A model generated the notes under the pieces. The model was not told the origin of the DNA, ran no database searches, and was given only the letters and a program-made list of their open reading frames with translations. Made by a program: the position numbers and the translations under genes. This document shows, piece after piece, positions 1 to 64,000 of a DNA stretch of 64,000 bases. Origin of the DNA: Sphingomonadaceae bacterium (GTDB lineage: Bacteria; Chloroflexota; UBA6077); contig JBLNDL010000057.1 in assembly GCA_050261575.1 (NCBI GenBank), positions 1 through 64,000 on the forward strand. Direction: 5' to 3'. Numbering within the stretch: the first letter of the stretch is position 1; each line of letters starts with the position of its first letter.

Positions 1-83
1 CACCTCCCGAGGCCCACAGTCTACCCGGAAGATGGCCACTTGTCCTCTCCCGCCACCCAGGCCCATCCCTTCCCATTCACCCA

Positions 84-977
84 TCAGGTGATGCCCCGAG
101 CGTCAATCCACGGATTGGGGAGCGACCCGAACGCTTGCAGGGCGACCCTGATCCCACCCGCGACCCGCTCGGCCCACCGCTTGACCTCGTCGGTCCCGAG
201 CAGCTCGTTGATCCGCTCGAGGCCGCTGGAGGCCATCTCGAAGAAGGGCTTGAATGCCGTGCTGGATAGGATGCCCAGGGTATCGAACAAAGTGGAGGTC
301 AGACCCTCCCAAGTCCCAGCCTGCCGCTCCATGGCCCCTTTGAATCGGTCGAGGTCCTTCTCCATGACAGCCCACACCTCGGATGCAGAGGCGCCCGCCT
401 CCTGGAGAGCCTCCATCTCGTTTCTCGCCTGCGGCGAGAGGACGGCGAGCTCCTGCAGTCGCATTGCCGCCTCGCCGAAGGGCCGGCCTGCCGCGATGCT
501 GGAGTAGGCCCGCCCGACCCAGAAGCCGAGCTCCTGGATACCGCTGCTGGTAGCGGCGGCGGCATCGCCGATCCTGCTCAGGTTCTCCCTTGTGTTCAGC
601 GCGGCTCCACCGAAGGTCTGGAGCATCCGGCTCGCGTCGATGATCGGCTGGGTCTCGAAGGGCGTCACCTTGGCGAAATCGAAGAGCATCTCCACGTGCT
701 CGCGGGCCGCGTCGGCGCTCCCCATCAGGGTCTCGAACTGCAACGTGGACTTCTGGAGGCTGGCGTTCATGCCGATGATGCCTCCGGAGACCGCCTCCGT
801 CACCTTACCAAAGGCAGACATGGCAACGTTGGCCACGACGAAGCCCGCGGCCGTCGAGACAGCCGAGTTGATGGCCGCCCCGAGGCCGCTCGCCGATTTC
901 GTTACCTGTTGGACCCCCTTGTCGTAGTCGGCGGCGTCGAGGCCCAGGTGGGCGACGAGGTTAGCGATGGTGGTCAT
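84..977 (-). CDS. Tail tape measure protein, N-terminal part (unusually short, 297 aa)
   Basis: Follows tail chaperones; typical tape-measure motifs (LQFETLMGSA, FAKVTPFE, MERQAGTWEGLTSTL). Confidence 0.85.
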   Translation of the reverse strand: MTTIANLVAHLGLDAADYDKGVQQVTKSASGLGAAINSAVSTAAGFVVANVAMSAFGKVTEAVSGGIIGMNASLQKSTLQFETLMGSADAAREHVEMLFDFAKVTPFETQPIIDASRMLQTFGGAALNTRENLSRIGDAAAATSSGIQELGFWVGRAYSSIAAGRPFGEAAMRLQELAVLSPQARNEMEALQEAGASASEVWAVMEKDLDRFKGAMERQAGTWEGLTSTLFDTLGILSSTAFKPFFEMASSGLERINELLGTDEVKRWAERVAGGIRVALQAFGSLPNPWIDARGIT

Positions 978-1270
978 GTTCCGGGTCTCCGCTTTCGAAG
1001 ATCCCGCCCCCCGAACGCGGCGTTGAGCATCTCGACGATCCCGAGCTGCTGCTCGACGCTCTGGGCTTCCTCGGGCCCGAACGCGGGCATGAAGTCGGAG
1101 GGCTTGAAGGGCTTAGACCCCTTGCGACGGTAGACGTTGGCGATGGTGGCGGCGACAATCGCCGCCCGTAGGTCCGCCCGTTCCTCCCCGAACGGCTCGA
1201 GCTTCGCGTACTCGATCCACTCGGTGAGCTCCCTCGAGGAGATCCTTGAGAGGAGCTCGGCGACTGTCAT
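974..1270 (-). CDS. Tail assembly chaperone, T (frameshift extension) part
   Basis: MTVAELL..ISSRELTEW..Y..LEPFGEERADLR motif; frame is open upstream to the slippery site. Confidence 0.85.
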   Translation of the reverse strand: MTVAELLSRISSRELTEWIEYAKLEPFGEERADLRAAIVAATIANVYRRKGSKPFKPSDFMPAFGPEEAQSVEQQLGIVEMLNAAFGGRDLRKRRPGT

Positions 1271-1284
1271 CCCGAGGGCGAGGG

Positions 1285-1692
1285 CTAGTCGGAAGTAGAA
1301 CCTCCGCTCGGATCGTCGTCGGAGTTTCCCGCCAGCTCCTCCGCGTCCTTATCGGAGATCCCAGAGAGCCTCGCCGCGACGTCGTAGACGCGGGCGAGGG
1401 CCTTCGCCGACTTCTTGCCCAACGCCTTGATGTCCTCTTCGGAGAACAGTGGGACGCCGCTCTCGGGGTCGACGACGGTCCTGGCGACGAGCTTGGCGCG
1501 GATGTTCTGGAGATTGACCGATCGATCCTTGCCTCGACCCTGGACGATCTCGGCCTCGAAGGCGTCGCGCTGCGCGCCTGTCATCCCTTGGACGCAGACC
1601 TTGCCGCCCCATTCCGGGACGGCGACGTCCTCCCGCATTATGTCGAAGGCCCCTAGGATCTCGTCGCGCGATAGATACTTGAGATCTCCCAT
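1285..1692 (-). CDS. Tail assembly chaperone G
   Basis: Lies between tail tube and tape measure genes; VPEWGG motif; GGGAAAC slippery site near 3' end. Confidence 0.85.
   Translation of the reverse strand: MGDLKYLSRDEILGAFDIMREDVAVPEWGGKVCVQGMTGAQRDAFEAEIVQGRGKDRSVNLQNIRAKLVARTVVDPESGVPLFSEEDIKALGKKSAKALARVYDVAARLSGISDKDAEELAGNSDDDPSGGSTSD
1324..1330 (-). promoter_or_regulatory. -1 programmed ribosomal frameshift heptamer G GGA AAC
   Basis: X XXY YYZ heptamer; the -1 frame reads KLRRRSERRFYFRLALALG directly into MTVAELL. Confidence 0.85.
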
Positions 1693-1771
1693 CGTTCTCT
1701 CTCCTGTTGGTTGATATGGGTCGGGGGCCGGAGGAGGTCCCTCCGGCCCCGGGTACTCGCTGCACCGTCGA

Positions 1772-2206
1772 CTAGGCCAGGGTCGGGGCCGAGGCGACCT
1801 TGAGGGTCACGTCGGCCGTGAGCTTCTCGCTACCGGCCGGCGCCGTCGGCTGGAACCCGGTCACGAAGGCTGCGAACGTCCAGGTCGTGTTGCCGACGTC
1901 GGGGAAGACGAGTTTGAAGTTGCGCTTCGTCCGGTTGGCCCAATCGCGGAGCAACCCGGTGGAGGGGTTGTGGGTCGCGTGGGTCGGGACGAAGTTGATC
2001 GAGAACGTGACCTCGCCGCTCCTCTTGATGCCGGCGATGATCTCCTCGTGATACGAGGGCGAGTCGTGGCTCGTGGCGTCGACGGTGTCCATGGACAGGC
2101 CGGGCCCCTGAATGTTGGTCACCTCGGCGATGGTGGTGAACTGTTCCGGCTCTCCCCCGTCGCCGATTTTCAACAACGTGCCGTGGGATCCGATCGCTTG
2201 AGTCAT
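1772..2206 (-). CDS. Major tail tube protein
   Basis: IAEVTNIQGPGLSMDTVDATSHDS...GIKRSGEVTFSINF...WTFAAFVTGF pattern; position in tail module. Confidence 0.9.
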   Translation of the reverse strand: MTQAIGSHGTLLKIGDGGEPEQFTTIAEVTNIQGPGLSMDTVDATSHDSPSYHEEIIAGIKRSGEVTFSINFVPTHATHNPSTGLLRDWANRTKRNFKLVFPDVGNTTWTFAAFVTGFQPTAPAGSEKLTADVTLKVASAPTLA

Positions 2207-2238
2207 GAGAGGCGGGTCTCCTTTCCGAGAGTGTCAGG

Positions 2239-2598
2239 CTATTTGTAGCTCTCCGGGAGCCGGAGAATGGCGAACAGGATCTCCGCGTGATCGGCCTCCA
2301 GGTAGAGCCGCCCGTCGGACTGCATCCAGCCGTCGAGAGCCAGGGGGCCGAATACTCGATACTCGCCAGCCGGGATCTGATGGGCGGTGATGTCGCCGGT
2401 CCGCTTGTATGGGTCCTGAGCGGAAGTCAGCGTGATCGTGTGGGCGACGGCCCCCGAGTTGTAGGCGAGGACGATCTCCCGCCCCGTCAGGGTAACCTGG
2501 TTCTTATTGGCCACATCGGCGGCCGTCCAGGTCAGGGCCGCCGGGTTGACCCCGTAGCATCCGGGGGCATTGATGGGCGTTAGGTCGGTGCGGGCCAT
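2239..2598 (-). CDS. Phage virion-module protein, function unknown
   Basis: RBS GGAGGG, co-oriented ORF with plausible beta-rich sequence. Confidence 0.7.
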   Translation of the reverse strand: MARTDLTPINAPGCYGVNPAALTWTAADVANKNQVTLTGREIVLAYNSGAVAHTITLTSAQDPYKRTGDITAHQIPAGEYRVFGPLALDGWMQSDGRLYLEADHAEILFAILRLPESYK

Positions 2599-2607
2599 CT
2601 GTCCCTC

Positions 2608-2889
2608 CTAGCTCAGTCTGTTTCCGAACCGATCGTAGATCGGTGGCGTCGGCGGTCTCGGTGGAGGGGGCGGGGGCCCGTGCCGCTCGAGGTAGTGCGC
2701 GTCCATCGCCTCCTCCCCGTCAAGGGTGTCGAAGGCGCAGAGGACGCACTCCAGGCGCCGGATCCCGTTCCATGAAGAGACCCTGTATCGCTCGGGTTCG
2801 GCTGGCGGCTCGGCCTTGACCTCCACGGCAGGTCCCGCGGCCTCGACCTCGGGACCTGCCGGTGCCCCCTCGGGCTTGCGCTTGCTCAT
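2608..2889 (-). CDS. Small phage protein with C2H2-like motif
   Basis: RBS AAGGAGG; CVLC...HYLERH; Pro-rich tail. Confidence 0.65.
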   Translation of the reverse strand: MSKRKPEGAPAGPEVEAAGPAVEVKAEPPAEPERYRVSSWNGIRRLECVLCAFDTLDGEEAMDAHYLERHGPPPPPPRPPTPPIYDRFGNRLS

Positions 2890-2901
2890 GGATCCTCCTT
2901 C

Positions 2902-3300
2902 CTAGGCCGAGACCGCTTTCTCGACCTGGTAGTTGCAGACGTATCGGGGCCGGCCGTTGCCGTCGGCCCCCAACGGGAACGGCGACTGGAGGGGGTAGAC
3001 CCCCAGGTACCAGGTCCCCGAAAGGGCCTGGTTGCGGATCCCCACCAGGACGGCGTTGACCTGCTCGGCCCGGGCCCTGGCGGCGGGTTCCGTCTCGGCA
3101 CGGGCGACCAGTTGGAACCGGCGACGCTCGGTGTTGACCCCCGGGGCCCCGTGGGCGAAGGTGGGTTGCTCCCCCCCGTACTCGGTCAGGGCGACGGCGG
3201 CCGCGGGCTCGTCGGGCAGGCCCGCCAGGAACAGGTCGACCCCCAGGGTCCCGACCCCCATGGCCTCCAGGTAGGCACCGAGCTCGTCGGTCATGCTCAT
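2902..3300 (-). CDS. Tail terminator / minor capsid family protein
   Basis: Position after gp10-like gene; LQSPFPLGADGNGRPRYVCNY motif. Confidence 0.75.
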   Translation of the reverse strand: MSMTDELGAYLEAMGVGTLGVDLFLAGLPDEPAAAVALTEYGGEQPTFAHGAPGVNTERRRFQLVARAETEPAARARAEQVNAVLVGIRNQALSGTWYLGVYPLQSPFPLGADGNGRPRYVCNYQVEKAVSA

Positions 3301-3303
3301 GGG

Positions 3304-3714
3304 CTACATTCCCGCCTTGATATAGTTGGCCAGGCGGTTCGCCATGCCGGGGGCGGCCGCCAGGATCGGCTTCTCCAGGTACTTGGGCCCCGTTCCGGGG
3401 ATGCTCCAGTGGACCTTGGGGTCGAGCCACTCGTGGACGATCAGGGCGTAGTCGGCGGCCGGCCCCCCATAGCCCATCTCGACGTCGACCTTCTTCCCCT
3501 GGATCTTGGGCGGCTGGACGTGGCCGCTGTTGTAGAGGTTGCCGAGGTCCTTCGGGCAGTAGTTCTCCTTGGAGTCGGTCATGATCGCCTCGGCCTCGTG
3601 GTAGAGCGCCGTAGCGGCCAGCTTGAGGGCCCGCTCGCCCCCGCTCTTCAGGGCCTTCTCGAGGGCCCCGATGCCGGTGAGCCTGACCACGACCTTGGCC
3701 GGTGAGCTCGCCAT
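3304..3714 (-). CDS. HK97 gp10-like tail completion protein
   Basis: CPKDLGNLYNSG...YALIVHE...KYLEKP pattern. Confidence 0.8.
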   Translation of the reverse strand: MASSPAKVVVRLTGIGALEKALKSGGERALKLAATALYHEAEAIMTDSKENYCPKDLGNLYNSGHVQPPKIQGKKVDVEMGYGGPAADYALIVHEWLDPKVHWSIPGTGPKYLEKPILAAAPGMANRLANYIKAGM

Positions 3715-3723
3715 GGTGACCTC

Positions 3724-4041
3724 CTAGGTGTAGAGAACCGTGTGGTGCGCGCCGGATTCGTCCGGATACGACCCGACCGCCAGGATGACGGGCCTCGACC
3801 CGTCGGGCAGGGTGAGCCGATCGAAGGGCGAGACGACCGCAGCGGCCCCGAGGGTTATCGTCTTGGTCGAGACCCTCTCGCTTCCGGCCGAGTCGGTGAC
3901 CCTCCGGATCCGCCCGACGATCCGGGCCTTGTACTGAACAGCGGCGCCATAGAGCGCCTCGCCGTATGCGTTGACACCCGTTCGGGGTTCTATGGCTACA
4001 GTCTCGGTCATGAGAGCGAGGAGCTCGGGGTCGATCCCCAT
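3724..4041 (-). CDS. Head closure (head-tail joining) protein
   Basis: Start MGIDPELL overlaps upstream stop (TGATG); NAYGE, DRLTLPDG motifs; position. Confidence 0.75.
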   Translation of the reverse strand: MGIDPELLALMTETVAIEPRTGVNAYGEALYGAAVQYKARIVGRIRRVTDSAGSERVSTKTITLGAAAVVSPFDRLTLPDGSRPVILAVGSYPDESGAHHTVLYT

Positions 4042-4484
4042 CAGACCCGGTCCTCCCAGTAGTTGTCTCCCGTCGCCGGATCCGACGGGTACGTGTGGAG
4101 ATCCCTCGAGAACGCCGGCTCGACCCGGTCGCCATCCTCGGCCCGGGCCTCCTTGTCGCTCCTGGAGATCGCGCCCGCCCAAGGGGTCGCCCCCTTGCGG
4201 AGCTGCTTGCGGAGGCGGGCGACCGTCTCCCTGTACTGGCGGTGTCGGTCGGAGGCGTCGATCCGGAGATCCCCGACCTGCTTGTTGACCTGGCGGGCCA
4301 GGCGGTCGAGGATCCTCTCCGCGCCGGCGACCGCGGCCCGAAGCACAGACCCCTCCGACGCGAGGAGGTAGGCGATCTCCTCGTCGGAGAGGGAGACCCC
4401 GGCGAGCTCGGCGGTGTCGCCGACCAGGAACCGGACCCGGTCGCGGTCCGAGGTGCCGGGGTCGCCGGAGTAGGTGAACGTCAT
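4041..4484 (-). CDS. Head-tail connector (adaptor) protein
   Basis: MTFTYSGDP..DRVRFLVGDT..LSDEEI pattern; position. Confidence 0.75.
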   Translation of the reverse strand: MTFTYSGDPGTSDRDRVRFLVGDTAELAGVSLSDEEIAYLLASEGSVLRAAVAGAERILDRLARQVNKQVGDLRIDASDRHRQYRETVARLRKQLRKGATPWAGAISRSDKEARAEDGDRVEPAFSRDLHTYPSDPATGDNYWEDRV

Positions 4485-4804
4485 GGGTTAGCCTCCGGAT
4501 CCGCCGGCGAGTTAGCGGGGTTGCCCTTGGGCCCGAGGATCCCGATCGGCTGCTGGACCTTGTAAAGGCCGATGGAACTGGCGCCGGCGATGAGGCCCGT
4601 CAGGAACCCGTCGAACAGGACGATCGGGGTGAGGGTCCCGGCGGTCAGATGGACGGCCAGGGTCGCCCCGTCGACGACGACGATCCCCATCAGAAGGGCG
4701 ACCCTCGGGATCCACTCCTCGGGTAGCGCCCCCTTGATGACCTGGACAAGTATTGAGACCAGAACGGCGGCCCCGCCGACAGTCATGGCGTCGTTAGCGG
4801 TCAT
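4481..4804 (-). CDS. Putative holin (three hydrophobic segments)
   Basis: LVQVIK..LPEEWIP..LLMG..GLIAGASSIGLY holin-like pattern; ATGA-coupled start. Confidence 0.7.
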   Translation of the reverse strand: MTANDAMTVGGAAVLVSILVQVIKGALPEEWIPRVALLMGIVVVDGATLAVHLTAGTLTPIVLFDGFLTGLIAGASSIGLYKVQQPIGILGPKGNPANSPADPEANP

Positions 4805-5112
4805 GATGGAACTCCCTCCCTGCCTTCTCGCATCGAAACGTTCATGGCGGTTAGCGGGCATTCCCGCCCGTGCTTGTGTTGTTGCTCCAGGACCAGGAGG
4901 CGGTCGTCCATCTTGCCCATTCGCACCGAGAGATCCTTCTGGCTGGAGACAACCTCCTTCATGGTGGCTGCGAACTCGGCTAGGGCCTGGGAGTTCTGCT
5001 GGATGACTTCCAGCAGCCGCGGGTTGATGTCCTTGTAGGCAAGCCAGACCAAGTAGAACGCAACGGCAGCGAACCCGAACTGGGCCAACGCCATCATCAT
5101 CTCGACGCTCAT
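4801..5112 (-). CDS. Single-TM plus coiled-coil protein, BhlA/UviB-like holin candidate
   Basis: AQFGFAAVAFYLVW N-terminal TM followed by coiled coil. Confidence 0.55.
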   Translation of the reverse strand: MSVEMMMALAQFGFAAVAFYLVWLAYKDINPRLLEVIQQNSQALAEFAATMKEVVSSQKDLSVRMGKMDDRLLVLEQQHKHGRECPLTAMNVSMREGREGVPS

Positions 5113-5119
5113 ACGGACC

Positions 5120-5404
5120 TCACCTCTGTTTGCCGGGCCTGTGACCGGTCCGGTGCGAGTTGGAACGCCGTCCTTGGGCGGCTGGGGTGGCGGAAGCCGC
5201 AGCTACCGCCGGCCTCTCCTGGGGCTCATCGGCCGCCGGCGCCTTCTCGGGTGGGCTTGGCTCGGCCTGGACGTCGGGGACCTCCTCGATCCATCCGAGG
5301 TTGATGTAAGACCTCAGGTTGGGCCAGGTGGCCGCCTCCGGAACGGGGTCGCCGTAGTGGACCGTCCGGGTCCCGAGATCGAGAACTCGCTTGGCGACGA
5401 ACAT
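5120..5404 (-). CDS. Hypothetical phage protein
   Basis: RBS GAGGAGGAG before MFVAKR; follows capsid gene. Confidence 0.65.
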   Translation of the reverse strand: MFVAKRVLDLGTRTVHYGDPVPEAATWPNLRSYINLGWIEEVPDVQAEPSPPEKAPAADEPQERPAVAAASATPAAQGRRSNSHRTGHRPGKQR

Positions 5405-5434
5405 CGGCTTACTCCTCCTCGTAAGGGGCCGACA

Positions 5435-5470
5435 GGCCGCCGGCGCCGCCGTCGAGAGGCGCCGGCGGCC
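5435..5470 (-). terminator. GC-rich 13-bp hairpin after major capsid gene (stabiliser or attenuator)
   Basis: ggccgccggcgcc / ggcgccggcggcc inverted repeat; no U-tract. Confidence 0.4.
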
Positions 5471-5493
5471 CCGCAAATCGGCAGGCCTGCTCA

Positions 5494-6471
5494 CTAGGCG
5501 ATGACTCCGGAGAAGAACACGGCCAGGTCAGAGGCAATGACCTTCATGTCGAAGGCCATCTCACCCTCGACCCGCTCGGATTTCGAGTGTTCCATCCGGA
5601 AATTCGTGATGCGGTTCCCCTGGGGACCGGCTCCCAGGTACCCCGTCCACGAGAAGGTGTACCCGGCGGATGGCTGCATCAGGCTCGGGCTCGGCGCCGC
5701 GTAGCACAGGAGGGCGTTCTTGCCGTACATGAACGCCATCGAGTCCGCCGCCCCCTCGGCCGCGGTATTCTCGACCCCACCGGGCACCAGTACTCGATCG
5801 ACCTCGAAGAGGGCAGCCAGGAGCTCACGAGTGACGATCCCCCGCTGCGTGTACTGGATCCGGCCGAGGATGTCGGCATGGTCGCAGAGGACGTCGTAGA
5901 CCGTCGGCCCGAGTACCAGGGTGTTCGGACGGAAACCGGTGAGCCGCTGGATCTCGCGAGAGTAGGTCCTGATATCCTTAATGGGGGTCGAGCCAGCGAC
6001 CGACCATTGAAGGACCTGACCCGCAGCCGGGTTCGCGGCGACGCCGGCCACATCGGTGGCCCAGATGCCGGCCGCAAAGTAGTTGGCAACCCATATCTTC
6101 TCGCGCAGCAGGAGGAGTTGGCGGGTTACGAACTTGGTGGCCTCGGCATCTACGTTGAGAGGCGCCTGCTGATTAGCCCTAACCGAGTCCGGTATGTCCT
6201 TGTGATGGGCGTAGACACGGCAGAAGTACGGTGGTGCGGTCGAGACCGTGTAGCCGGAGCCCGCCGACTCGGTCCCGGGTGCCCGCTCTTTCGCCTCCGA
6301 TCGGAACCATTCGCCCTTCGGGAAAGTGAAGTAGACGTCCGACTGAGCCTCGACGGGGACGTTGGGGAAGACCTGAGCTGCGATGAACTCCCGATCGTCC
6401 TGCATGTAGGCGATCGAGATGTTGGTTAGTGGCTTATTGACGTGGACGTCGCTCGGGAGCGGATTCTGCAT
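5494..6471 (-). CDS. Major capsid protein
   Basis: 325 aa; HVNKPLTNISIAY..FIAAQVFPNVPV..TGFRPNTLVLG; follows protease and decoration genes. Confidence 0.92.
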   Translation of the reverse strand: MQNPLPSDVHVNKPLTNISIAYMQDDREFIAAQVFPNVPVEAQSDVYFTFPKGEWFRSEAKERAPGTESAGSGYTVSTAPPYFCRVYAHHKDIPDSVRANQQAPLNVDAEATKFVTRQLLLLREKIWVANYFAAGIWATDVAGVAANPAAGQVLQWSVAGSTPIKDIRTYSREIQRLTGFRPNTLVLGPTVYDVLCDHADILGRIQYTQRGIVTRELLAALFEVDRVLVPGGVENTAAEGAADSMAFMYGKNALLCYAAPSPSLMQPSAGYTFSWTGYLGAGPQGNRITNFRMEHSKSERVEGEMAFDMKVIASDLAVFFSGVIA

Positions 6472-6509
6472 GGGTTGAGATCCTCCGTTTCGTCAAGCTG
6501 AGATCGCGA

Positions 6510-6938
6510 CTAGGCCGCGGTCGTCGGAACGGCCCCCAGGTGCAGCAGCAAGACCGAGAAGATGACCCCGTCGGCGCCCGCGGGGGTGACCGCGACGCCG
6601 ATAACGTGGGACCCGATCAGGGGATCCGCCGCGGCGCCGGCGTCGGAGGTATCCGTCTTCCCCTTGACCGCGGCCTTCGCCTTGCCGCTGGCGTCAACGG
6701 CGATCAGGTCGCCCTCGTCGATCGCGGCGCCGGCGACCATCTTGGAGATCCCGGAGACCATGACGGTCGCGGCCTGGCCAGCGGCCGGCTTGTTCTGGAG
6801 GATCCCGATCGCCGGTTCCCCCGCGCCGGCGAGGGCGACCTTGCCGTTTCCATCGATCTTGACGGCGTGATACTGGTTCGCCGAGAGGTTGGCCGCGGCA
6901 AGCAGGCTGATTTGCTTTCCGGCGTCTTCGTAAGCCAT
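6510..6938 (-). CDS. Capsid decoration/cement protein (DUF2190-like)
   Basis: Ala/Gly-rich; IGILQNKPAAGQAATV..G..AGAAI..GD..DASGKA pattern. Confidence 0.8.
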   Translation of the reverse strand: MAYEDAGKQISLLAAANLSANQYHAVKIDGNGKVALAGAGEPAIGILQNKPAAGQAATVMVSGISKMVAGAAIDEGDLIAVDASGKAKAAVKGKTDTSDAGAAADPLIGSHVIGVAVTPAGADGVIFSVLLLHLGAVPTTAA

Positions 6939-6970
6939 TGGTCATTCCTCCTGGTTGATTGGTCTCCGGC

Positions 6971-8884
6971 CTACCGCTCGGAGAGGTACTTCCGGTACAA
7001 CTCGGGGTGTTCGGAGACGACCTCCGCGTAGGCCTGAGCGTGGCTGAGCTTCCCAGCGCTGTCCTCGGCCCTCTTCCGGGCCATGGCTTCCAGTTGGGCC
7101 TCCGCGGAACTGGGCGCTGGCCCGCTGGTCCCGTGGACCTTGAAGGTTTCGGAGGTGGCGATCCTCTCGGCCTCGGCCCGCTTGTCCTCGATGTACTGCC
7201 TGACCTCCTCGCTGTCCTCGCCGAAAGCGGTCGCAAGCTTCATGAGGAAGCCGACGTGCTTGGCGGGGTCGCCGACGAACCTTCGGGTCCCCTCCTGCCG
7301 GCCGAGGACGATATCCTCGAAGCGCTTGCGGCGGGCCTCGGTCTCCATTGCAGCGATCCGCTCGGCGGCCTTCTTGGCTTCGGTCTCGGCGGCCTCCCTG
7401 GCCGAGGTCTCGGCCGCGAGCTTGCTCTCGAGCTCGGAAAACCGGCGAGCGACCTCCTCGCTCATCTGGAGAGGGGTATCCTGAGTCGTGTCCTTGTCTC
7501 CCATGTCCTCTACTCCTTCCCGTGTATTGGCGGGTGTTAGCGGCGTGAGATCGGCCGAGCCGGGCTCGGCCATCAGGAGGGAGCCCTCCGAGGCCTGGGC
7601 GATCGACCGGAGAGCCTTGTCCTTGAAGAACGGGCGGGTGACCAGGGCGGCCCCGATCAGGACGTCCTTATAGACGGTCCCGTCGACGGGGTCAGTCCAG
7701 GAGTCGAACCACTCGGGGGAGACGTAGCGGAAGCGGTCCTCCTCGAGCATCGTCTTCCCCCGCTCGGTCCACTCGACCCTGCCGTCTGCGGACCCGTCTT
7801 CGTTGAGACGCATCTCCCGGATCCAGCCGAGGGCGCCCGAGACCTTGGTCTCGTGCTCGGCGTCGATCGGGACCCCTTCCTGCTGGTAGATCCCCTTGTT
7901 GAGGTTGTCGACGAACCGCTCGTTGCGCTTGCGGGTGATCTTCACCTCCCCGTACACCGGGTGCTTGTACGTCCCCGGCTTGGGCAGGATCGGCAACCAC
8001 TCGGGGGCCTCGACGAAGGAGCGGACCTCCAGGAACAGACGGGCGCCAGCGCCGTCGGCGCATAGGTCGGCGATCTCGCCCGAGCATACGGACCTGTCCT
8101 TGTCCATGGGCATCTCCTTGTCGTTGGCTGCCCGGTCGCCCTCGGCTTTGGCCTTGGCATCCCGGATTCGCTCCGCCCGGGCGAGACCGCCCGCGTGGGC
8201 TCTCGCCTTCCGGACCGCCTCCTGGTAGTCCTCCTCGGAGAGGTCGCCGTCCTTGATCGCGGCCTTGATGAGCTCCTTGAGCTTCGACAGGAACGCGGCC
8301 GACGGGTAGCCCGCGGCCTCGGAGGCGCGAACGTAGGCGATCCGGACCTCCACCGGATCCCCCAGGATCGCCCGAGCGGGGTCGCTGGTCTGGTCGATGG
8401 TGTAGGTCCGAGACCAGAGGGCCCCCTTCCAGTGATAGATGACGACCTCATCGCCGAGATCCTGGATCCAGGGGTATTCGTAGGTGGCGGCGGACTCGAT
8501 GGGCTTGTGGATCTCCTCGATCGCCTGGGCGACGAGGCGCCGGCGTTCCTCGTGGGTGAGCCCGAGGACCACGACCTCGGCGCCCGCCTTCCTCTCCCGG
8601 ATCGACTCGGGCATCTCGTCAGGATCGGCGTCCGGGTGGGTCTGCCGCCAGAGGGTCCGGAGCTTCCTCCTGACAGAGGGGAGATCATCGTCAGGGATCT
8701 CGACCTTGTTCCCGCGGTAGTTGGTGAGGGCCGCGATCGCCCGCCCGACCTGCGCCGCGGTGATCCGTTTCTCTCCGTCGACGTACTCGGCGATCCGCAG
8801 TTTCCAGTGAGAGGGGACGTCGTCGGGCGTGTAGGCGTAGTCCCCTTTCTTGTAGGTCTTGCCGTCCTCGGTCCTCGTGGGCAT
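6971..8884 (-). CDS. Mu I-like prohead protease/scaffold with long N-terminal extension
   Basis: PIDAEH..GALGWI..VEWTERG..FRYVSPEW..GAALVTRPFF protease motifs; coiled-coil C-terminus. Confidence 0.85.
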   Translation of the reverse strand: MPTRTEDGKTYKKGDYAYTPDDVPSHWKLRIAEYVDGEKRITAAQVGRAIAALTNYRGNKVEIPDDDLPSVRRKLRTLWRQTHPDADPDEMPESIRERKAGAEVVVLGLTHEERRRLVAQAIEEIHKPIESAATYEYPWIQDLGDEVVIYHWKGALWSRTYTIDQTSDPARAILGDPVEVRIAYVRASEAAGYPSAAFLSKLKELIKAAIKDGDLSEEDYQEAVRKARAHAGGLARAERIRDAKAKAEGDRAANDKEMPMDKDRSVCSGEIADLCADGAGARLFLEVRSFVEAPEWLPILPKPGTYKHPVYGEVKITRKRNERFVDNLNKGIYQQEGVPIDAEHETKVSGALGWIREMRLNEDGSADGRVEWTERGKTMLEEDRFRYVSPEWFDSWTDPVDGTVYKDVLIGAALVTRPFFKDKALRSIAQASEGSLLMAEPGSADLTPLTPANTREGVEDMGDKDTTQDTPLQMSEEVARRFSELESKLAAETSAREAAETEAKKAAERIAAMETEARRKRFEDIVLGRQEGTRRFVGDPAKHVGFLMKLATAFGEDSEEVRQYIEDKRAEAERIATSETFKVHGTSGPAPSSAEAQLEAMARKRAEDSAGKLSHAQAYAEVVSEHPELYRKYLSER

Positions 8885-8906
8885 CGAGCGCCTCCCTGGG
8901 CAAAGT

Positions 8907-8938
8907 AAAAAGGGCGGGCCAATAAGGTCCCGCCCTCT
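8907..8938 (-). terminator. Intrinsic-terminator-like hairpin just upstream of the protease gene
   Basis: Minus strand AGGGCGGG-loop-CCCGCCCT followed by TTT. Confidence 0.5.
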
Positions 8939-9049
8939 CGTGCTAGTCTCCGGCGGCGAGTGCTATTCAGCTAGCAAGATTCTACGTGGAGGCTGGAGGC
9001 TGACACAATTCGGATGTGTCAGATTGTTCATACCCGACGAGCTACACTG

Positions 9050-9250
9050 CTATGAGTTCTCGCCCCGCGGCCCCGCGGGGATTGCCGACTTGCTCTCGGT
9101 CCTGAATGATACATCCTTGGGCCTTCCGCCGGCGCGGGTCAGGTACACGATCACGCTGATCGACGTCAGGGTCGGGTCCCGGTCGATCGCCTCCCTCCTG
9201 ATCTCGATCTCCCTGGTGATGCCAGCGAGGATCTCGTCAGTGCGCGACAT
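9050..9250 (-). CDS. Small hypothetical phage protein
   Basis: RBS GAGGAG; 66 aa with plausible alpha/beta composition. Confidence 0.65.
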   Translation of the reverse strand: MSRTDEILAGITREIEIRREAIDRDPTLTSISVIVYLTRAGGRPKDVSFRTESKSAIPAGPRGENS

Positions 9251-9293
9251 TCAATCTCCTCGGCACTCGGATTATGTTAGTTAGCTGTGGGTA

Positions 9294-9322
9294 TTGCACC
9301 GTGGTCCGATAGGTGCTAGACT
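9294..9322 (+). promoter_or_regulatory. Sigma70-type promoter TTGCAC-17-TAGACT with extended -10 TG
   Basis: -35 at 9294-9299, TG at 9314-9315, -10 at 9317-9322; points at a structured non-coding segment. Confidence 0.7.
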
Positions 9323-9328
9323 GATTAC

Positions 9329-9434
9329 GGTCCTGGGGTGAGAAGTCGCCTCTCACGCCGGGCAAAAGCCCGCTAGAGACCCGGATGCGGCGCACCGGCT
9401 ACGGGACCCGAAACCTGCCTACTGGGCAGGTTTT
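9329..9434 (+). ncRNA. Putative structured small RNA (closing stem plus three hairpins, then terminator)
   Basis: GGTCCTG/CGGGACC closing stem; GTGAGA/TCTCAC, CGGGC/GCCCG and CCGG/CCGG arms; flanked by promoter and terminator. Confidence 0.7.
9411..9434 (+). terminator. Intrinsic terminator, possibly bidirectional, overlapping the stop codon of the convergent gene
   Basis: AAACCTGCCT-ACT-GGGCAGGTTTT. Confidence 0.75.
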
Positions 9435-10552
9435 GTCGTTCCCAACTCCTTCCATTCCCGTCTCACCTGTCCCTTTTGGTAGAACTCCCGCTCCCCAGAG
9501 AGGTAGACGGTGATAATCCGATGCTCCTTACTGCACTTCTGCCCCGGTAGGCCGGCGAGACTCAGAGCAACGACCACATAGTGTTTGGGGTCTTCCGGAT
9601 CCCTCACGGCCAGCGTTTGTCTCCAGTGCCCGCTCCTTGCCAAGTCCAGGTGTCTGCGCCCGAGCTCAGGGGACTCGATTGCTCTGCGGATCAGGTGAGG
9701 CTTCTCCGCAAGCAACTTCGCACGGAGAGGGCCGTCCTTTGGGTTGTTGACGATATGAGCGACCCTCTCCTTGGTTACCATGACGCGGAGAGGCCGCAGA
9801 TGATCCCGTCCTGGCTCCCCATCGGGATACCATCCCTTTAGGTCTGGCATCTGGCCGACCTTCTGTTTTCCCGACTGCCCAACCGTGATGGACTCGACCG
9901 GCGCGCGTCGCTTGCCATGGCCCTTCTGATCGTGCTTGCCCGGGAGATGAAAGACTTTGCCTAGCGTGGTCTCGAGGAATTGTGGGTTCTGGTCAGCGTC
10001 AGGCTTCATCCCATCCATGCGTCGGCGCGTCTCCTCGAACCGGCGTCGGTAAGTCTCGAGCCGGGCCTTGAGCTCGGCTGTGTCCGACCGGACGCTAGTC
10101 GACCGCTCCCCGATGATAAAGGCCTCGGCCTCCTCAAGGTCAGACAGGAGTTCGTCGAAGAGAGCGGCCAGAGAGCCGTCACTCGCCTTCGTGGGTGCAT
10201 CCCTGTGGGGTAAAGGTTTTCCCTCCAGGATCGCTCCCTCTACCCGGTAGAGCTCCTCGAGGTCGGCGTACTGTACGGCCTCCGGCGATGTCCGGCGGAC
10301 GAAGTACTGGTCCCCCTCGTCGCGGCCGAAGTACTCCCATATGGCGCGGGGGGAGTGGCCTCTGCCAGTCGCCCAAGAGATCCGCTCGTTGTATTCGGCC
10401 GCGGCGGCCTCGCATCCCTCTACCGGCCTGAGCAGGATGGCCCCCCGGCCAGCGCCCCCGTCGCGATCCCAAACCCACAGGATTGCCGGCCGGAAGGCCC
10501 CAAGGTCGCGATCCAGCCGCTCCTCTCGCATGACCTCATAGCGCACAGGCAA
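9419..10552 (-). CDS. Mosaic protein with HLPGKHDQKGHG motif and C-terminal PBECR/RelE-like nuclease domain
   Basis: VTKERVAHI..IRRAIESPE..VVVALS..RIITVY resembles phage BECR-fold RNases. Confidence 0.55.
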   Translation of the reverse strand: MPVRYEVMREERLDRDLGAFRPAILWVWDRDGGAGRGAILLRPVEGCEAAAAEYNERISWATGRGHSPRAIWEYFGRDEGDQYFVRRTSPEAVQYADLEELYRVEGAILEGKPLPHRDAPTKASDGSLAALFDELLSDLEEAEAFIIGERSTSVRSDTAELKARLETYRRRFEETRRRMDGMKPDADQNPQFLETTLGKVFHLPGKHDQKGHGKRRAPVESITVGQSGKQKVGQMPDLKGWYPDGEPGRDHLRPLRVMVTKERVAHIVNNPKDGPLRAKLLAEKPHLIRRAIESPELGRRHLDLARSGHWRQTLAVRDPEDPKHYVVVALSLAGLPGQKCSKEHRIITVYLSGEREFYQKGQVRREWKELGTTKPAQ

Positions 10553-10904
10553 TCCCTCCCTCTGGCAGGTTGTGGGCGACCTCCGGATGAGATCGGATCC
10601 ACTCGGCGAAGGCCGCCAGGATCTCAGTCTGTCGAGGTTCCCAGGCGGGCTCTACCAGGACGTAGCCGACGCCGGGCACGTCGACGCGGACCTGGCCGTC
10701 GTCCAGGACCACCATGGCGACCCGATCGTGCATGTGGATCCGCTCCTCTGGCCCGGCCCACAGGAACTCCAGCCGGCCTCGAGCCTCGTCGACCTTGATC
10801 CACCAAAGGGGCCAGGGCCCGAGGGATCTCCGTCCCTCCATGACAACCGACAAGACGGCGCCGGCTTTGACCGTGCGCTCGAGTTGCTTCGTTGCCTCGC
10901 TCAT
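10536..10904 (-). CDS. Hypothetical protein, candidate immunity protein for MuF toxin domain
   Basis: 122 aa, ATGA-coupled to the MuF stop codon. Confidence 0.6.
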   Translation of the reverse strand: MSEATKQLERTVKAGAVLSVVMEGRRSLGPWPLWWIKVDEARGRLEFLWAGPEERIHMHDRVAMVVLDDGQVRVDVPGVGYVLVEPAWEPRQTEILAAFAEWIRSHPEVAHNLPEGGIACAL

Positions 10905-13900
10905 CGGACGACGTCCTCCACCTGTCTGCCGTTGATCTCGGTGATGCCATGCTGCCTAAACAGATCCAGGATCTCCCGGCGGCGGCCGCCGGAGTTGATC
11001 CGGATCAGATTGTCCACCAGGGAGACGCCATTCTTGATGATCGCCTCGTTGGCCCCATGGCGCGAGGCGTTCTTCCATGCCGCGATCGTGACGTTCCGCC
11101 TCGTCTTGGTGGCGGGGTCGGAGCGGCCGTACATATCGCCGTCGTAGGATATCAGGTCCGTCCGGAGGAGCAGCCGCTGATCGAAGACCAGGTGGTAGCT
11201 GTCCCAGGCCCGCTTCGGCATGATTCGGGTGAAGAAGTAGCTGGCTCCGCCGGTCCTCATGTCGGGCTCGGGGCTCATCCCCTGGCCGGTGTACACCCCG
11301 GTTCGGATTCGCTCCTCAGTGTTGAGGGCCCAGCCGTTACCCTCCAGGACGTCCCGCAGGAACGTGTAGGTGTCGCGGCTCCAGAGGTGGTGGGCGAGGG
11401 CGTAGTCTGCCATCTCGGTCTCGAAGGTCGACCGGTCGATGTCGAACCGCTCCCAGTAGGGCCGGCCGGCTGGACCCGTTGCCGTCGCCCCGCTTGCCGG
11501 GTTCCAACCGCGGTCGAACTTGGGCTCGGGGTTGTAGCCCGGGAGATCCTCGAGTTTGTCAGCCTTCTTGAGCTTGAGCTTCTTCTTGAGGGCCTCCTTG
11601 AGGACGGTCAACTTGCCTGCGACCGTCGGCTCGGCCTCGGCCGCGGCGATCGCCGAGTTCCAGGCGGCATCCCCCTCCAGCTTCATGGCATGGGCTTGCT
11701 TGTGGAGGTAGACGAGCTCAAGGTCTGCCCGGGTGGCCAGCTTGGCCTCGACTCCCAGGCGCTTGAACTGGTCCAGGGTGTCGGCGATCTCCCGGGCCGT
11801 CCCCTGGTAACCCTCCCTGTAGATGGTAAGCCTGCCCATCTTGGAGTAGGTGTTGGCGTCCCCGTGCTGGATGTAAATCCCCGTCATGCCGCCCCCGAGA
11901 TCGAGGGTGTAGCCGGTCTCTCCGGAGAGGATCTCCTTGGCAGCGCTGGCGACGATCTCCCCGTTCTGGAGGGTGCGCTTGTACTGCCAGGGCCGCTCGC
12001 GGCTCGCGTGGATCTTGTCCGGCGCGATCGGCGCCGGCTTGACTGGGATCTGGTACTGTTCGGCGAAGAGGTTGGGATCGTAGGCCGCCTTGAGCCAGGA
12101 CTCGACCTGCGCGACCGAGGCGGTCGCAACGTCCAGGACCGTCTTCCCGGTCATCTTCTCGATCAGGGCCGAGTAGTGGCCGAGCATGTCCTCGACGTCC
12201 TGGGGGGCCGAGGGGGAACTCGTCTTGACGATCTTCTCCGCGGCCTTCTGGATGCCTGCGACCTTGTCTGCCTTGAGAACGTCGTCCTTGCCCGGCGAGC
12301 CGGGCTTCAGGTGGTAATGGACGTGCTTGATCGTCGTCAGGACGTCGCCCCAGAGGTTGTCGGCGGGATGGGTCCGCGGCCCCGCGGCCGACGGCGTCCC
12401 GATCGCCTGGAGGATCCTCCCCTCGGCGGCCTCCCGCACCTTGGCCTCCAGGACCAGGGTTATCTTCGTCCCCTGTCGGATCTCGTAGGCCAGGACGTGG
12501 GCGTCCTCGAAGTCGGGGCCGCCGACCATGATGGACCTGCCGGCCCATCCCTGCTCGGTTACCTGGCGAGCGAAGTCGTCGTCGAGCCTGGTGTAGGCGC
12601 CCACGGGGGTCTGCTGGCCGAGCCTGCGCGCCCGCGCTGCGTCCGCCCTCTTGTAGAGGTCGTCGAAGTCGGAGACGATGGTACGTTTGCGCTGGACCAG
12701 GCGGTCCAGGAGCTCGTCGACGGTGCGGTAGTATCCCTTGCGGACCCCGTACTCGGCGTACGGGCGGAACGCATCCCTGAGGACCCGATCATCCAGGTCG
12801 ACGACCCGCTTGAGGATGGGGGCGATCGCCGATCGATCGAGGGTGATCCGGCCAGCGATGTGGGCCTCGAACATGCGGTTGTAGACTACGGGGAGAGGAT
12901 TCGGGTTGTAGGTCCAATCGAGCGTATCGGACCCAATCCACTTGACCGCTTGCCCCTTGTCGACGGCGTAGATCCGGCCGGCCTTGCTTATCAGGAAGGC
13001 CCCCTCGTTGGAGTCGTGTTGGCCGACGAGCCAGTCAAGGACCTGGTGGGTCTGAATGTCCTCGAGTTGCTGTCTGGTCAGCGTGTGGAGACCGTCGGCC
13101 TTGAGAGGGGCGTCGACATCGTTGAACATCCTCTGGATCGTGCCCGTCTTTCCCCCAATCGTGACCAAGTACACCTCGGGGGCGGGAAGGCCGAGCTCGG
13201 CCATGATCTTGTAGGTCGCCCGCTCGGCGAGGCCGGCGACCTCATCGGGCTTGAACAGCCACTTGGCCCCTTCCTTGTCCCGGTAGACATGCTTCTCGTG
13301 GATCCCCCCGAGGCTCATGGCAATCTCGGTCAGGTCCTGTATCCACTCGGGCGACCCAGGGAGAGCCTTCGGCGGGAGTGGCGGGGTTTCCTGCTTTGGC
13401 AGGGACGGCGCCGTCGGATTGACGAGGCCCTGTCCACACCGGCAATTGTGAGTGATTATCCCTTCAGCGATGTACCATCCTGATGCTGTCTGGAGGTTGT
13501 AGACGTGACCGCGAAACGGAACGATATCGACAGCGACTATGTCGTCGGCCAGTACCTGGCCGGCAGGGGAGCTCCTAGCATCGCCAAGGAACTCGGCGTA
13601 AGCGAGACCGTCATCCGCCGGATACTTCGGGAGGGCAACGTTCAGCCTCGTCCGATCGGCAACCCCCGGTTGGACATCGATCTGACCGAGTTGAGTCGCT
13701 TGTACCTCGACGGCATCTCGGAGAAGGCGCTGGCCGAGCGCTTCGGTGTTGACCGGAGTGGTATCCGCCGACGCTTGCTTGCTCTTGGGATTGAGCCTCG
13801 CGGGCAGTCCGATGCCGAGTCTGTTAAGTGGGCGAGAATGAGCCCCGACGAGCGGTCGCGCCAGGTTGCCGCCGCCCACGCAGCTACGCGTGGCAAGCCC

Positions 13901-15379
13901 AAGTCGCTCGAAGCCAAGATGGCTCATGCCCAAACCGTCCAGTCTCGAGCTCTCCACATCTCCCCAACGGAATACCTGCTCGCCGCTCTTCTTCGGGAAC
14001 GTGGCGTCGACGTCGTTCATCAGCAGGCCATCGGTCCATACAACTGCGACCTGGGAGCCTTTCCCGTCGCCGTGGAAGTCTTCGGTGGCCACTGGCACTG
14101 GCATGGCCGACACATGCTCCGCACACCCGAACGCATGCGCTATATCCTCGATGGGGGCTGGCATCTCCTGATCGTCGCCGTCCATTCCTGGCGTCCCCTC
14201 GTGCCTGAGACGGCAGACTACATAGTCGCCTTTCTTAAGGAGGCACGCTGCGACCCAGCCAGACGGCGTGAGTATCGGGTGATTCGGGGTGCAGGAGAGC
14301 GTCTTGCCTCCGGATGTGCTGATGACGATGAGATCTCCCTCGTACCAGCGCTTGCTCGCGGCCGCGATTCCCTTGGCCGTTACGCGAGCATCCCCAGGTA
14401 GACATTGCGGGTGGAGAGGCGGGTTGGCGACCTCATATCCCCCCGGCGCTTTGAACGGCTTGTCGACCGGGACCTCCTGTCCCTTCATCTGCTTGCAGGT
14501 GGGGCAGAGGCGATCGTCAGGGGTGACTATCCATCGCCTCATGGTCTTCGACCGGTCGAGGTATCCCTGATCGGCGGCGAGCTGCCACATGGCTGCCTGG
14601 CCGGCGTTGCTGGCCGCGATCGTCTCCGTCCGAGCGATGGCCCTCGCGCGGTATCGTCGGAGGCGCAGGGCATAGTTGGCGAACAGCCTGTCGATCTTCT
14701 CGTCTGTGAGGGACTTGTCCCCCTTGGTCTGCCTCTTCTTCAGCCCGTTGTAGTAGTTGTCCGCGGCGGCAGCGAGGGTGTTCGTGAGAGGGACCAGTGG
14801 AAGGATCTTCCGCGCCAGGGCCGCTGGCCCGTAGCCCTCCTGGAACTCCTCCACCAGTAGGGCACGGATCTGGGCCTTGGAGGCCTCAGAGATGTCGTCC
14901 TTGATGAGCTTGGTCGACTCGGTCTCGGCCCACTCGAGGGCCATCGGGTTCAGCAGGTCGAAGTACCCCTTGATCTTGGGACCGAGCATGCTCATGACGG
15001 CGATGTATGGGTCGGACTCCGCCGCCCGCTTCGCCTCCGGAGGGAGGAGGTCGAGGCCCTGGCCGGCGACGTGGGCGCCCCCCAGGTAGCCGGCCCGTAG
15101 GACGTCGACCATGCGGAGGAATCGACTCTCGAGGGTCGCGTAGGGGATCGCCCCGAGGGCGGCGTCGACGTCCCGCGCTCTGATCGCCCGCACCAGGGCC
15201 CGTTCGTCCACATCGGCGAGGGCGTCCTCGAAGGAGCTGAGGATCACCCGCTCGAGGATTGGGGCGACCAGGTCGGCGACGCCGTGAATCCGCCTCCACT
15301 CGGCATCGGCCGTCGTCTCGGCAAACAGGCGCCTTGCCCGTAGAGAGGGGAGCGGAGGGCGGGTCGTCACGACTAGCAT
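10901..15379 (-). CDS. MuF (SPP1 gp7-like) minor head protein with intein, HipA/PI3K-like kinase domain and putative ART-like C-terminus
   Basis: RARAIARTET, W..TPDDRLCPTC, PPLHPQ|CRC MuF motifs; WLFKP..DWLVGQHD..IYAVDKG kinase motifs; RBS GGAGG before MLVVTT. Confidence 0.88.
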   Translation of the reverse strand: MLVVTTRPPLPSLRARRLFAETTADAEWRRIHGVADLVAPILERVILSSFEDALADVDERALVRAIRARDVDAALGAIPYATLESRFLRMVDVLRAGYLGGAHVAGQGLDLLPPEAKRAAESDPYIAVMSMLGPKIKGYFDLLNPMALEWAETESTKLIKDDISEASKAQIRALLVEEFQEGYGPAALARKILPLVPLTNTLAAAADNYYNGLKKRQTKGDKSLTDEKIDRLFANYALRLRRYRARAIARTETIAASNAGQAAMWQLAADQGYLDRSKTMRRWIVTPDDRLCPTCKQMKGQEVPVDKPFKAPGGYEVANPPLHPQCLPGDARVTAKGIAAASKRWYEGDLIVISTSGGKTLSCTPNHPILTPSGWVAACLLKKGDYVVCRLRHEGTPGMDGDDQEMPAPIEDIAHAFGCAEHVSAMPVPVATEDFHGDGKGSQVAVVWTDGLLMNDVDATFPKKSGEQVFRWGDVESSRLDGLGMSHLGFERLGLATRSCVGGGNLARPLVGAHSRPLNRLGIGLPARLNPKSKQASADTTPVNTEALGQRLLRDAVEVQATQLGQIDVQPGVADRTRLNVALPKYPADDGLAYAEFLGDARSSPAGQVLADDIVAVDIVPFRGHVYNLQTASGWYIAEGIITHNCRCGQGLVNPTAPSLPKQETPPLPPKALPGSPEWIQDLTEIAMSLGGIHEKHVYRDKEGAKWLFKPDEVAGLAERATYKIMAELGLPAPEVYLVTIGGKTGTIQRMFNDVDAPLKADGLHTLTRQQLEDIQTHQVLDWLVGQHDSNEGAFLISKAGRIYAVDKGQAVKWIGSDTLDWTYNPNPLPVVYNRMFEAHIAGRITLDRSAIAPILKRVVDLDDRVLRDAFRPYAEYGVRKGYYRTVDELLDRLVQRKRTIVSDFDDLYKRADAARARRLGQQTPVGAYTRLDDDFARQVTEQGWAGRSIMVGGPDFEDAHVLAYEIRQGTKITLVLEAKVREAAEGRILQAIGTPSAAGPRTHPADNLWGDVLTTIKHVHYHLKPGSPGKDDVLKADKVAGIQKAAEKIVKTSSPSAPQDVEDMLGHYSALIEKMTGKTVLDVATASVAQVESWLKAAYDPNLFAEQYQIPVKPAPIAPDKIHASRERPWQYKRTLQNGEIVASAAKEILSGETGYTLDLGGGMTGIYIQHGDANTYSKMGRLTIYREGYQGTAREIADTLDQFKRLGVEAKLATRADLELVYLHKQAHAMKLEGDAAWNSAIAAAEAEPTVAGKLTVLKEALKKKLKLKKADKLEDLPGYNPEPKFDRGWNPASGATATGPAGRPYWERFDIDRSTFETEMADYALAHHLWSRDTYTFLRDVLEGNGWALNTEERIRTGVYTGQGMSPEPDMRTGGASYFFTRIMPKRAWDSYHLVFDQRLLLRTDLISYDGDMYGRSDPATKTRRNVTIAAWKNASRHGANEAIIKNGVSLVDNLIRINSGGRRREILDLFRQHGITEINGRQVEDVVR
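13445..14404 (-). mobile_element. Intein, 320 aa, inserted in the MuF HPQ|CRC motif
   Basis: Block A CLPGDARV, block B CTPNHPILT, block F HVYNLQT, block G IITHN followed by Cys+1. Confidence 0.95.
13505..14401 (+). CDS. Antisense-encoded putative homing endonuclease (two HTH domains plus Vsr/DUF559-like PD-(D/E)xK domain) nested inside the intein
   Basis: GGAGG 8 nt before GTG; IAKELGVSETVIRRIL and LAERFGVDRSGIRRRL HTHs; SPTE..QQAIGPYNCD..AVEVFGGHWH..GW motif. Confidence 0.88.
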   Translation: MTAKRNDIDSDYVVGQYLAGRGAPSIAKELGVSETVIRRILREGNVQPRPIGNPRLDIDLTELSRLYLDGISEKALAERFGVDRSGIRRRLLALGIEPRGQSDAESVKWARMSPDERSRQVAAAHAATRGKPKSLEAKMAHAQTVQSRALHISPTEYLLAALLRERGVDVVHQQAIGPYNCDLGAFPVAVEVFGGHWHWHGRHMLRTPERMRYILDGGWHLLIVAVHSWRPLVPETADYIVAFLKEARCDPARRREYRVIRGAGERLASGCADDDEISLVPALARGRDSLGRYASIPR

Positions 15380-15492
15380 ACGGGCGCCCTCCGCTCGATG
15401 TAGTAGTGCCAGTCGCCGACGTTGGCGTAGAGGACCGTCGGGTCGGCGGAACGGTCCCATCCCCTCCAACTCACGAATCCCAGGACTGTCAT
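15373..15492 (-). CDS. 39-aa ORF coupling the portal and MuF genes
   Basis: ATG overlaps portal stop (ATGA); stop overlaps MuF start. Confidence 0.4.
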   Translation of the reverse strand: MTVLGFVSWRGWDRSADPTVLYANVGDWHYYIERRAPVC

Positions 15493-16832
15493 TCCTCGAC
15501 CTCGTCCTGGGGTAGTGTCAGCGCGGGTTTCCTCGGGCGGGCGGCACCCGAATCCTCCATGCCCAACCCTCCCTCCGGGACCGGCAGCCCGACCTTCCGG
15601 TAGATATGCTCGAAGACCTCCGGCGTGAGGGGCCCGCCGGCGGCCGCGAGGTTCTGGAGGAACTCTCCCCATACCTTCGGGTCGACGGTCTCGACGTCGC
15701 CATGGTGGAGGTACGGCGGGGCAACAGCCCATCTCATCCCGTTCAGTCGCAGTAGGGTCTTGATATGGGGGTTGACGATGGCGCCGATCCCGTCCATCCA
15801 AGCGCCGAGCGCGAAGCCGAACATCGCGGTCTTGTCGCTCGAGAGGGCGTAGGATCCCCTCCCTTCGTGTCCAAGGAGCACGAAGTCCGCGAGGAGAGCA
15901 GCGGCCATCCTCGTCTCCTTGCGGCGGATTATCCGGTCAGTGTCGAACTGACGCTGGCCCCCGGTCGAAAGGAGTTCGATCCGATACAGTGCCTTGCCGC
16001 TCTCCTGGTCGACGTCGCCCGGCATGACCAGTCCCTCTTGCTCATCCCGGCGGATGCTGGTCACCAGCTTCTGACAGTGGTCCAGGATGGCCTTCTCGTC
16101 GTCCGTGGCGTCAGGAGCTAGGAGTTCCGACGGCACGTAGATGACGGGCAGACCCGCGAGGTCGCGCTCGGCGCCGATCCCCTCGATTGTCTCCAGGTGC
16201 CGGATGAAGTACCAATCGCGGTAGCAGGACCGGAGAGCCGAGATCCCCTCAGGGTTATTCTTGCGGCTCGTCGTGCGAAACAGCATGCACTTCGAGAGGG
16301 GAACCTCTCGGCGCATGAAGTCGGGCTCGGCCTGCTGAATGAAGCCGATGGCGTGGCCCTCCTGGTCGAAGATCCACTCCTGGATTGACTCCTGAGCTCG
16401 GATCGACCAGTCCCGCCAGCCGATCAGGCCGTCGTCATAGGCCGAGTGGCGGGTCGGGTCGCCGGGGTTATCCCCGTGGCGCCACTTGTACAGTACCTCC
16501 AGCGGGGCGAAGCCGTAGATAAGCTCGGTCAGGATCTCCGAGAGCTCCTCCTTGAACGGCGTTTCCATGTCGTCGAGGCATGTTTGGACGAACTCGGCCT
16601 GGTCGACGTCGGTCTCGTGGTCCGAGCCCGGCTGGATCGACCATTCGGCTGCCCGGATCATCATCTCGATGGCGAACAGGATCCCTCCGAGCAAGGAGCT
16701 CTGTTCCGACATCTCCCGGTAGACCTGGCGACCCCGGACGCCGCGGAGCTCGGGGAGGTACTCCTCGTGGACGTAGCCACCGGACCGTTTAAGTCCGGTA
16801 GTCCCTATCGCCTGCAGGTTGATTCGAGCCAT
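15489..16832 (-). CDS. Portal protein (DUF935/Mu gp29-like)
   Basis: NNPEGISALRSCY..W..IGAERDLAGLP, GSYALS motifs; follows terminase. Confidence 0.9.
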   Translation of the reverse strand: MARINLQAIGTTGLKRSGGYVHEEYLPELRGVRGRQVYREMSEQSSLLGGILFAIEMMIRAAEWSIQPGSDHETDVDQAEFVQTCLDDMETPFKEELSEILTELIYGFAPLEVLYKWRHGDNPGDPTRHSAYDDGLIGWRDWSIRAQESIQEWIFDQEGHAIGFIQQAEPDFMRREVPLSKCMLFRTTSRKNNPEGISALRSCYRDWYFIRHLETIEGIGAERDLAGLPVIYVPSELLAPDATDDEKAILDHCQKLVTSIRRDEQEGLVMPGDVDQESGKALYRIELLSTGGQRQFDTDRIIRRKETRMAAALLADFVLLGHEGRGSYALSSDKTAMFGFALGAWMDGIGAIVNPHIKTLLRLNGMRWAVAPPYLHHGDVETVDPKVWGEFLQNLAAAGGPLTPEVFEHIYRKVGLPVPEGGLGMEDSGAARPRKPALTLPQDEVEE

Positions 16833-16901
16833 TCGGGCTTGCCTCCAATCCCGGCCGCGCGGCCGTCTGGTCTGTGTCAGGTTTACGTGTGTCGCTGTGG
16901 G

Positions 16902-18572
16902 TCATAGTGGGCGCCTCCAGATGCTCACCTTCGGCAGCGCAACTGGCGCCCTTGCCCTGCGCCGGCGAGTCCGACTGTGGGTGAGCTCCCGCCAGGACCA
17001 GAAGCTCGCGTCGGCCAGGTCAAGGGGCTTCGTCTTGGGAAACCGCTTGAGCGCGGCCTCGATGATGGCGTGGGTCGACCCGACCCTCCTGATGACGTGG
17101 ACGATCCGGCCGAGCTGGTAGTCCGCGAGCTGCTGGTTCTGCCGGTGGACCTTGGGGCCCTCGCCGCCGGCTTTCCGTGAGACCATAGTCGGGGGGCGTC
17201 TCCTGCCGTGGAACTCGAGGATCTCCTTGGTGTCGGGATCGCCCAGGAGGTCGCGCCAGGCCCCCTCGTAGGTGTCCTTCCAAGTGTCCCCGCCCTGGTC
17301 CGTCTCCACGACAACCTTCGATCCCCTGAACTCAGCCGCCTTGAGCAGGGCAAGCCCGATCGCCTCCCGCGGGCTCGCTCGCTCCTCCCACGAGAACAGG
17401 CGGTACACGGTGTACTCGTCGCCCGGGCCCCAACGGATCCCATCGACGTTGACCCCATGACAGTCGGACTCGTCGGTATCCGAGACGGCAGGGTCAACGG
17501 CCACGACGACCTCGTCGAGGTCGGGGAGGTCCTCCTCGCGGATGTGGCGGAACTCGATGTCGTCGTAGAGACCACCAGGGGGTGCAGCGACCTCCTGTTG
17601 AGACTCCGCTTTGAAGGCGGCTAGGCCGATCGTGTTGATGAGGCCCTCGCAGGCCTCTAGGTCCTGACCCTCCCAGGTGGGCGTGCCGGCGACGACGACC
17701 CAGATCCGGCGGCCCTCGAACTCGCGGGTCTCGTAGGCAGCGCCCTCCAGAGCCACGTAGGGGCCGGAAACGATCCGGTCCTGGAGGAAATCGGCTCGGC
17801 CGTCGACCAGTCGGGAGGCGATCGAGTCGGGATGGATCAGGTTCTGGACGAACAGGACTACCAGATCGTTTGACCCTGCGGGGAGGATCTTGGTCGTGAG
17901 GTCCCGGGTCTTCTTGGCCGTCGTCTTGGGGGAGTCGGAGCCGTCGTCGATATCGTCGACGATGATGAGGTCGGGCCGGACGTCCTCGAGCTTGATACCT
18001 CGAGCTGCGGTGTCCAGGCCGAGGGCGTCGACGGTGTAGCCGGCCGCAGTGCGGAGGCGGTTTCTCCTCCACCCCTTGCTGTTGCCAAACTTGGAGAGCA
18101 GCCTGCTGGCCATCAGGGGGTAGACCCGGCCGAAGGCCGCGGACTCAAGCATGGAGCCCATGTTGCCAACGTGGTCGTCGGCCTTGTCCTGGATCCCCGA
18201 GACATAAAGACAGTAGCGACGGCTGCGGCGAGCCCCCATGGCGACGGCGGCGAGCTCGGCCGTCGTCGACTTGCCTCCGCCCCTCGGCCATATCGCGACG
18301 AAGGGTCGGGAGCGCACTCCCAGCTTGACTGACCAGGCCCAATTCCAGAGCTCACGATGGCGCTCGGCGAAGGGGATTGGCTCGTCAGTGTCCTTGCGGG
18401 AGACGTAGCGGCGAAAGAGGGTTCTGAGCCAGACCTCCCAATCGGCCTCGAGGCGATCCCGATCGAGTTCGGTGAGACTCTCGACGTCCTCGAGCCGATG
18501 GGGCCGGGCGGCCAGGCGGGTCTCCACCGCGGCGAGGCCGGCCATGAGATCGATCGGGGCGATGGCCGGCAT
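16902..18572 (-). CDS. Terminase large subunit
   Basis: Walker A PRGGGKST, Walker B IIVDD, nuclease VAVDPA..DLADA. Confidence 0.92.
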   Translation of the reverse strand: MPAIAPIDLMAGLAAVETRLAARPHRLEDVESLTELDRDRLEADWEVWLRTLFRRYVSRKDTDEPIPFAERHRELWNWAWSVKLGVRSRPFVAIWPRGGGKSTTAELAAVAMGARRSRRYCLYVSGIQDKADDHVGNMGSMLESAAFGRVYPLMASRLLSKFGNSKGWRRNRLRTAAGYTVDALGLDTAARGIKLEDVRPDLIIVDDIDDGSDSPKTTAKKTRDLTTKILPAGSNDLVVLFVQNLIHPDSIASRLVDGRADFLQDRIVSGPYVALEGAAYETREFEGRRIWVVVAGTPTWEGQDLEACEGLINTIGLAAFKAESQQEVAAPPGGLYDDIEFRHIREEDLPDLDEVVVAVDPAVSDTDESDCHGVNVDGIRWGPGDEYTVYRLFSWEERASPREAIGLALLKAAEFRGSKVVVETDQGGDTWKDTYEGAWRDLLGDPDTKEILEFHGRRRPPTMVSRKAGGEGPKVHRQNQQLADYQLGRIVHVIRRVGSTHAIIEAALKRFPKTKPLDLADASFWSWRELTHSRTRRRRARAPVALPKVSIWRRPL

Positions 18573-18573
18573 C

Positions 18574-19305
18574 CTAGGCCCTCCTCCGGAAGGGAACGAT
18601 CTTCTCCGTCTCCCCCTGGACGTAGGCCCGGGCGATCTCCTCGGCCTGGGCGAGTACTTCGTCTTCGGCGATCCCGTAGGCCTCGGCGATCCGCCTCGCC
18701 TCCGCGCGGACCATGGCGATATCGATCTTGGTCCGATCGGTCTCCATCTCCGCGGCGAGCCGGCGCATCCGTTGCGCGAGTTCGAGCATCTTGACCGCGG
18801 TGCCGAAGTTCCACCGGCCAGGCTCGACGATGGTGGTGACGATCGTCTTCCCGTCCCTCTCAACCGTCATGCTCTTGACGGCGGCCAGGGGGAACTCGAG
18901 CATCTCCCTGGCCTTGGCGATCAGCTTCTCCGCATACTCGACCTCTTCCCTCGGGATCCGTTTCCTGACCTCGGACCAGTAGGCGGCCTCCTCCCTCTGG
19001 ATCCGCTCGATCTCCTCCCGCTTGAGCTTGTCCAGGTAGGCGTCGAATGCCTCGGCCCTGGCGACCCAGGTGTACTCGGATGCCCAGTAGTGCCATCGCC
19101 GAATGCACTTGGCCCGCTCGCCAATCCCCTCCCGGTGGAGACAGGTCCTCAGGTGGTTCGCATAGGCGCGATCATAGGACCGCTCGGAAGGCGGGAGGTC
19201 TCGGTAGTGGCAGAAGGCGTCATAGGCCTGCCTGGATTCACCCTTCACATAGGGCGTCCGGGAACCGCGGATCCGCTCCCAGACCTGCGGCGTCTCGTCG
19301 CTCAC
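18574..19305 (-). CDS. Terminase small subunit (putative)
   Basis: GESRQAYDAFCHYRDL..W..RAEAFD pattern; GTGA-coupled start; directly upstream of TerL. Confidence 0.75.
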   Translation of the reverse strand: MSDETPQVWERIRGSRTPYVKGESRQAYDAFCHYRDLPPSERSYDRAYANHLRTCLHREGIGERAKCIRRWHYWASEYTWVARAEAFDAYLDKLKREEIERIQREEAAYWSEVRKRIPREEVEYAEKLIAKAREMLEFPLAAVKSMTVERDGKTIVTTIVEPGRWNFGTAVKMLELAQRMRRLAAEMETDRTKIDIAMVRAEARRIAEAYGIAEDEVLAQAEEIARAYVQGETEKIVPFRRRA

Positions 19306-20597
19306 AGCTCTCCCTCTAGGAGTGGTTCTAGGCCCATCTTGGCGAGGCGCTCGAGGGCAAGGGCCCCGTTGACCGGCTCGAGCTCGACGACTCTGGCCAA
19401 TCTTCCGGTCCGCTCCGCGGCGACGATGGTGGTTCCGGACCCTGCGAACAGGTCGAGGACGACGTCGCCGGCGTCGGTGTAGTCTCTGAGGAGTTCCTCG
19501 ATCAGAGGAACGGGCTTCTGGTTTCGGTGGACCCGCTTCCTCGTCCCCTCGGGCTCGTTCTCCAGGCCGAAGATCCCCGCCCACCGGTGGCGGAAAATCC
19601 GCCGGCGGTGCCGGACCCGCGACCACATGAGCTCGAAGCAGGACCCGTGGATCCGGTCGGCAGTCTCGTCGAGCCGCTTGTCCCAGACCATCCAGGCGCC
19701 GGAGTGCTCGGTGTCGGGCAGGGTGCGGGCGTAGTAGTCGGCCCCGAACCAGAACTGCTCGGCGACCTGGCCGTACAGGACGAGATAGGGGCGGGCATCG
19801 AAGTCGACGTCGTCGCCAGCGACGGGTTCGTACTCCTTGCTCCCCTCTAGGCCGGCGATCTTGGAGCGCATGGGCGGGAAGTGGTCGTCGAGGCGCATCC
19901 CGTATGGGGGGTCGTTGACCATGAGGCGAGGTCTCGCCCCGTCCAGGAGACGGCGGGCCACGATGGGGTCCTCGGCCCTGCCGACGATCAGGACATGGGA
20001 ATGTCCTGGCGACGTCGTCGAGGGGACAATCCAGGTCTGGCCGGTCCGGACGTCCCACTTCTCGAGGACCTCGCGCTCTCGACCCATCGTAGGCTCGGGA
20101 GAGCCCATCCGATCGGCCGCGGCCTCGATCTCGGCCTCCCGATCGGCGGCGTTGGCCTGCTCGACGAGCCGCTGGACCAGGTCGGCCGGGAGGATCCCCT
20201 CGACGGCCTTATCGTTGGCGGCGACGAAGTCGCGGATCCTGGCGGCATTCCAGCCGGCGAGCTCGGCCGCACGGTTGTCGTAGAGGGAGAGCCGCCGCTT
20301 CTGGTCATCATCAAGATCGGTACGCTGGACGACGACCCATCGGCGGCCGTCAGAGGGGACGACGATGACCTCCTCGATCCCGGCCTCGGCCAGGGCCTCC
20401 CAGGTGCCATTCCCCGCCAGGATCCGGAGATTCTCGTCGACGACGCCGGACCGGCAGGCCCCTACCTGGTGGAGGGCGTCGACGATCATCCCGATGTTGG
20501 CCGGGTTGTGCTCCCGAGCGTTGTCCGGATCGGGTGATAGCTGTGAGAGATGGAGGACTTGGATCCCGTCGGGGGACGGGAAAGGGGTGTCTGTCAT
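19302..20597 (-). CDS. ParB-like N-domain plus N4/N6 DNA methyltransferase
   Basis: PDNAREH..ILAGNG; DPPY catalytic motif; HRNQKP; DLFAGSGTT. Confidence 0.9.
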   Translation of the reverse strand: MTDTPFPSPDGIQVLHLSQLSPDPDNAREHNPANIGMIVDALHQVGACRSGVVDENLRILAGNGTWEALAEAGIEEVIVVPSDGRRWVVVQRTDLDDDQKRRLSLYDNRAAELAGWNAARIRDFVAANDKAVEGILPADLVQRLVEQANAADREAEIEAAADRMGSPEPTMGREREVLEKWDVRTGQTWIVPSTTSPGHSHVLIVGRAEDPIVARRLLDGARPRLMVNDPPYGMRLDDHFPPMRSKIAGLEGSKEYEPVAGDDVDFDARPYLVLYGQVAEQFWFGADYYARTLPDTEHSGAWMVWDKRLDETADRIHGSCFELMWSRVRHRRRIFRHRWAGIFGLENEPEGTRKRVHRNQKPVPLIEELLRDYTDAGDVVLDLFAGSGTTIVAAERTGRLARVVELEPVNGALALERLAKMGLEPLLEGEL

Positions 20598-20633
20598 GGC
20601 TTCACCTACCAAGATCCATTTTAGGGCGTCGAG

Positions 20634-20909
20634 CTAGACCCTCTTGTCCGATGGCGCCAGAATTGGCCCTCCCATGACCCTCTTCTCGAGGCCGGCCAGC
20701 CTGGCCGCTGCATGCCGGCGATGGCCGGCGACGATCCAGCCCGCGGGCGTGACAAGCAACGGCTGGAGGACTCCCTGGACCCGGACGGAGGCAGCCAGCT
20801 CTCCCGCCGTCGAGGGGTCCACCGGGCCGCGGGGGTTGAGGGGATTGGGCTTGAGACTGGCCAAGGGCCAGGTCTCCATGATGTCGGTTCTCTCTACGAT
20901 GTTCAGCAC
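20634..20909 (-). pseudogene. Truncated ParB/Srx domain protein
   Basis: [28 protein letters not shown], then similarity is lost and a stop follows. Confidence 0.6.
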
Positions 20910-21238
20910 GGTGCTGTTCCTCCTCCTGACGCGTGGTGTTGGCCAGGCGCCGGAGCATCGAGCCCGATGGCGACCTGGGCAAGCAGAATGACGCCGGCCG
21001 CACAGTTGAGGGCCGTCTCCGCTTGCTGGAGCATCGAGACAACCCGGCAGTAGTCCTCGGCCAGCTCGCTGCCGGCGGCCATGGCGGCGGTCCGGCCGAC
21101 GATTTCCAGCCTCCTTTCGTTGATCCTTCTGGCGCCACTACGGCAAGCCTGGAGGGCGGCCTCCAGGAGAGGGTCGCCGCCCGTGGTTCGCTCGGTCCTC
21201 GCCCTGCGGATGAGCCGACGAATCACTTGGCTGAGCAT
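20903..21238 (-). CDS. Hypothetical phage protein
   Basis: RBS GGAGG before MLSQVI; overlaps both neighbours. Confidence 0.5.
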
Positions 21239-21549
21239 GCTGGCAAGCCCTCCGTCGGACTCGTCATCTCCGCCAGGCACTCCTTCACCATGGCGAGTTC
21301 CCGTTGTAGTGCGGCGATCGCGAGCTCGTGGGCCATTCGCCAGTCGGTGCAGTGCGGACATATGCCGTGGGTGAACCCGAACCGGACTCTGAGGACCCGG
21401 CCGATCCGCCAGGACACCAGCCACGTGAGGACCGGGGCCCCGACGAACCGCACGTACCGGCCGCGGACTCGAATCCCCCCACACCATGAACACTGTCCGA
21501 TCAAGAGCTCGGCCCGAACCAGGGGCCGCCGAAACTGTGCATGCAGCAT
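21223..21549 (-). CDS. Zn-finger-like phage protein
   Basis: CSWC..THGICPHC; RBS GAGGAGG. Confidence 0.65.
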   Translation of the reverse strand: MLHAQFRRPLVRAELLIGQCSWCGGIRVRGRYVRFVGAPVLTWLVSWRIGRVLRVRFGFTHGICPHCTDWRMAHELAIAALQRELAMVKECLAEMTSPTEGLPACSAK

Positions 21550-21559
21550 GGGACCCTCC

Positions 21560-22045
21560 TCAGACACTTAGGCCCGCATATGTGAACAAGGAGACCGGCT
21601 CGAGCGTGGCAGGCCCGAGCGGCTTCGGTTCGACCCCTTGGAGGGGGCGGGCATGGACGACACGGGCGATCTCAAAGCGCACCACCCAGAAGGATCCGCC
21701 CGATTGTCGCCACTCACAGAACCAATCCCAGGAGAACGTCTCGGGGGTGACCTTCTCGCCGAAGATCGTCTTGGGACGGACCTCCGGGTGCTCGTAGAGG
21801 TATTTGAACCCCTCCAGGACGTAGTCGCAGTCGGGCATCTGCGCGATCAGCTCGAGGTAGGGCCGACGTGTCAGGCGGATATCGGCGACGTGGGCCCCTC
21901 TGTAGCGGGGATGCCGATCGTAAGCCTTGACGAGCTCGCCCGACCGGAACCGTTGGGCGAAGTCGGGGTCCCAGTCACGACGGGTGACACGCTTCACGCC
22001 GGCAAGCAGGGCAGGGGTCGTGTAGGCGAAAGACAGAATTCTCAT
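21560..22045 (-). CDS. ASCH/PUA-like domain protein
   Basis: LSF..LLAGVKRVTRRDW..EGF..WVVRF motif. Confidence 0.7.
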   Translation of the reverse strand: MRILSFAYTTPALLAGVKRVTRRDWDPDFAQRFRSGELVKAYDRHPRYRGAHVADIRLTRRPYLELIAQMPDCDYVLEGFKYLYEHPEVRPKTIFGEKVTPETFSWDWFCEWRQSGGSFWVVRFEIARVVHARPLQGVEPKPLGPATLEPVSLFTYAGLSV

Positions 22046-22046
22046 G

Positions 22047-22394
22047 TCAGCCCTCCAGGACCTTGCCCAATCGGTCCAGGGCGGCGGCGCTGATGAGACC
22101 GTCGATGTTCACACATCTACATCGCGGCTCTACCCAAACCGCTCCCGGCTCAGGATCCATTACCTGAGCCGTGGCGATTGCGCCGCACTCCAGACACGGG
22201 TACTGATTGCTCTCCAGGGCGTTCTCCAGTCTCCGCACCGTCGCCCCAACCTGGTGGATCGGCCGGACGATGCAAGCCGTGTAGCCGTCGTCCCCGTCCG
22301 CCTGCGTCTTGCTGTTAACGAACTCCTCCTCGATGGCTGCGGCGATCGCGTTGTAGTCGGCGATGATTTCCTGGACCCGATCGACCGTCCGCAC
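22047..22394 (-). CDS. Hypothetical phage protein (Cys motifs)
   Basis: Co-oriented ORF with RBS; CLEC..CRC. Confidence 0.55.
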   Translation of the reverse strand: MRTVDRVQEIIADYNAIAAAIEEEFVNSKTQADGDDGYTACIVRPIHQVGATVRRLENALESNQYPCLECGAIATAQVMDPEPGAVWVEPRCRCVNIDGLISAAALDRLGKVLEG

Positions 22395-22910
22395 GCCCCC
22401 CCATGTAGGAGCGGCCGAAAGGCTCGGACTCGTTGATCAGGACGTCGATCTCGTCGTCGTTGTAGTGGCGCTTGCTCATGACGCGACAGACCTCCTTCAG
22501 AGTGGGTTGACGTAGGTCATTTCGTTGTGACCCTCGAGGGCCATCTTGCGGAAGCGCTGCTGGATCCAGGCGATCAGGACCGTAATGGGATGTCATAGGA
22601 ACTGGTGGACGCCGAACAGCAGAGACTTCGTCCCGACCCTCATTCTCCGCCTCCGCAGGCCTCCGCGGATTCGCGGCGTCTTGCGGCGTTGGGCGCCGGG
22701 ACCCCCCGTGCCTCGCACTCCAATCGAACGCACTCCCGGCAGGCAGGCCAGGCGGCGAGGAGGCACTGGGAGGTTGGCGGGGGGACCGAAACAAGCTCAG
22801 CCTTGCATCGGGCGATCCCGCCGTAAGGCCGACGCTCGGCCTGGGGGTCGAGGGCATGCCGGATGAGGGGCCCGTTGCCGGCGGGGATCCCCCAAAGGGT
22901 CGTCGCCGTG

Positions 22911-23504
22911 TTAGGGTCGCTGTTTGCAGTTGCCATTGCGTCGGTTCTCCCTGTTGCCGCCTGGCCAACGCCGGCTGGTTCTTCTGGCGACCGTCTCGGC
23001 CGCGATGATCGGGTTGACGGGGCGAGGAGCGATCAGGCCCTTTCGGGCCAGGACCCTCTCGACCAGGAGGAGGGCCCGCCCGTCATCGATCATGTCTGGA
23101 GAGATGCGGTAGAGTTCCCATCCGAGTTCAAGTGCTCGGTTGTGCTTCTCGATATCCCGAAGGATCCCCGAAACCGAGGTATGCCCCCCGATCAGGGGTC
23201 GGCCGCAGGCGCGGCAGTTGGATCTCGGCCCCGTCCCGAAAAGGCCCCCCTCCAGCTCGAAGCCGACCTGGATCGACACATATGCCCGGTCCACCCTGTA
23301 GTCCCGTTCGGGGTCGAACCGGTACTCGTGGACCGCCGGCGGGAGGCAGTCGGCCTCCAGGAGCAGGTCGAAGTTTGCCTCGAGCTTGGTGGACCCATCC
23401 TGCCCTCTGGGCACCCGCAGCCGGGGCTTCTGCTGGTACCGGTGTCCCTGGGGGATCTCCAGGACCCGCGGTCGATCCCGATCAGTTGCCACGGGATCGT
23501 CCAA
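22911..23504 (-). CDS. PD-(D/E)xK endonuclease (Vsr/DUF559-like, possible resolvase)
   Basis: EYRFDPERDYRVD..FELEGG..GH..RDIEKHN..LGW motif. Confidence 0.75.
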   Translation of the reverse strand: MDDPVATDRDRPRVLEIPQGHRYQQKPRLRVPRGQDGSTKLEANFDLLLEADCLPPAVHEYRFDPERDYRVDRAYVSIQVGFELEGGLFGTGPRSNCRACGRPLIGGHTSVSGILRDIEKHNRALELGWELYRISPDMIDDGRALLLVERVLARKGLIAPRPVNPIIAAETVARRTSRRWPGGNRENRRNGNCKQRP

Positions 23505-23640
23505 CTCGGCGCTCGATCATTTCCACCAGACCGGCGATGACCAATCCGAAGACGAACAGAACGGCGAGCAACAGCTCGGCTTTCTCCTCGGGGGTGATGA
23601 AGCGATCCATCAGGTGTTCAGCTTGCTCGAGGAAGTCCAT
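23482..23640 (-). CDS. Small membrane protein
   Basis: RBS GGAGG; one hydrophobic segment. Confidence 0.45.
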   Translation of the reverse strand: MDFLEQAEHLMDRFITPEEKAELLLAVLFVFGLVIAGLVEMIERRVGRSRGN

Positions 23641-23993
23641 CTCTCTCGCGCCTCCTTCGTGAGAGTCTGGAGCAGGGTGTTGGCAACGACCCAGGTACCG
23701 TGAACGCGCCGGGCCATGACCGCAGTTCCGGCGGCCTCCCTGTTCTCGCCGCGGGCCAGGTGGAGCTGGAACTTTCCTGCGAAGTAGCGGTGGATCTCGG
23801 CGAGGTCGCACTCGAGCCGGCCCGCCATTGAGATCGGGTCACTCCCGAACACGACCGGCGTGGCGAGGGCCCTCTTGAGCTCACGCTCGATCTCCTGGTT
23901 GGCGTGCCGGCGGGCAGCACGCCATCCCCATACGATCCCGACGGTGATGAGGAACCAGGCGCAGACGATCAGGATCCAGACGTCGACGTACAA
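23610..23993 (-). CDS. Hypothetical membrane-anchored protein
   Basis: RBS AGGAGG before TTG; N-terminal TM helix. Confidence 0.55.
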   Translation of the reverse strand: MYVDVWILIVCAWFLITVGIVWGWRAARRHANQEIERELKRALATPVVFGSDPISMAGRLECDLAEIHRYFAGKFQLHLARGENREAAGTAVMARRVHGTWVVANTLLQTLTKEARERWTSSSKLNT

Positions 23994-24391
23994 GACGGGC
24001 CTCCTCTCTTGCCCTTGCGGGCGGCGTAGCGGATTCTCTCCTCGGCGTTGTGGCACTCACGGCATTCCGGCCGGCGGCCGTCGGCGTTGCGAGCTAGCCG
24101 GCTGAACTCCTCAAGTCGCTTCTCGCGACCACACTTGGAGCAGACCTTGGTTCCGCGGGCGGCGAGCTCGGCGGCTCTCCTCCTGGCCGCGATCCGCTCG
24201 GCCCGTTCGGCCTGGTGGATCCGTTGGAGGGTCTCAGCGGCCAGGGCGAAGGCGCCGACAGTCGGGCGGCCGGCGAACCTCTCCAGGATCAGGTCCCGGA
24301 GCTCCGAGCCCGGACCCATCAGGGCGGCCAGGAGGCGACAGGCCCCCTCGTAGCTGGTCACGAGTTCGGGTTCCTGGCGCCCGCCGGACAT
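23969..24391 (-). CDS. Phage protein with treble-clef-like Zn finger
   Basis: KVCSKCGREK..EF..DG..ECRECH. Confidence 0.65.
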   Translation of the reverse strand: MSGGRQEPELVTSYEGACRLLAALMGPGSELRDLILERFAGRPTVGAFALAAETLQRIHQAERAERIAARRRAAELAARGTKVCSKCGREKRLEEFSRLARNADGRRPECRECHNAEERIRYAARKGKRGGPSCTSTSGS

Positions 24392-24396
24392 GACAA

Positions 24397-24504
24397 CTAG
24401 CCTTGGCCCTTCGCCCAGCAGTGTCGGCAACCTTCGCCGATCGGAGTACAACCATGAACCGGGTTCCAAGTCTTGGTCGCGTAGGGAATGGCTGTGTCAC
24501 CCAT
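24397..24504 (-). pseudogene. 35-aa remnant of Gp37/Gp68 (DUF5131) radical-SAM-like gene
   Basis: TAIPYATKTWNPVHGCTPIGEGCRHCWA matches the family N-terminal CX6CX2C motif, followed by a stop. Confidence 0.75.
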
Positions 24505-24688
24505 TGGAACTCTCCGTCGCCGGAATCGTCGCCGCCTTCTCCAAGTCCTCCGCAATCCGTTCTGCGATCGCCAGACCGGCCCTTGGATGCTGCCGGAAGA
24601 TCCCCTCCTCGGCGCCATGGAGGGTATCCTGCCGAGTTGCCTCTGCCAGTACGGCCATCATCGCTGCCTCTCGATGCTGTCTACTCAT
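24497..24688 (-). CDS. Small hypothetical protein
   Basis: ATGA coupling; RBS GGAGG. Confidence 0.5.
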   Translation of the reverse strand: MSRQHREAAMMAVLAEATRQDTLHGAEEGIFRQHPRAGLAIAERIAEDLEKAATIPATESSNG

Positions 24689-24846
24689 GGGTCGACGCCT
24701 CCACCTCCTGGAACCCGGGTAGCCGCTCGCCGCTCGGCCTCTAGGGTGCGGCCGTTCTTGGCGGCTGCGCGCCTCAGCTCCTCGGCGATCTCCGCGGCGA
24801 CCCCCTCGGCGATCTCCCGCGAGCTCGGTTTGTGCTGGTCCGTCAT
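24685..24846 (-). CDS. Small protein, Arc/RHH-like motif
   Basis: ELRRAAAKNGRTLEAE; ATGA-coupled to helicase stop. Confidence 0.5.
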   Translation of the reverse strand: MTDQHKPSSREIAEGVAAEIAEELRRAAAKNGRTLEAERRAATRVPGGGGVDP

Positions 24847-26342
24847 TGCTGGCGCTGTCCTTTCTTGCGGTTGTGGAACTCCCCGTAGGTCTCGATGGCT
24901 GGCGGTTGGTCGGGCGTCTCCGGCTCGTAGTCGGCATACTCCATGACCTCGGGCCTCCACACGAACCGGCAGATCTTTCCTGCCGGCGCGTTCCGGTTCT
25001 TGGAGATGATGATCTCGGCGATCCCCTTGTCCTCGGTATCCTTGTTGTAGACCTCGTCCCGGTAGATGAAGAGGATCGCGTGGGCATCCTGCTCGAGGGA
25101 TCCGGAGCCGCGGAGGTCCGAGGGGATGGGGCGCTTGTCCTGCCTGTACTCACAGGATCGCGACAGCTGAGAGACCACGACCACGGGAACATGGAGGGCC
25201 TTGGCCATGTCGCAGATGTTGTTTGAGACCTTGGTCAGAGCTCGATTCTCGTTTTCGCCTTCTTCGTCTCCGCCGGCGTCGCCGAGGCGCTGGACGTAGT
25301 CGATGGCCACGACGTCCAGGCCGACGGTCGCCTTCATGCGGGCGGCCCGTGACCGGATCTCCATGGAGGTCATCCCCGAGGCGTCGAAGATGTGGAGGCC
25401 ACGGGACCCGAGTTCCTGGACGACCTTGTTGACCAAGGCGCCAACGTTCCGCTCGGGATCGTCGGCATACGGGTCCTCGCCAGCGATCCTTCTCTCGAGC
25501 TCGTTCCCGTCGATCCCCAGGATGTTGGAGGCTTCCCTCCACACGATCTGCAGGGCGGTCATCTCAGCCGTGGCCAGGAAGGCTTTCTTGCCCTCCTTCG
25601 TCCACTTGCGGATGAGGCCCTGGAGCACCGTGGACTTGCCCATACCCGGCCGCGCGGCCAGGAGATAGACGCAGCCAGGCTTGAGGCCGTTGAGGAACCG
25701 ATCGAGGCGCGTTCCGGTCATCAGGCCGAGGGCCTCTTTCTTCGCCTCGCTGATCTTCAGGACTTGATCGATGAATAGGTTGACCAGATCTGCAGGGCCG
25801 TAGACGCCGGCGGACGCCTCGTCATGAAGGGCGTTCGAAAGGAGCTCGAAGGCCTTGACTGTCCCCTCCGCAAGATCCAGGGACTGATCGTAGAGGAGAG
25901 CTGCGATCTTTCCAGAAGCGGAGATCCCCCGCCGGCGGACAGCAGCATTCTTGACGAGCTTCGCGTAATGCTCGACGTGGACCGCAGTCGGGACGACACC
26001 GATCAGATGGGAGAGATAAGCGAGGCCTCCAACCTCCTCATAGACCCCATTGGCCCGGAGATCGTCGGAGATGGTGACGAAATCTGGAGGAATCGACCGA
26101 TCGGCGACACGCCGGACTGCGCTGAAGATTGCCGCGTTCCGGTCCCTGTAGAAGTCCTGGGCCGTCAAGAACGGGATGGAGTAGATCGCATGGGGATCCA
26201 TGAGCAGGGATCCGAGGACCGCCTCCTCTGCTTCAGTATTGATGGGAGGAAGGGCCTCGATCGGGTGCTGAGCGCCAATCGCCGCCCGCACGTGCTCGGC
26301 TGCCGCTTTGTCGGTCTGAGTGACTCTTGCTGTTCCGCTCAC
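24843..26342 (-). CDS. dnaB: Phage replicative DNA helicase, DnaB family
   Basis: EAEEAVLGSLL, AARPGMGKS, IDYVQ, SQLSR, SDLRGSGSLEQDA. Confidence 0.95.
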   Translation of the reverse strand: MSGTARVTQTDKAAAEHVRAAIGAQHPIEALPPINTEAEEAVLGSLLMDPHAIYSIPFLTAQDFYRDRNAAIFSAVRRVADRSIPPDFVTISDDLRANGVYEEVGGLAYLSHLIGVVPTAVHVEHYAKLVKNAAVRRRGISASGKIAALLYDQSLDLAEGTVKAFELLSNALHDEASAGVYGPADLVNLFIDQVLKISEAKKEALGLMTGTRLDRFLNGLKPGCVYLLAARPGMGKSTVLQGLIRKWTKEGKKAFLATAEMTALQIVWREASNILGIDGNELERRIAGEDPYADDPERNVGALVNKVVQELGSRGLHIFDASGMTSMEIRSRAARMKATVGLDVVAIDYVQRLGDAGGDEEGENENRALTKVSNNICDMAKALHVPVVVVSQLSRSCEYRQDKRPIPSDLRGSGSLEQDAHAILFIYRDEVYNKDTEDKGIAEIIISKNRNAPAGKICRFVWRPEVMEYADYEPETPDQPPAIETYGEFHNRKKGQRQQ

Positions 26343-26353
26343 GGGGTGTCTCC

Positions 26354-27445
26354 TTACTTGGCGTACTCGTAACGCTTGCCTGCGTCGGCGACGGACTGGT
26401 CCTTTGCTTTGCCGTTGGACAGCAAGGTTTCCCGGGGGACGAGGTTGACGAACTCTTCGGTCTTCTGGTCAGAGCGGCAGAAGAGGAGCGATGCGCCTCG
26501 ATGCTTCTGGCTGGCGCCGTAGAACGCGTCCTTGGCGAAGTGGTCGATGGCAGACTTGAGGTCTCCAACCGAGAAGGTCAGGAGTCGCCTGCCTATGTCC
26601 TCTCGCGGACACACCTTGGCTCTCGGTTGGATCCGCATCCGGTAGTGAGTCCAGACCTCGTCGATCCGCGGATCGGTCAGATCCACGCGAGGTTTCGAGC
26701 GCCGCTTGCTCTTGTCCTTGCCTTTGTCCAGCCCCTCCCCGGCCGCGTCAGCGGCCGCCTTCTGGTCCCCTCCCGAACCCTCCCCTATTGGGGATTCAGA
26801 TATAGATTCTTTTTGGGATGGGTTTGGGTGTGGGTTTGGGTGCCTGGTTCCGATCTGGTCAGGATCTAGTTCCGGATCTAGTTCGGATCTAGTTCCGAAG
26901 ATTAGTAGCTTCATGCCTGCTTCTTTCAGGCTGCGGCCTGCCTTAGCAGCGCTGCATCCCCTGCAGGAGACGACGATGTTTTCAACGGTGTTTGGTTCGG
27001 TCGGATCGACGCGGCTATATGTGGCGCCGAGCGGGGATTTTCGATCCTTCCAATTGACGTTTCTTCCGCAATATCTGCAGCGATCCTTGTCCCTTTCCCT
27101 GATTGCAGCCTGCAGAGTGGGGTTGGAGTAGAGCTCTTTCCGGAGGGCCGCTTGCTCGCGTTCGGAGGCAATCTCCTCGGCGGAGGGTTGATAGTGCAGG
27201 TAGTCGTGGATGCGGTAGCCGCCTTCTGTGGGCTCCCAGAGACACACCCTCAAGAGGCGAGCGACGAGCGCCTTCTTCCTCTTCCCCTGCACAAAGCGTT
27301 GGACGATTGCGTCTGGCACCAGACCATTCGTCTTGTGGTGATTGCTCCATGCCAGGCAGGCAGCCCACAGCCAAAAACCATCGGCTTCGGCCGCGAGGAA
27401 TTTGGGGTGGTCGTACCAGTCGTCACTAAGGCGTACCCAGGTCAT
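26354..27445 (-). CDS. Phage replication initiator with degenerate HNH-like insert
   Basis: MTWVRLSDDWYDHPK..IHDYLHYQ N-domain; CRYCG..SCRGC; upstream of dnaB; internal iterons. Confidence 0.8.
   Translation of the reverse strand: MTWVRLSDDWYDHPKFLAAEADGFWLWAACLAWSNHHKTNGLVPDAIVQRFVQGKRKKALVARLLRVCLWEPTEGGYRIHDYLHYQPSAEEIASEREQAALRKELYSNPTLQAAIRERDKDRCRYCGRNVNWKDRKSPLGATYSRVDPTEPNTVENIVVSCRGCSAAKAGRSLKEAGMKLLIFGTRSELDPELDPDQIGTRHPNPHPNPSQKESISESPIGEGSGGDQKAAADAAGEGLDKGKDKSKRRSKPRVDLTDPRIDEVWTHYRMRIQPRAKVCPREDIGRRLLTFSVGDLKSAIDHFAKDAFYGASQKHRGASLLFCRSDQKTEEFVNLVPRETLLSNGKAKDQSVADAGKRYEYAK
26851..26896. repeat. Iteron-like direct repeats GGATCTAGTTC(C) x3 plus one degenerate copy; putative phage origin
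   Basis: Copies at 26862, 26874, 26885; degenerate CGATCTGGTCA at 26851. Confidence 0.7.
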
Positions 27446-27698
27446 CTACATGACCCCCTGCTGAACAGAGATGGCACGAACGTACAGACGCATGAAGGCG
27501 CCGCCGGAACTGGCCAACCGCGGCAAGGCTAGTCCCATCGACAGGCACGGAGAATGCAGTGGAGGGACTGAGTCGTATGCCATGACTCACCTACCTTGCC
27601 GCGGGCTGGATACTGGCACTATCCGGCCCGCTTGGTTTTCAAGAGCCAACTTGCTCCAGGGTCTAAGAGAGCCCGGGGCAAGCTGCCCCAGGCTGTAC

Positions 27699-28106
27699 CT
27701 AGCGGATCCGGGACTCCAGTTCGGATAGACCGCTTCGAACGCTCTGGACCGCGTTGTCGGATCGCCTGTTGTGGAAGTCGAGCATCTTCTCGAATCTCTC
27801 CTCTGCAGCCTCGAGTTGATTGCCGAGGCGCTCGATCCTCCTTTCAAGCCCCTCCAGATAGCCGAACAGGGCTACGTTGTTAGAGATCCCCAGCTCTTCC
27901 ATCCGTCTCTCACGACGAGCTTTCTCCTGGGCCTCCCACTCGGCCTTCTTCGCGGCCGCGAACGCGGCAAGCTCCTCCCGATGAGCCTCGAAGCCCTCGG
28001 TCTCCTCCAGGTCCCAGGTGGGATCCGACTCCCATTGGCCTTTGAGATACTCGATCTCCTCTCGGGATCGGATCCTCGGGATCTGGACCTCCTCTGCCAC
28101 GGTCAT
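27699..28106 (-). CDS. Hypothetical coiled-coil phage protein
   Basis: EIEYLKGQWESDPTWDLEETEGFEAHREEL; RBS GAGGTGG. Confidence 0.7.
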   Translation of the reverse strand: MTVAEEVQIPRIRSREEIEYLKGQWESDPTWDLEETEGFEAHREELAAFAAAKKAEWEAQEKARRERRMEELGISNNVALFGYLEGLERRIERLGNQLEAAEERFEKMLDFHNRRSDNAVQSVRSGLSELESRIR

Positions 28107-28126
28107 CTACCACCTCTTTCATCTGC

Positions 28127-29803
28127 TCAGAAAAGGGGGCGCCGCCGACGTCGGCGCCCCTGATCGGATCTAACCCAGGATGCCTTCGGGACCAACATCT
28201 CGAGATCGTCCTTCATGGCAGCGAGGTCGGCCTTGGCCTGGCCCTGCAGGACAGCGCAGTAGGCAGGGCTGAGGTCTTGCTCGGCGTCTCCGGCCCCAGG
28301 GTCGTAGCCGGAGAGGGCGATTGTCAGCAGCCGGTAGAGGGTGGCGATTGCGGCGTCGGTAAGCCGGACCCCGGTACCCTTCAGGAACCTCCGGACGCCA
28401 GCTTTGTTGTGGGCGACGGTCTCGGTGTTCTGCCACCAGGGTTGGGGTTCGGCCAATCTGGCCGACTCGGCGAGGGCCAGGATGCGATCGGCGAGGCCCG
28501 TCGGGATCTCCTCGGGCAAGTTCGCGGCAATGTGACCAGCGCCGGGCTCAGAGGGCTCCGACTGCTCCTCCTCGATCCTGCCCTCCTCCGGATCGAGCTC
28601 AGCGTTCTCGGCGACGGCGTCCTGGGCGGGGTCCTCGTGGACCTGGTCGGCGTCCTCCTGAGAGGGCTCCTCAGTCTCCCGCGGCGCCTCCACGAATGGG
28701 ACGAGCCTGCCGCCGTCGACGACGAACCGCTGTCCGTTGGGGCCCTCCAGGATCATTCCCTCCGCCATGCCAGGGTCCGGTCGCTCGGGCTCAGGCTCGA
28801 CGATCCGTGGCGGGACGAAGGAGGCCGCGGCCGCGGCGGTGTGGAAGCGCTTGCTGGCGGCCCTGTGAAGAACCGGGTAGGCGGATGCCCGAGGATCCTC
28901 GATCAGCTGTGGCGCGTTCTTGGTCGCCTGAATTCCGAGCCACTCCAGGAAGGCGGCCGCGTCGGCCTCGTTGAGTTCGCCCGCGTTGTTCTTGCCGAAC
29001 ATCGCATGGAGAAGCTCGTGGCGCCGTACCTCGTCGATCCCCAATTCCTTGCAGATCGCGTGGATTGCTGCGTTCTGGCCGGGCGTCAGAAGGTTGCCCC
29101 CAGGGCGTTGATCCAGGACTCGGCCATCGGGAGAGAGCCAGTCCGCGGCTTGGGCGCGCTCATCATCCCGATCGAATTCCGCCTCATCCGGAAGATCGCG
29201 GAACGGTAGCGGAGTGTTGTAGAGGGACCGGAGTGCCCGCTTGGTCGCCCGCACTTCCGCCAGTTGGTTGGGCCGCTGTTTGGCAACAGGGTTCTGATCG
29301 CTGCTGACGTTGACCTCACCCCAGCCGGTGACCGGCCGCATCTCCCCCGTCTTGGGATCGACCCAATCTGACCGATAAGCGTCGGCCCGCCAAAGGATGA
29401 TCTCCGGCCTACTGGCGCACCCCCACGCCTTCCGCTCCTCTTCCGTGGCAGGTCGGGCAAACACGCCCCGAAATGTGGCGTTGTTCTGGGCGATCCGAAG
29501 GCGCCCCTCCAGGGGGAAGAATGGCTTGCCGCGGTAGACCGTGATCTCGTTGAGGAACGGGTCCAGGTTGTAGGCGATGGCCGCCTTGGCAAGCACCATC
29601 GCGAGGTGTTTGTTCTGCCTCAGGTCATCCGGAAACTGAGCCTGGAGAGTGGTCGCGAGGCTCGTCGCCTCCTCATCCGGAACCGCCATGGTCCGCTGGT
29701 CGGGACGGTAGATCACGACGCCCTTGGAGTCGAGAATTGGCTCGGCGCCGACGGGCTTCGTTGCGGTGGGGAGCGGTGCCTCCCCGGTGCCATTGTTGCT
29801 CAC
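28127..29803 (-). CDS. RecT/Bet-like single-strand annealing protein with long C-terminal extension
   Basis: LDPFLNEI..EGRLRIA..RATKRALR pattern; adjacent to Gp157. Confidence 0.7.
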   Translation of the reverse strand: MSNNGTGEAPLPTATKPVGAEPILDSKGVVIYRPDQRTMAVPDEEATSLATTLQAQFPDDLRQNKHLAMVLAKAAIAYNLDPFLNEITVYRGKPFFPLEGRLRIAQNNATFRGVFARPATEEERKAWGCASRPEIILWRADAYRSDWVDPKTGEMRPVTGWGEVNVSSDQNPVAKQRPNQLAEVRATKRALRSLYNTPLPFRDLPDEAEFDRDDERAQAADWLSPDGRVLDQRPGGNLLTPGQNAAIHAICKELGIDEVRRHELLHAMFGKNNAGELNEADAAAFLEWLGIQATKNAPQLIEDPRASAYPVLHRAASKRFHTAAAAASFVPPRIVEPEPERPDPGMAEGMILEGPNGQRFVVDGGRLVPFVEAPRETEEPSQEDADQVHEDPAQDAVAENAELDPEEGRIEEEQSEPSEPGAGHIAANLPEEIPTGLADRILALAESARLAEPQPWWQNTETVAHNKAGVRRFLKGTGVRLTDAAIATLYRLLTIALSGYDPGAGDAEQDLSPAYCAVLQGQAKADLAAMKDDLEMLVPKASWVRSDQGRRRRRRPLF

Positions 29804-30030
29804 TGCTGTTCCTCCTTGCCTATCCCGTTAAGGGACTGGATGGCCTCGTCGATCTTCCCTATCGCCCGGGCGAGGGAATGGCGCGCCCAACGAAGGCGCT
29901 TGATCGTTTCCCCTCGGCCGCGGCCGGCCTTGATCTCCACCTTCTCGGCTCGCCGGATGGAGGTCAGGGTCAGATCGACGTCCTCCCGATTGCGGCCGGC
30001 CATGCCGGCGAGCCTGGCGATCTCCCCCAT
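29800..30030 (-). CDS. Small hypothetical protein
   Basis: Start and stop overlap both neighbours. Confidence 0.55.
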   Translation of the reverse strand: MGEIARLAGMAGRNREDVDLTLTSIRRAEKVEIKAGRGRGETIKRLRWARHSLARAIGKIDEAIQSLNGIGKEEQQ

Positions 30031-30632
30031 TACCGGATCTCCAGCCTCTCCCCTCGGGTGAAGACGACGCCGGGGATCTCCTCGCCGGCCTTGTGGGCGG
30101 CCTTGATCGCGTTCTTGTCCGGCGACTCCGAGATCTCGATCCGGATGTACTTCCTGGGTATTGCAGCCTGGTCGACGACCTGGACCGCCTCGGGATTGAG
30201 TCGTACCGCAAAGGTAAACTTGGTGCCGTTGACCTCGGAGAGCCCGGCGCGCTTCAACTGCGATAAGGCGTACGCCTTGAGGCCCTCGCTCCTCCGATCG
30301 ATGGCTGCCTTGCGGGCAGACAGCCGGGCGATCTCCTCGCCGATCGCCTTAGAAGAGGCCTCGAACTCCCTGAGGATCGACCCGATCCCGTCGAACTTCG
30401 CCTCCAGTGCGAGGTTGATGGCCGATAGCCGCACCCCGGCCAGTTCGATTGCCTCCTGTCCCTCTTGAGTCGATGGATCCGCCTCCAGGATCATCGCCAT
30501 GGCGGCGACGAACGCCGGCGCGAGCTCGTAGAGCTTGAGGGATCGATAGGCCGAGAGGTCGAGGCCTGGCTCTTCCTCTGGGGGTACCGGCGGCGGTACC
30601 AGGGCCTGGGTTTCCGTTTGCTGTTCCGCCAC
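30030..30632 (-). CDS. Siphovirus Gp157 family protein
   Basis: KLYEL..EEIARL..LKAY..DKNAIKAAHKAGEEIPG..LEIR. Confidence 0.88.
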   Translation of the reverse strand: MAEQQTETQALVPPPVPPEEEPGLDLSAYRSLKLYELAPAFVAAMAMILEADPSTQEGQEAIELAGVRLSAINLALEAKFDGIGSILREFEASSKAIGEEIARLSARKAAIDRRSEGLKAYALSQLKRAGLSEVNGTKFTFAVRLNPEAVQVVDQAAIPRKYIRIEISESPDKNAIKAAHKAGEEIPGVVFTRGERLEIR

Positions 30633-30678
30633 TTCTTTCCTCCACTGAATGCGCCCGTGGATGGGCGCCTGCTCTGCC

Positions 30679-31092
30679 CTATGCCTGGGGCAAGAGATTG
30701 GGATCCTCCGTCATAGCGATGATCCGGCGACCGGCCTGGGCCGCCTCGAAGTTGTGGCCGAAGGACTGCGTAACGGGGTCCAGGTCCTGCGCATCGTCCA
30801 ACTGGTCGACCACCCCGAGCAGGGCGACAGCAACCTGGTTGAGCCCCAGGGCAAGGCTGACGTCGCCCTGTGCCAGAGCCCTGCGCTGATCGAGCAGGGT
30901 ATTCTGCAACCGATGCCTCATCTCATCCTCGGCCTGGTCCAGAGCCTGGATGCTGGTGAGAGCATTGCGCTGCATCGCCATGGCGCCAACCACGTTGTAG
31001 CCCTCCGACTGGATCTCAATCCGGCGAGCCGTCGCCCGACTCCTGGGCGACAACCGTTGCAGTCGCTCCCTCCGTTCCGGTACGATGCTCAT
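30679..31092 (-). CDS. Hypothetical phage protein
   Basis: RBS AAGGAG before MSIVPE. Confidence 0.6.
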   Translation of the reverse strand: MSIVPERRERLQRLSPRSRATARRIEIQSEGYNVVGAMAMQRNALTSIQALDQAEDEMRHRLQNTLLDQRRALAQGDVSLALGLNQVAVALLGVVDQLDDAQDLDPVTQSFGHNFEAAQAGRRIIAMTEDPNLLPQA

Positions 31093-31272
31093 GGTTGATC
31101 GTTCTCCTTCTGGCTGGCCCCGCCGCCGTTGCCCCGCCGGCGGGGCCACTTCAGTTGCTGTTCCTTCCATTTCGCCCGATCGCAGGGATGGCCATCCCCG
31201 TCAAGATCGGGAGCCTCCGGTCCTCGTCTCTCCTCCTCCTGCCCTGCCTCCTTTCCGATCGCCGACGGGCGA

Positions 31273-31668
31273 TCACGTCTGATGGTCGCGTTCCCATCGG
31301 GCTTGCACCCGACTATCTCGGTAGGCCTCAAGGTCGGAGGGGCGAAAGAACCGCCGGCCGCCGATCTTGATGCTCTTGACCGCATTGGACTTGATGAGCT
31401 GGTAGAGGCTGTCCCTGGAGATCCCGAGAAACTGCATGGCCGCCTCTACGTTCAGGTTGGCACCGCCCCCCGAAGACACCTCTGGTTGAGGGTCACGAGG
31501 ACGCGCGCTCTGAAGAGCAGCCGATAACCCCACCGAGACCTCAATAGTGAGGAGGCGCGCGAACGCCTGGGCGAGGTCGGCGACGGCGATCTCGACCGCC
31601 TGAACTGCAGCAGCTCGCTCGCCGGCAAGCTCTGACGGGACGACCTCGAAGGCTCTTCCCCGTGTCAC
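31273..31668 (-). CDS. Excisionase-like HTH protein
   Basis: LNVEAAMQFLGISRDSLYQLI..KIGGRRFF..DLEAY. Confidence 0.85.
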   Translation of the reverse strand: MTRGRAFEVVPSELAGERAAAVQAVEIAVADLAQAFARLLTIEVSVGLSAALQSARPRDPQPEVSSGGGANLNVEAAMQFLGISRDSLYQLIKSNAVKSIKIGGRRFFRPSDLEAYRDSRVQARWERDHQT

Positions 31669-31898
31669 TGCAGCAATCCCTCCTGCTGGGCCAATTGGGC
31701 GGTCTTGGCGTCTTCCGCTAACCAGTACGCGAGCTCGGGCCACCGAGCCAGCATGGCGAGAATGACGTGCGTGCTCGGCTCCCGTTCACCCCGCACTATG
31801 CGGGACCAAAGGGAATGGGATATGCCCACCTCTTGGCAGAAGCGTCGTACTGACTTACCAGCCCTCTTCTCCTCGACCTTTTGAATGAACAGGCGCAT
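31665..31898 (-). CDS. Cro-like XRE HTH regulator
   Basis: SVRRFCQEVGISHSLWSRIVRGEREP; divergent from repressor. Confidence 0.85.
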   Translation of the reverse strand: MRLFIQKVEEKRAGKSVRRFCQEVGISHSLWSRIVRGEREPSTHVILAMLARWPELAYWLAEDAKTAQLAQQEGLLQ

Positions 31899-31919
31899 CT
31901 CCCCTCCTTTGGCCGGCGT

Positions 31920-32046
31920 GCGCACCATCGTTGCGTTAACGCACCACATCGTACAACCCCGTGGTGCCTCTTGTCAACACTTGGAACAAACTTCGTCCAG
32001 CGGAATTGGGTTCATCGGCGCACCATCTGTGTACAATGGGCACCAG
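31920..32046. promoter_or_regulatory. Lysis-lysogeny switch: divergent promoters and repeated GCACCA half-sites
   Basis: Leftward TTGACA (31972-77)-18-TACGAT; rightward TACAAT (32032-37); GCACCA at 31922, 31941, 32020, 32040 and inverted at 31962. Confidence 0.6.
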
Positions 32047-32064
32047 TTTGAAGTAGGAGTGAAG

Positions 32065-32679
32065 ATGCAGGGCTGCACACTGGCTGAAGTGGTCAAGAGG
32101 GAAAGAAAGAAGAGGGGCTGGTCAACTCGCCAACTGGGAGAGAAGGCCGGCGTATCTCATTCGACAATCTCCCGCATTGAGTCTGGCGAACGGGTGGATA
32201 TCGCCGTCGAGACACTCAGGCGCATTGCCGGTGCCTTAGGGATGAAGCCTGAGGAGTTGCTTGCATCCGCCGAAATGGCTGGCCCCTTACCAGAAGACCG
32301 TACCTTCGGTGCCCGACTCCGATCCGCCAGAATGCGACGCAAACTCACCGTCGACCAACTCGCCGCCAGGGTCCGGGTCTCCCCCGAGTACATCGCGGAC
32401 TTGGAGTCCGATCGCACACATGAGTTCACCCCCGAGGTTTTGAGGGATCTCGCGAAGGCGCTCGGCGTCGACATCTGGGAGATGTTGATCGCCGCGGGCA
32501 TCATCGAGTCCTATCCCGAGTTTCGGGACTACGCCCGCCAGAAGTACGACGTCCGAGCTGAGGATGAGGACATCATCACTACCATAGAGGTGCTACTCAG
32601 GAGGCTACGGGAGAAGGATGCTGATCGACGACGACGTGAGCAGAGTGAAGGATCTGGCGGAGAAGGTCCTGCGGAATAG
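32065..32679 (+). CDS. Prophage repressor with two tandem XRE HTH domains
   Basis: Two HTH_3 motifs (STRQLGEKAGVSHSTISRIESG; TVDQLAARVRVSPEYIADLES); RBS AGGAG. Confidence 0.88.
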   Translation: MQGCTLAEVVKRERKKRGWSTRQLGEKAGVSHSTISRIESGERVDIAVETLRRIAGALGMKPEELLASAEMAGPLPEDRTFGARLRSARMRRKLTVDQLAARVRVSPEYIADLESDRTHEFTPEVLRDLAKALGVDIWEMLIAAGIIESYPEFRDYARQKYDVRAEDEDIITTIEVLLRRLREKDADRRRREQSEGSGGEGPAE

Positions 32680-33130
32680 CAGTTGCTCAAAGCCCCCTGT
32701 GAACGTCAACCTCATCGGTCTCTTCGATCCCGGCAAGCCCGTAATCGTCCACCCGGTTCCTCTGAACGGTCACAGAGGTAAGCTGCTTGATCAGGGCGAC
32801 GAGTGGCACATCCTGGTCAACCGGAACGACCCACAGGTGTCCCAGCGGTTCACCATCCTACATGAAGGTTTCCACGTGCTGCGCCGTGTCCGGAATGTGG
32901 CGCTGGCGTCCACCGGTTCCGATCTCGAGATCCTGGCTGATCTCTTCGCCGCTTGCGTATTGATGCCGGAAGAGTGGGTTCGGGATCGCTGGCCAAAGGT
33001 GAAGGAGTTGTGGAGGCTGGCATCGATCTTCCAGGTCAGTCAATCAGCGATGAAGGTCCGCCTCCAGGAACTCGGTCTGTCAGACAACGCAACTCGTGGT
33101 TTGTCGCTCGAGCTCAAGGCGCAGGACTGA
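32618..33130 (+). CDS. ImmA/IrrE family metallopeptidase (anti-repressor)
   Basis: QRFTILHEGFH (HExxH), E..AD.FAACVLMP, FQVS..AM.VRL. Confidence 0.9.
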   Translation: MLIDDDVSRVKDLAEKVLRNSSCSKPPVNVNLIGLFDPGKPVIVHPVPLNGHRGKLLDQGDEWHILVNRNDPQVSQRFTILHEGFHVLRRVRNVALASTGSDLEILADLFAACVLMPEEWVRDRWPKVKELWRLASIFQVSQSAMKVRLQELGLSDNATRGLSLELKAQD

Positions 33131-33175
33131 CTGAGTAGCCGTAGCTCATGCACCAATCGACGAAGGAGGAAGACC

Positions 33176-33775
33176 ATGTCCGGAGTCTCGATCCGCCACA
33201 CCGACCCTTCGCAAGAGACCGCGACGCTTCAGAAGGTGGCCACCGACATCGCATCCATCCTGACGTCGAGCGAGGAGATCCTCTACATCGCCCTACAGAA
33301 CAGAACGGCCATCTCGCCGAAGAAGGACTCCGCGGTTGCCACGACGAACCGCATTATCCTCTACAAGCCTCAGATCCTCGGCCGCTTCAACTTCTCGGAC
33401 TTCCATTGGCAGGACGTCAAGGATGTGACTCTCAAGCAGGGTATCCTCTCGAGCGACGTGGTAGTTGAGACAGTCGACGGTCGAAAGGACAGCGTCGGCA
33501 ACATCGACAAGGATCAGGCCCGCCGCCTCTACGGGATATGCCAGCAGCTAGAGCAGGATTGGCGCGAAAAGCGACGGATCCGGCAGATGGAAGAGGATCG
33601 GGCCAAGGCTGGTGGGGTTTACCTGACGGCGCCAGCTCCTGTAGCTGCGGCTCCGGCGGCTACAGTCGAGGATCCTGTGGAGAGGCTGGCAAAGCTGAAG
33701 AGGATGCTCGACCAGAACCTGATCTCCGAAGCCGAGTACGAGAGTGTCAAAGCCAAGATTCTGGCTGAGTTCTAG
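33176..33775 (+). CDS. Bacterial PH-domain plus SHOCT protein (lysogenic cargo)
   Basis: VATTNRIILY PH motif; ERLAKLKRMLDQNLISEAEYESVKAKIL SHOCT motif. Confidence 0.85.
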   Translation: MSGVSIRHTDPSQETATLQKVATDIASILTSSEEILYIALQNRTAISPKKDSAVATTNRIILYKPQILGRFNFSDFHWQDVKDVTLKQGILSSDVVVETVDGRKDSVGNIDKDQARRLYGICQQLEQDWREKRRIRQMEEDRAKAGGVYLTAPAPVAAAPAATVEDPVERLAKLKRMLDQNLISEAEYESVKAKILAEF

Positions 33776-34033
33776 CCGATGGGCTGGAGGAATCGGCCCT
33801 GGGCAGACCAATCTAGAGGAGATCACCGGTAGGGATTTGCGCACATCTGTCTGAACGGTCAATCATCTCCTCCGACATCGACCCGATGAAGGTAGCAGAC
33901 TTGAAGATGTCGTCAGGCCATCTGCGTAGACCGAGGTGGCAAGCGTGAGGTTCAAGCGCTTGGTGGCTCGGGCGAGCAAAGGAGTTGCGGACGCCGTCCG
34001 ACACATCGCCAGTGAAACCGCTAAGAAGGCCAT

Positions 34034-34573
34034 TTGGGGCTCGTAATGATCCGACATCGCCAAAGGATTATCTGCAAGTCCGAAGGATCCGCGAACGGGA
34101 GGCCGAAACGAAAAGGTAGGCTGGAGCGCCAGACCTATCTGGACCATCGGAAGCTGCTCACTGAGCTAGAGACAAAGACCTCGGAGACCTTCGACAAGGC
34201 AATGCTGACATTGCCGGCCGGGGCTCTCGCACTGACAATCACCTTCATTAAGGACATCGCTGGCAGGCCACCCGAGCAACCGGGTTTCCTTCTTCTAGCA
34301 TGTGGAGGCTTCGGGGCATCACTGCTGTCGATACTGTCCGCGCTCGTCTTTGGGCAACTCTCGCAGCGTCGCTTCAGAGATATCATCGACAAGCGTTGGG
34401 AATCCAGGCAGGAGCCAGAGATCCGTCAGTGGTGGCGCAGACTCTGGCATTTCCTCAGTTGGGAGAGGAACTACTGGGCTGCGGCAACGATGCTCCTCAA
34501 CTGGGCATCGGTCGTGGCCTTTCTCTTCGGTGTCGTCTACATCGCGCTGTTCGCTATCGCCAATCTCACCTAA
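34034..34573 (+). CDS. Hypothetical three-TM membrane protein (cargo); start uncertain
   Basis: FDKAMLTLPAGALALTITF; three hydrophobic segments. Confidence 0.65.
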   Translation: MGLVMIRHRQRIICKSEGSANGRPKRKGRLERQTYLDHRKLLTELETKTSETFDKAMLTLPAGALALTITFIKDIAGRPPEQPGFLLLACGGFGASLLSILSALVFGQLSQRRFRDIIDKRWESRQEPEIRQWWRRLWHFLSWERNYWAAATMLLNWASVVAFLFGVVYIALFAIANLT

Positions 34574-35030
34574 GGGAGCCGGAGAAGTGGCGAAGACAAA
34601 GCGGGATCTAACCGAGGTCGACAGAATCCGCCCGGTTCTCACGGGCGATGCCGGCCCGAAACCTCCACGGAAGGCCAGCAAGACCGTGAGGAGCAACCAA
34701 TCAGGCGTAATCGTCAAAAAGGACACGTCCATCAAGCGCAAGGCTGCATCCAGGTCGATGGGTAAGACTATGTCCAGCAGTGACTGCAAGCCGCCACACG
34801 ACAAGAAACCCTAGTGGGCTGATTGACGGAGATGGGGGTTCTAGATGGAGAGAGAAAGCGAAGAGACAAGGCGGGTTGAAAGGAAGCCCGAACGACGAGA
34901 GGACCACCGTGAGGAAACGCGACGAGACAAGCCGGGCGTACCGTCATCACCGGTAGGCGCACCACCGGCACCGGTGAATCCTGGCGAAGCTGGCCCGAGG
35001 CCCACTCGCCGGACCGACGAGTAGCTCATC

Positions 35031-36179
35031 ATGGCGAGAGCCAACGGTGAGGGCACCGTCTACCAACGCAAGAGCGACGACAAGATCGTCGTGGCCATCA
35101 GCTTGCCCGGAGGCGGGAGGAAGGTCTTCTACTCAGACGAGAACGGTCTCCCCTTCAAGACTAAAGCCGCGGGGAAGGCATTCCTCAAAAAGGAGCTAGA
35201 GAAGCTGAGCCAGGGCCTTCCCCTCGGCCCAGGGGAGGAACTGGGAAGCTACCTCCTCAATTGGATGGAGACTGTCGCGAGACCGCGCCTGGATCCGAAG
35301 ACCGCCAAAGACTACGCCGCGATCATCCGCCTCCACATTCTGCCGAAACTCGGGAGCTGCCCCATCAACAAGCTGAGCGGCCCTCTGCTGGCCGAACTCT
35401 ATACTGAGAAGCTGAAGGCGTTGTCTCCACGGCGCGTGCAGTACATCCACGCTGTCATTCATACAGCGATGGAGCAGGCGGTCAAGTGGCGATTCATCCC
35501 CCGCAACCCGGCCGATGACGTCGAGGCTCCGAAGGTCACAAAAAGGGACCCGCATATTCTGTCCGTCCACCAGGTCCGGCAACTCCTGGCCGCCGTCCAG
35601 GGGGATCGTCTCGAAGCCCTCTACGTTCTGGCCGTGACGACAGCCATGCGTCAGGGCGAACTGCTGGGTCTCCACTGGGACGAGGTCGACCTGGCCCGCG
35701 GAATGATCCACGTCGTCCACAGCCTCGATCGGCTTGAGAGACAATGGAGGGTCAAGGACCCCAAGACCAAGTTGAGTCGGCGATCCATCAGGCTCACCCA
35801 GTGGGCGGTGCGAGCCCTGCAGGATCACTGGCAGCGCCAGCAGTGGGAGACGGAGCTCGCCGGCGAGCTCTGGCAAGGCAGGAACCTGGTGTTCTGCCGA
35901 GAAAACGGTCTCCCCTTGGACAACAAGAGGGTCACCGAGCGGCACTTTTACCGTTTGCTGAGAAAGCTTAACCTGCCCCCGATGCACTTCCACGATCTCA
36001 GACACACCGCCGCGAGCCTCTACATGCTGATGGGCGTCCCCCCGAAGGTCGTCCAGGAGATGCTCGGCCACAGCACAGTCGTCATGACCCTGGATACCTA
36101 CAGCCACCTCCTACCTGAGATGCAGGAAGAGGCCGTGAGGAAGATGGACAATCTCCTCGGCCCCGGCACCAACGGATAA
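35031..36179 (+). CDS. int: Tyrosine recombinase (phage integrase)
   Basis: RANGEGTVYQR arm-binding domain; MRQGE, HDLRH, LGH..T..TY catalytic residues. Confidence 0.96.
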   Translation: MARANGEGTVYQRKSDDKIVVAISLPGGGRKVFYSDENGLPFKTKAAGKAFLKKELEKLSQGLPLGPGEELGSYLLNWMETVARPRLDPKTAKDYAAIIRLHILPKLGSCPINKLSGPLLAELYTEKLKALSPRRVQYIHAVIHTAMEQAVKWRFIPRNPADDVEAPKVTKRDPHILSVHQVRQLLAAVQGDRLEALYVLAVTTAMRQGELLGLHWDEVDLARGMIHVVHSLDRLERQWRVKDPKTKLSRRSIRLTQWAVRALQDHWQRQQWETELAGELWQGRNLVFCRENGLPLDNKRVTERHFYRLLRKLNLPPMHFHDLRHTAASLYMLMGVPPKVVQEMLGHSTVVMTLDTYSHLLPEMQEEAVRKMDNLLGPGTNG

Positions 36180-36216
36180 TCCCCTTGAATCGCGCTCTCC
36201 GAGGCATCTTTCGATT

Positions 36217-36276
36217 GCGTTGCTACACGCGTTGCTACATACGACGAGCGGGGCGGCCAGTTGGCCGCCCCGCTCG
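36217..36276. repeat. att-region repeats: GCGTTGCTACA x2 and a 15-bp perfect inverted repeat
   Basis: Direct repeats at 36217 and 36229; cgagcggggcggcca-gt-tggccgccccgctcg at 36245-36276. Confidence 0.7.
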
Positions 36277-36334
36277 CTGTCAAGAATGGCGCTTAGAGTA
36301 TAATACTGAGCACCATTGCTCAAGATACTGAGGG

Positions 36335-36418
36335 TGCCGGGGAGGGGACTCGAACCCCTACTCCCTTGCGGGAAGCAGATTTTAAGTCTGCCGCGTCTGC
36401 CGGTTTCGCCACCCCGGC
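36335..36418 (-). tRNA. tRNA-Leu(UAA), CCA not encoded
   Basis: GCCGGGG/CCCCGGC acceptor stem, GCAGA-CTTAAAA-TCTGC anticodon arm, long variable arm, GGTTCGAGTCC T arm. Confidence 0.97.
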
Positions 36419-36442
36419 TCGAAACCTGAGTCCTTCCTCCAA

Positions 36443-36470
36443 ATCTTATCACACGGGTAGACCCCGTCAA
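36443..36470 (-). promoter_or_regulatory. tRNA promoter TTGACG-16-TAAGAT
   Basis: Near-consensus hexamers upstream of the tRNA 5' end. Confidence 0.55.
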
Positions 36471-36792
36471 TCCGTCGGCCACCGCGCAGGCGCCCCAACG
36501 GCCCGACGGCGCCCTGGCCGGCTCTAGAAAAGCGCTTGGCCGGCCAGGGCGCCGTGCCGAGCATTATGCGACCCTCGCGGGGCTGCGACGGGCCGAGAGA
36601 GCTACCACACCTGTCCTGCCGAATGGTAGCGAAGCATCTCCTAGTGGGTGCCGCACCCCCATTGCCACGTGGAGGCCCCGCGCCTGCGGCTCGGGGATGA
36701 CGAGGAGAAAGCCATGCTCGCCGCCCTCCCGAGCACGTTGTGTGCGTATTCTCGCTGTGATATAGTTGGCCGCCGCCGGGAGGAGAACTCAA

Positions 36793-37521
36793 TTGCGCAT
36801 CGGCATCGTCGCGGACATACACGCCAACCTGGCCGCACTGGAGGCCGTCCTTGCAGACATGGGCACGGTCGACGTCATCTGGTGCCTCGGGGACGTGGTG
36901 GGCTACGGCCCCGACCCCAACGAGTGCATCGAACTGCTCAGGCGCCACGACCACCTCTGCGTCGTGGGCAACCACGACATGGCGGCCATCGGCCGGCTCG
37001 ACACCTCCGACTTCAACCCCGATGCCGCCCAGGCCGCCGAATGGACCGCTGGCCAACTGACGGAACGCTCCCGGCTCTTCCTCTCGGCCCTTCCCGAGCG
37101 GCTCACCACCGATTCCTTCACCCTGGTCCACGGCAGCCCCCGCTCTCCCGTGTGGGAGTACATCACCCACGAGGGCCGTGCGGCCCCCAACTTCGAGCAC
37201 TTCGACACCACTGCCTGCCTGGTCGGCCACACCCACGTGCCCGCGATCTTCCTGCAGGAGCGCCCCGGCGGCCCCGTGCTCGGCCGAGTGGCCAGCCCAG
37301 GAGACCAGGTGGAGATCGGCCAGGGGCGGATCATCGCCAACCCGGGTGGTGTGGGACAGCCCCGCGACGGCGACCCCCGAGCCGCCTACGCCATCTACGA
37401 TAGCGGCTCCGGCATCCTGGAGTGGCACAGGGTCGACTACCCGATCCACGTCACCCAGCGCCGAATGAGGGACTTCGGACTCCCGCCCCGCCTGATTCAG
37501 CGCCTCGAGCACGGGTGGTAG
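36793..37521 (+). CDS. Metallophosphoesterase (calcineurin-like)
   Basis: DIHAN, GDVVGYG, GNHD, HGSP, GHTH, NPG motifs. Confidence 0.92.
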   Translation: MRIGIVADIHANLAALEAVLADMGTVDVIWCLGDVVGYGPDPNECIELLRRHDHLCVVGNHDMAAIGRLDTSDFNPDAAQAAEWTAGQLTERSRLFLSALPERLTTDSFTLVHGSPRSPVWEYITHEGRAAPNFEHFDTTACLVGHTHVPAIFLQERPGGPVLGRVASPGDQVEIGQGRIIANPGGVGQPRDGDPRAAYAIYDSGSGILEWHRVDYPIHVTQRRMRDFGLPPRLIQRLEHGW

Positions 37522-37596
37522 ACCCCATCAGCACATCCCCGCCGACGGATCCAATGGGAAAGGGCCGGCCTCGGGCCCGGAGCCGGCCCCCTTTGC

Positions 37597-37670
37597 GGCC
37601 CTCGCCATTGAGGACCAAACGAGGAGGAGAAAGAGAAGGATCGATCGCTAGGCCCTCGCCATTGAGGACC
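37597..37670. repeat. Two identical 20-bp palindromic repeats separated by 34 bp
   Basis: ggccctcgccattgaggacc at 37597 and 37651. Confidence 0.75.
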
Positions 37671-37903
37671 TACTTCTGGGTTAGGTATTCCTGGTAGGTC
37701 TTGACGACCTGGATCGCGCCCTTCGGGGCCTTCCGAATACAGAGGTCGCAGAAGGTGCACTCGTCCTCGTTCTCCGGATGCGGGTGCAGCCCCTTCTCGT
37801 CGGCGACCAGCGCGTCGACCGGGCATACGCCGGCCACCGCCTTCATCTCTTCCAGGCTCGCGAACTTGGTCTGATCTATCTTCAACTCTATGAACAGGCC
37901 CAT
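37670..37903 (-). CDS. 4Fe-4S ferredoxin-like protein
   Basis: CPVD..CTFCDLC. Confidence 0.8.
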   Translation of the reverse strand: MGLFIELKIDQTKFASLEEMKAVAGVCPVDALVADEKGLHPHPENEDECTFCDLCIRKAPKGAIQVVKTYQEYLTQK

Positions 37904-37988
37904 CGTTACCTCCAGCCATCAGCCCTTCGCCATCAGCCTTCAGCACGAATCACCCTACCGCCGATCGCTGATAGCCGACTGCCGATCG

Positions 37989-38897
37989 CTACTTTACTTC
38001 CGCCAGCAGCTTCTTGACGGCAGGGGCGATCTGATCGTGGGTGTCCACCACCACGATCCCCGCCTCGCGCATCGCCGCCTTCTTCCCCCGGGCCGAGCCG
38101 GTGTTGCCCTCCACGATCACCGCGGCGTGGCCGAAGTGCATCCCGGGCATGTTATCCACGAAGCCGCCCGTGACGAAGGCCACGATCGGCTTCGGATATT
38201 TCACCTCTCTCACCCACTCCGAGAGCCTCTCCTCGGCCGAGGTGCCGGGCTCGCAGAAGAGCACCACCACCTTGGTCTCCGGGTCCTCCTGCAGCAGCGG
38301 AAGCAACTCCACGAAGGTGGAGCCGATGACCGGATCGCCACCGATGTTGATCGCAGTGCTGATCCCGATGCCATTCTGCGCCAGCAGGCTGGCCGTCTCC
38401 GTCAGCATCCCTCCGCTTCGGGAGAGGATCGCAACGTTGCCCGGGAGGTATGCCTTCTTGAACTCGTCGGCCGGGCCGCCGATAGCTCCCAGCTTGCCCT
38501 TGCCGGGCGAAGCCATGCCGAGCGAGTTGGGTCCCACGATCCGAGCCCCGCGCTGCTTGGCGTACTCGATCATCTGGCAGACGTCTTTTCGCGGGATGCG
38601 CTCGGTGAAGACGCTGATGAACTTGATGCCCGCATCCACCGCCTCCATCGTGGCGTCCTTGGTGAAGGCAGGCGGCACCGACACGATGGACGTGTTTATC
38701 TCCGGGTGGGCCGAAACGGCTTCCTTGACGGTGTTGTAGACCGGAATGCCGTAGACGTCCTGCCCGCCCTTGCCGGGCGTCACTCCGGCCAGCACCTTCG
38801 TGCCGTACTCCACCATGCTGAGGGTGAAGGTGGTCGCCTCGCGCCCCGTTATCCCCTGAACCAGAACCCTGGTGTTCTCGTCGACGAGAATTGCCAT
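37989..38897 (-). CDS. sucD: Succinyl-CoA synthetase alpha-like subunit
   Basis: VQGITG, GVTPGKGG, GPNS, SRSG, FGHA phospho-His motif. Confidence 0.9.
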   Translation of the reverse strand: MAILVDENTRVLVQGITGREATTFTLSMVEYGTKVLAGVTPGKGGQDVYGIPVYNTVKEAVSAHPEINTSIVSVPPAFTKDATMEAVDAGIKFISVFTERIPRKDVCQMIEYAKQRGARIVGPNSLGMASPGKGKLGAIGGPADEFKKAYLPGNVAILSRSGGMLTETASLLAQNGIGISTAINIGGDPVIGSTFVELLPLLQEDPETKVVVLFCEPGTSAEERLSEWVREVKYPKPIVAFVTGGFVDNMPGMHFGHAAVIVEGNTGSARGKKAAMREAGIVVVDTHDQIAPAVKKLLAEVK

Positions 38898-38909
38898 CTA
38901 CTTGCCTCC

Positions 38910-40112
38910 CTACAGCCCTTCCATCATGCGGACGGCAGCCTTCGCGGCGTCCTCCATGGTGACCTCGCGTCCGAGGTACTTCACGCCGTACTTCCGCAGG
39001 ATGGCGTAGGCGTCCTCTTCGAAGGCACCCGCCGACCTGAAGGTGATGGGATAGGTGGCCGGGTCGATCCCCAGTTCCAGCATCGCCTTGATCATCCCCC
39101 TGGCCAGGGTGTCCACCCGAGAGTTGCTGAAGACGTTGGTCATCACGGCCAACCCCTTCACCTCGGGCTTCTGAAGGATCAGCTTGCACAGACGGTACAC
39201 CTTGCTCACCGGCGGATTGCCGCCCACCTCGCAGTAGTTGGCGGGCTTCCCGCCGTTGCGGAGGATCGCGTCGAACAGGGTCAGACTGCCGCCCCCGGCG
39301 CCGATCATCAGACCCAGGTTGCCGGGGAACTCCACCACCCGGCCGGCCACGCCCCGGTAGTCAGCCTTGTCGATCTTCAGGGCTTCCACCTCGAACGGCG
39401 TGGGCGGCTTGGCGTTGTCGTCCCGGTCGAAGATCCCGAGCTTGCCCAGCCGATCCTTCTGCCGGTACATCGCGTCGCCCTCGATCTCGATGTGCGCGTC
39501 GGCCGCGATCACCCGCCCGTCGGCGGTGACCACCAGAGGGTTGACCTCCGCGAGGATCGCATCGAAGGTGTCGAACGCCTCCCACAGCTTCAAGAAGACC
39601 GACTGCGCCTCGGAGTTGGTCTTGCCCGTGAGACCCAGCCCAAAGGCCAACTCCCTGGCCTGGAAGGGGTGCATCCCTATCCATGCGCCCATGCTGCACT
39701 TCTTGATCCGGCTGGGATCCTTCTCGGCCACCTCGTTGATGTCCATGCCGCCGGAGGCGCTGGCCATCATCAACCGGCCCTTAGTGCGCTCCTCGTAGGT
39801 GGCGGCCACGTACAACTCCTGGGCAATGGGGAGCTTCTCCTCCACCAGCAGTTGCTTTACCGTGTATCCCTTGATCTGCATCCCCAGCATGTCTCGAGCG
39901 ACCTGCTCGGCTTGCTCGGGGGTGTCAGCAAAACGAACCCCTCCGGCCTTCCCCCGCCCGGTAGCCAACACCTGAACCTTAAGCACCACCGGCCGGCCCA
40001 GTTCCGCGGCCGCCTGCCGAGCCTCCTCGGGGCTCGCCACCAGCTTGCCGGCCGGCAGCGGGATCCCGACGCTGGCCAGGATGCGCTTGCTCTCGTACTC
40101 GTACAGCCTCAT
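38910..40112 (-). CDS. sucC: Succinyl-CoA synthetase beta-like subunit
   Basis: MRLYEYESK, GRGKAGG, EVNPL, GAGGG, PANYCEVGG. Confidence 0.9.
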   Translation of the reverse strand: MRLYEYESKRILASVGIPLPAGKLVASPEEARQAAAELGRPVVLKVQVLATGRGKAGGVRFADTPEQAEQVARDMLGMQIKGYTVKQLLVEEKLPIAQELYVAATYEERTKGRLMMASASGGMDINEVAEKDPSRIKKCSMGAWIGMHPFQARELAFGLGLTGKTNSEAQSVFLKLWEAFDTFDAILAEVNPLVVTADGRVIAADAHIEIEGDAMYRQKDRLGKLGIFDRDDNAKPPTPFEVEALKIDKADYRGVAGRVVEFPGNLGLMIGAGGGSLTLFDAILRNGGKPANYCEVGGNPPVSKVYRLCKLILQKPEVKGLAVMTNVFSNSRVDTLARGMIKAMLELGIDPATYPITFRSAGAFEEDAYAILRKYGVKYLGREVTMEDAAKAAVRMMEGL

Positions 40113-40201
40113 CCGTTTCCTCCAGACACGGGGCACCGAGACGCGGAGACGGGAGTGGGAACCACCCCGCGTCTCCATGTCTGCACGTCTCCGCGTCCCT
40201 A

Positions 40202-40762
40202 CTACACAGATGCCTTTGCGGCCGCCTCGCCTAGCTCGAACCCTCGGCGCAGGGCCTTCATGTTCAGTTCCTCGGTACCCTTGGGCGCGCTATCCATGAC
40301 GGCCTTCTCGATCGCTTCCCTGGACACGGTTCCGTCCACACCGACGAGGGCACCCAGCATAACCACGTTCGCAACCACCCTCCTGGAAAGCTCCTCGGTG
40401 GCCACTCTGGTAGCCGGCACCTTGATCACGCGCGAGTACTTGCCCTCCGGTATGTTCGGCACCAGATCCTCGTCCACGATCAGGACGCCGCCCTCACGCA
40501 TGGCAGGCACGTAGCGGGTTGCCGACTCGGGGGACATGGTGACCAGCACCTCGGGGGCCACGCACATGGGGTAGTCGATCCGCTCCGGGGAGATGACCAC
40601 GTCGGACACGCAGGCGCCACCTCGAGACTCGGCGCCGTGGGAGTTGGTCTGGGTCGCCTCGCTGTTGTTGTAGATGGCGGCCGCGCGGGCCAGGATTACC
40701 CCGGCCAGCACGATGCCCTGGCCGCCGAAGCCGCTGATCCTAACCTCTTTCCTGCTAGCCAC
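40202..40762 (-). CDS. 2-oxoacid:ferredoxin oxidoreductase gamma subunit
   Basis: GFGGQG, HGAESRGG, NVVMLGA. Confidence 0.92.
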   Translation of the reverse strand: MASRKEVRISGFGGQGIVLAGVILARAAAIYNNSEATQTNSHGAESRGGACVSDVVISPERIDYPMCVAPEVLVTMSPESATRYVPAMREGGVLIVDEDLVPNIPEGKYSRVIKVPATRVATEELSRRVVANVVMLGALVGVDGTVSREAIEKAVMDSAPKGTEELNMKALRRGFELGEAAAKASV

Positions 40763-41630
40763 GGTACGCCTCCCGCTGGGTCCTCGCCAGTTCGTGCAGA
40801 GCGCTCACCACCTCGGGCCGCTCGGTGCACACGAACTCGCCCCACGGCCTCTTGCCCTTCCGCTCCTCGGGGCTCATCTTGTCGAACTGCTCCTTGCGGA
40901 TGAAGGTCTTCTTCATCCACTCCATCATCGCGATGCTGTTGTCGCCCAGCTTGTTGCTGCGACCGTAGAAGGTGGGGCACTGGGAGATGATCTCCACGAA
41001 GGAGAAGCCCTTGTTCTGGATAGCCTTCTTGATGAAGTTGATGCTGGGTCGCGGGTTGGTGGTGGTGGACCGGGCCACGTAGGTGGCGCCGGAGGCCGCA
41101 ACGAGCTCGCACAGGTCGAAGCCGTCCTCCACCAGGCCGTACCGGGAGGTGGCCGAGAGGGAGCCGATGGGGGTGGTGGGCGAGTACTGGCCGCCCGTCA
41201 TCCCGTAGGTGTAGTTGTTCACGCAGATGGCCGTGACGTCGGCGTTTCGCCGCGCGGTCTGGATCAGGTGGTTGCCGCCGATGGCCGAGGTCTCGCCATC
41301 ACCCATGTGGCAGATGACGTTCAAGCTCGGGTTCGCCAGCTTGATGCCGGTGGCGAAGCCCAGAGGCCGGCCGTGGAGGGTATGCATGTAGTCGTACTTC
41401 CAGTAGGTGCACATTCGGCCGGTGCAGCCGCTGCCACCCACCCAGACCACGGTGTTCGGATCCAATCCCAACTCGTCGATCGCGATTGCAGTGTAGTACC
41501 AGATTTGCCCGATGCCGCAGCCCTCGCACCAGATGTGCGGGTTGCCTGGGGCGCCGAAGCGGAAATACTTTATGGCTGGGTGCTCGAGCACCTCGGGATC
41601 TTCTCTGGCGATCACAGGAGCGTCTGCCAC
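40755..41630 (-). CDS. 2-oxoacid:ferredoxin oxidoreductase beta subunit
   Basis: WCEGCG, HTLHGR, GDG..IGGNH, NN..YGMTGGQ, CPT. Confidence 0.93.
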   Translation of the reverse strand: MADAPVIAREDPEVLEHPAIKYFRFGAPGNPHIWCEGCGIGQIWYYTAIAIDELGLDPNTVVWVGGSGCTGRMCTYWKYDYMHTLHGRPLGFATGIKLANPSLNVICHMGDGETSAIGGNHLIQTARRNADVTAICVNNYTYGMTGGQYSPTTPIGSLSATSRYGLVEDGFDLCELVAASGATYVARSTTTNPRPSINFIKKAIQNKGFSFVEIISQCPTFYGRSNKLGDNSIAMMEWMKKTFIRKEQFDKMSPEERKGKRPWGEFVCTERPEVVSALHELARTQREAYRG

Positions 41631-42779
41631 TTACATCACCTTCCTTATCACGTCCAGGATCTCCGCAGGCGTGTGCATGGCGACCCCGGGCTTGGAGAAG
41701 AGGATCACCTCGGAGTCTCTGCCGAGGCACCGCTGGACCTCGCGCTGGACCTTCCCCATGTTCATCTCGGCGACGATGACCTTCTTGACGTTCTTGCCGA
41801 CCCGCGCAATGTAGTTGTCGGGGAAGGGCCAGATGCCGATCAGCCGGCTGAAGCCGACCTTCAGGCCTTCGGCACGCGCCTGCCGAACGGCGGCCTTGAC
41901 CGAGCGGGCAACGGAGCCGAAGCCTATCACCAGCACCTCAGCGTCGTCGATGAAGCCATCCTCGACCCTGGTCAGCTTGTCGGCATTCGCCTCCACCTTG
42001 TTCCAAAGCCGCCCCACGATCTCCTTCTGGACGTCGTATGCCTGGGAGGGAGAGCCGTCCGCCGTACGGGCGAAGCTGGAGACCGCCAGGCGGTAGCCCT
42101 GGCCGAAGGCAGGCATCGGGGGCACCCACTCACCCTCCGGCACTGCCCAGGTCTTGTAGCCCTCGCCCGGCTTCTCGGTGGGCTTGCGGCGCGGGGTCAC
42201 CTTGACCTCGGAGGGGATGACGACCTTCTCCCGCAGGTTGGAGAGGATCTCGTCACCGAGGATGAAGGTTGGCACCCGGTACTCCTCGGAAAGGTTGAAT
42301 GCCTCGACAGTGAGGTCGAACATCTCCTGGGGAGACTCGGGGGCCAAGGCAATGATTGAGTAGTCGCCGTTGCTGCCGTAGCGCACCTGGTAGATGTCGC
42401 CCTGTGCGCTCTTGGTGGCGATGCCGGTGCCGGGTCCCGCCCGCATCATGTCCACGATCACACAGGGGGTCTCGGTCATCGCGGCGTAGCCGATGTTCTC
42501 CTGCATCAGGCAGATGCCGTTACCGGAGGTGGCGGTCATCGACTTGTAGCCGCCCCACACGGAGCCGATGACGATGGTGAGCGAGTCCAGCTCGTCGGCA
42601 CCCTGCAGGTAGATGCCGCCCGCCTGAGGCAGACGCCGGGCCATCGCCTCGGCGATCTCGGTGGCGGGGCTGATGGGATAGCCCGCGAAGAGGTTGCAGC
42701 CGGCCGCGAGCGCCCCCTCGGCACAAGCCTGCTGCCCCTGCATCAGATGCACACCCGTAAGAAGTCTGGGATTGGCCAT
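41631..42779 (-). CDS. 2-oxoacid:ferredoxin oxidoreductase alpha subunit
   Basis: AGYPISPATE, TATSG, RAGPGTG, EMNMG. Confidence 0.93.
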   Translation of the reverse strand: MANPRLLTGVHLMQGQQACAEGALAAGCNLFAGYPISPATEIAEAMARRLPQAGGIYLQGADELDSLTIVIGSVWGGYKSMTATSGNGICLMQENIGYAAMTETPCVIVDMMRAGPGTGIATKSAQGDIYQVRYGSNGDYSIIALAPESPQEMFDLTVEAFNLSEEYRVPTFILGDEILSNLREKVVIPSEVKVTPRRKPTEKPGEGYKTWAVPEGEWVPPMPAFGQGYRLAVSSFARTADGSPSQAYDVQKEIVGRLWNKVEANADKLTRVEDGFIDDAEVLVIGFGSVARSVKAAVRQARAEGLKVGFSRLIGIWPFPDNYIARVGKNVKKVIVAEMNMGKVQREVQRCLGRDSEVILFSKPGVAMHTPAEILDVIRKVM

Positions 42780-43033
42780 TAGACTGTCCCCTCCTCGTCT
42801 GCGCTGGCCTTGGGGCCCACAGCGATGGCGAAGTTGCCGCAGTACATCTCGCACAGCTTGCAGCCGGTGCACTTGTCGATGTCGGCGGCCACCGGAGGAT
42901 AGACACCGCGCTTGTTCAACTTGGTGTCCTTCGCCAACACGTGCATCGGGCAGTATTCGACGCAGTTGCCGCAGCCCGTGCAGTAGTTGTGGTTTACCGC
43001 TATCCGGTATCCCGTCTTGACCTTTGGAGCCAC
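42779..43033 (-). CDS. 2-oxoacid:ferredoxin oxidoreductase delta (2x4Fe-4S) subunit
   Basis: CTGCGNCVEYCP and CTGCKLCEMYC. Confidence 0.9.
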   Translation of the reverse strand: MAPKVKTGYRIAVNHNYCTGCGNCVEYCPMHVLAKDTKLNKRGVYPPVAADIDKCTGCKLCEMYCGNFAIAVGPKASADEEGTV

Positions 43034-43190
43034 CTTGTTCCTCCCTAACCCAACGATACCTGTCGAAGCCCACCGGGCGTGACCTGAGATCCCGATGCCT
43101 TCAGCGGCCTGGATGGAGACTCGAAGCTGCGCCGCCCCCTGACCCTCCCGGGCGAGGAGGCGGCGTGCAAACCCTGGAGAAGATCACCCG

Positions 43191-43895
43191 TCACCGTTCG
43201 GCTGACTCTGCCGCTTCGCCCGTTCTGGCCGGGGCGAACTCCGCCACGACCCCGCGAACGTGCTGGTTCAGCGCATCCTTCAGCGCCTGAAGATCCCGGG
43301 CCTCGAAGGCATCCAGGATCGCGCGATGCTCCCGCACGCTGGCGAGGCTGCGGCGGTATCCACCCTGAGCCGCGAGATTCGTCCGGAAGATATGCACGTG
43401 AACGCTCAGTCCGCGGTAGATCTTGAGGAGGTGCCGGTTCCTGGCGCTGCTCACCACGAGGAGGTGGAACTGGGAGTCCCGCTTGCTGAACTCCGCGTAG
43501 TCCAGGCAACGACCCTCCTCGTCGAATAGCTGGATCATCTCCGCCAGCAGCCGCCGCATCTCCGCGAGTTGGTCTGCCTCCAGAAGGTAGACCCCCTGCT
43601 CCACGGCGGCCAGCTCGATGAGACGGCGCGCGTCCAGCAGGTCGGCGATCTCATCGGGATCGAGCCGCGCAACGAAGTAGCCCTTGCGGGCCACGTCCTC
43701 GACGAGCCCCTCAGCCGCCAGCCGGTTGAGGGCATCCCTGACCGGGGTCAAGCTCACCCCGAACTGGCGGGCGAGCTCCACGACCGGCAGCGGGCTGCCC
43801 GGGGCCAGTTCGCAGGTGACGATCCGGTCCCTGATGGCCTCGTAGACCTTCTCGCCCAGATCGGGATAGTTGACAAGCAGAGCCGGTTTCGACAT
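43191..43895 (-). CDS. GntR/FCD family transcriptional regulator
   Basis: LARQFGVSLTPVRDAL..EGL; D..FH..EH..I FCD motifs. Confidence 0.92.
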   Translation of the reverse strand: MSKPALLVNYPDLGEKVYEAIRDRIVTCELAPGSPLPVVELARQFGVSLTPVRDALNRLAAEGLVEDVARKGYFVARLDPDEIADLLDARRLIELAAVEQGVYLLEADQLAEMRRLLAEMIQLFDEEGRCLDYAEFSKRDSQFHLLVVSSARNRHLLKIYRGLSVHVHIFRTNLAAQGGYRRSLASVREHRAILDAFEARDLQALKDALNQHVRGVVAEFAPARTGEAAESAER

Positions 43896-44089
43896 AGAAC
43901 GCCTCGGGGTGGTGTGCTGAGTGGGCCAACAAGCGCCACCGATACTCGATGTGCTGCGCACGATATCTCATATATTTGGCGCAGCGCCATCCTATATCGA
44001 AGCCGGTGCGCTGTCAAGCAGCAGTTGGGAGTGTGGATGGCTTTCCCAGAGGAGGGTCAGGAACGGCGCGGCGCGCCGCGAGCACGAGC

Positions 44090-45430
44090 CTACCGGCCCG
44101 ACTGCACCGCCATCCGAGCCGCGCCCTTCGCCCTGCCGGCCACCGCCCGCACCTTCCGGGGGGCCGCCAGCCAGAAGAGGAGACAAGCGAGCCACATGGC
44201 AGGTATCGCCATGGCGAAGGCCAAGCTGTAGCTCCCGGTGATGTCGAAGACGTACCCCCCAAGGAATGCGCCGGCAGCCGACCCGAGGTTGCCCACCATG
44301 TAGATTCCGCCCAGGATGGAGCCGTACCGTCTACCGTGAAAGACGTCGGCCGACAGAACTGGGGTCAGCACCGCCGAAGCGCCGTAGCACAGCCCGTAAA
44401 CCACGCCGTATCCGTAGAACAGGATGGGGGGCGATCCCGAATGGGTCTGTAGGATGATCCCTATCCCGAGGGTTCCGGCCGTAAAGGCCATGGTGTATGC
44501 CAGTTCCCGCCCCAACCTATCGGATATCGCTCCCCACAGGATCTTCCCGCAGGAGCCCACGATCCCCACCGTGCCCACCACGGAGGCCACGACCAACCTG
44601 TCGACGCCGATGTCGACGAAGAAAGCCGCCTGATGGGTGAGCATTACGTTCAGCGCCACCATCTCCAGGCCACGAGCCAGGGAGATCAACCAGAAGCGGC
44701 TCGTGCGGGCCGCCGATCGCAGTGTCCATTCGCGAGCGGCCCACTCCTTGTCCACCACCAGCGCTTCCGGTTGTGCCTTCCCAACCCCACCTGCCTCGAT
44801 CCCGGCGTCCTCCGCATCGCCGTCGGGCCGCAGCCCCAATTCCTCGGGCTTGTGGCGCTGGAACACCACCGCCAGGACGGGGATGATGGTCATCGTGCCG
44901 ATCGCCAGCACCACGTAGGCCGTCCTCCAGCCGTAGTTGAGGATCACGGACTGGAGGAAAGGCACCAACAGAAGGGTGCCTACGCCTATGCCTGCGGTGG
45001 CCAGCCCTCCTGCCAGCCCCCGCCTCCTGACAAACCATCCATTTAGAACCGTGAAGGCAGGCACCGAGCCGAAGCTGCTCAGCCCCGCCGCTGCGACCAC
45101 GCCGAACAGCAGGTAGAACTCCCACAGGGTGGAGAGCCGGGTGGTCAGCAGAAGCCCCGTCCCCAGGACGATTGCGCCGAGGGGTAGGACGCGGCGCGGG
45201 CCGAACCGATCGATCAGCCCGCCGGCCACCGGCGAGTAGAAGCCGTAGACGAGTGTGAACACAGAGAAGGTGGCGGCGGTCGCCGCCCGAGACCACCCGA
45301 ACTCCTCCAGAATGGCCACGTAGAAGATGGAGAAGGAGTGCCACGTGGCGTACCCCACCGCGAAGCACACGAAGGTCACCGCGACGATGACCCATCCGTA
45401 GAAGAAGGGGAGCCTCTTCCACCACGACAT
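44090..45430 (-). CDS. MFS transporter
   Basis: FFYGWVIV, GGLIDRFGPRR, SDRLGRE; ~12 TM segments. Confidence 0.92.
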   Translation of the reverse strand: MSWWKRLPFFYGWVIVAVTFVCFAVGYATWHSFSIFYVAILEEFGWSRAATAATFSVFTLVYGFYSPVAGGLIDRFGPRRVLPLGAIVLGTGLLLTTRLSTLWEFYLLFGVVAAAGLSSFGSVPAFTVLNGWFVRRRGLAGGLATAGIGVGTLLLVPFLQSVILNYGWRTAYVVLAIGTMTIIPVLAVVFQRHKPEELGLRPDGDAEDAGIEAGGVGKAQPEALVVDKEWAAREWTLRSAARTSRFWLISLARGLEMVALNVMLTHQAAFFVDIGVDRLVVASVVGTVGIVGSCGKILWGAISDRLGRELAYTMAFTAGTLGIGIILQTHSGSPPILFYGYGVVYGLCYGASAVLTPVLSADVFHGRRYGSILGGIYMVGNLGSAAGAFLGGYVFDITGSYSLAFAMAIPAMWLACLLFWLAAPRKVRAVAGRAKGAARMAVQSGR

Positions 45431-45583
45431 CGCGATCAGCCCACCGTTGTGCGTTCTGGGTTCCGAGTCTCTCACGCCCAACGTTCCGACCCCACGAGGA
45501 GGGACCGTAGGGCAGAATCTCGCGCCCTGCCGTCCTCCCGAGGCCTCGGGATCGAGCCCACCCCCTAATGCTCTCGGCAGACC

Positions 45584-46147
45584 CTAGCAGGCGGCCGCAC
45601 CCACCAGTTTCCGACCCTCCTCGAAGCCCTCCTTCAGGGCCGCCAGATTCAGGTCCACAGTCTTCTTGGGAACCGTCTCCTCGACCGCCGCCACGAGGGC
45701 ATCGTAGCTCACGAAGCCGGTGATCGCCGCGAGCGCCCCCAGCATCACCATGTTGGCGACGATCTTCTTGCCCAGCCGGAACTCGGCGATATCGGTCATC
45801 GGCAGCGGATACAGGTGAGCTATACCCTCCGGAATCTTGCTCACGAGGCTGCTGTCCACCAGCACCGCCGCCCGCTGCAGGTCCATCTCGGGAAGATAGC
45901 GATCCAGCGCCGGCTGGCTCATCGCCACCAGCACGTCCGGATCCATCGGCTTGATGTAGTCGATCTCCTCGTCGCTGATCACCACTTCGGCTCGACATGC
46001 CCCACCACGAGACTCCGGCCCGTAGCTCTGGGTCTGGGCCACCTCCCTACCCTCGTGGATTCCTGCCGCCACCGACAGGATCAGCCCGGAGAGGATCACC
46101 CCCTGACCGCCGAAACCGGCGATCCTCATCTCACTTCTCACGCTCAC
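45584..46147 (-). CDS. 2-oxoacid:ferredoxin oxidoreductase gamma subunit (copy 2)
   Basis: GFGGQG, SYGPESRGG, NMVMLGA. Confidence 0.92.
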   Translation of the reverse strand: MSVRSEMRIAGFGGQGVILSGLILSVAAGIHEGREVAQTQSYGPESRGGACRAEVVISDEEIDYIKPMDPDVLVAMSQPALDRYLPEMDLQRAAVLVDSSLVSKIPEGIAHLYPLPMTDIAEFRLGKKIVANMVMLGALAAITGFVSYDALVAAVEETVPKKTVDLNLAALKEGFEEGRKLVGAAAC

Positions 46148-46346
46148 CCTCCACCACTATGGCGAAGTCGGGGCAGATCATCTCGCACATCAGACACTTG
46201 GTGCATGCCTCGGGCTTAGCCGCCTCGGGCACCAGGAAGCCCGCGCTCCCTCTCTCGTTGGATACCGCAAGCACATCCTTCGGGCAGTTGGCTACGCAGA
46301 GGTTGCACCCCTTGCAGAACTTCTTATCCACGGTGATAGTGATCAC
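46131..46346 (-). CDS. 2-oxoacid:ferredoxin oxidoreductase delta subunit (copy 2)
   Basis: CKGCNLCVANCP, CTKCLMCEMICPDFAI. Confidence 0.9.
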   Translation of the reverse strand: MITITVDKKFCKGCNLCVANCPKDVLAVSNERGSAGFLVPEAAKPEACTKCLMCEMICPDFAIVVEGEREK

Positions 46347-46421
46347 TTCGTCTCCTCGCTCCCTGCAAGCAATGAGTGATGAATGGTAAGCCACGAGTCC
46401 ACCATCACCCATCACTCATCA

Positions 46422-47270
46422 CTAGTTGGTGGCCAGCTTCGCCTCGGAGGAGAGCCCCTCTCGCTCTCCGGCCATAAGGGCGTACACCTCGTCGGTCAAC
46501 TCTGCCCTGCCCTCCACGTGGTGCAGCTTGCCGATCACGACCTTGCCAGCCAGCTCCTCGGCCGCCATCTTCTCCGCCTTCGCCTTCGACACGACCATGT
46601 TCTTGATATGGTTGAAGCACTCCACCGGATCGGAGCTGCCGTAGATCATCCGCCCCGACTGGGTGGGACACTGGGAGAGGATCTCCACGAAGGCGAAGCC
46701 CTTGTGGTTGATCGCCTCCTTGAACGCGTTGGCCATCTGTCGAGGGTGCGCCGTGGTCCATCGGGCAACGTAGGTCGCGCCAGCCGCCCTGGCCACCTCG
46801 CAGGCGTCGAACGGAAACTCGGCATTGCCCACGGGGGTCGTCTTCGTGATGCCGTGGTGGGGTGTGGTCGGGGCCGTCTGGCCCCCCGTCATCCCGTAGA
46901 TGGCGTTGTTCACCATCACCACAGTGATGTCCACGTTCCGGCGTGCCGCGTGGATCAGGTGGTTTCCACCGATCCCCATGCAGTCCCCGTCCCCCGCGAA
47001 CACCATCACTTTCCGCCTTGGATCGGTGAGCTTGAGCGCGGTGGCGATGGGGATCGCCCGACCGTGCATGGTGTGCATCACGTCGGCGTCGACGAAGACG
47101 GGGATCCAGGCACAGCAGCCGATCCCGCTCGCGAAGGCGACCTCATCGATGATTCCCAACTCATCTATCGCCCGCATGAGAGCGGAGAGGATAGTCCCAT
47201 CGCCGCAGCCCTGGCAGAAGAACAGGGGCAGGGCGCTCTTTCGTAGATACTTCTCAGCTATGGGATGCAT
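46422..47270 (-). CDS. 2-oxoacid:ferredoxin oxidoreductase beta subunit (copy 2)
   Basis: FCQGCG, SGIGC, GDGD..IGGNH, YGMTGGQ. Confidence 0.93.
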   Translation of the reverse strand: MHPIAEKYLRKSALPLFFCQGCGDGTILSALMRAIDELGIIDEVAFASGIGCCAWIPVFVDADVMHTMHGRAIPIATALKLTDPRRKVMVFAGDGDCMGIGGNHLIHAARRNVDITVVMVNNAIYGMTGGQTAPTTPHHGITKTTPVGNAEFPFDACEVARAAGATYVARWTTAHPRQMANAFKEAINHKGFAFVEILSQCPTQSGRMIYGSSDPVECFNHIKNMVVSKAKAEKMAAEELAGKVVIGKLHHVEGRAELTDEVYALMAGEREGLSSEAKLATN

Positions 47271-48405
47271 GGACGTACCCCCCTTCGATGGCAGCCAGGA
47301 TCTCCTTCGGCGTGTGGAGCACCCCGCCCAGCTTCGGGACCGCGACCACCTCCGCCCGGCCGTGGGCGGCGCGCTCCACCTCACGCACAATCCTCCCCAC
47401 GTTCATCTCAGGCACCAGGATCCTCTCGGCCCTCGACGCGACCTCGGCGATCAGCCCGTCGGGGAAAGGCCACACGATTCGCATCTTCAGCAGCCCCGCC
47501 TTGATGCCCGCCTCCCTGGCCTGGCGCACCGCCTGCATCGCCGGCCTCACCGGGCTGCCGTACGCCGCCACCACCACCTCGGCATCGTCGAGGTAGCGAC
47601 AATCCACATCGAGGAGATCCCCGCCGTGGTTCAGCACCTTGTCACACAGCCGCCGGGTCAGCCTGGCACTCACCTCCGGCACCGTGCCCGCCCGGTTGCC
47701 CCAATCATCGTGGAGTTGCCCCTCCACCAGCAGCTTGTAGCCCTGGTTGAAGGCAGGCATGCCATCCAGCCGAAGGCCGTCTGGCCCCGGCCTGTAGGGA
47801 ACGTACTCGCCGGGGGGCAGTCCCGGCTTCCGCCGCTCCAACACTTCCAGCCTCTCCGGGAAGCGCACCTTCTCCCGAGTGTGACCGACCACCTCGTCGC
47901 TCATGACGAACACCGGGACCCGGTACTTCTCGGCCATGTTGAACGCCTTCACGGTCAGGTCGAAGGCCTCCTGGGCAGAGGAGGGGGCGTAGGCGATCAC
48001 CTCGTAGTCGCCGTGGGCACCGTACTTGGCCTGGTAGATGTCCTGTTGGGCCGGGGAGGTCGGCATCCCCGTCGACGGGCCGCCTCGCTGCACGTTGATG
48101 ATGACACACGGGGTCTCCGTCGAGACCGCGTAGCTGATGCCTTCCTGCATCAAACTGAAGCCCGGCCCCGATGTGGCCGTGCATGCCTTCACCCCTCCCC
48201 ACGCCGCGCCGATCACCGCGCAAATGGAGGCGATCTCGTCCTCCATCTGCATGAAGACTCCGCCGTTCTTGGGAAGCATGTCGGCCATCAACTCCGCTAC
48301 TTCGGAGGCAGGGGTGATGGGGTATCCAGCAAAAAACCTGCATCCGGCGGCTATCGCGCCCCGGACACAGGCCTCGTTCCCCTGGATAACCAGTACCTGT
48401 TCCAT
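47254..48405 (-). CDS. 2-oxoacid:ferredoxin oxidoreductase alpha subunit (copy 2)
   Basis: GYPITPASE, QMEDE, TATSGPG, QRGGPSTG. Confidence 0.93.
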   Translation of the reverse strand: MEQVLVIQGNEACVRGAIAAGCRFFAGYPITPASEVAELMADMLPKNGGVFMQMEDEIASICAVIGAAWGGVKACTATSGPGFSLMQEGISYAVSTETPCVIINVQRGGPSTGMPTSPAQQDIYQAKYGAHGDYEVIAYAPSSAQEAFDLTVKAFNMAEKYRVPVFVMSDEVVGHTREKVRFPERLEVLERRKPGLPPGEYVPYRPGPDGLRLDGMPAFNQGYKLLVEGQLHDDWGNRAGTVPEVSARLTRRLCDKVLNHGGDLLDVDCRYLDDAEVVVAAYGSPVRPAMQAVRQAREAGIKAGLLKMRIVWPFPDGLIAEVASRAERILVPEMNVGRIVREVERAAHGRAEVVAVPKLGGVLHTPKEILAAIEGGYVHASHS

Positions 48406-48699
48406 GAGGGGTGTCTCCTTCCTTCCTTGGCTAAGGCGGTCACCAGTCGTCGGCGGCCCGGTGACGGCGGCATTCTAGCACGATCTGCTTTGACGATACA
48501 GCCACGGTTTGGGCAGCCTGATGGCAACGACGACGCACCGGCCCAACCCATCGCTGCCGTCGAGCCGAACCCGGCGGCCAAGGAGACAGTGGCGTCCAGG
48601 GTGCCCGCCAGCGCCAGGCCCAGCTCGACGGTCCGCTTCCAGCCTATCCGATCGGCCGGATAGCCGCCTGCAATTGCAGCAGGGCGTGGGAACGGATGG

Positions 48700-49665
48700 C
48701 TACTTCCAGACTTCCCTGTTCATCAGGTACTTGGGGCGCTCGCCCCGTAGCACCGCCAGGATGTCGGCCGCCGCGTGGGTAGCCATCCTCTCCATCGACT
48801 CATCCGTCCCGCCACCGATGTGGGGAGCGAGGATCACGTTCTCCATCTTCAGAAGCGGGTTGTCCGCTGCTGGCGGCTCATCCTCGAACACGTCCAGGCC
48901 GGCACCCGCGATCTCCCCCGACTGCAGCGCTGCGATCAGGGCGGCCTCGTCCACCACCGGGCCTCGGGCGGCATTGATCAGGAAGGCGGTCTTCTTCATC
49001 AGGCCGAACTGCTTCGTGCTCACGATCCCCCTCGTCGCCGGCGTGAGCGGGGAATGAATGGAGACGAAGTCGGCGATGGGCATCAACTCGTCGACGGTCT
49101 CGACCTTGGTGATACCCCTGGCGGCCATCGCCTCGGCCGAGACGTACGGATCGTAGGCATAGACCTTCATGTCGAAGGCCGCCTGGCACATCTGGGCAAG
49201 GCGAGAGCCGATTCGCCCGGTGCCGACGATAGAGAGGGTCTTCCCCAGCAACTCACTGCCGGTGAACCGCTCCTTGCCCTTCCAGTTTCCGCCCTGCCGC
49301 ACGAATGCATCGCACCCCAGCAGCTTCCGGGACAACGCCAGCATCATCGCGAAGGCCAGGCTAGCCACCCCCTCACTGTTCGCCTCAGGGGTATTGCAGA
49401 CCGCTATACCGCGCTCGGTTGCAGCCGGGATGTCGATGTTGTCGGTTCCCACGCCGTGCTTGCCGATGACTTTGAGCCTGGTCGCGGCAGCGATGACCTC
49501 CCGATTGACGGGCGCCACCCGCACGAGCACCCCATCCACATCGGCGATCGCTTCCTTCATCCCCGCGACCGAGATGTCCGAAGGCCGAACAACCTCGACC
49601 TCCTGCTCCAGCATCTCGACGCCAGAGGGGTGGATGTACTCGGTAACCAGCACCTTCTTCGCCAC
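48700..49665 (-). CDS. D-isomer-specific 2-hydroxyacid dehydrogenase (SerA-like, no ACT domain)
   Basis: GVGTDNID, GTGRIG, INAARG, LDVFEDEP, PHIGG. Confidence 0.92.
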   Translation of the reverse strand: MAKKVLVTEYIHPSGVEMLEQEVEVVRPSDISVAGMKEAIADVDGVLVRVAPVNREVIAAATRLKVIGKHGVGTDNIDIPAATERGIAVCNTPEANSEGVASLAFAMMLALSRKLLGCDAFVRQGGNWKGKERFTGSELLGKTLSIVGTGRIGSRLAQMCQAAFDMKVYAYDPYVSAEAMAARGITKVETVDELMPIADFVSIHSPLTPATRGIVSTKQFGLMKKTAFLINAARGPVVDEAALIAALQSGEIAGAGLDVFEDEPPAADNPLLKMENVILAPHIGGGTDESMERMATHAAADILAVLRGERPKYLMNREVWK

Positions 49666-50102
49666 GCTGCTTACTCCTTATCGTGCCTCTTTGATTGGCC
49701 CTCTCCCAAACCGATCCACCGGTCCACCCAAGCAGGCATCCCTGGACAGAGTGGTCGGCACGAACCAGAGATACCTGCTTGGTGCATCGTTCCGCAGCAT
49801 CACGCCCGCCTTACGCCGCCGGGCTCGCGGAACGGCGCACTCTTGGCCCGCGCCAAACACCCAGCGTACGATCGGCAGATGCGCTCGGACGCAGCCCCAC
49901 ACCTTCCAGAGGCATCCTCACGGGCGATCCGCCGTTGCTGGGTATCTACAGGATTCCTTCAGGAGCAGTTGACCTGCCTGGGACCTGGATTGGAGTCGTG
50001 CCAATCGAGCCGAACCGTTGGTTGGGAGTCGAACCTCGGCCGATTATACCTCTAAGGGGCAGGCAGAAGCACGTTGAGGGGGAGACCGGGGGGAGCAGGC
50101 GT

Positions 50103-50768
50103 CTACCCCGCCGCCTCTTCGCCTCCCTCGGAGACGATGTACCTGTCGGTCACGGGCAGCGGAAGCTCCATCACCTGCTGGTTGGTCAAGCTCAACTGGA
50201 TGTGGTCGGGGCGGATAGCCGAGATGAACTCGACGGGGATCTCCGTGTCCCTCGGGAGCATCGCACCCTTCCTCACCACGATGGAGGTGACCCTATCCGA
50301 AAGGGGATCGGTACGAACCTCGTCCACCACCCCGATCGATCCGTCAACGGTGCGTACCTCCATCCCCTCGGCTATGTCCACCTCCAGGGGCGCCGCCTGC
50401 CGCTCCTCCTCAACCGACTCGTACCTGCCTGGCATTCCCGGTACACCTTGAGGCGGGACCAGAGGAAACAGGATAGAGCCGGCAGGATAGGAGAGTGTGG
50501 CCTCTTCCTCGTGGGGTCTGACGTAGTGCTTATCCACGAAATCCGGCAAGTCCTGGAGGTAGTCCCTGCCCAGGCGCAACTGCACCTCTCGGTTGTCGGC
50601 ATACTGCACCAAGGAGATCGGCACCACCACGTCTCGGTTCAGGATCAGTCCCTTGTGAACCACCAGGGCGGTAACGTCCCGCGTGGTAGGGTCCAGGATG
50701 ATCCTCTCCACCTTGCCGATCTCGTCGCCTTCCAGGGTCCTCACCGTCGTGCCGATGTCGATCCTCAT
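50103..50768 (-). CDS. PRC-barrel domain protein
   Basis: Two PRC-like repeats (GTTVRT..IGKV; GMEVRT..IGVV). Confidence 0.8.
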   Translation of the reverse strand: MRIDIGTTVRTLEGDEIGKVERIILDPTTRDVTALVVHKGLILNRDVVVPISLVQYADNREVQLRLGRDYLQDLPDFVDKHYVRPHEEEATLSYPAGSILFPLVPPQGVPGMPGRYESVEEERQAAPLEVDIAEGMEVRTVDGSIGVVDEVRTDPLSDRVTSIVVRKGAMLPRDTEIPVEFISAIRPDHIQLSLTNQQVMELPLPVTDRYIVSEGGEEAAG

Positions 50769-50986
50769 CTGCGCCTCCCGCCGAAAAGGATGTGGACCGG
50801 AGGAGGCAATGTCCATACCATGGCTCGTGGCGGCACGGCACCATCGAATGGCATAGAACCTGCACCCCTTCCAGCGGCAGGCTTCTTGCATCGCCGGTGG
50901 TCAGTCCTGCGGAGGGCAGGCAAACGAGGCAGAGCAATCCGCTGTAACCGGAACCCCGCGGCGGACCCGCCTGGGAGACGAACCCG

Positions 50987-51388
50987 ATGAGGGAGACCGC
51001 CCCCAGCATAACCGATCTGGAGATCAACCCCGACGCTGCAGCCGTGCTGTTGCCCCATCTGGACACCTTCGTCAAGTGGGAGCTGCTGCGCTTCCTGCAC
51101 GACAACCCTGGCGCGACGGCCACCGTGGGAGAGTTGGCCCGCTACATCGGCAGGGACGAGACGGAGGTCAAGCCCGCGGCCAGGGCCCTCGCCCTGGCCG
51201 GGATCGCTCGCCAGATGGATCTGGGGCAGGAATACGCCTACTCCCTCGCGGCAGACCTGGAGATGCGGCAACTCATCGGCCATCTGATCCAGAAGCTCAT
51301 GGCCGATCCCCTCGCGCGGCTAGCCCTCTCAGCGCACATCCTAAAGGGGCAGCGCGCCGCGGGAAGACTGCAGTTGGCCACACGCTGA
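50987..51388 (+). CDS. Winged-helix-like hypothetical protein
   Basis: TFVKWELLRF..TVGELARYIGR. Confidence 0.65.
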   Translation: MRETAPSITDLEINPDAAAVLLPHLDTFVKWELLRFLHDNPGATATVGELARYIGRDETEVKPAARALALAGIARQMDLGQEYAYSLAADLEMRQLIGHLIQKLMADPLARLALSAHILKGQRAAGRLQLATR

Positions 51389-51505
51389 CACGAGGAGGCT
51401 CCTCGGAAGGCGCAGGGGACGGGACCACTAAGACGCAAAGACGCAGAGGATCACCGAGTGGTCTTCGCGATTCTCTTTGCCTCGGTGCCTTCGTGGTTGC
51501 ATGGC

Positions 51506-52180
51506 TTACTCTTCGGGGTCGACGTGGTAGCCATCCTCCGGGTCCGCCTCGTGGGGATCGTGGGACTCACCCCACAGACGACGCGCCGTCGAGGCCGCGA
51601 TCTCGTATCCGAACCCTCGGCGCAGGAGGTGATCCCCAATCCGCTGCCGAAACTCCCGCCACTCCAGCCCCTTCAACGAGCGAGCCTTCTGCCGGCCCAC
51701 CCGGTAGGCCGCCGCCTCCTCATCCTCGGGTCCTGGCAGCACGACCTCGATGATCTCGCGGTCTACCCCCTTGGCGCGGAGCTCGGCCTGGAGCAGACGG
51801 CTGCCCCGCGGCCGATAGCTCTGGCGATTCTCCACCCAGAACTGCGCGAACTCACGGTCGTCCACTACTCCCGAGCGGCGCAGCTTCTCCAGAGCCTCCT
51901 CCACCAAATGCGGATCGAAGGAGCGGCGGAGCAGGCGGCTCCGCAATTCGGCTACGCTACGCGGCCGGTAGGTCAGGAGGGTGAGAGCGGCGTCGTAGAC
52001 GCGGTGTAGGTCGTCCTGGCGTTGCAGGTCGAGGATCTCGGCATCGGAGAGGTAGGACCCCACGGAGAGCCTTGCGGCCAGCTCCTCGTCGAGGGCGAAG
52101 GCGAATTGGCCATCCAGGAAGATATTGAGGCGCCGGCTCCCCGCCTTCTTCTGAGGTTCGATTGAGGTAATCCGCTTCAC
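51506..52180 (-). CDS. recX: Regulatory protein RecX
   Basis: RPRSVAELR..DDREFA..ELRAKGV..LLRRGF; downstream of recA. Confidence 0.93.
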   Translation of the reverse strand: MKRITSIEPQKKAGSRRLNIFLDGQFAFALDEELAARLSVGSYLSDAEILDLQRQDDLHRVYDAALTLLTYRPRSVAELRSRLLRRSFDPHLVEEALEKLRRSGVVDDREFAQFWVENRQSYRPRGSRLLQAELRAKGVDREIIEVVLPGPEDEEAAAYRVGRQKARSLKGLEWREFRQRIGDHLLRRGFGYEIAASTARRLWGESHDPHEADPEDGYHVDPEE

Positions 52181-52408
52181 GGTGAGCCCTGCGCACTTCT
52201 CACATCAGAGGCCGAGGCCCATACTTCCCGCCGCATGCGCCAGCGGGATTCCTCTCCCGCTGTGAGCACTGGCCCTCGCGCCGCAACACGAGCGAGCGCA
52301 ACGTTGCGCCTCTCCCCGAGGGGGGAGTACGGCAAGCGTGCCCCCCCCCTGCCAGAAAGAGAGGAAACCACGCCCTTGGAATGGCGGAACAGGTCTTCTG
52401 GAAGAGGC

Positions 52409-53464
52409 CTACTCCTCGATCTCGCCGTCGGCGCCGACGGTGGCAGTCGTCGGGATCGCCGGCCCCTTTCCAGTCGACACCGACTGCCGGATCTGCCGCT
52501 CGATCTCAGCCGCGACGTCAGGATTCTTCCGGAGGAACTCCTTGGCGTTCTCCCTCCCCTGGCCGATCCTGGCCTCGCCGAAGGAGAAGAAGGCCCCGCT
52601 CTTCCGGACGATCCCCAACTCCGTCCCCACGTCAAGCAGGCCGCCCTCCTTCGAGATCCCCTCGTTGTACATTATGTCGAACTCAGCCACGCGGAACGGC
52701 GGGGCAACCTTGTTCTTCACCACCTTGACCCTCGTGCGGTTGCCCACCACCTCCGTGCCCTGCTTGATGGAGTCGATCCGGCGGATGTCCATCCGGATGG
52801 AGGCGTAGAACTTGAGGGCGCGGCCGCCTGGGGTGGTCTCGGGGTTGCCGAACATGACCCCGACCTTCTCCCGCAACTGGTTGGTGAACACCACGGACGT
52901 CTTGGATCGGCTGATCGCACCCGTAAGCTTCCGGAGGGCCTGGGACATCAGTCGCGCCTGCAGACCCACGTGGGAGTCGCCCATCTCCCCCTCGAGCTCC
53001 GCCCTGGGCACCAGCGCCGCCACCGAGTCGATGGCCACCACGTCCACGGCCCCGCTGCGGACCAGCGCCTCCGCGATCTCCAGAGCCTGCTCGCCTGTGT
53101 CGGGCTGCGAGACCAAGAGGTCGTCGATGTTGACGCCGCAGTGCTGAGCGTAGGCGGGATCCAGCGCGTGCTCGGCATCGACCAGGGCGGCCACCCCGCC
53201 CGCCCTCTGGGCCTCGGCCATGATGTGCTGCACCAGGGTCGTCTTGCCCGAGGACTCGGGACCGTAGATCTCGACCACGCGGCCCCGTGGTATCCCCCCA
53301 ACGCCGAGCGCGATGTCCAGTGCGATCGACCCCGTGGGGATCACCTCGACATTCAGCCGGCCGGAGGCCTCTCCGAGCTTCATGATAGATCCCTTGCCGA
53401 ACGATCGCTCGATCTGGCCGATGGCGAGCTCCAGCGCCTTCTCCTTCTCCTTGTCCACGACCAT
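52409..53464 (-). CDS. recA: Recombinase RecA
   Basis: [38 protein letters not shown]. Confidence 0.99.
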
Positions 53465-53522
53465 CTGCTCCTCCCGAATTTGCTTACTCCGGCGCCAAAC
53501 CCGAACCTCTTCAGCAGGGTCT

Positions 53523-53540
53523 ATTATAGCACAAATGTTC
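53523..53540 (-). promoter_or_regulatory. LexA/SOS box GAAC-ATTT-GTGC abutting the recA -10 TATAAT
   Basis: Minus strand CGAACATTTGTGCTATAAT; one mismatch to GAAC-N4-GTTC. Confidence 0.7.
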
Positions 53541-53556
53541 GACCAGCCTTCGGCCC

Positions 53557-54084
53557 CTACCTCTCCAGCAACTCCAACAGCAGCTCCAGCGCGGCCTGCA
53601 CCGAGTGCCTCTTGTTCGCGATCCGATCGCCGCTCCGGAGGTAACGCCGCACCTCCTGCCCCTCCGGCCCTGCCACGGCGATGTACACCAACCCCACGGG
53701 CTTCTCGGCGCTGCCCCCACCCGGGCCCGCTATCCCCGTGATGCCCACCGCCACATCCGCACCCAAGAGCCGCCGGACGCCCTCCGCCATCTGGAGCGCC
53801 ACCGGCTGGCTAACCGCTCCCTGGGTGGCAAGCACGGCAGAGTCCACCCCCAGCAGCCGCTCCTTCACCTCGTTGGAGTAGGCCACCACGCCGCCCAGGA
53901 AGTAGGCCGAGCTACCGGCCACGTCGGTGATGGCGTCGGCCACGCCCCCGCCCGTACACGACTCGGCAGTCGCCACGCTCAGCCCGCGCACCCTCAGCCG
54001 TCTGCCCAGTTCCTCGGCCAATTCGGCGATCCTGCCGGCTGCCTGTTCTGACTTCTGCATTCTGGATACTGGCTTCTCAGCCAT
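53557..54084 (-). CDS. CinA C-terminal / PncC NMN deamidase
   Basis: [33 protein letters not shown]. Confidence 0.9.
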
Positions 54085-54164
54085 CAGTCGCGTCCTGTGT
54101 GCTACGTGCTGAGTGCTGCGAACGCCGTACCGATCACTCAGCCCTCAGTCCTCACCGCGCGTCC

Positions 54165-55511
54165 TCAGCCCCCGCGTCCGCGCGTCCCGACCAGTTCGCC
54201 GACCAGGTCGTACTCCAGCGCCCTGGTGACTCTCACCTTCACCATCTCGCCCATCTGCGCCGTACCGGAGAAGAACACCAGTCCGTCCACCTCGGGCGCG
54301 TCCCGGTAGCTGCGCCCCACGATCGTGCGGGCGCGACGTCGCGGCCCAGCCTCCGCGCCCTCCACCAGCACGTCCAGCGTCCGCCCCACCATCCGGCGGT
54401 TCCGCTTTAGGGACACACGCTGAGCCACCTCCATCGCCTCCCGCCACCTGCGCTGCCTGGTGGGCTCGTCCACCTGGTCGGGCATCGACGCGGCCACCGT
54501 GCCGTCCTGGGGCGAGTAGGCGAACACCCCGACACGGTCGAACTCGAGATCCTCGATAGAGCGCAGAAGGTGAGCGTGCTCCGACTCGGTCTCCCCCGGA
54601 AAGCCCACGATGAAGGTGGTGCGGATGGCAACCTCGGGTACCCTCTCCCGAATGGTCTCGATCAACTGCCTCACCTCGCCGTGAGGCCTCCGCATCCTTC
54701 GCAGCATCGTCGGATCTGTATGCTGCAGCGGGATATCCACGTACTTGCATAGCTGCGGCAGTTCAGCCACGGCCCGCAGCAGGCCGGGGGTGATCCTCTG
54801 GGGGTAGAGGTACAGCAGGCGGACCCAGGATAGCGCCGGCACGTCCTCGGCGATCCGATTGAGCAGTCCCTCCAGCCCGTCCCTGTAGCCCAGATCCAGG
54901 CCGTAGGCGGTGGTGTCCTGACCCACCAGCACCACCTCGCGGACGCCGCCCTCCACAAGCTGACGCACCTCGGCTATCACCTGCTCCACCGGCTTGCTCT
55001 TGTGCCGCCCCTTGATGGCGGGGATCGCGCAGAAGGCGCAGCCCGCATCACAGCCATCGGAGATCTTCACGTATGCACTGCCCGAACGCGGCTTCCTCCG
55101 TACCGATCCCAAGCGCAGCCGGTCATCCAGCAGCACGGGCGCAGGCGCGCCCCGCTCCCGTGGGCGACTGGAGACCTCCTCCACCAGCCGGGCTATGTCC
55201 GGCCAGTTGCGGCATCCGATGACGGCATCCAGCCCCGACACCAGCCGGGAGAGCCCCTCTCCCTCCCGCTGAGCCAGACAGCCCGCCGCCACCAGAAGAC
55301 TGCCCCGCTTCCTGCCAGCCGACACCCTATTCAGGGTCTCCACCGATTCCGTCTTGGCGGCATCGATGAACCCGCAGGTATTGACGATCACCAAATCGGC
55401 CTCAGAAAGCTCGGCGACCGGGCTATGCCCGGCCTCCGTCAGCAGCACCTCCATGCCCTCGGAGTCCACATCGTTCTTTGGACAGCCGAGGGTCACTATG
55501 TGGAACCTCAT
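54165..55511 (-). CDS. rimO: Ribosomal protein S12 methylthiotransferase
   Basis: LGCPKN.VDSE, NTCGFI, CDAGCAFC, DAPEVDG. Confidence 0.95.
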   Translation of the reverse strand: MRFHIVTLGCPKNDVDSEGMEVLLTEAGHSPVAELSEADLVIVNTCGFIDAAKTESVETLNRVSAGRKRGSLLVAAGCLAQREGEGLSRLVSGLDAVIGCRNWPDIARLVEEVSSRPRERGAPAPVLLDDRLRLGSVRRKPRSGSAYVKISDGCDAGCAFCAIPAIKGRHKSKPVEQVIAEVRQLVEGGVREVVLVGQDTTAYGLDLGYRDGLEGLLNRIAEDVPALSWVRLLYLYPQRITPGLLRAVAELPQLCKYVDIPLQHTDPTMLRRMRRPHGEVRQLIETIRERVPEVAIRTTFIVGFPGETESEHAHLLRSIEDLEFDRVGVFAYSPQDGTVAASMPDQVDEPTRQRRWREAMEVAQRVSLKRNRRMVGRTLDVLVEGAEAGPRRRARTIVGRSYRDAPEVDGLVFFSGTAQMGEMVKVRVTRALEYDLVGELVGTRGRGG

Positions 55512-55518
55512 GATTCGC

Positions 55519-56268
55519 CTATTGCCTTCCCCAGGTTACGTTCTTCACCTCGCCACTAGCACCCAGCTTCCCCTGCCGCATGCCGTTCACAGTCACCTCG
55601 ACCCCGCCTGCGTTACCCACCCGCATGTCGATGCGGTCGTTGGCCTTCCAGGTTCGAGTATCTCCCGGATACAGCTCACCCTCGAAGACCGGCGTGCTCT
55701 GCCCGTCCGCGATCACCCGCATCCAGCTCCGATCGGTGATGCGCACCGTCACCTCTACCCCTCGAACGGGAGTGGGGCTGGGAGTAGGCCGCACCGTGGG
55801 CGTGGGGCTGGGAGCGATCACCGCCGGGGCGGAGGTCGGCGTCCCGAGGGCAGACGGCTTCGACCCCCCATCGAACGGGCCGCTTGGTGCGACGAAGGTA
55901 GCGTACTGCCAGTACAGGAATCCTATCGCGGCGACCCCGAGCACCGCCAGTAGGAACACCACGACGGTCCGCAGCGAGATGCCGGCTGACGCCGGAATGC
56001 CGCTCGCGGCAGGACGTATCTCGGGTGCGACCTGCACCGACTGGGGAGGCAGGAACAGCTTGTCGATGAAGGCAGGATCGATTCCCAGGTATTCGGCATA
56101 GTTTTGCAGGAAGCCCCGAGCATACACCGGCGCCGGAAGCTCCGAGTAGTCGTCCGCCTCCAGCGCAATCAGATACTTCTTCCGGATCTTGGTGTATTCC
56201 TCGACTTCCTCCAGCGAGACCCCGAGCCGATGCCTGGCCTCGCGAAGCACCTCACCCATGGTCGGCAT
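55519..56268 (-). CDS. rodZ: RodZ-like HTH-TM-DUF4115 protein
   Basis: GEVLREAR..YARGFLQNYA; TM helix; GNAGGV..NG. Confidence 0.85.
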   Translation of the reverse strand: MPTMGEVLREARHRLGVSLEEVEEYTKIRKKYLIALEADDYSELPAPVYARGFLQNYAEYLGIDPAFIDKLFLPPQSVQVAPEIRPAASGIPASAGISLRTVVVFLLAVLGVAAIGFLYWQYATFVAPSGPFDGGSKPSALGTPTSAPAVIAPSPTPTVRPTPSPTPVRGVEVTVRITDRSWMRVIADGQSTPVFEGELYPGDTRTWKANDRIDMRVGNAGGVEVTVNGMRQGKLGASGEVKNVTWGRQ

Positions 56269-56491
56269 TGGTCGCTTCTCCCCCCGGAGAGTCCGCACCA
56301 CCGCGGAAACCCCCGAAAAGCTGACGAGACTGACGCCTTCTGCCCCAGCATGCCACTATAGATGTCACCCTAAGCAGTGTCAAGGAGGCCAAAAGGCCCA
56401 TTTGACGCCGCTCACCAGCCGCGCGATAATCAGGATCACCCCCTGGCGAGCTTTCGCAAACTATGCCCGCATTGGAGTCCAGCAAGCCGTT

Positions 56492-58105
56492 ATGAGCCCC
56501 AACGTGGCCCTGGTGAGCATTGTAGGCGGTGTTTGCCTGCTTCTATACGGAATGAACATCGCCGGAGACGCCCTGCAAAGGGTGGCAGGCCACAAGCTGC
56601 GCCACCTGCTCTTCGCCCTGGGCAAGAGCCCCCTGGCCGCAGTCGGCACCGGCGCCGCCGTGGCGGTACTCCTGCAGAGCAGCACCGCCACCACGGTCAT
56701 GCTGGTAGGCTTCGCCAGGTCGGGCGTCCTGCAGATGGAGCAGACCATCGGGCTGATCCTGGGGGCGGATATCGGCACTACCCTCACCGTGCAGCTCCTG
56801 GCCTTCCGCATCTACGACTACGCCCTCTTGCCCGTCGCCATCGGCGCGGGCCTGCTGCTCTCCTCGCGGCGCCAGTCTCCACGGGACCTCGGCCGGGCGA
56901 TCCTCGGCTTCGGGTTGGTGTTTCTGGCTCTGAGGATCATTCTGGAATCCATGGCCCCGATAGGCAAGAACCCCCTGGTAGGAGAACTCTTCGCCAGCCT
57001 CGGCGAAGCCCCCCTGCTTGCCCTCCTCCTGGGCGCTGTTTTCGCCGCGGTGACCACAAGCAGCGCCGCGACCGTCGCCATCGTCCTGATCCTGGCGGCC
57101 GACGGACTGGTTCCCATGCGTGCCGCGGTGCCGCTGGTGCTGGGAGCCAATGTCGGGACCGGGATTCCTGCCTTCATCTCCAGCCTCGGGGCGAACCAGG
57201 AGGCGAGGCGGGTCGCCATCGCCCACCTTCTCTTCAAGGTGATCGGCGCCGTCCTAATCCTCCCATTCGCCGATGCCTGCGCCACCCTGATCGGCTTCAC
57301 GGCAACAGATCCGGCACGCCAGGTCGCCAACGCCCACACGGCGTTCAACGTGGCGCTCGCGGCCTTGTTGCTTCCATTCTCCGGTCGCCTCGCCCGACTG
57401 GTGTGCTGGCTCGCCCCAAACAGGAGTACCGAGGACGGCTTCAAACCGAAGTACCTCGACGAATACGTGCTGGAGTCCCCTCCCCTTGCCCTGAGCCAAG
57501 CTACGAGGGAGGTCCTGCGAATGGCCGATCTCGTCCAGGACATGTTCCGAGACTGTCTCACGGTGATCCGGAACAACGACGAGGTACTGCTGGAGCAAGT
57601 GGAGCAGCGCGAGGATCAAGTGGACTTCCTGGAGGAGACCATCAAGGGCTACCTGACGAAACTCTCCCAGCAGACCCTAACCGAGGAACAGTCCAAACGG
57701 GAGATCGGCCTCCTCTACGTCATCAACGACCTGGAGCACATCGGCGACATCATCGACAAGAGCATGATGCAGCTTGCCCGAAAGAAGGTGGAGGCACAGC
57801 TCCACTTCTCGCCCGGAGGCATGGCAGAGGTGGAGGAGCTGCACCGCCAGGTTGCCGACAACCTCCGCTCCGTGCTGACGGCCATCGCGACGCGGGACGT
57901 AGAATTGGCACAGAAGGTGCTCCACCAGAAGGCCATCATCAACAAGGCGGAGCGCGAGCTGCGTCAGGCGCACATCCAGCGCCTGCACGCGGGGTCCAAG
58001 GAGAGCATTCTCACCAGCTCCATTCATATGGATGTCCTTAACGACCTCAAGCGGATAAACTCCCACGCCACGAACATGGCCTTCGTGGTACTGGGAGAGC
58101 TGTAG
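56492..58105 (+). CDS. Na+/Pi cotransporter family protein with PhoU-like C-terminus
   Basis: QSSTAT, GADIGTT, GANVGT, DLEHIGD. Confidence 0.92.
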   Translation: MSPNVALVSIVGGVCLLLYGMNIAGDALQRVAGHKLRHLLFALGKSPLAAVGTGAAVAVLLQSSTATTVMLVGFARSGVLQMEQTIGLILGADIGTTLTVQLLAFRIYDYALLPVAIGAGLLLSSRRQSPRDLGRAILGFGLVFLALRIILESMAPIGKNPLVGELFASLGEAPLLALLLGAVFAAVTTSSAATVAIVLILAADGLVPMRAAVPLVLGANVGTGIPAFISSLGANQEARRVAIAHLLFKVIGAVLILPFADACATLIGFTATDPARQVANAHTAFNVALAALLLPFSGRLARLVCWLAPNRSTEDGFKPKYLDEYVLESPPLALSQATREVLRMADLVQDMFRDCLTVIRNNDEVLLEQVEQREDQVDFLEETIKGYLTKLSQQTLTEEQSKREIGLLYVINDLEHIGDIIDKSMMQLARKKVEAQLHFSPGGMAEVEELHRQVADNLRSVLTAIATRDVELAQKVLHQKAIINKAERELRQAHIQRLHAGSKESILTSSIHMDVLNDLKRINSHATNMAFVVLGEL

Positions 58106-58123
58106 ATAGGGAGAGATCGGTCG

Positions 58124-59236
58124 ATGAAGCTGCGGGTTGCAGTCATCTTCGGCGGACGATCCGGCGAGCACGAGGTATCGCTGGCCTCCGCCACGTCGGT
58201 CATACAGAACCTGGATCCCGCCAGGTACGAGGTGGTCCCCATCGGAATCACCAAGAAGGGGGACTGGCTGCTGGACGGCGACCCGCTGAAGGCCCTCAAG
58301 GCGGGATACTCCCCGGCGGGCCAGGAGCCCGCGCTGCTCAGCCCCGCCCCCGCACCCGATAGGGCGGTGGTCTCGAGCGGGTCGGGCACGGGGCTCGGCC
58401 AGACGCGGCTGGCGGTGGACGTCGTCTTTCCGGTGCTGCACGGCCCCTACGGTGAGGATGGGACGGTGCAGGGGCTGCTGGAGATGGCCGGAGTACCCTA
58501 CGTGGGGGCGGGCGTGCTCGCCTCTGCCGCTGGAATGGACAAGCCAACCATGAAGGCCCTCTTCCAGCAGAGGGGACTCCCCATCGTCGAGCACCTGGTC
58601 CTGCTGCGCAAACAGTGGGAGTCGGACCCCACGGGCGTGATGGATTGGATCGAGGAATCGCTGGGCTACCCCTGCTTCACCAAGCCCGCCAACCTGGGCT
58701 CCAGTGTGGGCATCTCAAAAGCCTCCAACCGGACCCAACTGGCCGAGGCCCTCGCCCTTGCGGCAAGGTACGACCGGAAGCTGGTCGTGGAGCGGGGCAT
58801 CGATGCTCGCGAAATCGAGTGCAGCGTACTGGGCAACGACGACCCCGTGGCCTCCGTCCCCGGGGAGATAGTCCCCTGCAACGAGTTCTACGACTATCGG
58901 GCCAAGTACGTGGACGACGGTTCCCAACTGCTGATCCCCGCTCCAGTCGACCCGGAAGTGACAGAGGAGATTCGCCGCGTCGCGGTGGAGGCGTTCAAGG
59001 CCGTCGACTGCTCCGGCATGGCCAGAGTGGACCTCTTCCTGGAGAAGGGGTCGGGGAAGGTGTTCGTCAACGAGATCAACACCATCCCCGGGTTCACCAA
59101 GATCAGCATGTACCCGAAGCTGTGGGAGGCGAGCGGGCTTCCCTTCCCGCGGCTGCTCGACCGTCTCATCGAGCTGGCGCTGGAACGCCATGCGGAGAAG
59201 ATGCAGAACGAGACCTCCTACGAGGTGAGCTCCTAA
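58124..59236 (+). CDS. ddl: D-alanine--D-alanine ligase
   Basis: GGRSGEHEVS, LHGPYGEDG, GSSVG, NEINTIPG. Confidence 0.97.
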   Translation: MKLRVAVIFGGRSGEHEVSLASATSVIQNLDPARYEVVPIGITKKGDWLLDGDPLKALKAGYSPAGQEPALLSPAPAPDRAVVSSGSGTGLGQTRLAVDVVFPVLHGPYGEDGTVQGLLEMAGVPYVGAGVLASAAGMDKPTMKALFQQRGLPIVEHLVLLRKQWESDPTGVMDWIEESLGYPCFTKPANLGSSVGISKASNRTQLAEALALAARYDRKLVVERGIDAREIECSVLGNDDPVASVPGEIVPCNEFYDYRAKYVDDGSQLLIPAPVDPEVTEEIRRVAVEAFKAVDCSGMARVDLFLEKGSGKVFVNEINTIPGFTKISMYPKLWEASGLPFPRLLDRLIELALERHAEKMQNETSYEVSS

Positions 59237-59357
59237 GCAGGTAACTCCGGTTCACGTCAGCTTCTCTCGCGGGAAACGCGTACTCTGTCAGAGATACCTG
59301 GTTGGGGACGTGTGGCGCCGTCGGCCCCAACGCCCTTCGGACCCGTAGGCAGCACCC

Positions 59358-60149
59358 ATGGACGACATCGAGACCATCCTGCAAAGGGAATACCCACTGG
59401 TCCGGCCCTACTCTCGCTACGCCGGACTCTACGATGACCTGGGGCAGAGCAACTTCAGCCGAATCATGCTGCTCCTGGCCGAGAGGGCCGTCCAGCGCCA
59501 TCTGCCGGCCTGCCACGACGTCCTCGATCTAGCCTGCGGCACCGGAACCGCGGCCATCCTCCTCGCTCAAAGGGGCTACAGGGTTACGGGTGTCGATCGC
59601 TCGGGGTCGATGCTGGAGATCGCCAGGAGAAAGGCGCTGAGCGCCGGGGCCGAGGTGGACTTCCTGGAGCAGGACATGACCCGCCTGCAGATGGAACGAT
59701 CCTTCGATCTCGCCATCTGTTTCTACGACAGCCTGAACTACCTGCTGGTTCTTCGAGATCTGGAGTTGGCCTTCCAGAACGTGGCCGGGTTGCTGAAGCA
59801 CGGCGGGATCTTCGTCTTCGACATGAACACCGAGCACTGCCTTGCCCACGACTGGGGCAACCAGGTGGTGGAGGAGCGCTGCCCCTCCGCCCTGCTGATC
59901 CACCAGTACAGCTACGACCCCGGCACCAGGATAGGCACCCTCGAAATCCTTTGTCTGGTCAACGGGGAGGGGCAGGTCGAGAAGTTCCGAGAGATCCATC
60001 GCGAGCGGGGATACACCAGGGATGAGGTAGCCGGGGCGCTGCGGCGCGCAGGGCTGAGCGTGTTGGAGCAGATGGCCATCCCCGACCTGACCCCCCCCGA
60101 CGACACCGCATCCCGACTGGCTTGGGTAGTGCGAAGGCCGTACAGATAG
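59358..60149 (+). CDS. Class I SAM-dependent methyltransferase
   Basis: LDLACGTG, DSLNYL, GGIFVFD. Confidence 0.9.
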   Translation: MDDIETILQREYPLVRPYSRYAGLYDDLGQSNFSRIMLLLAERAVQRHLPACHDVLDLACGTGTAAILLAQRGYRVTGVDRSGSMLEIARRKALSAGAEVDFLEQDMTRLQMERSFDLAICFYDSLNYLLVLRDLELAFQNVAGLLKHGGIFVFDMNTEHCLAHDWGNQVVEERCPSALLIHQYSYDPGTRIGTLEILCLVNGEGQVEKFREIHRERGYTRDEVAGALRRAGLSVLEQMAIPDLTPPDDTASRLAWVVRRPYR

Positions 60150-60175
60150 GACAATCCCAACTCCTGTGAGGATGG

Positions 60176-61252
60176 ATGGCAGTCATGCGCGTGCTATTGG
60201 CCGGCGGAGGCTCAGGCGGCTCCTCCGCCCCGGTTCTGGCCGTGGCCCAGGAGCTGCGGCGTCGTAAACCTTGTGAGTTTCTCTACGTTGGGACGGCCAC
60301 GGGGCCCGAACGGGAGCTGGTGGCCTCCCTCGGCATTCCGTTCCGCAGCGTCCGAACCGGGAAGCTGCGCCGGTACTGGTCGGCGCAAAACCTGCTGGAT
60401 CTCTTCCGGATCCCGATGGGATTGGCTGAGTCACTCGCCATCGCGCGCGCGTTCCGCCCCGACGTGGCCTTTGCCGCCGGGGGCTTCGCAGCGGTGCCCC
60501 CACTCCTCGCGGCCAGGCTCCTGGGAAAGCCGGCGGTCATCCACCAACAGGACGTCCTGCCGGGGTTGGCGAACCGGATTCTGGCGCCCTTCGCCGCCAG
60601 GGTGACGGTCACCTTCCCGCCATCCCTCGGCCACTTCCCGCGCTCCAAGAGCTGCCTCACCGGCAACCCCGTGCGTAGAGAGATCCTGGAGGGCGATCCC
60701 CAGGAGGCGAGGAGGATCTTTGGGCTCTCGGATCGCCTTCCCGTGTTGCTAGTCACAGGAGGGGGAACAGGCGCCCTCGGCCTCAACAGGCTGGTCGCGG
60801 AGGCAGCAGCGAGCCTGGTGGAATGCTGCCAGGTCATCCACATCACAGGGCGAGGCAAAGGGGTCGAAACGCCGGACCTCGGCCCCGCCTACCGGCAGGT
60901 GGAGTTCCTGACCTCGGAGATGGCCCACGTCCTGGCCATCGCCGATCTGGTCATCAGCAGGGCAGGCCTCTCCACCCTGACAGAGTTGGCAGCGTTGGGC
61001 AAACCGAGCCTGCTGATACCGATGCCCCACTCCCATCAGGGCGCAAACGCAATGGCCTTCGCTGATGGGGGTGCCGCTCTGGTGTTCCAGGAGGAAGAGC
61101 TGACACCGAAGCGTCTGGCGGAGGAGATTCGAGCCCTGCTGCAAGACGAGCGACGGCTGGCCGAGCTGGGCGAGCGCGCCCGCTCGCTGATGCCGGCGGG
61201 GGCTGAGGCGAGGATCGCCGACGTGATCGAGAAGGTGGCCCGCGGGACATAG
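60176..61252 (+). CDS. murG: MurG glycosyltransferase
   Basis: GGGSGG, GKLRRY, GGF, PGLAN, TGNPVR, SRAG, HQ..NA. Confidence 0.9.
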   Translation: MAVMRVLLAGGGSGGSSAPVLAVAQELRRRKPCEFLYVGTATGPERELVASLGIPFRSVRTGKLRRYWSAQNLLDLFRIPMGLAESLAIARAFRPDVAFAAGGFAAVPPLLAARLLGKPAVIHQQDVLPGLANRILAPFAARVTVTFPPSLGHFPRSKSCLTGNPVRREILEGDPQEARRIFGLSDRLPVLLVTGGGTGALGLNRLVAEAAASLVECCQVIHITGRGKGVETPDLGPAYRQVEFLTSEMAHVLAIADLVISRAGLSTLTELAALGKPSLLIPMPHSHQGANAMAFADGGAALVFQEEELTPKRLAEEIRALLQDERRLAELGERARSLMPAGAEARIADVIEKVARGT

Positions 61253-61297
61253 AGAAGGGGCCGCGATCCTTCAGGCAGCCCCTTCCGTGCGGTGCCG

Positions 61298-62320
61298 CTA
61301 CACCCCGACGCCAGCCCAGGCGAGGACCCCCTGGGTCACGACGAAAACCTCGAAGAGGAGCCAGGCCAGGGCCGCCGTGGCCGGGATGGTCAACACCCAG
61401 GCCATCATCATGTCCCCGGCAACCCCCCATCGCACCGCGGAGAGCCGCTGCGACGCGCCAACTCCCATGATGCTCCCCGAAATCACGTGGGTGGTGCTCA
61501 CCGGCAACCCCACGTGGCTAGCCATCTGGATCACCGTGGCCGCGGCCGACTCTGCCGCGAAGCCGTGGATCGGCTCCAGTTTGATGATCTTGTGCCCCAT
61601 GGTCTTGATGATCCTCCAGCCTCCGGCCGAGGTGCCGGCGGCCATCGCCATGGCGGCGGTCAGCATCACCCAAAACGGCACGTGGAAGTCGCTGATCAAT
61701 CCGTTGCTGAACAGTGCCATGGTGATGATGCCCATCGTCTTCTGGGCGTCGTTGGAGCCGTGGCTGAAGGACATCAGCGCTGAGGAGAGGAGTTGCAGAC
61801 GGCGGAAATGGACGTTCACGGTGTGGGGACTCTGTCGGAACACCAGCCAAAGAAGACCTATCATCAGCAGGAAGCCGAAGACCAGACCGATCACCGGCGA
61901 CGTCACCAGCGTGAGTACGATCTTTTCCAGGCCGACCCTGTTCAGGGCACCGGTGCCCTGGTAGGCGACCGCCCCGCCCACGAGACCGCCGATCAGGGCA
62001 TGGGAGGAACTGCTGGGAAGCCCGAAATACCAGGTCAAGAGGTTCCAGATGATGGCGCTGGCCAGCGCCACGATGATCACCGCCTGCGTGGAGGCGCTCG
62101 GATCGATGATGCCCTTCCCCACCGTGGTGGCCACCGCCGTCCCAGACAGAGCGCCGAGGAAGTTGAGCCCTGCGGCCATGAAGATGGCCTGGCGCGGCGT
62201 CAGCACCCGCGTTGCGACCACCGTGGCAATGGCGTTGGCCGTATCGTGGAAACCGTTGATGAAATCGAAGGCGACTGCCAGAAGCAGCACCACTCCCAGG
62301 ACGATGAACCACTCAGGCAT
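61298..62320 (-). CDS. pit: Inorganic phosphate transporter, PiT family
   Basis: NGFHDTAN, PSSSSHA, HGSNDAQK, PVSTTH. Confidence 0.95.
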   Translation of the reverse strand: MPEWFIVLGVVLLLAVAFDFINGFHDTANAIATVVATRVLTPRQAIFMAAGLNFLGALSGTAVATTVGKGIIDPSASTQAVIIVALASAIIWNLLTWYFGLPSSSSHALIGGLVGGAVAYQGTGALNRVGLEKIVLTLVTSPVIGLVFGFLLMIGLLWLVFRQSPHTVNVHFRRLQLLSSALMSFSHGSNDAQKTMGIITMALFSNGLISDFHVPFWVMLTAAMAMAAGTSAGGWRIIKTMGHKIIKLEPIHGFAAESAAATVIQMASHVGLPVSTTHVISGSIMGVGASQRLSAVRWGVAGDMMMAWVLTIPATAALAWLLFEVFVVTQGVLAWAGVGV

Positions 62321-62942
62321 ACTTCAACACAATCGTCTGGAGCACGTCCGCCACGTCTTCGCAGCAGTCCGTGGCCTTCTCCAGCAATTCGTAGATTTCC
62401 TTCCACTTGATGATCTTGATCACGTCGCTCTCTTCCCGGAACAGGGATGCGAGCACCTGTCGCCGCACCTCGTCGGCCTCGTTTTCCAGACGGTTGATCT
62501 CCACGCAGTAGACCAGCATCTCCCGAATGTTGCGGCGGCTGCGCAGCACGGCGACCGCCTGGTAGAGCTGCTCGGCGGAATCGACGATGATATCCGTCAG
62601 CAGCTTCGCCTGATCGGTTGGGCGGTCCACTCCGTACAGCACCATGGTATCCGCGGCGGCGTCCATCTGGTCCAGCACCGAGTCCATGGCCGCAGCCAAG
62701 GCGTGGATGTCCTCCCGATCCAACGGGGTGACGAAGGTCCTGTTCAGCTCCGCGAACAGATCGTGGGTTATCCGATCCCCCTCGTGCTCCAGGCTCTCCA
62801 GCTTCTTGACCAGGCGGGGGGCCTGGTCGTATCTGTCCATCAACTCGCGGAGAAGCTTCGCCCCCGCAAGAAGGTTCTTGGCATCCTCCTCGAACAGCTC
62901 GAAGAACCTCTGAGACTGAGGAACGAGTCCCAGTCTTGCCAC
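62313..62942 (-). CDS. DUF47 phosphate transport regulator
   Basis: EHEGD..TFVTPLDREDI..ENEAD..EDVAD. Confidence 0.92.
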   Translation of the reverse strand: MARLGLVPQSQRFFELFEEDAKNLLAGAKLLRELMDRYDQAPRLVKKLESLEHEGDRITHDLFAELNRTFVTPLDREDIHALAAAMDSVLDQMDAAADTMVLYGVDRPTDQAKLLTDIIVDSAEQLYQAVAVLRSRRNIREMLVYCVEINRLENEADEVRRQVLASLFREESDVIKIIKWKEIYELLEKATDCCEDVADVLQTIVLKYA

Positions 62943-63101
62943 GTATTCGCTCCTTTCATAATCGCTGAGTGCAGGGCAGGGGTTCATCCCCTGCAGCATG
63001 GCGCCTCCCGGCGAGGGGGCGGCGGGGGACGAGCCCCCGACCTACGCCATGTCACCGGCGGGGGCGCAGCACTCTGCCCGCTCGCGTTACGAGCCCCCGA
63101 C

Positions 63102-64000
63102 CTACTCCTCTAGAATCACATCCAGGTTTCCCGCGTTGCGCACGTCGACCTGCACCTTCCCGCTATCCCTCACGAAGGCCAGGTCCAACAGGCTACCGCC
63201 TACCCGCAGCCTCCGCAGGGTCAGGCGGTTGAGCCAGGAGGGCAAAACCGGCTTCACGTAGAGCACCGCTCGGGTCGCATCGGGCCGCAAACCGAGCGTC
63301 TGCTGAAGCATCAGGAACACCGAAGCTGCGGACCACGCCTGCGGGCTGCACGACACCGGGTATTGGGCGGGCATCGAGTAGTAGTGCCGGTCGCGGTCGA
63401 ACCCGCAGTACAGCTCGGGCAGCCGGTACCCGTCAAACCTCAAGCCCGCCTCGTACACCTCGGTGAACAGGCGGGCCGCCTCCTGCTCGTAGCCGTACCT
63501 CCTCAGCCCCGCCATGATCAGCGAGTTATCGTGCGGCCACACCGAGCCGTTGTGGTAGCTCATCGGGTTGAAATTGGGCTCGAGGCTGCTCATGGTCCGT
63601 ATGCCCCAGCCGGACAGCATGTCCGCCGCCATCAGCCGCTTCACCACCAGAGACGCCTTGTCCACAGAAAGGACACCAGACCAGAGACAATGCCCGGGAT
63701 TGGATGTTACCACGGGAACGGCTCTTCCGCCTACGTCGAGGGCCTGAGCGAGATACTGTTCTTCCTCCAGCCAGAACCGCTCCTCGAACCGCGCCTTGAG
63801 AGCCGCCGCCTCGGCCAGCAACTCCTCCGCACGGCTAGCCTCCCCCAATCCTGCCAGCAGCTCCGCCACCCTCACCCGGGCATCGTAGGCATACCCCTGC
63901 ACCTCCACCAGGGCTATGGGGGGCTCCACTGGCGTCCCGTCGCGCCAGCACACCGAGTTGGCGGAGTCCTTCCAACCCTGGTTCCTGATACCCCGCTCGG
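63102..64000 (-). CDS. Amylo-alpha-1,6-glucosidase / glycogen debranching enzyme, C-terminal part (runs off window)
   Basis: NQGWKDS, EVQGY, YHNGSVWPHDN, LPELYCG, CSPQAW. Confidence 0.92.
   Translation of the reverse strand, partial: ERGIRNQGWKDSANSVCWRDGTPVEPPIALVEVQGYAYDARVRVAELLAGLGEASRAEELLAEAAALKARFEERFWLEEEQYLAQALDVGGRAVPVVTSNPGHCLWSGVLSVDKASLVVKRLMAADMLSGWGIRTMSSLEPNFNPMSYHNGSVWPHDNSLIMAGLRRYGYEQEAARLFTEVYEAGLRFDGYRLPELYCGFDRDRHYYSMPAQYPVSCSPQAWSAASVFLMLQQTLGLRPDATRAVLYVKPVLPSWLNRLTLRRLRVGGSLLDLAFVRDSGKVQVDVRNAGNLDVILEE

Follow-up and report, generated by a model that had tools for sequence, protein, structure and literature searches.

Two late genes on the minus strand of a prophage are separated by 168 bases, and this gap was found to contain what is probably an independent non-coding RNA gene of approximately 110 nt, which would run on the plus strand from 9329 to about 9438, opposed to the phage head genes of the late operon. 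The prophage resides in an uncultured soil Chloroflexota bacterium with a genome of 3.72 Mb (100% complete by marker genes), and positions refer to the window, i.e., the whole stretch of 64,000 nucleotides (64 kb) analyzed. The RNA is considered likely because a site of a recognizable promoter class has no plus-strand open reading frame (ORF) behind it, and because the hairpin that follows has its better U-tract on the plus strand. The best explanation, which we hold tentatively and as a serious possibility, is a constitutive cis-antisense RNA similar to OOP of phage lambda, directed against that part of the late transcript in which a nuclease gene has its 3' end. Its function is put forward as a hypothesis. 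The elements of the locus are as follows:

9294..9299, plus strand: -35 element TTGCAC; TTGnnn is the -35 form at the tRNA promoters of this genome
9314..9322, plus strand: extended -10 element TGcTAGACT after a 17-nt spacer (TG at 9314-9315, TAGACT at 9317-9322)
9329..9408, plus strand: structured core of the predicted RNA, with a 7-pair closing stem and three hairpins (four-way junction)
9411..9440, plus strand: intrinsic terminator with arms 9411-9419 and 9425-9433, followed by the tail TTTTGTCGTT if counting begins at the stem's G+C core
9419..10552, minus strand: 377-aa late-operon gene convergent with the RNA, encoding an N-terminal domain (residues ~3-115), the linker HLPGKHDQKGHGKR and a C-terminal domain (~230-370)
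9050..9250, minus strand: 66-aa gene with no assigned function, divergent from the RNA promoter, with ribosome-binding site GAGGAG and third-position G+C of 0.88
8907..9008, minus strand: promoter-like site TTGTGT-18-TAGAAT (9008-8979; matrix rank 817), then a strong hairpin and TTTTT (8937-8907), with a z-score of -3.53 for 76 nt

An earlier note on this DNA had proposed the promoter TTGCAC-17-TG-TAGACT, and every letter of it was found in place between 9294 and 9322. The best sites upstream of the 51 tRNA genes found in the genome were used to define a promoter pattern. These sites have TTGnnn, mostly a 17-nt spacer, frequently a TG extension, and TATAAT, TAGAAT or TATACT as -10 element; TTGCAC itself recurs at the tRNA-Asp promoter (C65:16761). 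The generalized pattern, TTGnnn-16..18-TGnTA[T/G]A[A/C]T, was drawn up only after the candidate site had been seen, and it matched 42 sites in the genome compared to two, three and four in three block shuffles. Thirty-two of these sites fall in the 15% of the DNA that lies outside long ORFs. Known RNAs follow 14 of them (12 tRNAs, one 5S rRNA and one SAM riboswitch, the last two coming from 20 other pattern sites that were checked against Rfam). Ten of the 42 sites lie inside long ORFs, and some of the sites may therefore not work as promoters. Several of the 42 sites have no known gene behind them.

The candidate is one of the 42 and the only pattern site in the window. The next plus-strand ORF is 11,322 bases away, and only the antisense strand of late genes follows for 11 kb. 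The TAGACT variant of the pattern occurs at seven sites in the genome, five of them non-coding; TAGACT is absent among the tRNA promoters, while its six other genome sites are enriched. A matrix was also trained on the 31 remaining non-coding sites, and it placed the candidate 27th of about 7.4 million positions. The match to the classical consensus is weak (3/6 and 4/6), and the site was not listed by two generic promoter scans. The promoter is thus much stronger than the textbook consensus would suggest, and it exceeds chance. Judged by its letters, it appears to be of the housekeeping type used by this bacterium for its tRNA and 5S genes.

These numbers bear on the simplest alternative, namely that there is no functional RNA and that the gap consists of the nuclease gene's terminator and an AT-rich spacer leading up to the 66-aa gene, with a fortuitous promoter and fold or a meaningless short transcript. 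The weak consensus match, the two generic scans and the 10 pattern sites in long ORFs all speak for it, but 42 sites where two to four were expected, and rank 27 in the genome, speak against it. Altogether we regard it as unlikely. The best minus-strand promoter-like site before the 66-aa gene reached only rank 2514. With no good promoter assignable to this gene, the plus-strand promoter best accounts for the AT-rich part of the gap.

The arms of the terminator hairpin are complementary at all nine positions. Its T-tract score is 3.67 on the plus strand and 2.53 on the minus strand, so that the hairpin would also serve the nuclease gene on the minus strand, as a weaker terminator. Among polarized gene-end hairpins in this genome, 13 favored the strand of the gene and four the opposite strand, and the "wrong"-way U-tract is for that reason unusual. 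The better plus-strand U-tract counts against a gap that has no function of its own. The stop codon of the nuclease gene (TAG, 9421-9419 on the minus strand) lies within the hairpin, in agreement with the overlap claimed earlier. No ORF with a ribosome-binding site was found on the plus strand of the RNA stretch. These results support the earlier note in its reading of a non-coding, structured stretch that runs against the late operon and has a promoter and a terminator of its own.

From the position of the -10 element the RNA is predicted to start at 9329 or 9330. The 7-pair closing stem, GGTCCTG (9329-9335) with CGGGACC (9402-9408) and including one G-U pair, was present as the earlier note described it and would begin exactly at the expected transcript start, another point against a fortuitous arrangement. 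The three hairpins were also recovered, at 9338-9356 (exact), 9359-9372 and 9381-9398. In the minimum-energy fold, which accounts for 17% of the ensemble, the first hairpin differs from the one originally drawn. The loop complementarity proposed as a pseudoknot, CGCC (9347-9350) with GGCG (9389-9392), exists, although a four-base loop-loop pairing would be trivial in DNA of 65% G+C. The core has a folding energy of -38.8 kcal/mol (z -2.50; 3 of 200 shuffles fold as well) and folds worse on the minus strand (-36.2, z -1.48). It lies within the best 4.2% of 80-nt windows of the 64 kb (536 of 12,784), a modest figure that the absence of function would accommodate. The fold of the core is only mildly beyond chance and ordinary for this DNA. 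Over 112 nt the plus strand reached -58.0 (z -5.14; none of 200 shuffles as good) compared to -51.7 (z -2.85) for the minus strand.

No repeat array was found by Tandem Repeats Finder (minimum score 30) in 9251-9440, and there were no direct repeats within the RNA. The hairpin GTGAGA-N7-TCTCAC was considered as a repeated operator and rejected, since no second good copy of it was found. A 13-mer is common to two other places in the window, where the similarity does not extend further.

The RNA is perfectly complementary to any late transcript that extends as far as the weak minus-strand terminator or beyond it. The complementary stretch takes in the final five codons and the stop codon of the RNase-like gene and the spacer before the 66-aa gene. 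Two points count against an antisense role: no more than about 16-20 nt of the nuclease ORF are overlapped, and the ribosome-binding site of the 66-aa gene lies outside the covered region. An RNase III gene is present in the genome, and Hfq was not found there; a fully complementary antisense RNA therefore fits better than an Hfq-dependent trans mode.

According to this cis-antisense model, the housekeeping-type promoter at 9294-9322 of a moron-type unit would start the RNA at about 9329. The RNA would fold into the closing stem and three hairpins and stop at the terminator between 9411 and about 9438. As the promoter sequence needs no phage factor, we infer that the RNA is made in the lysogen. 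Its hairpin loops could then form kissing contacts with the mirror-image hairpins in the late transcript, and RNase III could cut the resulting duplex, leaving the nuclease mRNA without its protective 3' hairpin, as with OOP and cII of lambda. Convergent transcription may contribute interference. In the dormant phage, the net effect would be a damping of leaky nuclease expression and of read-through to the head genes. A plain antisense RNA would not require anything as elaborate as a four-way junction, which counts against the cis-antisense reading.

Another alternative is a leader or attenuator, in which the 80-nt junction would sense a signal and gate a long antisense RNA over the nuclease and MuF polyvalent-toxin genes. 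A structured domain followed directly by a terminator is the arrangement of riboswitch leaders, and for 11 kb past the terminator nothing but antisense of late genes follows. Yet inspection by eye revealed no alternative antiterminator pairing, and no Rfam riboswitch matched. We consider this alternative very doubtful.

Relatives of the RNA were searched for widely. There was no second copy in its own genome, where it is single-copy. Neither the RNA nor its locus was found in GenBank phages (blastn, and tblastn with the domain), among 60 relatives by DNA, in IMG/VR by protein, or in JGI metagenomes and GTDB genomes. A covariance model built from the single sequence, and hence of low power, found nothing in 150 relatives and 71 loci. 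A search of IMG/VR with two exact DNA words gave no match for one and 11 for the other, the latter at chance level (best model E-value 0.68). Searching 65 genomes of the class with the 66-aa homologue gave no related locus. Because no relatives are detectable, the RNA cannot be called a family; this and the single copy also speak for a gap without function. The contigs that carry the locus were identical across 8923-9476 and thereby offered no variation to compare. Eleven public sequencing runs contain this DNA, all of them DNA runs from soil (six studies).

The claim that the RNA is not a canonical tRNA was borne out. ARAGORN called no tRNA at the locus at the default or 80% threshold, or in mitochondrial or tmRNA mode, and its two calls at the 60% threshold were spurious and elsewhere in the stretch. 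Rfam cmscan of 8880-9460 with permissive filters and E-values up to 10 gave five weak matches, none of them over 9329-9408, so that no tRNA, C4, other small RNA family or riboswitch matched this interval. The RNA also has no T-loop motif and no CCA.

The same searches weigh on the possibility of a trans-acting prophage small RNA, a moron RNA with loops that pair with host or phage mRNAs in the manner of C4 of P1/P7, CI of P4, or DicF. A strong promoter and a terminator of its own, placed as in a moron, would suit such an RNA. So would its size of about 80 nt and a closing stem that starts with GGU, compared to about 77 nt and GGW for C4 (PMC5320573). Complementarity, on the other hand, was not above chance in the window or in the genome. 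The longest match in the window outside the locus was 11 nt, which is the chance level, and there were 15 complementary 10-mers outside the locus compared to about 20 for the shuffled RNA. Complementary 13-15-mers across the genome were near chance, loop-target pairs of 6-8 nt are too short to stand out from it, and an RNA duplex scan of the 64-kb window gave no discrimination in this G+C-rich DNA. The failure to match C4 or any other small RNA family, together with Hfq not being found, also argues against a trans mode, which we find improbable, slightly more so than a gap without function.

We then considered the neighboring 377-aa gene. The earlier note had called it a RelE/PBECR-like nuclease gene, and a RelE/BECR (PBECR-like) RNase-type domain at the C-terminus was upheld by structure and by conserved residues. 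In the AlphaFold2 model (pLDDT 93.9) the domain takes up the BECR fold, which consists of a helix at the N-terminus and then a sheet of four to five strands. Its best structural matches were BECR toxins at middling Z-scores of 6.2 to 4.0, each spanning most of the domain (RelE-like toxin 7vd7_A, 6.2; BrnT, 5.2; CdiA-CT tRNases, 5.2 and 5.1; colicin D, 4.2). Foldseek alone gave nothing for the C-terminal domain at E-values up to 0.001, and a profile of the domain gave only irrelevant matches to PDB sequences (E-values of at least 0.13). H42, H120 and T124 are at least 90% conserved in an alignment of 26 sequences, with H42 in helix 37-44 of the model. The domain thereby has all three of the conserved His, His and Thr residues expected of PBECR (PMC5512222). 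The Pfam PBECR models did not match the domain of the window at E-values up to 1. Among the 26 family members, one matched PBECR2 (2.1e-05), two PBECR3 (0.043) and one PBECR1 (0.1). On its sequence, the domain is best described as a divergent relative of PBECR and not as a scored member. A Phage_Mu_F domain was found in 6 of 25 homologues scanned, with the RNase-like domain at their C-terminus.

The 377-aa protein has only one close homologue (P0005, 365 aa, 69% identical, on a 4.5-kb contig), and the profile of the domain found one distant match in 400 genomes of the phylum. This relative (L004) is of toxin-antitoxin type, with a protein antitoxin, DUF2283. No protein immunity partner was identified for the RNase-like domain of the window. 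Third-position G+C of the 377-aa gene is 0.74 compared to 0.82-0.90 for the head genes. No family was found for the 66-aa protein, and the ESM Atlas gave no usable lead; a homologue of 70 aa and 84% identity (P0067) is on a 160-kb NCBI contig. The minus-strand element at 8907..9008 directly precedes the head protease/scaffold gene (start 8884) and bounds the block on its other side. In related head modules found via the capsid protein, genes for the 377-, 122- and 66-aa proteins were present in none of 70 IMG/VR loci.

The earlier note proposed that the RNA is a partner of the nuclease. As such it might be a decoy shaped like a tRNA, an RNA antitoxin that inhibits the enzyme, or a mimic of its substrate, and would disarm the nuclease in the lysogen or during assembly. 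This agrees with the BECR-fold domain at the end of the adjacent gene, its conserved His, His and Thr, the 7-pair acceptor-like stem with four arms, and a protein immunity partner not having been identified. Several BECR toxins cleave tRNA (PMC5512222). According to the same paper, MuF-fused domains are thought to be packaged and injected effectors, which may do without an antitoxin, and this weakens the case for a partner. Co-occurrence lends no support, as the protein has only one close homologue; the RNA was not recognized as tRNA-like even at relaxed ARAGORN thresholds, its middle arm has no 7-nt loop of the anticodon type, and T-loop motifs are missing; and the distant relative of the domain uses a protein antitoxin. 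Such a partnership is in our view highly improbable. The same low probability applies to its most specific form, a tRNA-shaped, promoter-driven "immunity" RNA, constantly made by the prophage, that would bind or decoy the packaged BECR/PBECR RNase and protect both the lysogen and the assembling virion. If true, no RNase of the RelE/colicin type would have had an RNA antitoxin before it, and its convergent, non-repetitive layout would be new among toxin-antitoxin systems.

If transcribed, the RNA would be a well-delimited phage small RNA from Chloroflexota, a group in which, to our knowledge, phage regulatory RNAs have hardly been studied. Since it sits in a polyvalent-toxin (MuF) head module, it could give a handle on how temperate phages silence packaged RNases. 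The promoter grammar TTGnnn-17-TGnTA[T/G]A[A/C]T may be of greater value than the RNA, as it would mark 42 strong promoters.

Compared with known systems, the RNA resembles tRNA in its 7-pair closing stem, three further arms and size of about 80 nt, and in sharing the promoter class of the genome's tRNA genes; it differs in a middle-arm loop of 4 nt instead of a 7-nt anticodon-type loop, and in lacking the T-loop motif and CCA. With type I toxin-antitoxin systems, in which the toxin is a small hydrophobic peptide, the antisense geometry is the only common trait, the overlapped gene here encoding a 377-aa soluble multidomain protein. Type III systems (ToxIN, CptIN, TenpIN) also place a non-coding RNA beside an endoribonuclease-type gene with a terminator between them. 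Their RNAs consist of tandem repeats, lie upstream of the toxin on the same strand and are processed by it. The likeness to type III suggested in the earlier note did not hold, and this failure of repeats, strand and position further weakens the case for an RNA partner: there are no tandem repeats here, the RNA lies convergently on the downstream side of the gene, the fold of the enzyme is BECR and not that of ToxN, and the L004 relative is paired with a protein antitoxin.

The core of 80 nt with a closing stem starting with GGU is like C4 of P1/P7 and CI of P4. C4 (Rfam family RF01695) has three stem-loops and is cut by RNase P from a longer leader, whereas here there are four helices, the promoter would start the RNA at the stem, and the family covariance model, with its closing stem and two hairpins, gave no match at E-values up to 10. 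The internal hairpin loops of C4 pair with its targets (PMC5320573).

Phage morons are independent promoter-gene-terminator units within late operons. The locus is similar in having an autonomous promoter and terminator between late genes, in the absence of the block from related head modules, and in the lower third-position G+C of the 377-aa gene; unlike in morons, the product would be an RNA and not a protein, and the unit is oriented against the operon.

The closest parallel is lambda OOP, a short non-coding RNA with its own constitutive promoter and intrinsic terminator that is convergent with, and overlaps, the 3' end of a phage gene. Reportedly, the mRNA paired with OOP is cleaved by RNase III (Krinke & Wulff 1987 and 1990, cited in PMC5869508). 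The two RNAs have no sequence relation, the overlap here is only about 16-20 nt, and the target would be a gene of the late (virion) operon and not the lysis-lysogeny regulator cII. OOP is a simple hairpin RNA, whereas the RNA here is predicted to form a four-way junction. Of the features of an OOP-type cis-antisense RNA, an own promoter, an own intrinsic terminator and a convergent overlap with a gene's 3' end are present at this locus.

The assembly comprises 3.72 Mb in 103 contigs; the window covers the opening 64 kb of one of them, C57, and has a G+C content of 64.6%. The prophage occupies bases 1 to about 36,400, with its late head genes transcribed on the minus strand. The following features were assigned:

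6971-8884, minus strand: head protease/scaffold, followed by a scaffold/decoration protein and the major capsid protein
9050-9250, minus strand: 66-aa gene with ribosome-binding site GAGGAG
9251-9418: 168-base gap between two minus-strand late genes, holding the candidate RNA
9419-10552, minus strand: 377-aa nuclease gene
10536-10904, minus strand: 122-aa gene after the MuF gene
10901-15469, minus strand: 1522-aa MuF protein with an intein (about residues 362-675) and a weak HipA-like kinase match after it
15489-16832, minus strand: Mu-type portal
16902-18863, minus strand: large terminase
35031-36179, plus strand: integrase at the prophage end, adjoining tRNA-Leu
36333-36418, minus strand: tRNA-Leu next to the integrase

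No family was assigned to the roughly 700 residues beyond the kinase match. We class the 1522-aa MuF protein as a virion protein of the polyvalent or polymorphic-toxin type, for which the 122-aa gene may provide immunity. Directly after the integrase gene lies a perfect 14-pair G+C hairpin without a U-tract (36245-36274), followed by a promoter-like CTGTCA-16-TATAAT (36277-36304, plus strand) facing tRNA-Leu; no other 80-nt stretch of the window is more stable than this one.

All elements listed for the candidate RNA in the earlier note were found in place, and no credible ORF was found on either strand of the gap. The 66-aa minus-strand ORF has a G+C content of 0.51/0.54/0.88 by codon position and purines at 72% of first positions. 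Together with its ribosome-binding site this marks it as the real gene; the 141-aa plus-strand ORF that overlaps it, and has the third codon positions in common with it, is its shadow. On the minus strand at 9008-8907 a promoter-like TTGTGT-18-TAGAAT (genome rank 817) is followed about 35 nt on by a strong hairpin and TTTTT. The head protease/scaffold gene has its ribosome-binding site about 20 nt further on. This element would be a second tiny RNA, or else a promoter with leader and terminator resembling lambda PR'-tR', in which case head gene expression would require antitermination there.

Compared to the textbook consensus the candidate promoter at 9294-9322 is weak (TTGCAC matches three of six positions, TAGACT four of six, plus a TG), and it was absent from the output of two generic promoter scans. 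We therefore calibrated on the upstream regions of the genome's own tRNA genes (51 by ARAGORN). Many of their best sites combine TTGnnn with TATAAT, TAGAAT or TATACT at a spacing of 16-18 (17 in most cases), and the latter is often preceded by TGn. The pattern TTGnnn-16..18-TGnTA[T/G]A[A/C]T, written with the candidate already seen and like the matrix below partly post hoc, occurs at 42 sites on both genome strands, while three block shuffles that preserve composition gave 2, 3, and 4. By our own crude ORF/GC3 gene calls, which served for the genome-wide promoter and terminator statistics, 32 of the 42 lie outside long high-GC3 ORFs, i.e., in 15% of the DNA. Twelve are upstream of tRNA genes, and an Rfam check of 20 more placed one before a 5S rRNA and two tRNAs and one before a SAM riboswitch. 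Several sites have neither an Rfam family nor an ORF start within 200-3600 nt (e.g., C60:28309, C103:5802, C6:134, C78:6288, C33:63192, and C49:11170 on contigs of the host assembly, G000) and may represent further unannotated RNAs.

Of these 42 sites the window contains a single one, the candidate at 9294-9322, and no plus-strand ORF follows it within 11 kb. TAGACT itself was not seen among the tRNA promoters; the TAGACT variant has seven sites in the genome, five of them non-coding, which is well above an expectation that we put at a quarter of the 2-4 for the whole pattern. With a position matrix from the other 31 non-coding sites, the candidate ranks 27 among about 7.4 million positions. 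With the same matrix no minus-strand site in the gap ranks better than 2514 (GTGCAA-17-CATAAT, which has its -35 position in common with the candidate), so the plus-strand promoter best accounts for the AT-rich half of the gap. Since the last base of the -10 element is 9322, the expected transcription start is about 9329-9330, where the stem closing the core (9329-9408) has its very first base. We consider it likely that an RNA is made from this promoter.

The terminator hairpin (9411-9433) has nine perfect pairs. From the G+C core of its stem the tail reads TTTTGTCGTT on the plus strand and TTTCGGGTCC on the minus strand, giving T-tract scores of 3.67 and 2.53, respectively (decaying score of the d'Aubenton-Carafa type). 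Genome-wide, 24 perfect-stem hairpins after a single gene end scored at least 3 on one side; 16 favoured the gene's strand and 8 the opposite strand, and the clearly polarised ones divided 13 to 4. The scores and this polarity suggest, with moderate and not decisive weight, that the hairpin is a better terminator for the plus-strand RNA than for the nuclease gene. That the unit is a conditional attenuator of antisense transcription is very unlikely.

On the plus strand the 80-nt core folds with -38.8 kcal/mol (z -2.50; equalled by 3 of 200 shuffles) and the 112 nt including the terminator with -58.0 kcal/mol (z -5.14; equalled by none of 200), while the reverse strand folds worse (core -36.2, z -1.48; 112 nt -51.7, z -2.85). 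Judged by real sequence instead of shuffles, the core reaches no more than the best 4.2% (536 of 12,784) of the window's 80-nt windows. The minimum-energy fold makes up 17% of the ensemble and draws hairpin 1 otherwise than first proposed. The predicted structure is plausible, with the plus strand favoured, and insufficient alone to carry the claim.

A tRNA or tmRNA was ruled out by ARAGORN. No Rfam family was found above threshold at the locus, and at E up to 10 there were weak matches to the two terminator hairpins only. The candidate RNA is single-copy in the genome, and it shares 13-15-base words with other parts of it about as often as chance would give, so that we reject a dispersed repeat as well as mimicry of a repeat from another part of the genome. 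No relatives were found in the phage, genome, IMG/VR or metagenome collections searched, and soil-metagenome contigs carrying the phage had no differences over 8923-9476. A candidate RNA without any function is in our view unlikely.

For the 377-aa protein we found one close homologue (P0005, 69% identical) and one relative that matches the N-terminal part only (P0006); for the 66-aa protein there was a single homologue (P0067, 84% identical). P0067 was returned only for the 66-aa and P0005 only for the 377-aa protein, leaving the gene pair unseen outside this phage, a result that is weak since contigs were short and searches word-based. Related capsid genes (33-55% identical) led to 70 IMG/VR loci, none of which had any of the three small genes or gap-like DNA; the block of three small genes and gap is thus an insertion peculiar to this phage lineage. 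In soil run X3, a 180-base contig has 26 differences from the 377-aa gene at 9781-9954, so a diverged variant of that gene co-exists in that habitat.

An exhaustive HMMER search found 62 relatives of the 377-aa protein at E <= 0.001, which divide it into three parts:

Residues about 3-115: N-terminal domain, also found as stand-alone proteins of about 100 aa
Residues about 199-229: linker with the motif HLPGKHDQKGHGKR, present in 3 to 8 copies in giant polyvalent proteins (P0026, P0058, and P0061)
Residues about 230-370: C-terminal domain, found alone (140-200 aa) or C-terminal in MuF proteins

Placed between effector domains, the linker motif may serve for processing or as a spacer module, and a Phage_Mu_F domain was present in 6 of the 25 relatives scanned. 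H42, R53, H120, and T124 are kept in the alignment of the C-terminal domain (26 sequences). Its AlphaFold2 model is confident (pLDDT 93.9). Foldseek alone gave no significant match for the model; the best structural matches among 48,161 chains were BECR-fold RNase toxins, namely RelE-like toxin 7vd7_A (Z 6.2, 93 residues aligned), BrnT (Z 5.2), CdiA-CT tRNases (Z 5.2, 5.1, and 4.8), colicin D (Z 4.2), and RelE (Z 4.0), a consistent list although the Z values are middling. A few family members touch Pfam PBECR2, PBECR3, and PBECR1, and the PBECR signature is a first-helix His and a C-terminal Thr (Iyer et al., 2017, PMC5512222). On these grounds the label RelE/PBECR-like nuclease can be kept at the level of fold and motif, with catalysis putative. 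The sole distant relative of the domain read at the DNA level, locus L004 of another Chloroflexota genome (G055:C298, 1462-2003), combines a small PBECR2/DUF4258-like gene with an overlapping DUF2283 gene, a protein toxin-antitoxin pair.

The unit is built like a moron that faces the late operon, with a promoter of the housekeeping class. From the last nuclease codons through the spacer, the candidate RNA and the minus-strand late transcript are perfectly complementary, and since the hairpin is the weaker terminator on the minus strand, some late transcripts should carry the full complement of the RNA. The genome has an RNase III gene; Hfq was not found in it (100% complete by markers), and complementarity searches of window and genome gave no trans target above chance. 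The last two results speak against a trans-acting sRNA, which is rather improbable, and all of these observations together favour cis-antisense action. Such action, of the OOP kind, would begin with loop-loop kissing between the candidate RNA and the mirror hairpins of the late transcript; the duplex would then be cleaved and the nuclease mRNA deprived of its 3' hairpin, with convergent-transcription interference possibly adding to the effect. Taken as a whole, RNA and mechanism together, this proposal is tentative and its chances are somewhat short of even.

The earlier note likened the arrangement to type III toxin-antitoxin systems. The candidate RNA contains no tandem repeats and fails both layout features by which those systems are defined, so this likeness was not borne out. 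That it serves the nuclease as an RNA partner or decoy is highly improbable; only if a decoy or antitoxin reading were true would the RNA be of high interest, and otherwise its interest is modest. C4/CI RNAs are like it in size and shape (PMC5320573), but it fails their Rfam model. Closest in mode of action, as proposed, would be lambda OOP (PMC5869508). Judged from its sequence, the candidate is a new, so far orphan phage-encoded small antisense/regulatory RNA of a kind already known.

What the first reader, a model, noticed from the sequence alone, without database searches (positions are those of the whole stretch)
13445..14404. Intein with its putative homing endonuclease encoded on the antisense strand
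Seen: the minus-strand MuF frame holds a canonical 320-aa intein (CLPGD..TPNHP..VYNL..THN|C) that splits the conserved HPQCRC motif. Its middle has no recognisable domain and reads like reverse-strand shadow. The plus strand carries a 298-aa ORF (13505-14401) with two HTH motifs, a basic linker and a Vsr/DUF559-like nuclease (SPTE..IGPYNCD..AVEVFGGHWH..GW), lying wholly within the intein. Established: intein homing endonucleases are normally in-frame domains between blocks B and F, made as part of the precursor. Inference: here mobility is supplied by a separately translated antisense gene, uncoupling nuclease expression from late head-gene expression and splicing. I know of no description of this arrangement but could not search.
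Basis: partly seen in the sequence, partly recalled or inferred. Interest (0 to 1): 0.93.

Follow-up and report, generated by a model that had tools for sequence, protein, structure and literature searches.

The report
MuF intein with antisense homing endonuclease
A self-splicing protein insert (intein) in a phage head-assembly gene carries its DNA-cutting mobility enzyme as a separate gene on the opposite DNA strand; this is real and widespread, but a 2025 preprint already described the layout.

Summary
The minus-strand MuF gene (10901-15469) contains a 320-aa class-1 intein (13445-14404) that splits HPQ|CRC. A 298-aa plus-strand ORF (13505-14401) lies inside it, codon for codon antisense.

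An open frame alone means little in this high-GC DNA. The plus ORF is nevertheless a real gene:
- A profile finds 1,746 cluster representatives at E<=1e-30.
- Substitution patterns show purifying selection in the plus frame across the intein interior.

In 132 of 132 related loci the MuF frame stays open across the nuclease gene, and in 129 intein splicing blocks flank it. These loci include genomes of 40-50% GC. Salmonella Jerseyviruses show precise presence or absence of the element at HPN|CR.

The nuclease's -10 box, ribosome-binding site, start and stop are mirror images of intein blocks G, F and A, and codon choice is biased to make them.

Gosselin, Arsenault and Gogarten (bioRxiv 10.1101/2025.01.02.630785) report anti-sense VSR-like endonucleases in actinophage minor-capsid inteins. 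This scan has also met the layout on other DNA many times. The window holds a new member of a known kind. Expression, cleavage and splicing remain untested.

The parts
10901..15469 (-). MuF-like minor capsid / head morphogenesis gene, translated as a precursor that includes the intein (1522 aa from the first TTG; the true start is not settled)
   Evidence: ORF list. Pfam Phage_Mu_F at residues 270-356, E 1.7e-8. The Mu-type portal gene lies next to it at 15489-16832 (Portal_Mu, E 7.6e-26).
14405..15469 (-). N-extein, ending ...PPLHPQ
13445..14404 (-). Class-1 intein, 320 aa, with Cys1, TPNH (block B), GHVYNL (block F) and ITHN followed by +1 Cys
   Evidence: PHROG 15127 'head protein', E 2.2e-33. 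Catalytic residues are conserved across 107 unique relatives.
14225..14404 (-). Intein N-terminal splicing region (about aa 1-60), where the minus frame dominates selection. On the plus strand it also encodes endonuclease residues 241-298.
   Evidence: In the phase map, minus codon position 3 is the most variable here.
13550..14224 (-). Intein interior or 'linker' (about aa 61-285). It is read through in the MuF frame but evolves as the mirror image of the plus-strand gene.
   Evidence: Minus position 1 (= plus position 3) is more variable than minus position 3. No Pfam or NCBIfam domain.
13445..13549 (-). Intein C-terminal splicing region (about aa 286-320, blocks F and G). The minus frame dominates again.
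10901..13444 (-). C-extein starting CRCGQG, followed by an 847-aa extension of unknown function
   Evidence: The only Pfam match is a weak HipA_C hit, E 1.5e-4, below the cut-off.
13505..14401 (+). Antisense gene for a 298-aa putative homing endonuclease. The GTG start is the antisense of the block-F His codon; the TAG stop is the antisense of intein Leu2 (CTA).
13532..13783 (+). Two helix-turn-helix DNA-binding units (about residues 10-43 and 60-93)
13952..14317 (+). Vsr-like (EDxHD-type) nuclease domain, about residues 150-271, with invariant D182 (14048-14050), E191 (14075-14077) and H198 (14096-14098)
13492..13496 (+). GGAGG Shine-Dalgarno sequence, 8 nt before the GTG start; it is the antisense of the N-L-Q codons of intein block F
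   Evidence: Sequence. An SD-like 4-mer is present in 82 of 107 unique relatives. The Leu codon is CTC in 71 of 98, against 302 of 847 elsewhere.
13454..13459 (+). GATTAT, a weak -10-like hexamer (4 of 6, with A2 and T6). It sits where relatives have TATAAT and is the antisense of the Ile-Ile codons of intein block G.
   Evidence: The simple sigma-70 scan found no promoter here, so in this window it is a positional homologue only.

Best explanation
This is a mobile intein of the phage head-assembly protein MuF, built from two genes on opposite strands.

On the minus strand the MuF precursor is translated straight through a mini-intein. Its N-terminal (about aa 1-68) and C-terminal (about aa 283-320) splicing parts are joined by a linker of about 215 aa with no function of its own. 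The intein then splices out and restores the HPQ-CRC motif (inferred).

On the plus strand, codon for codon antisense to the linker and reaching into both splicing parts, lies a complete cistron for a 298-aa endonuclease. It has two N-terminal HTH units and a C-terminal Vsr-like nuclease of the EDxHD / I-Bth0305I type.

The endonuclease's expression signals are mirror images of conserved intein blocks:
- The -10 box is the antisense of Ile-Ile in block G.
- The Shine-Dalgarno sequence is the antisense of Asn-Leu-Gln/Glu in block F.
- The start codon is the antisense of the block-F His.
- The stop codon is the antisense of Leu2 in block A.

So the -10 box, ribosome-binding site, start and stop travel with the intein; any -35 would lie in the C-extein.

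The enzyme is inferred to cut intein-less MuF alleles at or near the HP(N/Q)|CR site during co-infection or in a lysogen. Recombinational repair then copies the intein and nuclease gene into the cut allele (homing).

Shown here: gene reality, fold, selection on each strand, conserved architecture, biased codon choice, and presence/absence polymorphism in relatives. Inferred: transcription, translation, cleavage specificity, splicing and homing.
For: (1) Homology. tblastn of the ORF finds 130 phage records (120 cover at least 80% of it), from Salmonella, Gordonia, Pseudomonas, Klebsiella, Escherichia, Vibrio and others. There are 140 proteins with E<=1e-3 among the 8000 candidates scored, the best at 7e-92. 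A profile finds 35,421 / 9,486 / 1,746 cluster representatives at E<=1e-3 / 1e-10 / 1e-30.

(3) Architecture. I examined 132 loci: 3 phage records, 49 genome loci and the best 80 of 575 viral matches, not dereplicated.
- 132 have the opposite frame open across the whole match.
- 129 have intein N and C splicing regions flanking it.
- 122 have the plus frame open to the end of the match.
- The codon register (plus position 1 = minus position 3) is the same in 132 of 133.

(4) Host gene. Of 49 genome-locus ORFs, 20 match Phage_Mu_F, 4 Phage_min_cap2 and 1 VG15. No unrelated extein family appears.

(5) Selection.
- In pairs 75-90% identical, differences per site are 0.188 / 0.084 / 0.336 at plus positions 1 / 2 / 3.
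- In an alignment built in the minus frame, the variability phase flips to the plus frame between intein aa 61 and 285. It flips back in both splicing regions and in the extein.

(6) Frame kept open. In 21 of 21 loci with GC below 0.52, the nuclease gene uses no TTA, CTA or TCA. These codons would be stops in the MuF frame. The per-locus chance of that is 2e-2 to 1e-9 given extein codon usage.

(7) Intein competence. Cys1 in 103 of 107, terminal Asn in 107 of 107, +1 Cys in 107 of 107, penultimate His in 94 of 107.

(8) Embedded signals.
- A start codon lies antisense to the block-F His in 69 of 107, and an SD-like 4-mer is present in 82 of 107.
- The stop lies inside the intein in 98 of 106, and exactly opposite codon 2 in 58 of the 67 with Leu2.
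- The block-G hexamer is a perfect TATAAT in 25 of 107 and matches at least 5 of 6 in 57. It has A2 and T6 in 80 and a preceding TGn in 41.
- Ile(-3) is ATA in 36 of 50 and Ile(-4) is ATT in 56 of 85. Elsewhere in the same loci the figures are 120 and 115 of 509.

(9) Mobility in relatives. Of 351 phage records matching a Jerseyvirus query (intein plus 400-nt flanks), 70 hold at least 80% of it. Of the 40 rows listed, 26 hold about half the query (45-50%) in two abutting pieces. In one checked case (phage wast) the allele reads PAHPN|CRSS, against PAHPN|intein|CRST.
Against: - There is no expression evidence. No RNA run is listed for this DNA.
- No cleavage or splicing data exist for any member of this element.
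- In this window the -10-like hexamer is weak (GATTAT) and the sigma-70 scan found nothing.
- Sequence-level links to solved nucleases are not significant on their own: the profile gives E 0.34 to 3r3p and 1.2 to 1cw0. Foldseek E-values are only 4.5e-3 to 1e-2. The assignment rests on fold and motif.
- I could not identify an equivalent of the last Asp of the EDxHD motif.
- I found no intein-less allele of this window's own MuF lineage. It was not found in 40 related genomes, and no contig bridges the element. Activity of this particular copy is therefore not shown.
- The preprint notes that some VSR-like groups look vertically inherited.
Confidence: 0.78

Rival explanations
1. The plus-strand ORF is a non-coding 'shadow' of the intein frame. 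High-GC genes leave the codon-aligned antisense frame open, and the HTH and nuclease resemblance is accidental.
For: The same plus frame is open for 863 codons over the neighbouring C-extein. GC at the third positions of the two frames is similar inside the intein.
Against: - Homologues reach E 7e-92.
- The ORF is intact in genomes of 40-50% GC.
- The interior shows the plus-frame substitution signature.
- The model is confident and has a Vsr fold.
Confidence: 0.01
2. The antisense gene is real but is no longer, or never was, the intein's homing enzyme. It could be a decaying passenger in a vertically inherited intein. It could also have been put to another use, such as a DNA-binding regulator or a nuclease against competing phages or host DNA.
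For: - No cleavage data exist.
- The preprint says several VSR-like groups show vertical inheritance.
- This window's promoter-like element is weak.
- No intein-less allele of this lineage was found.
Against: - The catalytic residues are invariant.
- The plus frame is under purifying selection.
- The gene is bound to one insertion site in one host protein in 129 of 132 loci.
- Jerseyviruses show precise presence/absence.
- Exclusion of intein-less competitors by cutting their MuF gene would be mechanistically the same act as homing.
Confidence: 0.13
3. The nuclease gene is an independent selfish element that uses the intein as a safe harbour. It targets nuclease-less mini-inteins, or another site, rather than the empty MuF site. 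On this view the intein and nuclease are two parasites and not one unit (step II of the model of Dassa et al. 2009).
For: - Dassa et al. propose that free-standing endonucleases invade inteins at a point distinct from the intein insertion site.
- One locus, L026, has a free-standing homologue beside an intein-less MuF gene.
- This is a likely account of the element's origin.
Against: - In the Jerseyvirus set, the 40 listed rows hold either nearly all of the query, about half of it (the precise empty site), or 25% or less (one flank). No listed row has the size expected for a nuclease-less mini-intein.
- The -10, SD, start and stop are woven into the splicing blocks, which argues for long co-evolution as a unit.
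Confidence: 0.08

Closest known systems
Full inteins with an anti-sense VSR-like homing endonuclease in actinobacteriophages (Gosselin, Arsenault and Gogarten, bioRxiv 10.1101/2025.01.02.630785; abstract, sections 8 and 15, and passages read; supplements not seen)
   Same: - A contiguous intein with the endonuclease ORF on the antisense strand.
- A VSR-like fold with a helical N-terminal region (the preprint reports an HHpred link to 3R3P).
- Minor capsid (MuF) is among the host proteins.
- The in-frame interior has no recognisable structure.
- Gordonia phages carry homologues of this window's ORF under their MuF genes (37-39% identity, E down to 5e-39). In Vivi2, the one record checked, the ORF is antisense.
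   Different: - The preprint surveys PhagesDB only. Here the same element appears in genomes labelled as many bacterial phyla and in Salmonella, Pseudomonas, Klebsiella, Vibrio and Haemophilus phages.
[quoted passage not shown] Here the ORF spans 897 of the intein's 960 bases and overlaps both splicing regions.
- Its main text does not mention promoter, start codon, codon usage or Salmonella.
- I could not check from its supplements whether the same phages are listed.
Inteins with anti-sense LAGLIDADG endonucleases (Synechocystis DnaX, Chloroflexus SpoVR-like; Gorbalenya 1998 and Gogarten 2002, known to me only as cited in the preprint)
   Same: The endonuclease gene lies on the opposite strand inside a contiguous intein.
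   Different: The nuclease family (LAGLIDADG, not Vsr-like) and the host genes differ. I did not read those papers.
'Fractured genes': split inteins with a free-standing Vsr-like or GIY-YIG endonuclease gene between the halves (Dassa et al. 2009, PMC2677866; passages read)
   Same: - A Vsr-like endonuclease with N-terminal DNA-binding motifs sits at the endonuclease-insertion region of an intein.
- The setting is phage DNA.
- The nuclease is translated separately.
   Different: - There all three ORFs lie on the same strand and the intein is split into two genes.
- Here the nuclease is antisense and the intein frame is continuous (tested).
- MuF is not among the host enzymes named in the passage read.
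I-Bth0305I, prototype of the EDxHD homing endonuclease family (Taylor et al. 2011, PMC3239194; passages read; structure 3R3P)
   Same: - Two N-terminal HTH/NUMOD-type motifs and a C-terminal Vsr-like nuclease.
   Different: - I-Bth0305I is encoded in a group I intron of recA on the sense strand.
- Sequence similarity is not significant by HMMER (E 0.34).
- Its dimeric state, 14-bp pseudopalindromic target and 2-base 5' overhang are not tested for this protein.
Intein in the F (gp30) gene of the Mu-like prophage of Methylococcus capsulatus (Ward et al. 2004, PMC517821; passages read)
   Same: An intein in MuF that resembles archaeal IF-2 inteins. This window's intein also hits the IF-2 intein model (E 1.8e-8). 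The authors found 'no recognizable endonuclease'.
   Different: They judged it degenerate and doubtfully mobile and did not look at the opposite strand. I did not examine that genome, so identity with this element is a lead, not a result.

Membership tests
Class 1 intein (HINT domain) | N-terminal Cys/Ser, block B TxxH, penultimate His with terminal Asn, and +1 Cys/Ser/Thr | tested here: met
   The window has Cys1, TPNH, His319-Asn320 and +1 Cys. Across 107 unique relatives: Cys1 in 103, Asn in 107, +1 Cys in 107, penultimate His in 94.
Class 1 intein (HINT domain) | Match to a curated intein profile above its threshold | tested here: inconclusive
   Pfam Intein_splicing scores 34.8 bits against a cut-off of 35.8 for the excised intein. 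TIGR01445 scores 22.7 against 24.5. Several relatives pass, for example 55.1 and 44.2 bits.
Class 1 intein (HINT domain) | In-frame insertion at a conserved host site, with intein-less alleles that close up precisely | tested here: met
   The intein splits HPQ|CRC at the end of the Phage_Mu_F domain. A Jerseyvirus relative without it reads PAHPN|CRSS. No intein-less allele of this window's own lineage was found.
Class 1 intein (HINT domain) | Protein splicing activity | not testable with these tools
   Needs expression of the precursor.
EDxHD / Vsr-like homing endonucleases (I-Bth0305I family) | Vsr-like nuclease fold in the C-terminal domain | tested here: met
EDxHD / Vsr-like homing endonucleases (I-Bth0305I family) | The composite catalytic motif E, D, H, D is conserved | tested here: inconclusive
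   D182, E191 and H198 are invariant in 40 of 40 sequences, in GPYNxD...VAVEvxGGxWH. I did not identify an equivalent of the last Asp. Residue-by-residue equivalence to Vsr is inferred from motif order, not from a printed structural alignment.
EDxHD / Vsr-like homing endonucleases (I-Bth0305I family) | N-terminal HTH/NUMOD-type DNA-binding repeats | tested here: met
   Two HTH units. The number of repeats varies among relatives.
EDxHD / Vsr-like homing endonucleases (I-Bth0305I family) | Significant sequence-profile similarity to family members | tested here: inconclusive
   The profile against PDB gives 3r3p E 0.34 and 1cw0 E 1.2. Pfam MTES_1575 is matched by 26 of 40 members, best E 6.9e-8. 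The window's own hit is below the cut-off.
EDxHD / Vsr-like homing endonucleases (I-Bth0305I family) | Site-specific cleavage of the element-free allele | not testable with these tools
   Needs purified protein and an intein-less MuF substrate.
Anti-sense VSR-like HEN inteins (Gosselin et al. 2025 preprint) | A contiguous intein, with the endonuclease ORF on the antisense strand between the splicing blocks, of VSR-like type, in a phage gene such as minor capsid | tested here: met
   Homologues lie under MuF genes of Gordonia phages; in Vivi2 the ORF is antisense.
Fractured gene / split intein with free-standing endonuclease (Dassa et al. 2009) | Intein halves in separate ORFs, with the endonuclease gene between them on the same strand | tested here: not met
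   The MuF frame is continuous through the element in the window and in 132 of 132 loci, and the nuclease is on the opposite strand.
Canonical large intein with an in-frame endonuclease domain | A LAGLIDADG or HNH domain in the intein's own frame | tested here: not met
   No such domain in Pfam or NCBIfam. The interior shows no minus-frame constraint.

The most novel reading that the evidence does not exclude
This element may be more than a rare actinophage curiosity. It may be an old, MuF-specific mobile element found across many bacterial phyla and phage groups (1,746 50%-identity cluster representatives at E<=1e-30), and annotation largely misses it.

The nuclease's -10 box, ribosome-binding site, start and stop are hard-wired as mirror images of the conserved intein blocks G, F and A, with codon choice in the intein bent to serve the other strand. 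About 30 codons (window 14225-14317) encode parts of two folded domains at once: the Vsr-like nuclease core and the HINT block-B region.

Neither the spread beyond actinophages nor the embedded signals appear in the preprint's main text. Its supplements were not seen.
Probability: 0.6. Interest if true: 0.55.

Novelty: new member of a known kind. Interest (0 to 1): 0.4.

Why it matters
- **Two proteins from one stretch of DNA.** About 900 bases must serve two proteins on opposite strands. This gives a natural, well-sampled case for studying dual coding and how codon choice on one strand can build expression signals on the other.
- **Intein biology.** The element supports the view that inteins gain mobility by capturing free-standing endonuclease genes. 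It also shows that 'endonuclease-less, degenerate' MuF inteins, such as the one noted in Methylococcus in 2004, may be mobile after all.
- **Annotation.** Gene callers seldom report a gene nested antisense in another. In the three phage records I opened, none annotates the full ORF, so a large nuclease family goes largely unrecorded.

None of this makes the window's copy itself new in kind.

Tried and rejected
**Expression**
- No RNA holder is listed for window 13300-14600.

**Reads**
- Contigs of four soil metagenome runs were laid on 12900-15000. No contig joins across the intein.
- The joints seen (for example 13510 to 14264) have short sides (21-31 letters) at 88% likeness. They probably come from related inteins in other organisms.
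- One contig that bridges the N-junction shows fewer listed differences in the intein part than in the extein part. Seven of its differences were not shown, so I draw nothing from it.

**Structure**

**Sequence searches**
- phmmer of the ORF alone against PDB gave only weak HTH hits.
- PHROGs has no family for the nuclease. It matches only HTH modules of other proteins, best E 1.6e-6.

**Promoter scans**
- Window: none.
- Salmonella phage locus L002: none on the plus strand.
- Aaphi23: one 10-of-12 match with TG at L003 2445-2472, among 6 sites found where 3.9 are expected by chance.
- A -35/-10 pair scan in 15 low-GC loci beat shuffles in only some of them. The position-specific hexamer count is the informative test.

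**Relatives**
- The window's MuF N-extein was not found in 39 of 40 related genomes searched; one gave a weak match.
- The free-standing L026 nuclease has no close relative in the viral contigs.

**Literature**
- Searches with 'opposite strand', 'MuF', 'head morphogenesis' and 'antisense' gave no description of the layout.
- Searches found the preprint and no other paper.
- The library lacks most subscription journals, so Gorbalenya 1998 and Gogarten 2002 were not read.
Full report
**1. Observation**

The minus strand carries an ORF at 10901-15469, 1522 aa from the first TTG. Pfam finds Phage_Mu_F at residues 270-356 (E 1.7e-8), followed by an Intein_splicing match that is split over residues 362-675.

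The intein runs from Cys356 to Asn675. That is 320 aa, window 13445-14404. The junctions read ...CAC CCG CAA | TGT CTA CCT GGG... and ...AAT | TGC CGG TGT....

The plus ORF 13505-14401 (298 aa, GTG start) lies wholly inside the intein. It matches several HTH families: HTH_23 at E 1.4e-5, above Pfam's cut-off, and HTH_11 at 2.9e-5. It also matches, weakly, the restriction-endonuclease family MTES_1575 (E 0.0036).

The plus frame is the codon-aligned antisense frame: plus position 1 is minus position 3. The same frame is open for 863 codons over the neighbouring C-extein. In this 65% GC DNA an open antisense frame is therefore expected by chance and proves nothing. GC at the third position of the MuF frame drops from about 0.83-0.95 in the exteins to 0.63-0.78 inside the intein.

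**2. The plus ORF is a real gene**

*Homologues*
- tblastn against 50,697 phage records finds 130 with a match, 120 of which cover at least 80% of the ORF. They include Salmonella (63), Gordonia (15), Pseudomonas (15), Klebsiella (8), Escherichia (6) and Vibrio (4) phages, and Haemophilus phage Aaphi23. In the 40 rows listed, the annotated feature under the match is usually a MuF-type head protein.
- I opened three records: Gordonia phage Vivi2, Salmonella phage vB_StyS-sam and Aaphi23. In all three the match is antisense to the annotated MuF gene, and both frames are open. This holds even in the Aaphi23 locus, which is 43% GC.
- The word-indexed protein search gives 140 proteins with E<=1e-3 among the 8000 candidates scored. 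The best is 7e-92, and a few are named 'very-short-patch-repair endonuclease' or DUF559 by their sources.
- A profile of 40 members finds 35,421 / 9,486 / 1,746 cluster representatives at E<=1e-3 / 1e-10 / 1e-30 among 1.84 billion.

*Fold and motifs*
- The alignment has invariant D182, E191 and H198, in GPYNxD...VAVEvxGGxWH.
- The AlphaFold model has mean pLDDT 90.2. It shows two HTH units, a helical connector and an alpha/beta domain at about residues 150-271.
- Foldseek ranks the I-Bth0305I catalytic domain (3r3p) first (E 4.5e-3, prob 1.0), then the double-HTH protein 2lvs, then Vsr.
- Sequence-only links to these structures are not significant (3r3p E 0.34, 1cw0 E 1.2). The nuclease assignment therefore rests on fold and motif.

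**3. The arrangement is conserved and both frames are kept open**

With the 40-member alignment I fetched 49 loci from species-representative genomes and the best 80 of 575 confirmed viral-contig matches. The genome loci are labelled as, among others, Gemmatimonadota, Armatimonadota, Planctomycetota, Chloroflexota, Pseudomonadota, Bacillota, Actinomycetota, Bacteroidota, Cyanobacteria and Fibrobacter.

Counts over these plus the three phage loci (132 loci, not dereplicated):
- 132 have a stop-free opposite frame across the whole nuclease match.
- 129 have the intein N- and C-terminal splicing regions flanking it on the opposite strand. Two of the three exceptions are cut by a contig end. The third is L026, described in section 6.
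- 122 have the plus frame open to the end of the tblastn match. In 9 of the other 10 the ORF stops 2-24 codons earlier, in the C-terminal tail; the tenth (L051) is cut by a contig end.

The codon register is the same in 132 of 133, counting the window.

Of the 49 genome-locus host ORFs:
- 20 match Phage_Mu_F, 4 Phage_min_cap2 and 1 VG15, all of them families of MuF-type minor head proteins.
- 8 also carry a portal domain, so they are portal-MuF fusions.
- 33 match Intein_splicing at E<=1e-5.
- 8 match nothing.
- No unrelated host family appears.

In this register a stop in one frame is a TTA, CTA or TCA codon in the other. In all 21 loci with GC below 0.52, the nuclease gene uses none of these three codons. 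Their own exteins use them for 9-51% of Leu and 4-35% of Ser. The per-locus chance of zero occurrences is 2e-2 to 1e-9.

**4. Which frame is under selection, and where**

In a codon alignment built on the nuclease protein, pairs 75-90% identical differ at 0.188 / 0.084 / 0.336 of plus positions 1 / 2 / 3 (9 pairs, 2208 codons). The other identity bins show the same order. This is the signature of purifying selection in the plus frame.

As a stricter test I aligned the element in the minus frame, which biases towards the intein. I used 124 sequences (107 unique) and measured nucleotide entropy per codon position along the window's intein.
- Minus position 3 is the most variable in the N-extein, in intein aa 1-60 and in aa 286-320.
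- Between aa 61 and 285 (window 13550-14224) the phase flips, and minus position 1 (plus position 3) is more variable than minus position 3.

The intein is thus a mini-intein whose interior evolves as the mirror of the nuclease gene. Apparent conservation in the minus frame, such as EDFHGDG, lies opposite the VAVEVFGG active-site motif.

The reverse also occurs. The nuclease motif R-V-I-R-G is the codon-wise mirror of intein block B, T-P-N-H-P. The modelled nuclease domain reaches residue 271, so window 14225-14317 appears to encode parts of two folded domains.

The intein's catalytic residues are kept: Cys1 in 103 of 107, Asn in 107 of 107, +1 Cys in 107 of 107 and penultimate His in 94 of 107.

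**5. Expression signals sit inside the intein blocks**

*Window*
- GGAGG lies at 13492-13496, 8 nt before the GTG at 13505.
- The GTG is the antisense of the His codon of block F (GHVYNL).
- The TAG stop is the antisense of Leu2 (CTA).

*107 unique relatives*
- The codon opposite that His is ATG in 50, GTG in 15 and TTG in 4. An SD-like 4-mer lies upstream in 82.
- The Leu codon of N-L-Q/E is CTC, which gives GAG(G), in 71 of 98. Elsewhere in the same loci CTC accounts for 302 of 847 Leu codons.
- The stop lies inside the intein in 98 of 106, and exactly opposite codon 2 in 58 of the 67 that have Leu2.
- A hexamer opposite the two residues before T/V-H-N of block G lies 45 nt upstream of the start. 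It is a perfect TATAAT in 25 of 107 and matches at least 5 of 6 in 57. It has A2 and T6 in 80, and TGn precedes it in 41.
- The Ile codons that create this hexamer are strongly preferred. ATA is used in 36 of 50 at position -3 and ATT in 56 of 85 at position -4. Elsewhere in the same loci the figures are 120 and 115 of 509.

The window's own hexamer is a weak GATTAT (13454-13459), and the generic sigma-70 scan finds nothing there. These are sequence inferences. No RNA run holds this DNA.

**6. Mobility**

A Jerseyvirus query of intein plus 400-nt flanks matches 351 phage records. Seventy hold at least 80% of it. Of the 40 rows listed (taken at even steps down the ranking), 8 hold at least 93%, 26 hold 45-50% in two abutting pieces and 6 hold 25% or less.

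In the one two-piece record I checked (phage wast) the gene reads ...PAHPN|CRSS.... The carrier reads ...PAHPN|CLLGD...IIAHN|CRST.... The element is thus present or precisely absent among phages whose flanks are about 88-91% identical, as expected of a homing element.

No listed row has the size expected of a nuclease-less mini-intein. For the window's own lineage I found no empty allele.

One locus, L026 (a Thermoleophilia MAG), has an intein-less MuF gene with intact HPQCRC. A free-standing, convergent homologue of the nuclease overlaps its 3' end by 17 nt. This fits an origin from a free-standing endonuclease that lived beside its target gene.

**7. What is known**

- Dassa et al. 2009 (PMC2677866, passages) described Vsr-like endonuclease genes between split-intein halves, all on one strand.
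- Taylor et al. 2011 (PMC3239194, passages) characterised I-Bth0305I and named the EDxHD family. It has two N-terminal HTH/NUMOD motifs and a C-terminal Vsr-like domain, forms a dimer and leaves 2-base 5' overhangs.
- Ward et al. 2004 (PMC517821, passages) noted an intein in the F gene of a Mu-like prophage that 'lacks a recognizable endonuclease'.
- Gosselin, Arsenault and Gogarten (bioRxiv 10.1101/2025.01.02.630785, version of 2025-10-20; abstract, sections 8 and 15, and passages; supplements closed) are decisive for novelty. [quoted passage not shown] Minor capsid is one of the host proteins, and they report an HHpred link to 3R3P. They cite earlier anti-sense LAGLIDADG cases.

The preprint's main text does not mention promoter, start codon, codon usage or Salmonella. 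Two further searches found no other paper on the layout.

Earlier follow-ups of this scan reached the same verdict on other genomes. One of them also placed the start, ribosome-binding site and probable promoter inside the intein end motifs. I saw those notes only.

**8. Verdict**

The core interpretation, a separately encoded antisense homing endonuclease inside a contiguous intein, is well supported by comparison but untested at the bench. The window's element is a new member of a kind already described.

The parts that may add to what is in print are the spread far beyond actinophages, the strict tie to the MuF HP(N/Q)|CR site, and the expression signals mirrored in the splicing blocks.

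Noticed in passing
L026:3977-5702 (Thermoleophilia MAG contig): This locus has an intein-less MuF gene (4656..5702, minus strand, HPQCRC intact). A free-standing convergent homologue of the nuclease (3977..4672, plus strand, 231 aa, one HTH) overlaps its 3' end by 17 nt. It is the only one of 132 loci where the nuclease is not nested in an intein, and may be a precursor or a derivative of the nested form.
   Followed up: partly
window 10901-13444 (-): The MuF C-extein carries an 847-aa extension after CRC. The only family match is a weak HipA_C-like hit (E 1.5e-4, below the cut-off), and PHROGs gives none. From memory, MuF proteins fused to C-terminal toxin or effector domains are known; I did not test this.
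   Followed up: partly
window 10892-13483 (+): An 863-aa ORF lies antisense to the MuF C-extein, in the same frame as the nuclease ORF. I did not search it for homologues; I take it for a typical high-GC shadow ORF. It shows that an open frame alone is no evidence of a gene here.
   Followed up: partly
L004, L008, L009, L014, L017, L040, L051, L052: In these genome loci the intein-bearing MuF domain is fused downstream of a portal domain in one stop-free frame. L017 also has a NUDIX domain between them.
   Followed up: no
L039:2789-5578 (Scytonema MAG): The host ORF has a second Hint-type domain (PT-HINT E 1.4e-13, Hint_2) upstream of the MuF-site intein.
   Followed up: no
L002 (LC507823.1) 2727-3128 (+): In Salmonella phage vB_StyS-sam, a 134-aa fragment of the antisense nuclease ORF is annotated as a hypothetical protein (ORF43). 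The full 269-aa ORF is not annotated. In Vivi2 and Aaphi23 nothing is annotated on that strand.
   Followed up: yes
L003 (Aaphi23) 2445-2472 (+): A promoter-like site (CTTACA, 16 nt, TATAAT, preceded by TG) lies wholly inside the last 20 codons of the intein. It ends 28 nt before the nuclease ATG.
   Followed up: partly
phage records: Annotators give the intein-bearing MuF genes several different names: head morphogenesis protein, NAD+--asparagine ADP-ribosyltransferase, capsid maturation protease (Mycobacterium phage Sejanus), and 'minor head protein with inserted intein' in two Escherichia phages.
   Followed up: no

Follow-up and report, generated by a model that had tools for sequence, protein, structure and literature searches.

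Inside the head gene of a Mu-like phage, in a stretch of DNA of 64,000 nucleotides (the window), we found an element that is very probably a mobile intein of the antisense VSR-like homing-endonuclease type, inserted at the HPx|CRC site of MuF. On the minus strand, two Hint lobes (residues 1–66 and 281–320) would be joined by a disordered mirror linker of ~214 residues, and the intein would excise itself and the linker after translation, restoring MuF. On the plus strand, in exact register, the same DNA would encode a free-standing nuclease with two HTH modules and a Vsr/I-Bth0305I-like core, which presumably cuts intein-less MuF alleles and so brings about homing. The nuclease gene would fill the intein almost end to end, as the coordinates of the parts indicate:

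10901–15469, minus strand: host gene for a MuF-like minor capsid (head morphogenesis) protein of 1522 amino acids, from the ORF and Pfam.
13445–14404, minus strand: class-1 intein of 320 codons (960 bases), with Cys1 (TGT) at 14404–14402 and the last Asn at 13447–13445.
13444–13442, minus strand: the +1 Cys that follows the intein, read from the sequence.
14207–14404, minus strand: Hint N-lobe, intein residues 1–66, with blocks A, N2, B and N4 (pLDDT 93–98).
13565–14206, minus strand: intein linker, residues 67–280, read as the mirror of the nuclease gene and predicted to be largely disordered.
13445–13564, minus strand: Hint C-lobe, residues 281–320, with blocks F and G (pLDDT 88–97, family consensus).
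13505–14401, plus strand: predicted antisense homing-endonuclease gene, 298 codons and TAG, with two HTH modules and a Vsr-like PD-(D/E)XK core.
13952–14314, plus strand: Vsr-like nuclease core, residues 150–270, with conserved D182, E191 and H198, from the structural match range and invariant columns.
14267–14290, both strands: dual-coded core, in which block B T-P-N-H-P-I-L-T (minus) mirrors nuclease R255-E-Y-R-V-I-R-G262 (plus).

The host protein was identified as MuF-like by its match to Phage_Mu_F of Pfam at amino acids 270–356 (35.6 bits, cut-off 29.6). Its gene lies among those for a Mu-type portal, a Mu-like protease and a capsid E-like protein, and the protein continues for 846 amino acids beyond the intein as a C-terminal extension. 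At the insertion the minus-frame junction reads ...FRGHVYNLQTASGWYIAEGIITHN|CRC, and HPx|CRC in MuF is the site common to the loci of the relatives. The intein carries the splicing motifs TPNH (residues 39–42, block B) and THN (residues 318–320, block G); N41, H42 and N320 were invariant in 61 sequences, and Cys1 was present in all 99 family representatives described below. The Pfam model PF14890 scored 29.9 bits against a cut-off of 35.8, with its match split by the long insert. By structure prediction the intein is a Hint domain with two confident lobes and a low-confidence middle (pLDDT <50 at residues 131–187, 197–268 and 270–278), and splicing is predicted.

The plus-strand ORF runs unbroken for 298 codons and retains each of the 18 family-invariant residues. 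Its AF2 model (mean pLDDT 91.5) folds as a Vsr/I-Bth0305I-like nuclease, for which activity is predicted; D182, E191 and H198, its candidate catalytic residues, were invariant in 39 sequences. The Pfam model REase_MTES_1575 gave 17.8 bits (cut-off 38.2), and a sequence-only search of solved structures returned HTH matches only, plus Vsr at an E value of 0.68. With 140 homologues, the closest 51–58% identical, and a confident AF2 model, the homology and the predicted fold together indicate that the ORF is a real protein.

The signals that would serve to express this ORF lie in the mirror images of intein codons:

13454–13459, plus strand: GATTAT, a weak match, mirror of Ile-Ile in block G, where relatives have TATAAT.
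13481–13483, plus strand: TGA stop in the nuclease frame ahead of its start, opposite the TCA (Ser) of TASGWY (sequence).
13492–13496, plus strand: Shine-Dalgarno (SD) GGAGG, mirror of AAC-CTC-CAG (N-L-Q, block F; sequence).
13505–13507, plus strand: GTG start, mirror of His CAC in GHVYNL (sequence).
14399–14401, plus strand: TAG stop, opposite CTA, the Leu codon at position 2 of the intein (sequence).

An initial annotation of the window had described the two frames as codon-for-codon in register, with the SD eight bases before a GTG that is the reverse complement of the GHVYNL His codon, and with the TAG mirroring Leu CTA so that both ends of the ORF overlap Hint blocks. Direct reading confirmed this anatomy. 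The interval from Cys1 to the start is 14404 − 13505 + 1 = 900 bases, so that plus and minus codons coincide exactly; the plus triplet after the TAG, ACA at 14402–14404, is the reverse complement of the intein's Cys1 TGT; eight bases (13497–13504) separate GGAGG from GTG; and the ends of the ORF overlap blocks F and A. N-lobe residues 2–66 are antisense to the C-terminal 65 codons and stop of the nuclease ORF, and the C-lobe covers, in mirror, everything from the −10 position of the family through the 5′ leader, SD and start to nuclease codon 20. The whole ORF (13505–14401) and its SD lie inside the 960-base intein. In such an in-register antisense arrangement a stop on one strand can mirror only Leu TTA or CTA or Ser TCA on the other, and therefore synonymous choices alone can keep both frames open. 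Codon 2 is the last codon inside the intein able to mirror a stop. The TGA at 13481–13483 closes the long antisense frame that arrives from the C-extein, and because it lies just upstream, the GTG at 13505 is the first ATG, GTG or TTG of the ORF.

Taken on its own, this window does not place the SD, start and stop beyond chance. GGAGG occurs 434 times on its two strands (344.6 expected), and GGAGG-N8-GTG occurs 8 times (5.3 expected), a count reached in 17 of 100 shuffles. The window's CTC and GGAGG match what its composition predicts, CTC being the commonest Leu codon of the host exteins (63/117), and apart from CTA its codons are unremarkable. CTA, which the initial annotation called a rare codon in GC-rich DNA, is uncommon in the host exteins but not absent (7 of 117 Leu codons, with TTA at 0). 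Ser TCA is absent from the 1185 extein codons. Folding the antisense leader RNA (13464–13540) gave −21.7 kcal/mol (z −1.41), with 18 of 200 shuffles as stable, and thus no evidence in this leader of a hairpin sequestering the SD. The case for selected placement comes from the codon data of the relatives, not from this window.

For those data, 131 loci were drawn from at least 562 viral-contig relatives (80 kept) and 49 species genomes. The antisense nuclease was laid out in the same register in 128 of the 131, with its ORF overlapping both Hint lobes. Six loci were left unanchored by motif search; three of these turned out to be in-register inteins, and no Hint motif lies near L015, L110 or L115. 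Five of 125 loci (L056, L104, L122, L130 and L131) had no assignable Cys1 and were left out, and the remaining 120 were collapsed at 85% nucleotide identity to 99 representatives. Codon tests were run on these 99 representatives (<85% nucleotide identity) and repeated on 77 (<70%). Among phages, tblastn with the nuclease matched 130 records, and all five that we opened had the antisense arrangement inside a head gene; in these five public records the annotation is limited to the head gene or to pieces of the antisense ORF, a gap that would merit flagging if expression is confirmed. A DNA-level search of phages gave a single short match of 96 bases, and no relative was similar enough to permit pairwise dN/dS, even the best nucleotide matches of the intein in the window falling below the clustering thresholds. 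Scanning viral contigs with the single nuclease protein gave no match; the alignment-based scan did retrieve relatives.

Both strands of the family are under selection. GC content by codon position in the insert (0.705/0.49/0.691) could not separate the strands, and we therefore used column entropy at plus-strand codon positions 1/2/3. Upstream of the start it was 1.55/0.71/0.83, the pattern of minus-frame coding; in the middle of the ORF it was 1.26/1.10/1.66, the pattern of plus-frame coding; and over the last 60 codons it was about 1.4/0.65/1.1, with the minus frame dominant. The purifying selection on the plus frame in the middle of the ORF contradicts the idea that the ORF is a by-product of GC3-rich coding, furnished by chance with an SD, a start and a stop. 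Such an origin might be suggested by the frequency of GGAGG in the window and by the host gene as a whole, GC3-rich and almost free of stops in its in-register antisense frame, which holds flanking same-frame ORFs at 10892–13483 (863 codons) and 14405–14860 (151 codons). It is nonetheless scarcely credible, given also the confident model with a Vsr-like fold, the hundreds of homologues in AT-rich and GC-rich phages alike, and the fall in GC3 from 0.84–0.89 in the exteins to 0.70 in the insert.

Across the 99 inteins, codons at the signal positions were strongly skewed towards the antisense SD, start and stop, and control codons were flat. In P values computed over relatives that are not fully independent, the block F Leu was CTC in 64 of 91 cases (22.2 expected, P = 2.5e-23), the His that mirrors the start was CAT in 48 of 56 (24.1 expected, P = 2.4e-13), and the Leu at codon 2 was CTA or TTA in 60 of 67 (8.8 expected, P = 5.8e-52); at the alternative start position, His was CAT in all 28 cases (12.8 expected). 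Control codons in the intein (block G His, P = 0.55; Asn, p = 0.24; Ile at C+8, P = 0.69) had no such preference, nor had N-extein positions −8 to −1 and Cys1 (all p > 0.06). Expected codon use was that of each locus's own exteins, from which the composition of a mobile insert may differ; a bias of this baseline is unlikely because the neighbouring control positions were flat. These relatives support the proposal of the initial annotation that codon choice in the intein motifs is constrained by the antisense gene.

The signals themselves varied in position. The start was at the window's position in 57 of the 99 relatives and two codons further in for 26, and among these 83 it was ATG in 74, GTG in 8 and TTG in 1. 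An SD of 4–5 bases was kept at the block F position in 62 of the 83 loci with a start and in none of the 16 without; in the 26 with the start further in, the SD lies 14 nt from the ATG, which is long. The 16 relatives without start and SD at these positions include several that have both ~9 codons further in. The nuclease stop was at intein codon 2 in 59 of the 99 and inside the intein in 91.

Could the skewed codons instead serve the sense strand, through ribosome pausing for intein folding or through structure in the sense mRNA? CTA, TTA and ATA are rare, and their location at domain edges could fit pausing. But CTC, ATT, CAT and ACC are favored although they are not rare, two adjacent Ile codons each favor a different synonym (ATA, then ATT), which jointly give TATAAT, and the favored bases yield GGAGG, ATG and a stop at workable spacings. 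The joint presence or absence of SD and start (62/83 versus 0/16) and the synonyms in the overlap, which yield conserved nuclease residues (ATA, for example, gives Tyr257 in 64 of 64), likewise point away from the sense strand, as does the unexceptional fold of the window's leader. We regard a sense-strand function as improbable and favor selection for the antisense gene.

A similar skew in block G suggests where transcription of the nuclease gene might begin. A −10-like hexamer matching TATAAT at five or more of six positions was found in the intein C-lobe of 67 of 99 relatives, compared with 6/97, 6/97 and 3/99 in three control stretches of equal length. At one fixed position in block G the match was 5–6/6 in 56 of 99, and in 30 of 99 a match of at least 5/6 there was accompanied by TG. 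The codons responsible are those for a block G Ile (ATA in 39/50, 9.1 expected), the adjacent Ile (ATT in 59/80, 21.3 expected) and a Thr (ACA in 32/56, 8.9 expected), which together mirror TGT-TAT-AAT. Judged by its sequence, the TATAAT-like box in block G of most relatives is a putative −10 for the nuclease gene. The same stretch would read Cys-Tyr-Asn in a nuclease extended N-terminally from the mirror of the block G His; we rejected this extension because 33 of 83 loci have in-frame stops there, because the −10 quality of those loci was equal (4.76 versus 4.74 matches), and because the block G His shows no preference for mirroring ATG (P = 0.55).

In the window, the −10 position reads AGT-GAT-TAT, which matches TATAAT at 4/6 and lacks the TG at 13451–52 of an extended −10, and a consensus scan of 13250–14600 returned no sigma-70 promoter and no terminator. 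The initial annotation had called the element self-contained, which holds for its SD, start and stop; a promoter is not evident in the window. It is rather unlikely, in our view, that this copy, with the architecture described, is no longer expressed or mobile, having become fixed or begun to decay in the prophage of a soil bacterium with its nuclease intact by descent. Besides the weak −10 and the empty promoter scan, its GTG start (ATG in 74 of 83 relatives) and its single copy in the 3.72-Mb assembly would fit such a history, and decay does occur in the family, as in L121, whose intein has 194 codons and whose nuclease frame is interrupted by a stop. Against it stand the intact 298-codon ORF with all its invariant residues and the SD, start, upstream stop and codon-2 stop, all in place. 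Moreover, a similar nATTAT occupies this position in another GC-rich example, a Pseudomonas phage, and such a hexamer may reflect adaptation of the −10 to the host rather than its loss. Sequencing runs covering 13300–14550 are of soil-metagenome DNA only, with no RNA run listed.

The two genes share more than expression signals. The dual-coded block B region falls in the portion of the model that aligns with Vsr (150–270). In the family, the block B Ile is ATA in 64 of 64 cases (11.9 expected), specifying the invariant Tyr257 of the nuclease, and the block B Thr is ACC in 78 of 98. In the N-lobe as a whole minus-frame selection dominates, and synonymous sites are nonetheless fixed by nuclease residues. 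On balance we think that the whole nuclease expression unit (a −10 in most lineages, leader, SD, start and last-codon stop) is held in synonymous positions of blocks G, F and A. The −10 box would mirror the block G Ile-Ile(-Thr) in most relatives, the SD and start would mirror N-L-Q and His of block F, the stop would mirror codon 2, and the last hairpin of the nuclease core would be co-encoded with the catalytic block B; these signals and this co-encoding would therefore lock two selfish functions, intein and nuclease, into one unit of 0.8–1.0 kb. If so, the element carries nothing outside its own borders and neither part can drift without damaging the other, which would explain one layout in the same register across many phyla, and nature would here offer a testable instance in which the two strands of the same codons encode two conserved folds.

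In canonical bifunctional inteins of the PI-SceI or PI-PfuI type, a single polypeptide includes the endonuclease as one of its domains. Unlike these, the present element has a separate predicted product from the other strand, and its in-frame insert is disordered mirror sequence. An endonuclease read from the opposite strand is also described for the Synechocystis DnaX intein, where it is of the LAGLIDADG family (Gorbalenya, 1998; Gogarten, 2002; both as cited in 10.1101/2025.01.02.630785); the nuclease family and the host gene differ from ours. The Vsr-like family is tied to inteins in the fractured genes reported by Dassa et al. (2009; PMC2677866), in which split inteins accompany free-standing Vsr-like or GIY-YIG endonuclease genes. 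As here, the endonuclease gene brings its own expression signals, and short coding overlaps (6–69 bp) link it to the intein halves. In that report, however, a same-strand nuclease splits the host into two genes whose products are joined by trans-splicing, whereas here the nuclease lies on the opposite strand, in a register that leaves the frame of the intein open, and the intein is unbroken. I-Bth0305I, encoded in a group I intron of recA, is the founding EDxHD or Vsr-like homing endonuclease (Taylor et al., 2011; PMC3239194); the nuclease predicted here shares 14% sequence identity with it, and its DNA-binding part consists of two HTH modules.

The architecture itself is already known. On inteins with antisense endonucleases, a literature search yielded a single report, the 2025 preprint of Gosselin, Arsenault and Gogarten (bioRxiv 10.1101/2025.01.02.630785), which describes full inteins with an antisense VSR-like homing endonuclease in actinobacteriophage minor capsid proteins; Gordonia phages Vivi2, Affeca, Keitabear and Sedona, from its set, were among our tblastn matches. 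The present element is a further example, sharing the MuF or minor capsid host, an in-frame middle without recognizable structure, the opposite-strand nuclease ORF, and a contiguous intein whose frame is open throughout. Unlike the actinophage cases, it resides in a Mu-like prophage region of a genome from a soil metagenome. The main text of the preprint does not contain 'ribosom', 'start codon' or 'promoter', and its supplements may bear on the point. Relative to that main text, what is new here is that the nuclease ORF extends into both splicing lobes instead of being confined to the space between them; that the SD, start and stop fall in blocks F and A, with a putative −10 box in block G of most relatives and codon-level selection over 99 diverged copies; and that one stretch of DNA truly encodes both block B and a strand of the nuclease core. 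If expression is confirmed, the element would provide a compact natural model of antisense overlapping genes whose products both have conserved folds, and would illustrate how intein and homing endonuclease come to form a single, inseparable mobile unit.

The initial annotation had read the translation signals of the antisense gene as embedded in the splicing blocks of the intein, and its coordinates for the Shine-Dalgarno sequence (SD), start and stop all proved correct in the window sequence. Minus-frame translation gives ...HPQ|CLPGDARV...SCTPNHPILT...FRGHVYNLQTASGWYIAEGIITHN|CRC, which sets the intein borders at 14404-13445. The parts of the element, with mirror denoting reverse complement, are as follows.

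Host ORF and antisense element
10901-15469, minus strand: host ORF, 1522 codons
14404-13445, minus strand: intein, 960 bases, 320 codons
13481-83, plus strand: in-frame TGA upstream of the start, mirror of a Ser TCA in block F/G
13492-13496, plus strand: SD GGAGG, mirror of AAC-CTC-CAG (N-L-Q), 8 bases before the GTG
13505-13507, plus strand: GTG start, mirror of the His in GHVYNL
13505-14401, plus strand: antisense nuclease ORF, 298 codons
14399-14401, plus strand: TAG stop, mirror of intein Leu2 (CTA)
14402-14404, plus strand: ACA directly after the TAG, complement of the Cys1 codon TGT

The nuclease ORF (13505-14401, plus) and the host ORF (10901-15469, minus) are in exact codon register, as had been claimed, and each of the three mirrors (SD with N-L-Q, GTG with the His of GHVYNL, TAG with the CTA of Leu2) can be read in the sequence. 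The TGA at 13481-83 closes a long antisense frame entering from the C-extein, and near the insert the sole stops in the in-register antisense frame bracket the nuclease ORF. Antisense ORFs in the same register flank it on both sides (10892-13483, plus, 863 codons; 14405-14860, plus, 151 codons) and seem to be compositional by-products of the host gene (GC3 0.84–0.89) rather than genes.

Considered in the window alone, none of these signals rises above chance. GGAGG occurs 434 times on the two strands (345 expected), GGAGG-N8-GTG occurs 8 times (5.3 expected), and the in-register antisense frame is almost without stops along the entire GC3-rich host gene. CTC is the commonest Leu codon of that gene (63 of 117); CTA, which the initial annotation had called rare, is indeed uncommon, yet at 7 of 117 it is merely that.

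Relatives were plentiful. A profile scan of viral contigs recovered at least 562 among 600 candidate stretches, 80 of those listed being kept, and a scan of species-representative genomes recovered 49 from many phyla. Searching phage records with tblastn gave 130 matches (Salmonella 63, Gordonia 15, Pseudomonas 15, Klebsiella 8, Escherichia 6, and others), nearly all beneath head-morphogenesis or MuF genes, and the match was antisense to an annotated head gene in all five records inspected (Vivi2, vB_StyS-sam, fEg-Eco06, vB_Pae_CF136b and Aaphi23). Four public phage records (L132, L001, L134 and L135) leave the nuclease gene unannotated or annotate only a fragment, such as the 134-codon ORF43 of vB_StyS-sam, and among the phage records inspected only that of fEg-Eco06 names an intein. 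We examined 131 loci (129 fetched, Vivi2 and the window), of which 125 were anchored by the in-register minus-frame motif VYNL-14 residues-xN|C and three more proved on inspection to hold in-register inteins. Inspection found no Hint motif near the other three (L015, L110 and L115), whose nuclease homologues are 38–49% identical and whose in-register antisense frame is interrupted by stops; these may be free-standing genes related to the intein-borne one. All inteins share the insertion site HPx|CRC. The nuclease comes in a form with two helix-turn-helix (HTH) modules (intein of ~320 codons, start at C+20, counted from the intein C-terminal border) and a one-HTH form (~270 codons, start at C+22). 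One locus, L121, is decaying towards a mini-intein: its intein is shortened to 194 codons, and the antisense nuclease frame is broken by an internal stop and has suffered a large deletion.

Cys1 was assignable in 120 of the 125 anchored loci, which we collapsed to 99 representatives below 85% nucleotide identity (or 77 below 70%). At conserved minus-frame residues we then compared synonymous codons with the expectation from the same locus's extein codons (median 362). Across the 99 representatives control positions were flat, namely N-extein -8 to -1 and Cys1 (all p>0.06), the +1 Cys (p=0.09), block G Asn (p=0.24) and His (P=0.55), and the Ile at C+8 (P=0.69). The signal positions were strongly skewed: the Leu at intein codon 2 was CTA or TTA in 60 of 67 (8.8 expected, P=5.8e-52), the block F Leu of VYNL was CTC, mirroring GAG, in 64 of 91 (22.2 expected, P=2.5e-23), and the start-mirrored His was CAT, mirroring ATG, in 48 of 56 at C+20 (24.1 expected, P=2.4e-13) and 28 of 28 at C+22 (12.8 expected, P=1.6e-11). 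All four skews were also significant in the 77-representative set. Synonymous variation thus does not freely destroy the SD and start among the 99 representatives, and these codon preferences support, at the family level, the proposal that the antisense gene constrains codon choice in the intein motifs.

The nuclease starts at C+20 in 57 of the 99 (two-HTH, like the window), at C+22 in 26 (one-HTH) and elsewhere in 16; the 83 starts at C+20 or C+22 comprise 74 ATG, 8 GTG and 1 TTG. A 4–5 base SD occupies the block F position in 62 of these 83 and in 0 of the 16. Several of the 16 have, ~9 codons further in, an ATG accompanied by a separate AAGGA or GGAG (a third group exemplified by L034, L041, L050, L058, L083 and L126), two are offset by one codon, and one is the decayed L121. 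The nuclease ends opposite codon 2 in 59 of 99, and overall its stop falls within the intein in 91 and in the N-extein in 7; in one representative it was not found. Five of the seven N-extein stops mirror the Leu of the extein motif PPLHP, which is four codons beyond the intein and is often used where codon 2 does not mirror a stop.

Which strand is selected where was read from entropy at plus codon positions 1/2/3 in a codon-column alignment of the 99 non-redundant copies. Over the 20 codons preceding the start of the nuclease the values were 1.55/0.71/0.83, a minus-frame coding pattern given that minus position 3 falls at plus position 1; the middle of the ORF gave 1.26/1.10/1.66, a plus-frame pattern; and the last 60 codons were minus-dominated again (~1.4/0.65/1.1). 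The ends therefore behave as intein and the middle as nuclease, with an overlap of both.

That overlap includes block B, whose T-P-N-H-P-I-L-T mirrors nuclease residues 255-262 (R-E-Y-R-V-I-R-G), inside the Vsr-aligned core. The block B Ile is ATA in 64 of 64 (11.9 expected, P=4e-60), mirroring the invariant Tyr257, while its Thr is ACC in 78 of 98 and its Leu CTC in 56 of 93. On this codon evidence, block B and the nuclease strand are a case of true dual coding. Skews run throughout the N-lobe (Val8 is GTA, mirroring Tyr, in 54 of 79; 10.2 expected) and through the first nuclease codons (Phe is TTT, mirroring Lys4, in 65 of 74; 25.7 expected). About 85 of the ~106 Hint residues are read on both strands, and the other 20 carry the leader, SD and -10 position.

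In block G, Thr-Ile-Ile prefers ACA (32 of 56; 8.9 expected), ATA (39 of 50; 9.1) and ATT (59 of 80; 21.3), which on the plus strand reads TGT-TAT-AAT, an extended -10. A bias from a translated, extended nuclease N-terminus was tested and ruled out. At the fixed position TATAAT is matched at six, five and four of six bases in 28 representatives each (n=99), with a preceding TG in 40 of 99. Scanning the 39 bases of the C-lobe that precede the SD found a hexamer of at least 5/6 with the key A and T in 67 of 99 (perfect in 36), against 6/97, 6/97 and 3/99 for hexamers of at least 5/6 in three equal-length control stretches. Salmonella phage vB_StyS-sam has TGcTATAAT, GAGGT and ATG; Aaphi23 has TGtTATAAT, GGAGGT and ATG; and fEg-Eco06 has TTGACT-16-TATAAT. 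From these patterns we infer that the box of the relatives would work as a promoter. A promoter is not evident in the window, where the block G hexamer is GATTAT (4/6, without TG); one Pseudomonas phage is alike (AATTAT). The idea of a self-contained element holds for the stop, which 91 of 99 keep inside the intein, as well as for the SD and start in block F, but not evidently for a promoter in the window.

Profile matches of the plus ORF were to HTH modules and, weakly, to a restriction-endonuclease-like domain, and its 140 database homologues include nearest relatives 51–58% identical. An AlphaFold2 model built from an alignment with 38 of these had a mean pLDDT of 91.5 and a Vsr/I-Bth0305I-like fold; Foldseek placed the same structural entries at the top, with weak E-values. 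The intein model (alignment with 60 relatives) had confident lobes at residues 1-66 (pLDDT 93–98) and 281-320 (88–97), and values below 50 in the middle (131-187, 197-268 and 270-278). Residues 81-100 (14105-14164, minus) reached ~90 despite plus-frame-dominated selection there; they may be a genuine Hint-associated element or an artefact of nuclease conservation mirrored in the model.

The host protein scored above cut-off against Phage_Mu_F and just below it against the intein splicing model. Its gene's neighbours encode a Mu-type portal, a Mu-like protease and a capsid protein, which makes the locus a head module from a Mu-like (pro)phage. The assembly comprises 3.72 Mb in 103 contigs, and the runs containing the stretch are soil-metagenome DNA. 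After the intein, MuF continues for 846 residues (10904-13441, minus), where the sole match, to a HipA_C-like kinase close to its beginning, is weak (22 bits; cut-off 30.5); by analogy with domains fused to some MuF proteins, this extension may be cargo or toxin-like.

In an in-register antisense pair, a stop on one strand arises only from Leu TTA/CTA or Ser TCA opposite, so that synonymous choice can keep both frames open; conversely, a stop can be set at a Leu or Ser. Since Cys1 cannot mirror a stop, codon 2 is the final possible nuclease end inside the intein. Block G Ile-Ile supplies nATnAT free, leaving two free bases to complete TATAAT. Placement in the Hint motifs would keep the unit's expression signals inside its own boundaries, where a homing element needs them because only the insert is certain to be copied. 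By analogy with the families involved, the gene would be transcribed and translated, its product would cleave an empty HPx|CRC allele, repair would copy the element, and the precursor would splice.

The sequence comparisons thus support this interpretation at the family level, with expression in the window putative, and the parts deserving experiment are the signals set in the splicing motifs and the shared coding of block B. Gorbalenya reportedly described an antisense LAGLIDADG endonuclease in an intein in 1998. Our full-text searches found one preprint, and no other papers, on antisense endonucleases in inteins. It describes anti-sense VSR-like endonucleases within full inteins in the minor capsid proteins of actinophages, and its structural assignments agree with those made here, so the architecture is already known; the main text mentions no ribosome, start codon or promoter (Gosselin, Arsenault, Gogarten, bioRxiv 10.1101/2025.01.02.630785). 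In the systems described by Dassa et al. (2009, PMC2677866), Vsr-like endonuclease genes lie on the same strand and split the intein, with overlaps of 6–69 bp, whereas in the window the nuclease is antisense and the intein contiguous.
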